A stretch of 64,000 nucleotides of DNA from Euprymna scolopes (taxonomy: Eukaryota), in NCBI GenBank assembly GCA_053919585.1, contig CM132809.1; one strand, given 5' to 3'. The notes under the pieces were generated by a model. The model was not told the origin of the DNA. It was given only the letters and a program-made list of their open reading frames with translations, and did no database searches. Positions 1 through 64,000 of this stretch are shown one piece after another. The translations under genes were made by a program, and so were the position numbers. Position 1 is the first letter of the stretch. Each line of letters starts with the position of its first letter.

Positions 1-13260: not shown

Positions 13261-14939
13261 CGCACAGTTATGTACGCGTTGGAACTACTCTAAGCAAATA
13301 TTAATAAAAAATATAATAAATGTGAAAACAAAATCGGAACGTGTAAAATGTGTTGTGACATTTGGAGACACATCAGCACGTAAATACCAAGAAATATTAT
13401 AAACGTGATGGTAATATTTTACCGTGTTGCGATCACCAACACCATTTCAACAGTTATTAAATAATGCGAAGAGTGCTGCAAATCTGTGTATACTTGCTTC
13501 CACTCAGACATTAAGGATCACCAGAGATTATTCTAAGTCACACATTTCTTAATATTATTTGTGTGATCTCTCTAAATAGTAAACATTTAGTATTAATTAA
13601 TTTGTCAGTAATTAACTTTGCCTTTACGCTTAAACCGTACCCAGTAGAGTTAAAACCTATCAAGGATTCCAGACCGTCGAGTGTCGTCGAAAAAGAAAAT
13701 CCAATAAAAAATTAATCAGTCCAACTCGACTTTTACTTCTGTTTTACCAAAAAACATTTATGACCATTGATTTACAAACATTTCCTACTTCTTAGTTTTC
13801 TAATTGTTCATTGGTCTGCCATAAGATTAACAGAGTTCTGCGATCTCGACACTGGTACGCGTTTTTCTTTGTGCTCCACTACATGCCGGTCGTTGCGATC
13901 CGTTTCTGGTCATGGACTTTACACGTTCATTTTTTTTGGATTTTGCTTCTCCCAACCACCTGGTCGTTTTTTTGTTGTTGTTTTCTTTTCGCATAAGCTC
14001 GCACACGCTTCCTGATTTGCATATGTGTGTTTTTTTACTACTGCTTATATATCTTCCCAAGCAAACTGTCTTACCACTCCTGTTTATATTTTCAAAAACG
14101 CTTATATGCAGCCTGTTACAAGTCAAAAGCCGATATCCATTCATATTACATTATTGTAAAATGTATTAATTTTTAAATAATAAAGGACGGCCACATATTA
14201 GTATAGTCTGAATTATTATGGACGAATAAATCCTTTCGATTCCAAAATGAAACATTAATATTAATATAATTTTGGATGATGGAAGAAAATATTTATGGTT
14301 CTTATGGCACCATGCACTCACACAATACCTCTTAGTATACTAATAGCAATGGTACAGTGTCTTTTCATGCGTAACGATACAGCTCTCCATGGTAGTGTAT
14401 TAAATATTAAGAGGCAATGTGCCAGATGTTACTTCGTCGAGATATTTTCGTCCCTGCCATCATCTAGTTTTTATAAGTAATTATAGATTGTACATTTATG
14501 TATTAAGTATAGTCATTATGAACATAACAGAAAATTTTACTTTAAATTCTACAAGGGAATATGTAGCTATTAAGGATTCGGAAGATATGAGGCGTAAATT
14601 GGAGAAGGTAGAGAGAATGGCAATGTATATCGATCCCGAAGGCCATATCGAACCTTTTCATATTTTATATGACAATGATTTTGAAACATTGAAAACGATT
14701 ACCGCTTAGGCTTGAAAAAAATAATTGAAATCGTTGCCAGCGTAATATATGAAATAATAAACAAAATATGCAGCAATTACGAAAACCATGGAAATATGTA
14801 TGTAAATACTCCAATGAGGAAACAAACACACAAAGAAAGAAAGGCGGCATGATACGAATATTTTTAAGCAAATATATATTTACAGAAATAGCATTCCTCA
14901 CGCTCTATAGGAATAGAAACTGTCAGTAATCTCATAAGT

Positions 14940-15400
14940 CTGAATATCCTGGTAACTATGGAAACGGTTAAACATGATCTTGGTTTTCTCGTTTATTCGA
15001 TATTTAATCCTGATATTAAGCTGATGAACGTTTATGCATATATTCACTATTATTTTTTTCATTTAAAGGTGTCAGCACCATGTAAGACTATCTGTGGAAC
15101 ATATCGAAACAAAGACAAATGGGCACTTCCTGTCATAACGTTGTGACAGGTAATGTAAAAGTGTTACATCCCATGGGCGAACATCGTAAAACCTTAATCA
15201 AAGAAGAGATATTAAACGCAGCTATTGCAGATCAGGTATGGTGAGAAACGCAGGTCACGACCCCCTTCTTAATCTGACTTAAACAATCGGTACAGAACAA
15301 TGCCCGCAGATCAGAAATCAACACGTATTCAACATTCGAAGAGACACATATATGAATAGACGAAAGCAAAGTATGTGATCACGTGTGACATATTCATATT
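14940..15400 (+). mobile_element. Very decayed Penelope-like element fragment (GIY-YIG region)
   Basis: EHRKTLIKEEILNAAIADQVW resembles the PLE R..EH...SAIADHVW motif; weak elsewhere. Confidence 0.3.
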
Positions 15401-16749
15401 ATCACATTAAACGTGTCGATAATTTATAAAGGAGGGGCAGTTAATTCGAGAATGAAGCATAATTATAATAATTCTAGCTGCACTTAATATAAAGTTGAAT
15501 ATGATTATGAAATAGACAATATTAGAAGATTACTCATTCCCGCAAATGTGAATTGGATTCTCTAAACAGAACTGCCCTTTTACTAAGATTGCAAACAACA
15601 TAGAACGACAGTACAAACTAATAGCTAAATTGTTTATTCCAATTTGATTCAAATATTTTTTCATTCTAAAAATGAAAAAAATATTTGAGAGTAAAGAAAT
15701 AATAAATTCACAAACACTTTGTTATAGATATATCCTTCCGCCTGTATGTCTGTCTGTTTCACTTTTCTTTAAAATATGTAGCAACTGTGGTTTAAGTTTA
15801 TGTAGCGAAGTAAGTGTTATAAGGCCCGCCCAACACATAGGGATTAATACGAATTAGCTACTAGACTTCCACGATTAAACAATAATGTTCGCGTGTAAAT
15901 TATGTACATTATTTCCTTATTATATTATACAACATTTTCCCGAAAGATTTGACCAAAATCCTTCAGTCTTTGACTTCACACTATGCCTTTGCGCATTTTT
16001 AACAGTCTAAAACGCATAGGATTTATTAGTTGATATCTAATGATCGTGTCTACAATTTAAGTGTAAATCTCAGATCTTTATATTTTATTTTTATTTTTTT
16101 ACTTTTCTAAATCTTTAAGATGTGGATTAGTTGTTCGTATTATTTGAGTTATAGAACTACTGTTCTTACCCTGGTTATGATTTTCACAACGGTCTGCTAG
16201 TGTATCTTGTCGATATCGAGTATGTTTCTCTCGAACTCGGGAATTTGAAGGGAATTTTGTAACGGAACGGTTTATTAACTCAATTGGAAAAGCATGTTCT
16301 TGCTTCGTTAGCTATAACTGGATAGATGCTCCATGTACTTTGAAATTTTATTTTCAGTCGTCCGCACTGAGAATCGAACTTTAACTTTCAGGAGAATATG
16401 ACATGTACAATTGATATTTCTTACTATTGTACCAATTGCGTCACCGGTCCTTGCGAGATCGACAAGATCAAAATAATACGAATATTTTTGTTTTAATGCT
16501 TTTCATCATAATGGTTTTTATCATCCTAACAAACTTAATTTTAAGACAATTTTATTAATTTACGTTTAATATAAATTTTTTAGTTTAACAAAAGTTGGAG
16601 CTACCTTAACTTTCAGGAAGGTCTTCTATACCCTTTGTCTGCTTTACACAAGACTAAAAATGAAAAAAATATTTGAGACTTAAGAAATAATATCAGGGAC
16701 GCCCCATGGCAAAATATCTTTTCATTCCTGCTGAACAGTGCGCAAATAA

Positions 16750-18815
16750 GACCACTGAATGGTTCAAAAGAGCAATTGAAGCACATGTTTCTACACGGAA
16801 TTTTACAGCAAGCCCCACTCTCGCCAATGGTTTACTTCTACTTGTGCAGACGCCATCGCGCAAAGGCAGCATGAGTAACGCAGATTTAACCGACATAAGT
16901 CCAGGTCAAACAGGCAGAAGTATATAGAAGCCAGAAGTAACTATAAGAAAGAAATAGCGACAGCTAAGAGAGAATTTACTGAAACCACCAACAAACGTGT
17001 CTAAGCACAGAAATTATGGACCTGCGACTTCTGGAAAATCTACAACAATGTAGTAACTAATGGGCAATCAACAATGCCCCCACTATCTAACAATCATGAG
17101 TTTGTTTACTCTGAAACTAAGAAGGCTAACATGCTTGCCAGTCGGTCTGCCTCCAACTCTACACTGGACCCTGCTAACCGCCCCCATCCCTGACTTTTCT
17201 TTGCGGACAGGCGCCACACTAGACGATCTGAAAATCACCCCTTCTCAGGTGCATGCTATCTTGACACTACAAAAGCATGTGCACCTGATCTCATCCCGGC
17301 TGTGCTATGAAAAATGTGCTCCGCCGAAGTAGCTCCAGTTCTCTCCAAACTTTACAACAAATGCCTTAATGAACCTTGCTATCTTGCTTGCTGGAAAACT
17401 GCTTCTGTAGTACCAGTTTTCAAAAATGCTGGCGAAAGAACTGACCCAGTAAATTATCGCCCGATAAGCCTCCTCCCACTTTTCGCCAAAATATTTCAGA
17501 CAATAATTAACCAAGTTCTAATCCATCACCTTACAGATGCTAGTCTGACTGACAAACAATATGGATTTAGACAAGCCCGTTCAACAGCAGCCATGCTAAC
17601 TTTAATCTCAGAACGTATATACCAGTCACAGGACAAAGTGGGGAGGGTAGAGCGGCAGCTCTAGGTATATCTAAGGCTTTTTGACAGGGTATGGCACGAA
17701 GATCTTCTCAGGAAAATCAGATTATACGGTATCACTGAAAGAATACATGACATAATTAAATCTAGGCTGTCCTCGATAGTCGTACATCAAAACAATATGA
17801 TATAAATGCGGGAGTGCCTCAGGGGTCTATCCTGGGACCTCTGTCATTCCTTATATTCATAAATTACCTCCCAGACAAAATTGCCTGTGAGATAGGTATA
17901 TTAGCTGGCGACACCACACTATATAACAGACACGACAGGAAAACAAATGAACGCATATCTAAAGACATGGAAGAAGTACTAGAGCGTGACCTCCGATCTG
18001 TAGTTGAATGGGGACATACATGGATGATCACATTCAATGCTGCCAAGACAAAACTCGTTTCCTTCAATAATTACAAGAAACCTTCTTACCACCAATAGCA
18101 ATGGGCAATCACTCTTTATCTGAAAGTACATCCTTAAAACTCCTACGCCTAACACTCTCAGGAAACATGAGTTGGAACAATTGCATCGAGAGTATCGCCA
18201 GGACCGCTGCGAGCAAGGTAGGTCCTTTCTACCGTGCTAGAAAGCTCCAAACGCCCGAAAGTATCCTATACCTCTATAAGGCCACCATTCGCCCTATATG
18301 GAGTATTGTTGTCATATTTGGGCTGGTTCATCTACCACTAGTCTCTCGCTCCTAGACGAGGTTCAAAAGAGAGTCGCCAATCTGATTGGTCCTGAACTGT
18401 CATCTAAACTTTAGCCCCTGCCCCATCGACGAAATGCTGCATCCGTCTGCCTTTTCCACAAGTACATTAACGGTGAATGCTCTGACGAACTGCAATCACT
18501 TGTGCCCCCTCGACGTAAATACCCCCGACAAACCCGACAAGCAGCTAAATCCCACCCCTTTACAGTAGAGATCCCTAGATGTAAGAGAGCCTTCTACTCC
18601 AGTAGTTTCTTTCCCAGGACAGCTAGAATCTGTAATTCCCTGCCGGGTCACTGTTTCCCCAACTCTACTGACATGCAGAAGTTAAAGTGCAACGTGAACC
18701 GACTTCTTGCTACCCGACTCCCTACACAGTACCCCTGACGCCCATGTCCCTGATAGTAGCCCCCTACAACAAAGTGGCAATATGCCTTGTTTGTGATGAA
18801 AAAGTAAAAAGAAAA
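16750..18815 (+). mobile_element. CR1-group LINE (family B), 5'-truncated, decayed RT plus 3' UTR
   Basis: WKTASVVPVFK, NYRPISLLP, QYGFRQARST, PQGSILGP, degenerate xADD (LAGDTT), FFPRTARICN; A-rich tail at ~18800-18815. Confidence 0.9.
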
Positions 18816-19211
18816 ATACAGAATAAAAATATGACCTATTTAGATGTTATAATGTACATACAGATTCAGAAGTTAATCTAATATATTTAAATATACTCAC
18901 ATGTGTATTCATATAAAATTCATGGAGAGATAAGCAAATATGCTTTATTTTAAGGTTCATCTAAACCTCGTAGATTAGTATACGAAACACGCGTGTAAGT
19001 AAATATCCCTTGATTATGTGATGTTCTGCAATCTCTGCAGACAGTCAGTTATGAATTAAATACATGGTCAAATTTTTTAGAGCGCATTAACTGATCCTAG
19101 CTTTCTTCCCGGCGTTGCTGGTCGAAAAATACACTTAAACAGGATATTATTAATTAATGCAGATTGCATGTATATTATTATAGAACCAAGCCTGTATTGT
19201 TTATTGTATAT

Positions 19212-20734
19212 TATTTAAGCGCTGCCTTAAGGAGAAGTGCTTTCCGACCCCCTGGAAGACCTCATCAGTTTGCCCTGTATTTAAGAATTCAGGTGATAAG
19301 TCATCTCCCTCTCAGTACAGACCAATAAGTCTTCTCTGTGTTATGAGTAAGTTGCTGGAATCAATATTAAATAGAGAAATAGCCAACCACCTCAGCAGGA
19401 ATAACCTTCTTAGTGACACACAATATGGTTTCCGCTCTGCAAGATCTACCGCAGATGTGCTGACGGTTATATCCCACAGGATTAGTGAATCTCTTGACAA
19501 AGGCTTCCTTTCTAGGGCAATTGCTCTTGACATATCAAAGGCCTTCGACAAAGTATGGCATAAGGGTCTACTTCACAAGATTTCCAGCTACGGTATAACT
19601 GGAAATGTTTTCTCAATCATTAAATCATTTCTCTCCGATAGGCTCATAAGAGTAGTGGTAGATGGACAAAAATCGGAGGCCTGCAATGTAAATGCTGGAG
19701 TCCCTCAGGGATCAATACTGGGCCCAACTCTCTTCCTGATCTACGTCAATGACCTCCCTAAACACATACTTAAATCCTTCGTTGACATCTCTGCTGATGA
19801 CACGACCATCTACGGCAACACAACAAAGGCTGTAAATGACGAAGTTCTCTCGGATTCTCTCTCCTCTGATCTCGAGCGCGTGGTTCAGTGGGGGAAGATG
19901 TGGCTAGTTACCTTTAATGCATCCAAAACAAAACTCCTATCCTTACATCATCAACGCTCTGATCCCCAGCTGGCATCAATTGTGATGGATGGCTCTCGTC
20001 TGGGTGAGGCCCCGTGTTTTGACAAGCTTCTGGGTTTGCCCTTTACTCCTGATCTGAAATGGAACACGTACATCAAGTCTGTTGACAAGGTCGCTGGAAA
20101 GATGGTAGGATCCTTCTACCGCTTCAGAAGATATCTCACTACTGATGCAATTCTCTGTCTATATAAAAGCCAAGTACGGCCAAGGATGGAATACTGTTGC
20201 CATATCTGGGTAGGAGCTGCCAAAACAGCCTATCATGCCTTGACAGAGTACAAAATAGACTTCGTGGTTTAGTGGGGGATGCCCTTTTCTCTACCCTGCA
20301 ACCTCTCTCCCACAAAAGAGACGTTGCGAGCCTATCCTTGTTTTATCGTTATTTTCATGGCAGGTGCTCGTCTTAACTCCAATCCCGGCCCCCCCCTCGC
20401 CAATCTTTCACGAAAAACACCCGTCTAGCTGAATCCACTGTGAAAAATTTTCCCCACTCTATATCTGTGCCTAAATCAAAACGCGGATTTCATGAGCAAA
20501 GCTTCTTTCTTAGAACTGCACGCCTGTGGAACTCTGTTCCGTCTGCCTGCTTCCCTCCGGACTACAACTTGGATGTCTTCAAGTCTAATGCTAACAAATT
20601 CCCAATGAACTGCCCCCCCTAATTAAACACTTCATAAAATCTCCTCACTACCGTAATGTACTTGCAATAACCCTTATCCCTGAGTGGCTTCCGGGCCTTG
20701 ATAAGTGGTGATCACTGTGTAAAAAAAAAAAAAA
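19212..20734 (+). mobile_element. CR1-group LINE (family A), 5'-truncated copy with poly(A) tail
   Basis: Closely matches 3199-4686; 309 aa RT ORF at 19343-20272 with YADD mutated to SADD; A14 tail at 20721-20734. Confidence 0.95.
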
Positions 20735-20999
20735 TTATTAGGAATAATTTTCCCTGTGTACTGATTCTCCCCAAAAATTTATCCAATGAATAAAATAATA
20801 AGAAGAACGTCGCTCATTAAATTCTGTGTGTTTACAATATCACGTCAGTTGATATTTGGGCTTGATTTTTAATGTCATGAAAAAGTCACTTCTGATTAAT
20901 TTTTACTTTTAAAATATGCAAACGAGGAAATGGTTTTAAATGATGCCTCCTCTTTTAATTAAATTACGCCCATTAATAAGAGACTTAAAAAAAATATTT

Positions 21000-21070
21000 C
21001 GGTACACCCGGGGTTAAACAGTTGATCATTAGATCTGTAGTCGAATGATCTACCACTGAGCTATATCTCC
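21000..21070 (-). pseudogene. tRNA-Cys pseudogene (or tRNA-Cys-derived SINE head)
   Basis: Minus strand GGAGATATAGCTCAGTGGTAGATCATTCGACTACAGATCTAATGATCAACTGTTTAACCCCGGGTGTACCG aligns to eukaryotic tRNA-Cys; anticodon reads ACA, B-box degraded, T-run just downstream. Confidence 0.75.
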
Positions 21071-22242
21071 ATCTGAAAGTGAATATACTTCTTTTGGGAA
21101 GAAAAAGATTCACTGAAATTTTATTATTTTCTTTTCGATTTTTATCCATAAAAGAGAATGAATATTTATTTCGATTCTCGATATTTATCTGGGGAATTAC
21201 TGAACAAACGTAGCTAAGAACACTAACAGACATTAATGGCCTTTGTGTGGAATTTACACAGTATATGCTAAGCCGTTTCAGAACTTATTAGGAAGGAATT
21301 TTCTCTCAGTCATTTTATATAATAGTAGACGTTAAAGGTCCAAAAAGAAATGGAGCATAGTTTGTTTCCATACTTACACATTAGATAAAATAAAGATTAT
21401 ATCAAAATGCATATACAGCCTGATGAAAAGTGAAATGGCGAAATCAAGAGGCGATAAAGAATGAGGATCAGTTCATTGTTGTAATTAGAAAATCCACAAT
21501 CAAATTTGGGATAACGCACCTATGAATAGTGTTCATATATGTTTTAGTTCAGCATTGATATTTATTAAGTACAACTAAAATAATAATACATAGGAAATGT
21601 ATCATGAACAATGGATCAAAAAGTTCCATGAAAAATCATTTCAATATCCTAAAACGATATTTACAATATTTCAATTTCTAGCATTTGCAGGGACATTTTT
21701 GGTCCTTTCTCTATTTGAAAGTTAGATTTTATTCTAAAATATTAAGACCTGCAAAATCCCGATTATATCCAAAAAGTAAGTTCATTTGATTCGTAATGTG
21801 ATTATTTTGAAAAATAAATTGATAAACGAAGTTAAATAAAATTACAAAACAAATCAGACCTTCAATTTTTCTATTTTTGTCCATACGCCACATCGATATT
21901 ATAGCACGTTCTCTTTCATTGCTATCACCTCCTCATACTCTTCTCTATATATTCCCCAGCAATGTTTCAGGCAAACTACCTTTATCTATTATTAAAATAA
22001 AAATGAAATATAAAATCAAGAGTCCAATTACGTAAGTTTATATATTTTTGCAACGGTTTTGTTCTGCTGAGTAGCTAATCTCAGTTTTTCATGCATTGGT
22101 AATAAATAAATATGTATAGACGGACAATATACCACATAGTAGAAAATAAGGAATTTACACGTTTAGAGAAAACAGCTGAATAAAAAAAAATACTGCTGAA
22201 TTCAAAATAAGAAGGATATATGCCGCAGGTTCAATTCTGGCC

Positions 22243-23606
22243 CATCTCAACAAAAATAACCTTCTTAGTGACACTCGATATGGTTTTCGTTCTGCTAGAT
22301 CTACAGCAGATGTGCTTACAGTTATATCTCATAGGATTAGCAAATCTCTCAACAGAGGCAACCTTTCTAGGGCAATTGCTCTTGACATACCTAAGGCTTT
22401 TGATAGGGTATGGCATAAAGGTTTACTTCATAAGATCTCTAGCTATAGTAAAGCTGGAAATGTATTCTCAATTATTAAATCATTTCTTTCTGATAGGTTC
22501 ATAAGAGTAATAGTTGAGGGGCAAAAATCAGAAGCTCACAGTATTAATACCGGTGCCCCTCAGGGGTCCATCCTGGGCCCAACTCTTTTCCTGATCTACA
22601 TTAATGATCTTCCAAATAACATCCTTACATCATTTGTAGACATTTATGCTGACGACACTACCATTTATGGTAGCATATCTAAGACAGTAAACGACCAAGT
22701 TCTCTCTGATTCTCTCTCCTCTGATCTTGAGCACGTAGTACAATGGGGGAAAGGAGTACCTGGTTACTTTTAATGCATCTAAAACCAAGCTTCTCTCTTT
22801 ACATCATCAACATTCTGATCCACATCTGGCATCAACTGAAATGAATGGCTCTCGTCTTCAGGAGGTCTCAAGTTTTGACAAGCTTCTGGGCTTGACCTTT
22901 ACTCCTGATCTTAAATGGAACACGTACATCAAATCTGTTGCCAAGGCCGCTGGAAAAATGGTGGTATCTTTTCATCGATCCGGTAAATATCTCACTGCTG
23001 ATGCTATTCTCTATCTATATAAGAGCCAGGTACGTCCAAGGATGGCATATTTTGCCACATCTGGGCAGGAGCTGCTAGAAAGGACTTGACTTGCCTTGAT
23101 AGAGTTCAAAATAGACTTCGTAGTCTCGTTGGAGATGTCCTTTTCTCTTCCTTGCAACCTCTATCTCACAGAAGAGATGTTGCGAGTTTGTCTCTGATGT
23201 ATCGTTATTTTCATGGAAAGTGTTCAACTGAGCTTCAATCTATGGTCCCCCCTCGCCAAACTTTCACAAGAAACACTCGTCTAGCTGTAAACACTATCAA
23301 TAATTCCCCCCACTCTTTATCTGTGCCTAAGCGTAAACGTAGATTCCATGAACAAAGCTTCTTTCTTAGAACTGCACGCCTGTGGAATTGTCTTCCGTTT
23401 TCTTGCTTTCCGGCTGACTACAATATGCTTGTGTTCAAGTCTAACGTAAATAAGTTCTTCATGAGCCGTTCTATATAAGTTATCTAATTTACCAAATTTT
23501 CATTACTAATGATTACTATATTGTCTAATTTCTGCTGTACACTCTTTAACCCTTATCTCTTGGCCTTGATGCGTGGTGATGCGTGGTGATGCGTATGTAA
23601 AAAAAA
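22243..23606 (+). mobile_element. CR1-group LINE (family A-related subfamily), 5'-truncated, short poly(A)
   Basis: KAFDRVWH, GAPQGSILGP, YADD, FFLRTARLWN; 3' end (GATGCGTGGT)n then A8. Confidence 0.93.
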
Positions 23607-24061
23607 TGACAACCCCTGGGAGAACATTACAGTATATAGTATGATTTAATAAGCATAATACCTGTATATCTACTCTCATTTTACTATACAATATGCTGTA
23701 AACTATTCTTAACTTATAGATAACCAACAAGTACACGAACAATGATTTTACAAAAATAATTTGTAACTTCATTTTAAAGACTTTGAAAACTATTAGACAT
23801 TATTTGATATTATTTATATAAGTGTTCTCAATGATATACGAACTTGTTTAATTACTGTAGACAAACGTGCGGAATTCGGAGCGTCATTCGAACCGTTAAT
23901 ACCTTCATGACGAATATAAGTAGCAATTTATACAGTTATTTAGAAGAAATATGTTTTGCACTTACAACCATTAATGAGCTAACAATAAACTTTCATATAC
24001 ACGGTATAATTACGTTTACACACCGGTTTCCCTAAGATCACCGGATTTAGCGACGTTGAGT

Positions 24062-24455
24062 CTGGTCAATATGACAATACTGGTCAATATGATAATACTG
24101 GTCAATATGACAATACTGGTCAATATGACAATACTGGTCAATATGACAATACTGGTCAATATGATAATACTGGTCAATATGACAATACTGGTCAATATGA
24201 CAATACTGGTCAATATGATAATACTGGTCAATATGATAATACTGGTCAATATGACAATACTGGTCAATATGACAATACTGGTCAATATGATAATACTGGT
24301 CAATATGATAATACTGGTCAATATGACAATACTGGTCAATATGACAATACTGGTCAATATGATAATACTGGTCAATATGACAATACTGGTCAATATGACA
24401 ATACTGGTCAATATGACAATACTGGTCAATATGATAATACTGGTCAATATGATAA
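24062..24455. repeat. 18 bp minisatellite CTGGTCAATATGA(C/T)AATA, ~22 copies
   Basis: Directly visible; units differ only at one C/T site. Confidence 0.97.
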
Positions 24456-25430
24456 TGGTAGGTGCTGCATGGGCTTGGTGTCTGGAGAGTGATGGGCTTC
24501 GTTAGGCTATTCTTGCCCAAGACACGCTGCACGAAATACTGCAGTCCCTATTCGATCACGGAGGAATAAGGAACACGTCACTTTAATATTTCCTTTAAAT
24601 AAACACATTTTTATATCCTAAAACATAATCAATCATAGCCTGGTATAATCGATTCTTTATTTTCAATAAAATCGTAATTACCATAAAATCGTAAATAATG
24701 CTTTAATTTATATTTAAATTAGTGTTTCTTCCTGTTTTTTTTTTTTTGTTGTTCCATCTAATTTATTAATCGTTTATTATTTTGCACATGTGTTCGCGTC
24801 CCGTTATTAATGTATCATTTAAGTTTAGTAAATGAAATATTCATTTCATCTTTATGTTTATACGACCATTATATTTATATATTTTTCTATTTTTCATGTT
24901 TATTCTTTCATCAGATTGAATTCATTTACATTATCTTTCGTCGGGTCTTCATTTTCTTTTAAATATGTTTTTATTTCGTCGGGTCTTCATTTTCTTTTAA
25001 TCTAGTATATCATTTAATACAAATGCAACTCAAGTTTAGGTGTCTAAAGTTAACTACATTATAAGGAGAGGTTGAAAATAGTATTAAATTGTTACTTACG
25101 TCGTTCAACCGGACAGTTATATAACTGGGATTAGTAACGATAAAGTTTTATTTAACTTGGAAAACGTCCATTAGTAGTGTGTTCCGTAAATTGCCAGTTA
25201 TTGGAATATTTCCGATGTTTCTTTCTACATTTAAATTTTAGCATTTAACTAATCCTCCTATTTCGAGAGTTCTTATTATATTTTATGTCAAACATTTTTC
25301 TTGCTTGTAATATCTTGTTATTTACAAAAGAAATTTGAATATGCATTTTTATTTTATTTGATCAATATTTTTTTCTGAATTCCAAGTTACATTTTCTGCT
25401 TTTGTTTAACTTTTATTCTTCTATTTTACA

Positions 25431-26050
25431 TTAGCTGGGGTCCCTGGCGTTGCCCAGGTGTGTTTTGTTGTATGTGAAGTGGGGGGGGTAAATTAAAACA
25501 AAATGGAAAATAAAGAATAAGCGAAAGTAACAACTCTGCTGAACTATTATTAACAAAAATAAAATAAAATAGCGAACTTGGTGCAAAGTAAAGAATACGC
25601 GAACTGTTTCAAAATTTCCTAGAAAAACAGAAAAACAAAAACAAAACAACCAGCGTATGTGATGGAAAAATAAAAAAATAACGAACGAAAAATGGCATAA
25701 ATAACGCTATTTCAATATGAAATGTTTAAAAATCAAAATATCGACTCGAACGACGCTGCTAGTATACCAACTGGTCTATGGCCGCATAAGCAAAATGAGA
25801 TGGTTTTCTTATATCTAAATTAATTCAAGAAATAACTTTTTTTTAGCTAAATTATCATGAAGGATAATTTTTCCGCTTACACCTCTCTGTAGGAAGGTGT
25901 CCAGTTGAAAGTGAAGGACAATTTTTCGATATTATTTGGGACAATTTTTCGATATTATTCGTCCGATCTCGTTAAAATCCGTCGCCAATGTCGAAAGTTT
26001 TTACTACCTACATTTAAACAGATTTTTCCCTTCGTATTATAGATAATAGA
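25431..26050 (-). mobile_element. Non-autonomous Helitron
   Basis: Minus strand begins A|TCTATTATCTAT and ends with a CCTGG/CCAGG hairpin followed by CTAA|T (CTRR); its 5' part resembles ~37735-37780. Confidence 0.65.
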
Positions 26051-26636
26051 TTTATTTTCATTTTATTTTACTTCACTTTTAGCTTATTTTATTTTAGTTT
26101 TTTTTTCTTTTTCATGCATTTCGGTATGTTACATTTATTCTTAGTTTTTTTTTTGGGATTTGGTTTTTATTTATTTTCATATGGTCTATATTATTTATTT
26201 TCACCCTGTAAGGTAAAGCAACCTTCTTTACTTCGCTTCTATTGTTCTTAGCGCTTACACTTGATTAATATGTTTCTCGTGATGTATTTTCCAATTAAAA
26301 TCATTATCTTTTTTAACTGTCATTTCTCATATTTCTCATTAATTTAGAATATAATATATTTAATACGATTTAAGGTAATTTAATTTCATATTTATATTTT
26401 TAGTGAGGTCTCTTATAATAATTTGATTTCCTTGGAGTTCCCTATATAAGCAGAGAAAGAAAAAGGCTGCATTTTACGTCGGCGGTATCTTTGTTTGTTC
26501 AGTTGCCTGAAATGTCGGGGGTGTTTGCTTCTATTTCTATCCTTGTAACTCTATCACTAATAAAAGTGCTTTTTAGACGATGAAAAGGTAAACCGTAAGA
26601 ATTACAGATTGATAAGACATAAAGCAACCCAACTGG

Positions 26637-51959: not shown

Positions 51960-54099
51960 GAAAAATTAAGACCTGGTTTCTTGTGGCCTAATACGTTTAT
52001 GCAGTCTTTATAAATAATATGAAGGATGACATTTTAAAAAAAAACATTTAACACTTTTGTGTTGGGGATAACTTTTCTATATAAATTCAACGTAAAATGA
52101 GCACCCACTTTTTGGCCACAAAGCGTTCAACCAGACATGTCATCTCTAGCATGTTTTCAAGTTTGTCAATCGAGTGGGGGTGGATGACAAATATAAACAT
52201 TTTTAGCTTATTTTTTGCGGTGGGGGCGAGAATTACATTTGAAACATAAAATAACGATAAATTTAATTAGTTTTTATGAAATTATTCTGTACTTTCACCT
52301 AACAGTTTTATAAACAGAACGAACCCCAAAATATGACAAATTCAATTTTTTTGTTGGGGGGGGGATTACATTAGAAATATAAATTGACGAAAAAGTCATT
52401 TAATTGTTTTTTTTTTAATTAATTTTTTTAGATCCTTATTTTTTTATTTTTTTCTGCGATCGCACGGGTATTAACTGCTATTTTTATTGAAACAAAAGTC
52501 GTAATGATTTATTGTTAATTACCTTTTCTTTGGGGGGGCTTTCCAGTTCTCAATGTCTTGTTTTTGTTTGATGAAAGACATGTGGGAAAGTGGACATAGA
52601 AGAAAGGGAAAGCAAAACTTCAAATATAATTCCTGTATTTAAAGTAATAGTTATTTAAATATTTCAACATATAATATTATGACCAAAATACAAGCTTCCC
52701 AATAAGGTGCACTCTGGATAGGATCAAAAATAATCCCAGTCATGAAAGATTTCTCCTCCACCGATCGAGGACAGAAAAAGTAATGTAGAACATCAAAACA
52801 GATACTACACTGGGATCTTGTTCCGAAGGGCAAAAATATGTGTGTTTAATCTTTCTTTAATTGTTTGTTCCCTAAATACATATTTGAGTTTTATCAGTAT
52901 TAAATTATATATTGCTTTAAAATTACTTAATTTTACATACATAATATTTATATTTTATATTGAATAAAGTTCGGTTTAAGTATTAATCAAAATGTTCCTT
53001 TTTTTCTTTTTAAAATTCGTTTATTGCTTTTTTTATCAAATGGCCCTCATATAGTACTGACAGTCTGACAAATCTTACCTACATTGCCTGCAGATATTTT
53101 TCAGTTAACAGCCATTCTTCTTACTCTTCCTGCCCGTGGTAAGAGTTAATCCAATATAGTTACTGTATACGTATACTATATACGTAGCGGAGATATCATC
53201 ACTAATATTCGATCCCTGAACACTAGTATATAAAAATATCCCTAAGCAATCATCTGTTCCTGTACCAAGACAAGTAAATTAAAATAATCGAGCAAGTATT
53301 TAGAGCTGATATTATTAACGAAATCTTACAAAATATTTGAAAGATCGACAGTGGCATATAAACAGACTAATATTTTCTGACTCCCACGGCAGTTTCTAAT
53401 CCTATTTTCAACTAATAACACATTGGAAAACATATCACGTTCGCTAATGCTCATTATTCTGTTGTTTGTATCGTTCTTCTCGTCTCCGCCTTTATGTCAG
53501 GATGCCAGATTATAAATCATTTATTTATTATTGCTAAAATTACAACATAAAAAGTGTGGACATTACACGTAAACAGTATCTATTGTCAATGAACTGGAAT
53601 CTAAAAATAGCATTGTTTTATCCATTTTCGGTTTACAGTTTATGTCAATTAAAGGTATTCACATCATGTAAGTCTACATTAAATAGAATTAGTCTAGCAA
53701 CACACGCAGAAATATAAAATCAAGAAGCAAGTGTAAATACAGGTGGCATCTACTAAATAAATCACAGACGTCTATGTGTGTATATAAAAATTGGAAGGAA
53801 ATCGTCAATTATTTCCTGTAGAAATGTCGTTTTCTGTGAACCGAGGTCATGTAAAATCTTAACTTTCCTCACTGTTTACACACATCGCATGGCCGAACGG
53901 TTGTTTTGTTTTGGAATTCTAAACTACCAGAGGTGTAACGTATGTGTCATCGTCGTCCCGTGGATGACATAATATTTTATTGTCTTATCTTTTGCGAGTT
54001 CGCGTCCGGCACGCGTCATTTTTAATAATACCACGATAAGTAGTTTACTCTATACTGTCTTAACACGATAACAATAACCCGCTTATTTTTTAAAACTGC

Positions 54100-54385
54100 T
54101 GTGAGGTAATCAACCTGACGGAGCAATATGCCCTCATTGGGGGGCTTCAGATCCGCCAGGGTCATGAGGAGGGCCGAATAACTATGCTAAAACTGATTTA
54201 ACACCTCCCGGGTAGCGAAATAAACCGAGGAGTTGAAATAGAGAATATAAATATATATTTTATTTCATTGTCAAAATAGATATTTTTTGGAAGTCAGACA
54301 AATATATTTTGCACTCAAAATTGATGACAGGAACTTAAAACACTAACATAACACTGTCTTGCCTTAGCGAACTCGACGGTCAGTC
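54100..54385 (+). repeat. 5' LTR
   Basis: TGTGAGGTAATCAACCTGA...CACTGTCTTGCCTTAGCGAACTCGA matches 57165-57442; exact 3' end unclear. Confidence 0.8.
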
Positions 54386-55329
54386 GTTAAGAATTTAAAA
54401 CTTCCGAGAGTTGTGTTTTTATGTATTCAGACGAGAATAATTGCAAATATAACTTGCTGAGATTTAAATAAATTTTTAAAAAATTGCTTTTGTTACCTCA
54501 GTCTGGAAAGGATTTCAATTATTAAACTGAACATCATTAGTGAGAGTTCATCCAAGAATAATTAAAAGCGTTACTTTCCGATATTAAATTGACCTTAGGG
54601 AAGAATTAAAATTCTGCCTCAGTCGGAAGGATTTCAATTTGCGAAATAAGAGTAAAAAAGCCGCATTTTAAGCGGGGATTACTTTGAATTAATTATTAAT
54701 ATCAATGAGTCAAGTGATAACTAAATTAAGTGCACTCAATTTGTGCGCAAAAAGCGATTTATATTTTTAGATGGATTTTTCCATTGCGAGTAAATCAGGT
54801 GCGTGATGTTCGCACCTGGAGATATCATTTGGAAAAAAAGGACAGAGATTCTCGTGTGATAGCGAGGCGTTGCTGAGTCTCCGTGAAGGGCGCGACCTGC
54901 GAGGTCGTTAAAGATTACGCATTTTAGTAATTAATTTTGAACAATTAGTTGGAATGAATTCCGGAACGTTTCAACTGGACTGTTGGGATAGGCAGTGATT
55001 GTGGTTGCTCAGCCCTTCGTATTACTTAGTGTGTCTGAGCAGGGCCCCCCTCGGGCACATTCTTTGAGTGAGGCGCTGGGGGCATAGTTAACATTTTATA
55101 ATTTTTATATGTGTTTGAATTATCGAACCCGGTTCGATAAATCGAGGAATCGTGTTTTCTTAAAAACGGAAGGATGGCACCTCCGACCTTCGGATCCCTG
55201 TAATAAATTAGGGAGGAAGAAGAACGGTGACGACTCAATGGAGTTCTTTTTATTGGGTGTGGTGACTGAGGACGGTCTTGATGTTAAATGCAACCGGAAC
55301 CATACGTTGCTCTTGATGTATCAGTTGGA

Positions 55330-56130
55330 CGATTGAGTCGCTGCTTGATCCATTTCTTCCTGTCGTTGTAGGAGTGAGCACGATCAAGTTATTTCTCCAC
55401 CCGTTCCATATTCACTGGACATACCCAAGTTATGCTGTTGAATCAGCGAGAGGCAGGAATATGCCGAAATTATGGTCTTGGAATGTGTCGCTCACAGAGT
55501 TCGTTGTATGTCACTGGAGATCATGAGTTGTGTATGTTGGGATTATTTCAGGAAGATAAAAGAGCGATAAATAGCGTCTGCAAGGTTGAAGTGGCAAGTA
55601 AAGGTATTTTGCCACTGCCTATAAAAGTAGCTGAAGTCATCTGGTTAATATCCACGCAACAGAAGATGGAATTGTCCAAGGTATGCGGTAACACGGCTGC
55701 TGGGATAATCAAGGTGGGACCACCTTTAACGATGGTAGAGCTACACAGGGGTTGTGAAGCCCGGGGAACGGGTATAGTGTTATCTGCGTATTATCAGGTT
55801 GAGGAACGGTATGTATTAAAAGCACTTGACGTAGAGTGGGCGAATAACCAATTGATTAACCTCACTGGCCTCTGAGACCCCTTGATCCATTGTTCATCGC
55901 CACATACCCGAATTAGGCTACCAAAAGCATAGGGAGGAGTTAGAAAAATAGATTTGAGTGAATTGCAGGCCCGATTAAACAGCCTGGAGCTTATAGAAGC
56001 TAGGGATATGCTTCATAAGATAGTGGTTACAGGAGCGGAAGTGAGCACGCTAGTAACGGTAATTGTGCTGTTGTTGGTGATTGGATGGTACGTGAAAAGA
56101 GCGAATGTAGGAAGAGAGCAGGATTATTAG
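55330..56130 (+). pseudogene. Envelope fusion glycoprotein (baculovirus F / errantivirus env-like), C-terminal half, disrupted
   Basis: Cys-spaced ectodomain ORF 55432-55875. Reading through TGA (55873) and TAG (55930) in frame gives LPKA*GGVRKIDLSELQARLNSLE (heptad-like), then TM STLVTVIVLLLVIGWYV followed by KR. Confidence 0.7.
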
Positions 56131-57164
56131 CATCTCGAGGCTGATTGTACAGATGGCGGGAGAGAGACTGGTTCGAACCCGCCGGTGATTCTGGAAAATG
56201 CGGCTACTGGTATTAACGAAAATGAGACGCAACCCGAATGCCTCCCTTATGCGGGAACCCAAAGGAACTGAAGACGACTTGAAGAACTTCTTTTCTTTTC
56301 TTTCTGTTTTACCCAAAAATCTTGCAGGACATATAAACTAAGAAACGTCGAAGAAAGATCCCAACGATACCTTGAATGGCCGTCTATTGAGGTGAGAAGA
56401 TTCCTCGGTGAAAGAAATCCTTACAAGATGCTTATGAAGGAGATTTGAATTGTGATATAAAAGTGAAGGTTCAACTATGACGGCTTAAGGTGAGAAAGGT
56501 TCCCCTAGCTTTATAAAAAAGCGGGTCCTTTGAGAACCCTGATTAAGGCTGCGTACCTTTTATTACGAGACTGTACTCTTGATAGCAGCAAGGTTAAAAA
56601 ATCTTGTAAATTGTGACTTACCCTCTATGGAAAAAACTAAAATTGAACAATGATTGAATTGATGGAAAAATGGGGAAATGGGAATAACTCTTAAAAGACC
56701 GTGGAATAAGAAAGTGGAACAGATTTTAAACAAGGGAAGTAACACTTATGAGCTAATTGATGGACTTGTTGCATTTTATTGAGTGACAATTTTTAAATGA
56801 TGATTATCTTATCGTTGAATTATTAATGTGAATTGAAAAAAAAGAATATACAAACAAGAAACAATGTTCTTGTGAAAAAAAGACATTCTATTAGCCTTGA
56901 TGAACTTTGAACTTTTACATTTTTATGATCTTAGGACTTTTATGAATTGACTTTTTTATGAACATTGGAATGAAACAGGGGGAGAAACCTGATTAAGTGT
57001 GGATATTGGATTGTATGTATGTTATCTTTTTGACAGATAATTTGATGATGGAGATAAGGGTCTGTGGAAAAATCTGACGGCGAATTGTGAAAAGAGATGG
57101 GGCGATGTATTGAGGAATAGGACTCCATGGGTTCTACGAAGCAATATAGTCTAATGGGAGCGAA

Positions 57165-57463
57165 TGTGGCGTAATCAACCTGAGGGAGCAATTTGCCCTC
57201 ATTGGAGAGTTTTAGATCCCATCAGGTGTCTGAGGAGATCTGAATAACTATGCTAAAACCGTTTTAATCAATCCCGGATGGCGAACGATAACCCGAGGAC
57301 TTGAAATAGAGAATATTAATATATATTATATTTCATTGTCAAAATAGATATTGTTTGAAAGTCAGAGAAATATATTTTGATTTAAAATTGATGGCAGGAA
57401 CATAGAACAAAACATAACACTGTCTAGCCTTAGCGAACTCGAAAGTAAGATGTCAGACTGACA
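57165..57463 (+). repeat. 3' LTR
   Basis: Begins TGTGGCGTAATCAACCTGA, ends ...CTGACA; preceded by AATGGGAGCGAA (PPT-like). Confidence 0.8.
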
Positions 57464-58559
57464 GGGATGACCTTAGGGCTCATGTGAATTTAATATATCT
57501 GTAAATTTCAGATCACAAAATTGGTGGATTACACACCCGCAAAATCTGAGGTTTTTCCAGATTCCTTGGCGTGATCTGTTTGGCTAAGAAAACTTCCAAC
57601 CCCGACCACACACCACTATTCACGTGTGTCGCGCGGAAATCGAAGCACTTTACGAACGAGTGTGTGCGCAAACGCGAAGTAAACTACTGTCCCTCTGGAG
57701 ACGTGACCGCTCCTACAAAATACCGTCTGACGCTGTCTGTAAACAGATTTGAGGCTTTTAAAATTTACTAAGAACTGACGATAATTGTAAAAAAAAACAT
57801 TGTAAATAAGTTTGTGAATTAATTCTGTAGAAGAGAATTCACGTGTCTGTTTTTCGTTCTGCCTGCGGCTTTAATATTCGCTTTCAGAATACAGGATTCA
57901 ATGTAACAACCTTCAAGAAAATAGCAGACGATCCGAGCCGAGTTCCCAGACAAAAAGGGGTCCAAGTTGAGCTTTATCAGTGTGGCGTTACACTTCTCAA
58001 CAGTCGCGGTCCTTTATTATTTTTGTGTGTTCATCTATTTTACATTGTTATGCAGAATGTTCGTGTTTCTCCCCGTATTTCAACGACCGGGTAATACCCA
58101 TCCCCTCATGCCATATAGTATTTTTTGAAAATTAAACTATATTCATGTGGCTTTTCGACCGGCAATGCTTACTCCCTTTTAACTGTCAATTTTGTTCTAC
58201 GAAGGCGCAACGCAGGGCGCCCCCCACAAGTCCAATATACATGGGAAATTAAGAAACTTACTATAAAAATGTCCACGAAATCAAAAAGTTATGTTACACA
58301 CTTTTACTGTGTGCAAGTTTCCGTATTCCCAAAGCGCAAAAAAAAAAAATTGCACTGATGTCTCAGCCGGTACCTCACAACATGTGTCACGTCATAGCTC
58401 CTATCAAAATATGTGTCTCTTTCAAGCAACCGAGTTGGTGAAAGTTCAAAAGCGTAAGATTGATGAAGAAGCGCTTTCCAACAGAGCTGTTGTCGCTACT
58501 GTGTGAAACCGTGTGTTTTCAGGATACAAGATGATTCGTTCTGATTCATGATCTTGGTG

Positions 58560-58820
58560 TGCTTTTTTACGTCTATTTAGATGCGCTTCATCAGTTCAGA
58601 TTAATTGGCATTGTTCACTGTGCTTCGTTTCTATTCATGTTCGTAGAGCCTAACCCATGCTTCGTCACATATTACCACCTTCTTCAGCAACTCAATATAA
58701 CCGTTCTTATAGCGGAAGAGATAATGCTAAAAAGAACTCGAATTTCCTCTGTTTGTGATCTGCAGTAAGCACCATCAACATTATCCGGTAGCTGACCTTC
58801 AGTGTAGCCAACGTACATTC
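58560..58820 (-). mobile_element. Mariner transposase fragment
   Basis: Minus strand VLTADHKQR and LLKKVVICDEAWVRLYEHE*KRS resemble mariner LTxxHK and IVTGDETWV..Y.PE.KR. Confidence 0.55.
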
Positions 58821-60689
58821 TATTTGTTTAAAAAAAAACAATACAAAATGTAATTTACCCATAAATACTCGAATGTCCTTTCCCTCGCATGTATGAACAG
58901 CTTATTCATTGTTCACATATGCGCGTTTTATTTTTCATAAAAATAACAAGAGTCAAAGTATGGAATCTAAGACAACGTATACAATACGTTCGGTTATTTG
59001 CGTATGTTCTTTAAAAAACTTATTTACGTGATCTTCATATGCTTCTTCGCTACATACAGTATTATTTTATTTACTATTAAGAATATTCATTTTAATTGCC
59101 AAATGAGTCATCATTTNNNNNNNNNNNNNNNNNNNNNNNNNNNNNNNNNNNNNNNNNNNNNNNNNNNNNNNNNNNNNNNNNNNNNNNNNNNNNNNNNNNN
59201 NNNNNNNNNNNNNNNNNNNNNNNNNNNNNNNNNNNNNNNNNNNNNNNNNNNNNNNNNNNNNNNNAAAACTTAACAATTTCACCATACCTTTCGTTACCGT
59301 CCTCTACTTTCCTTAGCCTTTCGTCACCTTAACTAGCAAGAAACATGAATAGATTTTAACTATTATAATATGGTGTGTTAAAAAAAGACAATATAGTAAT
59401 TTGTATATTGTACTTGATTTTCGATTTAAGACTTTAGCCTGTAAAAACTGGGCAAAACGTAGTGCTCTTTGACTGTTGTAGCTTTATTCCAATATATTAG
59501 TTGAATACGTTTATATTTGTGTTCAATTTTGCATTAAATTGAAATTCATATTAACCTACAATAATTATAACTCCGTTTAGATCAGAGATTTTAATACATA
59601 GTTCGTTGCAATTTATCATAACTAACGTCATATATGCAGCATAAGCGGCCGAGTAATTTTCGAAAAATATTGAACAAAGAGACAGATTAAATGAAATCTA
59701 ACCGCGTTGTTTGTATGAAATCAAATAGAATGTCGGAAAAAGGCTGAAAATGCAATATACTCGGATCTCGTATTATTTGGATTATTCAGACGTAAATCCC
59801 ATAATGTTTCAGTCGATGCAATCTCTGGTTACCTTCCGGTTTCCTTCGTGTTACTATAACATGTTCAAGGAATTGTTATAGGGAGTATTGTAATGCACTG
59901 AGGATTGAACCTAACAATTCAATATGATAGATACTTAGAATTTATTAATGTATTTAACTGTTATATTCGGACAGTCCACAGGGTTAAATAATTATCAAGA
60001 TGATTACCAAAAACTATATTTGTAATAAACATTGGGCATTTTGAAACTTTCTTTTTTATTTCGAAAACATCGCTATTCTAATTTTTATTAAGAGAATTGT
60101 TTCAGTGGAAAAAGAAACTATCTGAAATGCCAGCTATTCAATTAAGGTGAGAACGCGGAACACATCAGATGGACACGTCGATGCGAAGATTGATATGGTG
60201 AGTTAAACAAACCGGCACCACGGAACGCTTAAATAATGGACTTCTACACCATTCGATGAAGTATTGCTCTCGTTCATACGTTTCCTTCTTTGCTGCGTTA
60301 TTGATGGCGCCAACTAACTGCTATATTTCATTCGGTCCTTGACAAACAATTCGACCAAACGCAGGCAAAAGAAAACGTATTCGACCGATAAAAGAAGACA
60401 TAAAAAGGAATTTGCATACGCGGAGAAGCATAACACACTCAGTTGAAACTAAAGAAAAACAAGTCTTGCAATCACGAGAATAATAAAACTAAAAACGGAA
60501 ATAACTGGACGTTTACGATTTATGCACATACACGTTGCTTTTTGATACCGAGGAAACATGTCAAGTGATTCCTTTTCTTTTATATAACGTTTACCTAAAC
60601 CTAACTATATACAAGATCATAGGTTGCTATATAAAAGGTTGAAAGGGACGTTCTTGCAGTTTTCAACTTAAATTCAGATAAACAGCTCT

Positions 60690-61712
60690 CGGTTCAAATA
60701 AAAAAAGTATTCATCAAAACAAGGCAACATCGGAATAAACAAACTTTTTCAAACGCACAAGAAATGTATAAATGTTGCGTTTTGTTAGCGATGAAATCGC
60801 TAAAAGCGTTTTTGATAATGCTTATTCCCTTGAAGCATTTCTCATGCCAAAAGTTGGCTAGATGAAAAAAAAGTTGTAGTCGGTAGGTGAGAGGGCTGGA
60901 GAGAATGGTGGATGAGGCAGTGTTTGTAGCCAAATTCATTCAACTTCTGCGGGGTCTGGTTAGCAACGTGCATTCTGAAAATTGTCATAGAGGAGAACTG
61001 TTTTTTTTTCTGTTGATCAATGCTGTTATCGAAGTTTATGATAAAGTTTATCCATTAGATGAGAGTACTTCTCCGAAGTAATGGTTTCGCCTGGATTAAA
61101 AATCAATAATAGATGGGTCGCCGACCACCAGGCAGTTAACATGATATTCGTTTGGAGCAACTGACTTCGGAAAGTATTGTGGAGCTTCGTCGAAGTCTAA
61201 TCACTAAGCTGAGCATCGTCGGAGTCTAATCACTAAGCTGAGAATCGTCGGTTATCGTAAAGTACTCACTTTTCATTGCAAGTCACAAACCGATCGAGAA
61301 AAGGCTCGTTCTTTTTGCGTAAAAGGAAAACTGTTAATTAAAACCAACTTTTGTTCGGTTGTTGCTCAATATGTGTGGCATTTATTTATCAAAGTTTTGT
61401 CTTTCCAATGTCGCTCCAAATGTTGCGAAATCGTATACGTTACATCTATATTAGAAAAATGTTCCCGACCAGTTATGCGTGGATTGGCTTGGAATAATGC
61501 TCTTAATTGATCGTTGTCAACATCGGATGCCGACCAATACGCTCATCATCTTCAAGACTCAGGTTGCATCCACGTAACTTTCTAAAATCACCCTTGGTCT
61601 GTGCATTCGGTAGCCGTTTGTGGTTAAACGCTCTGTTGATATCGCGAGCTATTTCAGCAGCGGACTACTTTGAATTGAAATAAGAAAATTGTCGGAATTT
61701 ACATTTTTTCTG
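60690..61712 (-). mobile_element. Mariner (Hsmar1/cecropia-like) transposase pseudogene
   Basis: TIFLFQFK..AAEIARDINRAF, SLEDDERIGR, DVDNDQLRALFQANPR, KNEPFLDRFVTCNEK*VLYDNRR; 29 bp internal duplication at ~61193-61251. Confidence 0.85.
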
Positions 61713-61984
61713 TTTTGAATTCTACGTTCTCAAACAAGACATAGTTATGTTAAAACGATTGTAATTTTAAGGATTAGATAGAGACACGGACTTTCTTCAA
61801 AATAATATTAAATATATAGGTATTACAATGAAAACATATTTGACAATACTCCATTTTAAATATAAAAAGAATTTGCCAGAAATTTCGCGTCAATAAAATA
61901 CATTATAAACTATTTTTTAAAAGTAAAATATTTAGATATATTTACCTGTCATTTTCATATGAGAAAAATACTTTTTTCTTGTAT

Positions 61985-62535
61985 TTCGCGCTATTTAGAT
62001 GATTAACGCTGTTTGCTTGCCAAAAATATTTGTAAATAAACGGTTTGAGCATTATAAAAATAGTGGGCAAATATTTGTTTAAAATAGACATTTGTCAGTA
62101 TTTGCGGGGTCTGCTCCAGTAGGTCGATGGGTAGAACTGCCGATGGTCAACGCTATGGTTCTAGGTTCAATCCTCGGCTTGGAAGACGTGCTAGTCTACC
62201 AGGACTGTTGAGTTGTAATACAATGGAACTGTACTGTATCTCGATGACTACAAATACATTTAAGCCCCCCCTTTCAGGAGAACACTGTCGTAAATAATCT
62301 CGCCCGCTACTTAATTAGCTGAAAATGTGAGTCTTGCTGTTTGTTTGTAAATAAACGGTGAGCACTATAAAAGTAGTGGACGAATGTTTGTTTAAACAAG
62401 AAATTTGTCGAGGTTATTTGTCGACACCGCTCCCGTTAGTTGATGGCTAGAACTGCCGATTGTCAACGCGATGGTCCTAGGTCCAAACCTCGGTTTGGGA
62501 GAGGTGCTAGTCTAGCGGCACTGATGAGTTCTGAT

Positions 62536-62536
<1 letters not shown>
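61985..62536 (+). mobile_element. Tandem ~328 bp units, each with a tRNA-like Pol III cassette followed by a hammerhead-like motif
   Basis: 62008-62215 repeats at 62336-62535; A-box-like TAGGTCGATGG and B-box GGTTCAATCC; CTG(A/T)TGA core after each tRNA-like segment. Confidence 0.65.
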
Positions 62537-62578
<42 letters not shown>

Positions 62579-62857
62579 TTACGCTTTTGGTCCTGGGGCA
62601 TGGATAACTCTATTAAAATTATGAAAAGTGGGAGATTCATTTTGTTCATCTCATTTTCTAGCTCGACCCACTAATCTCTCTGACTCTACTTCGCACATTT
62701 TCAACATACTCTACTCTATTACCTTTAAGTCCCCCTATTGCCTGACATTTTCTCTCGTTGCACTTTGCTTTAATTCTAACATTTCTATAACTCTATCACA
62801 TTTAGTTTTTCTAAAAAAAAATTCTCTTGCTTTCTGTTCTTACGGAAATTAAATCAA

Positions 62858-63087
62858 CCCCACCACCATAGCCTGAAACCTCTAAGGGGCATAGGCCATT
62901 TAAAACTTTGTAGATGCTTTGTGAACGACTGAGTTCTTTTTAGGGTAGGGTGCTAGCCCCACACCCAACTTTCCCACAAGGTACAACGCCTTGTCTTCCC
63001 AAATGCTCACCCATCTGGTACTGACCAGGCTCGACGTTGCTTAACTTCTGACGAGAACCGGTGTGTCAATGTGATTCTGCCGTACAT
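62858..63087 (-). mobile_element. 5S rRNA-derived SINE (SINE3-type) with RTE-like body and tail
   Basis: 62979-63087 on the minus strand aligns to 5S rRNA (ACACCGGTTCTCGTC..GAAGTTAAGCAACGTCGAGCCTGGTCAGTAC..GATGGGTGA); followed by GTTGGGTGTGGGGCTAGCACCCTACCC and GGCCTATGCCCC...(TGG)n. Confidence 0.75.
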
Positions 63088-63459
63088 ACGAAAATTAAAT
63101 GATTGAGAAATATTATTAACTCGGATTGCCCTGGTTGACATAAAATTCGGTTTGGATACAGCTGATGTACTAAGAATATGCAGCAACTCACAGAAAGAAA
63201 TAAAAACGGAAGAGGCAGGTGACAACTGATAACAGCGAGCGCCCTTGTGACCACAAAAAAATAATAGTCGCCCTAGGCAAACAGACTTGGAACTGAAATG
63301 TGAATGAGGGAAAAACGTTATTGGCAAACGCGTTTGCCTATCAAACCACAACGACTGACCTTCCAAAATAACGTTTTTAAACATACTTTTAGTTTCCTCT
63401 TGAGCTCCTACCAAGAAATGGGCCAGAGTTATAATACTTTTTTTCTAATTCTCGCAGAT

Positions 63460-63622
63460 TATGCCCCAGAGAGATCGCTCTTTCAGATAAAACCGATTTC
63501 GATCAGGTCCCATGCGGCGGACGAAAGATGCTAGTGGACATACGAACACACATACGCGCACGCACGCAACAACACATACACACAACAACACACTAACCGA
63601 CGTTCGAAATTTATATGATAGA
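63460..63622 (-). mobile_element. Possible Helitron 5'-end fragment
   Basis: Minus strand TCTATCATATAAATTTCG followed by a GT-rich microsatellite, as in the other Helitrons; no 3' CTRR or hairpin found. Confidence 0.3.
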
Positions 63623-64000
63623 AAATTACATAACTTATCTATTAATATACTGACGCGTTTAAATAAGGANNNNNNNNNNNNNNNNNNNNNNNNNNNNNNN
63701 NNNNNNNNNNNNNNNNNNNNNNNNNNNNNNNNNNNNNNNNNNNNNNNNNNNNNNNNNNNNNNNNNNNNNNNNNNNNNNNNNNNNNNNNNNNNNNNNNNNN
63801 NNNNNNNNNNNNNNNNNNNNNNNNNNNNNNNNNNNNNNNNNNNNNNNNNNNNNNNNNNAGGCATTTTGTTTTGTGTTGCATATCGCTATTCGATATTTGT
63901 AACTATACCTAGGAAATATAAAAAAAAAGGTTATTTGTTTACGTTACACTAACGCCTCTCCATATCAGTAAAACCAAGGAAGCAGATAGCCGGAAGAAAA

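What the first reader, a model, noticed from the sequence alone, without database searches (positions are those of the whole stretch)
54100..57463. Env-only LTR element: trace of an enveloped, retrovirus-like lineage
Seen: two diverged LTRs enclose ~2.8 kb with a hairpin-containing leader (CAGGTGCG/CGCACCTG at ~54797-54819; TTATCGAACC/GGTTCGATAA at ~55120-55140), no recognisable gag, protease, RT or integrase, and the C-terminal half of a membrane glycoprotein. That frame has a Cys-spaced ectodomain, a heptad-like IDLSELQARLNSLE and a TM segment followed by KR, interrupted by two single-base-type stops. Established: errantivirus env genes are homologous to baculovirus F class I fusion proteins. 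Inference: the Cys spacing and layout are F-like, so this host lineage, apparently not an insect, has had env-bearing and potentially infectious LTR elements. This copy is either an internal deletion or a non-autonomous env-carrying partner mobilised in trans. PBS and TSD could not be resolved.
Basis: partly seen in the sequence, partly recalled or inferred. Interest (0 to 1): 0.75.

Follow-up and report, generated by a model that had tools for sequence, protein, structure and literature searches.

The report
Broken envelope-bearing retrotransposon remnant
This is an old, broken copy of a retrovirus-like jumping gene that keeps two terminal repeats and the rear third of a virus-type fusion-protein gene but has no recognisable replication genes, likely lost by deletion, and envelope-bearing elements of this kind are already known across invertebrate animals.

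Summary
Mostly confirmed, but ordinary. Two same-strand LTRs (86.5% identical over 281 columns) enclose 2.8 kb with no gag or pol and one env fragment, 55417-56127, broken by two stops. The fragment has no direct Pfam hit, but its relatives carry Baculo_F (8 of 8 closest; profile match E 2e-34), so it is F-type. It covers only about residues 370-600 of 660-670. Signal peptide, furin site and fusion peptide are absent, so it could not be a fusogen.

Two corrections: the env match stops near 55415, not 55240, and the right LTR likely ends at 57535. The left LTR has no counterpart of those last 90 bp. The two stops match neutral decay at the LTR age (about 2 expected). The family is multicopy and diverged in two species.

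F-type env in non-insect LTR retrotransposons is published (Chary & Hayashi, eLife 2026), and this scan noted related elements on other DNA. Best reading: a dead, internally deleted copy. A non-autonomous env-fragment family is not excluded (about 10%), because recurrence of the junction could not be tested. Host and parent were not identified.

The parts
54100..54383 (+). Left (5') LTR, the part shared with the right LTR; begins TG; its 3' end is not resolved and it has no counterpart of the last ~90 bp of the right LTR
   Evidence: 243/281 identical to 57165-57449; 54377 onward against 57443-57535 scores no better than shuffles (319-364 of 1000 reach it)
54384..55416 (+). Non-coding internal stretch, likely what remains of the parent's 5' leader; multicopy in the host
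   Evidence: No Pfam hit in any frame; covered by many non-identical contigs in three runs, e.g. 21 contigs at 54828 and 9 at 55344 in run X1; RNA fold z -5.8 for 54376-55240
54498..54639 (+). Short direct repeat in the leader (54498-54520 and 54619-54639); 54615-54626 matches the commonest errantivirus tRNA-Ser primer site at 10 of 12 bases but lies ~230 bp from the shared LTR part
   Evidence: Repeat: 0 of 500 controls reach the score. Primer-like 12-mer: 2 matches in the window against 0.53 expected, 11 of 100 shuffles reach 2, so weak
54796..54818 (+). Hairpin with 8-bp arms and 7-nt loop
   Evidence: also paired in the fold
55120..55140 (.). Near-perfect palindrome with 10-bp arms
55417..56127 (+). 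C-terminal fragment of an F-type (class I fusion) env pseudogene: Cys-rich ectodomain part, membrane-proximal helix, transmembrane segment 56026-56082, short tail; in-frame stops at 55873 and 55930; no frameshift within the matched stretch
   Evidence: phmmer 286 hits at E<=1e-3; profile of 76 long relatives E 1.8e-43 at 55417-56103; hhalign to alignment A4 prob 99.9, E 2.2e-34, 229 columns; A4 members 8 of 8 Baculo_F
56131..57155 (+). Non-coding 3' stretch, multicopy
   Evidence: No Pfam hit; 20-37 contigs at several sites in run X1
57156..57164 (+). Purine-rich 9-mer directly before the right LTR (polypurine-tract-like)
   Evidence: Sequence; 8 of 9 purines; short, not tested against chance
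57165..57535 (+). Right (3') LTR, likely 371 bp, TG...CA with an imperfect terminal inverted repeat
   Evidence: Best match to the inverted LTR start among ~1500 positions tested ends at 57535, a score reached by ~1e-4 of window positions; summed contig depth 1777 in bin 57422-57568 falls to 156 in the next bin, 15 contigs cover 57479, and one contig joins LTR sequence to 57481 onward

Best explanation
The locus is a decayed copy of an LTR retrotransposon with a stop-broken rear fragment of an F-type envelope gene, likely a Ty3/gypsy 'ancient errantivirus' that lost gag, pol and the front of env by internal deletion and is predicted to be dead. Shown: paired LTRs, F-type homology of the fragment, absence of gag/pol and of the env signal peptide, furin site and fusion peptide, two stops, and many diverged relatives of every part in host sequencing data. 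Inferred: a full-length gag-pol-env parent inserted here during an old expansion. One or more deletions then joined the 5' leader to the middle of env near 55385-55420 and removed the 3' end of the left LTR with its primer site, and the rest has drifted neutrally. In the parent, env would have been a trimeric class I fusogen allowing particle entry into other cells, as in Drosophila gypsy. That function is known only for Drosophila elements and is untested here.
For: LTR pair at 86.5%. F-type homology: 12 of 28 hand-picked hits (of 150 listed) match Baculo_F, 11 of them above the curated cut-off; 8 of 8 closest long relatives do; hhalign E 2.2e-34; the family profile hits PDB 9w4d 'fusion protein' at E 2.2e-17 over profile 185-456, overlapping roughly the first 90 residues of the fragment. 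The fragment equals residues 371-565 of a 670-aa relative at 40% identity, and that relative and its kin carry the basic cleavage motif and fusion peptide near residues 134-153, which this copy lacks. Stops: 2 seen, 1.9-2.4 expected from 7-7.5% neutral drift. Family old and diverged: of 2913 contigs laid in run X1, 124 are at least 99% alike and 2306 under 95%. Retroelement link of this env type: P0044, a Lottia gigantea gene model with a CCHC gag-like part, a below-cut-off Integrase_p58_C match (E 0.004) and env. Literature: F-type env Ty3/gypsy elements occur in annelids, molluscs, cnidarians and others (PMC13524379).
Against: No pol is left and no parent was found, so Ty3/gypsy is inferred; the BEL/Pao element roo also has an F-like env. 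The peptide has no direct Pfam hit. Fold searches are weak: no PDB match at E<=1e-3, best VIA Z 5.8, and in the viral library six chu-like or unclassified virus glycoproteins rank above the first baculovirus F (rank 7, E 5e-4), all with TM-scores under 0.3. No clean TSD (at best 3 of 5). The matched env stretch has no frameshift although the LTR pair differs by 4-6 small indels, which could mean the LTR pair overstates the age. Whether the junction is unique was not determined, and no loose end near 55400 appears among the 24 of 1564 loose ends shown.
Confidence: 0.7

Rival explanations
1. A non-autonomous family: the deletion arose once in an active element and the short LTR-leader-env-fragment unit was then copied in trans by a full-length helper, the env fragment riding along or supplying RNA signals.
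For: Leader, env fragment, 3' stretch and LTR are all multicopy; 9-11 contigs per run cover 55344, just upstream of the env match. The leader is structured on the sense strand. RNA reads from relatives cover leader and env with the first mate mostly on the minus strand (depth 5.5-7.1 against 0-2.4 over env), which would be sense transcripts in a usual stranded library (run X10).
Against: All of this is also expected from full-length and variously deleted copies. The left LTR lacks the end seen on the right LTR and has no adjacent primer site, which a mobile unit needs. LTRs are 13.5% apart and no listed contig from another copy bridges 55340-55450 (8 of many pieces shown per run). Summed depth rises about ninefold from bin 55217-55363 to the next bin (340 to 2989 in X1), though depth is spiky everywhere and is not a copy number.
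Confidence: 0.11
2. A chimera: recombination or deletion joined the left part of one insertion (LTR plus leader) to the right part of a related one (env end, 3' stretch, LTR), so the two LTRs were never identical.
For: LTR similarity stops abruptly near 54377/57443 and the rest does not align; no clean TSD; the env stretch has no frameshift while the LTR pair shows several indels.
Against: The stop count fits the LTR-derived age; 3 of 5 bases match between the left flank and the bases after 57535; other copies also show few gaps in env (pieces); a single deletion history explains the layout equally well.
Confidence: 0.14
3. A host-kept, truncated membrane protein (exapted env) or an integrated fragment of a free virus lying between two unrelated solo LTRs.
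For: A 165-codon open frame survives (55378-55872); virus glycoproteins top the predicted-structure search.
Against: Two stops separate the ectodomain from the membrane anchor, there is no signal peptide, and the stop count is neutral; no RNA read of 265 laid is 99% or more alike to this copy (12% of one run read); the fragment sits with a purine tract and LTR in retroelement order and is multicopy; tblastn of the closest full-length relative finds nothing in the phage collection.
Confidence: 0.04

Closest known systems
'Ancient errantiviruses': F-type env Ty3/gypsy retrotransposons of non-insect metazoans (Chary & Hayashi, eLife 2026, PMC13524379; seen: abstract, section 5 part 1, section 6 part 1, section 9 part 1, section 14, passages, and parts of supplementary file 1)
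   Same: LTR-flanked, plus-strand env placed last before the 3' LTR; F-type ectodomain with conserved Cys, C-terminal helix and transmembrane anchor; many copies in the host.
   Different: Those elements are defined by intact gag, pol and env. This copy has no gag or pol, lacks signal peptide, furin site and fusion peptide, has two stops, no clear primer site, and LTRs 13.5% apart.
Baculovirus F protein family (Pfam PF12259 Baculo_F; PDB 9w4c/9w4d 'fusion protein', whose source organism the tool did not give)
   Same: Homologous through relatives: 8 of 8 closest long relatives match PF12259; family profile hits 9w4d at E 2e-17.
   Different: The fragment alone does not reach Pfam; it lies in an LTR element, not a viral genome; it is about a third of the protein.
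Drosophila gypsy/ZAM errantiviruses and the BEL/Pao element roo (F-like env; as described in PMC13524379)
   Same: Env of the same F class in an LTR retrotransposon.
   Different: Infectivity is shown only for Drosophila elements. The named relatives found here are molluscan (Lottia gigantea; Haliotis cracherodii) and distant (25-26% identity); the nearest clade of 17 proteins is unnamed.
Non-autonomous LTR derivatives (LARD/TRIM-type and internally deleted proviruses; recalled, not from a call)
   Same: LTRs around a short internal region without gag-pol; structured leader.
   Different: Those are recognised by repeated identical structure and intact primer site and purine tract; repetition was not testable here and the primer site was not found.

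Membership tests
Errantivirus, F-type env (operational definition of PMC13524379) | Flanked by LTRs | tested here: met
   281 columns at 86.5%; TG start, likely CA end at 57535
Errantivirus, F-type env (operational definition of PMC13524379) | Env homologous to glycoprotein F | tested here: met
   Transitive; no direct Pfam hit
Errantivirus, F-type env (operational definition of PMC13524379) | Uninterrupted gag, pol and env frames in one element | tested here: not met
   No gag/pol signal; env truncated with two stops. The copy is therefore filed as a deleted derivative, not as an intact member
Errantivirus, F-type env (operational definition of PMC13524379) | Pol classed as Ty3/gypsy | not testable with these tools
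   No pol in the element, no host genome, no parent locus found; only a distant relative shows gag- and integrase-like neighbours (P0044)
Errantivirus, F-type env (operational definition of PMC13524379) | tRNA primer-binding site next to the 5' LTR | tested here: inconclusive
   First TGG is ~120 bp past the shared LTR part; a 10/12 match to the tRNA-Ser site lies at 54615-54626, near chance for the window; many intact elements in the paper's table also list 'none'
Functional class I F fusogen | Signal peptide, furin cleavage site and fusion peptide | tested here: not met
   Profile positions 1-362 have no significant match in the window; relatives have these parts
Functional class I F fusogen | Fold matches a solved F protein | tested here: inconclusive
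   Model pLDDT 78.8, pTM 0.59; no PDB match at E<=1e-3, VIA best Z 5.8; baculovirus F at rank 7 of the viral library with TM 0.24
Non-autonomous LTR family mobilised in trans | Same internal structure in independent insertions | not testable with these tools
   Only short contigs and reads; no listed piece from another copy spans 55340-55450
Non-autonomous LTR family mobilised in trans | Complete cis signals (both LTR ends, primer site, purine tract) and a target-site duplication | tested here: inconclusive
   Purine tract and right end present; left LTR 3' end and primer site not found; TSD 3 of 5 at best
BEL/Pao element with F-like env (roo type) | BEL/Pao-type gag-pol | not testable with these tools
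   No gag-pol left in this copy

The most novel reading that the evidence does not exclude
A short non-autonomous retroelement family in an invertebrate that dropped gag, pol and the fusogenic half of env but kept leader, env stalk and anchor, and spread in trans on a full-length errantivirus helper: a parasite of an enveloped retrotransposon outside Drosophila, whose copies are still transcribed.
Probability: 0.1. Interest if true: 0.5.

Novelty: new member of a known kind. Interest (0 to 1): 0.2.

Why it matters
It matters little. It adds one more host, with a related second species, to the published spread of F-type env LTR retrotransposons, and its env belongs to an unnamed, well-supported clade on a long branch. 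It also shows that decayed env families exist that surveys of intact elements would miss; PMC13524379 kept only intact gag-pol-env copies. The host species label has bulk and single-cell RNA runs, so if an intact parent exists its expression could be checked cheaply. It would matter more only if the junction recurs, which would give a non-autonomous satellite of an enveloped retrotransposon.

Tried and rejected
Direct annotation of the peptide failed. Pfam gave 0 hits, the word-indexed search for longer relatives gave 0 of 1679 candidates, and the ESM Atlas gave only unrelated low-recognition clusters. Rfam found nothing in 53500-58000.

No parent locus was found. There is no host genome; alignment A2 was too divergent to scan with; metagenome scans with A3 and A4 and a viral scan with A4 confirmed 0 of 126, 138 and 44 pattern matches; the phage collection gave no match.

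Extending env upstream of 55417 failed. Short patches looked env-like by eye: 55385-55411, 55178-55216, 55127-55153, 55247-55279 and 54821-54856. The best reached only 8 of 300, 5 of 100 and 3 of 60 controls, and hhalign gave E 0.07. The anchored extension scored 0. A forced collinear alignment from 55178 beat all but 0-3 of 200 controls, but its start was chosen after the fact and the middle 200 nt scored at random level (135-163 of 200), against 84-95 bits just downstream. So this is rejected as unproven, and with it the 55240 junction.

Homology between the leader and the sequence after 57443 (one shared 11-mer) is not significant, 65 of 500. A third leader repeat unit at 54380 is not significant either, 131 of 500. 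A retro-copy of a spliced env message was considered and rejected because it would keep the env start.

The host lineage was not determined: the LINE relatives were almost all unnamed. No RNA holder was listed by the run index. No fold match of note in PDB.

Literature searches for env-only or non-autonomous env derivatives gave nothing on point, judged from listings only: 0 papers; 308 papers, none of the 20 listed holds 'env-only'; 0; 20 papers, 15 listed. Searches found nothing relevant. The main text of PMC13524379 has no 'non-autonomous' or 'solo'.

Full report
Observation. Two same-strand repeats begin at 54100 and 57165. They align over 281 columns with 243 identities, 19 transitions, 19 transversions and 7 gap columns (K2P 0.15), and no other copy lies in the window. 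Between them the only frame over 130 codons is 55378-55872. It continues past stops at 55873 and 55930 through a helix, a hydrophobic segment (56026-56082) and KR to 56127. Nine read-through frames of the rest of the interior gave no Pfam hit. The two hairpins exist; two such centres in 1 kb have P 0.04, and 54376-55240 folds better than 20 of 20 shuffles.

What the peptide is. It has no direct Pfam hit. Read with X at the stops, it finds 286 proteins at E 0.001 or better among 1.84 billion representatives, 61 of them at 1e-10 or better. Many are 620-700 residues long and match over roughly residues 360-600. Of 28 hits that I picked from the 150 listed, 12 match Baculo_F and 11 pass the curated cut-off. 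The closest full-length relative, P0152 (670 aa), aligns at 40% over residues 371-565. It and seven kin all match Baculo_F, and their profile aligns to the peptide with probability 99.9 over 229 columns. Nine positions are conserved in 90% or more of 109 aligned sequences, plus one Leu, including six of the peptide's seven Cys. The family profile hits PDB 9w4d and 9w4c, 'fusion protein', at E 2e-17 and 2e-15. In a quick tree of 108 rows (two short rows dropped; the careful search was unfinished) the peptide lies on a long branch within a clade of 18 with SH-aLRT 98. The only named relatives among 30 proteins looked up are from Lottia gigantea and Haliotis cracherodii, besides two called 'hypothetical protein'. 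The Lottia gene model joins a CCHC gag-like part, a weak integrase C-terminal match and this env. The predicted structure (pLDDT 78.8) has a helix-strand region, a beta-sandwich at about 76-141 and a long C-terminal helix. Fold searches were weak: nothing in PDB, and virus glycoproteins including baculovirus F at E 4e-6 to 8e-4 with TM under 0.3, chu-like and unclassified ones first. The F-type call therefore rests on sequence profiles.

What is missing. A profile of 76 long relatives matches only 55417-56103, at positions 363-590 of 657. Relatives carry a signal peptide, a basic cleavage motif, the fusion peptide and the first heptad region upstream; this copy has no significant match to them. 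Several short upstream patches looked env-like, one of them (55178-55216) at nearly the collinear distance. None passed controls convincingly, and the 200 nt next to the match score at random level. The break is best placed at 55385-55420, not at 55240.

Ends of the element. The best match to the inverted LTR start ends at 57535 with CA, a score reached by about 1 in 10,000 window positions. In run X1 the summed contig depth is 1777 in bin 57422-57568 and 156 in the next, and one contig joins LTR sequence to 57481 onward. The right LTR is thus likely 371 bp. The left LTR has no significant counterpart of 57443-57535, no primer site directly follows it, and the target-site match is 3 of 5 at best. 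A purine-rich 9-mer precedes the right LTR. A 10-of-12 match to the tRNA-Ser primer site, the commonest in the errantivirus table of PMC13524379 (416 elements), lies at 54615, but this is near chance.

Family and age. Seven runs in three studies and two species labels hold part of the element. Four runs laid at 80% likeness show relatives over its whole length. In X1, 124, 483, 1079 and 1227 of 2913 contigs fall in the 99+, 95-99, 90-95 and under-90 bands; X7, from organism B, gives 1173 contigs. Depth is spiky and is not a copy number. In the poly(A) run X10 (12% read), 265 reads were laid, none at 99% or more and 15 at 95-99%, and 81% run on into unlike sequence. Over env the first mates lie mostly on the minus strand, which would be sense transcripts of relatives. 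If each LTR drifted 7-7.5% since insertion, 1.9-2.4 stops are expected in the 229 matched codons, and 2 are seen. No listed piece from another copy bridges the junction, and only a small share of pieces and loose ends was shown, so recurrence is open.

Mechanism. Most likely (0.7) a full-length gag-pol-env element inserted in an old expansion, lost most of its interior and the end of its left LTR by deletion, and has decayed since. The parent's env would have been a class I fusogen. This copy cannot make one, since entry signal, cleavage site and fusion peptide are gone and stops cut off the anchor. Rivals are a chimera of two related insertions (0.14), a non-autonomous family copied in trans (0.11), and an exapted or free-virus fragment (0.04).

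Comparison with what is known. Chary & Hayashi (PMC13524379; I saw the abstract, parts of sections 5, 6 and 9, section 14, passages and parts of supplementary file 1) report 1512 intact env-bearing Ty3/gypsy elements across most metazoan phyla, with F-type env in annelids, gastropods and anthozoans among others, and argue for a Precambrian origin. They surveyed intact elements only, and four searches found no paper on env-only derivatives, judged from listings. Two earlier notes of this scan describe env-bearing elements of the same published class in other genomes; they did not change my reading. This copy works like a remnant of such an element but fails the intact-member test, and its Ty3/gypsy status and host group are inferred or undetermined.

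Verdict. A real feature, correctly recognised as an F-type env remnant between LTRs, but an ordinary dead copy of a known kind. Interest 0.2.

Noticed in passing
window 51073-51959: Nested long inverted repeats (arms of 157, 84 and 42 nt, 82-86% complementary) form a ~890-bp foldback or MITE-like element; part of one arm recurs at 52073-52119.
   Followed up: no
window 2115-4356, 19184-20269, 22180-23475: Three decayed copies of one non-LTR retrotransposon family: RVT_1 matches at E 2e-30, 2e-34 and 3e-23 and an Exo_endo_phos_2 match at 2115-2531.
   Followed up: partly
window 31834-32442 (-): A 203-codon frame ending in a YIG-like motif, reminiscent of a Penelope GIY-YIG endonuclease region (recalled); no Pfam hit.
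   Followed up: partly
window ~24040-24470: An 18-bp minisatellite open in several frames (six-residue repeat translations).
   Followed up: no
window 62046-62535 and 61182-61251: A ~315-bp tandem duplication (79-84% alike) followed by an AT microsatellite, and a 29-bp tandem repeat of 2.4 copies.
   Followed up: no
window ~53800-53840 and 57716-58000: Separate high-copy repeats flank the element on both sides, with their own loose ends and RNA reads.
   Followed up: no
window 55343-55371: A pyrimidine-rich run ending in TAG, like a splice acceptor, lies just upstream of the env match; not tested against chance, and no RNA joint was listed there.
   Followed up: no
window 54100-54383 vs 57165-57449: The LTR pair differs by equal numbers of transitions and transversions (19 and 19), less transition-biased than the changes among other copies; unexplained.
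   Followed up: no
protein P0044 (Lottia gigantea XP_009046077.1): An annotated 'hypothetical protein' is a gene model that fuses gag-like, integrase C-terminal and F-type env pieces, i.e. an unrecognised env-bearing retrotransposon; neither Lottia nor Haliotis occurs in supplementary file 1 of PMC13524379.
   Followed up: partly
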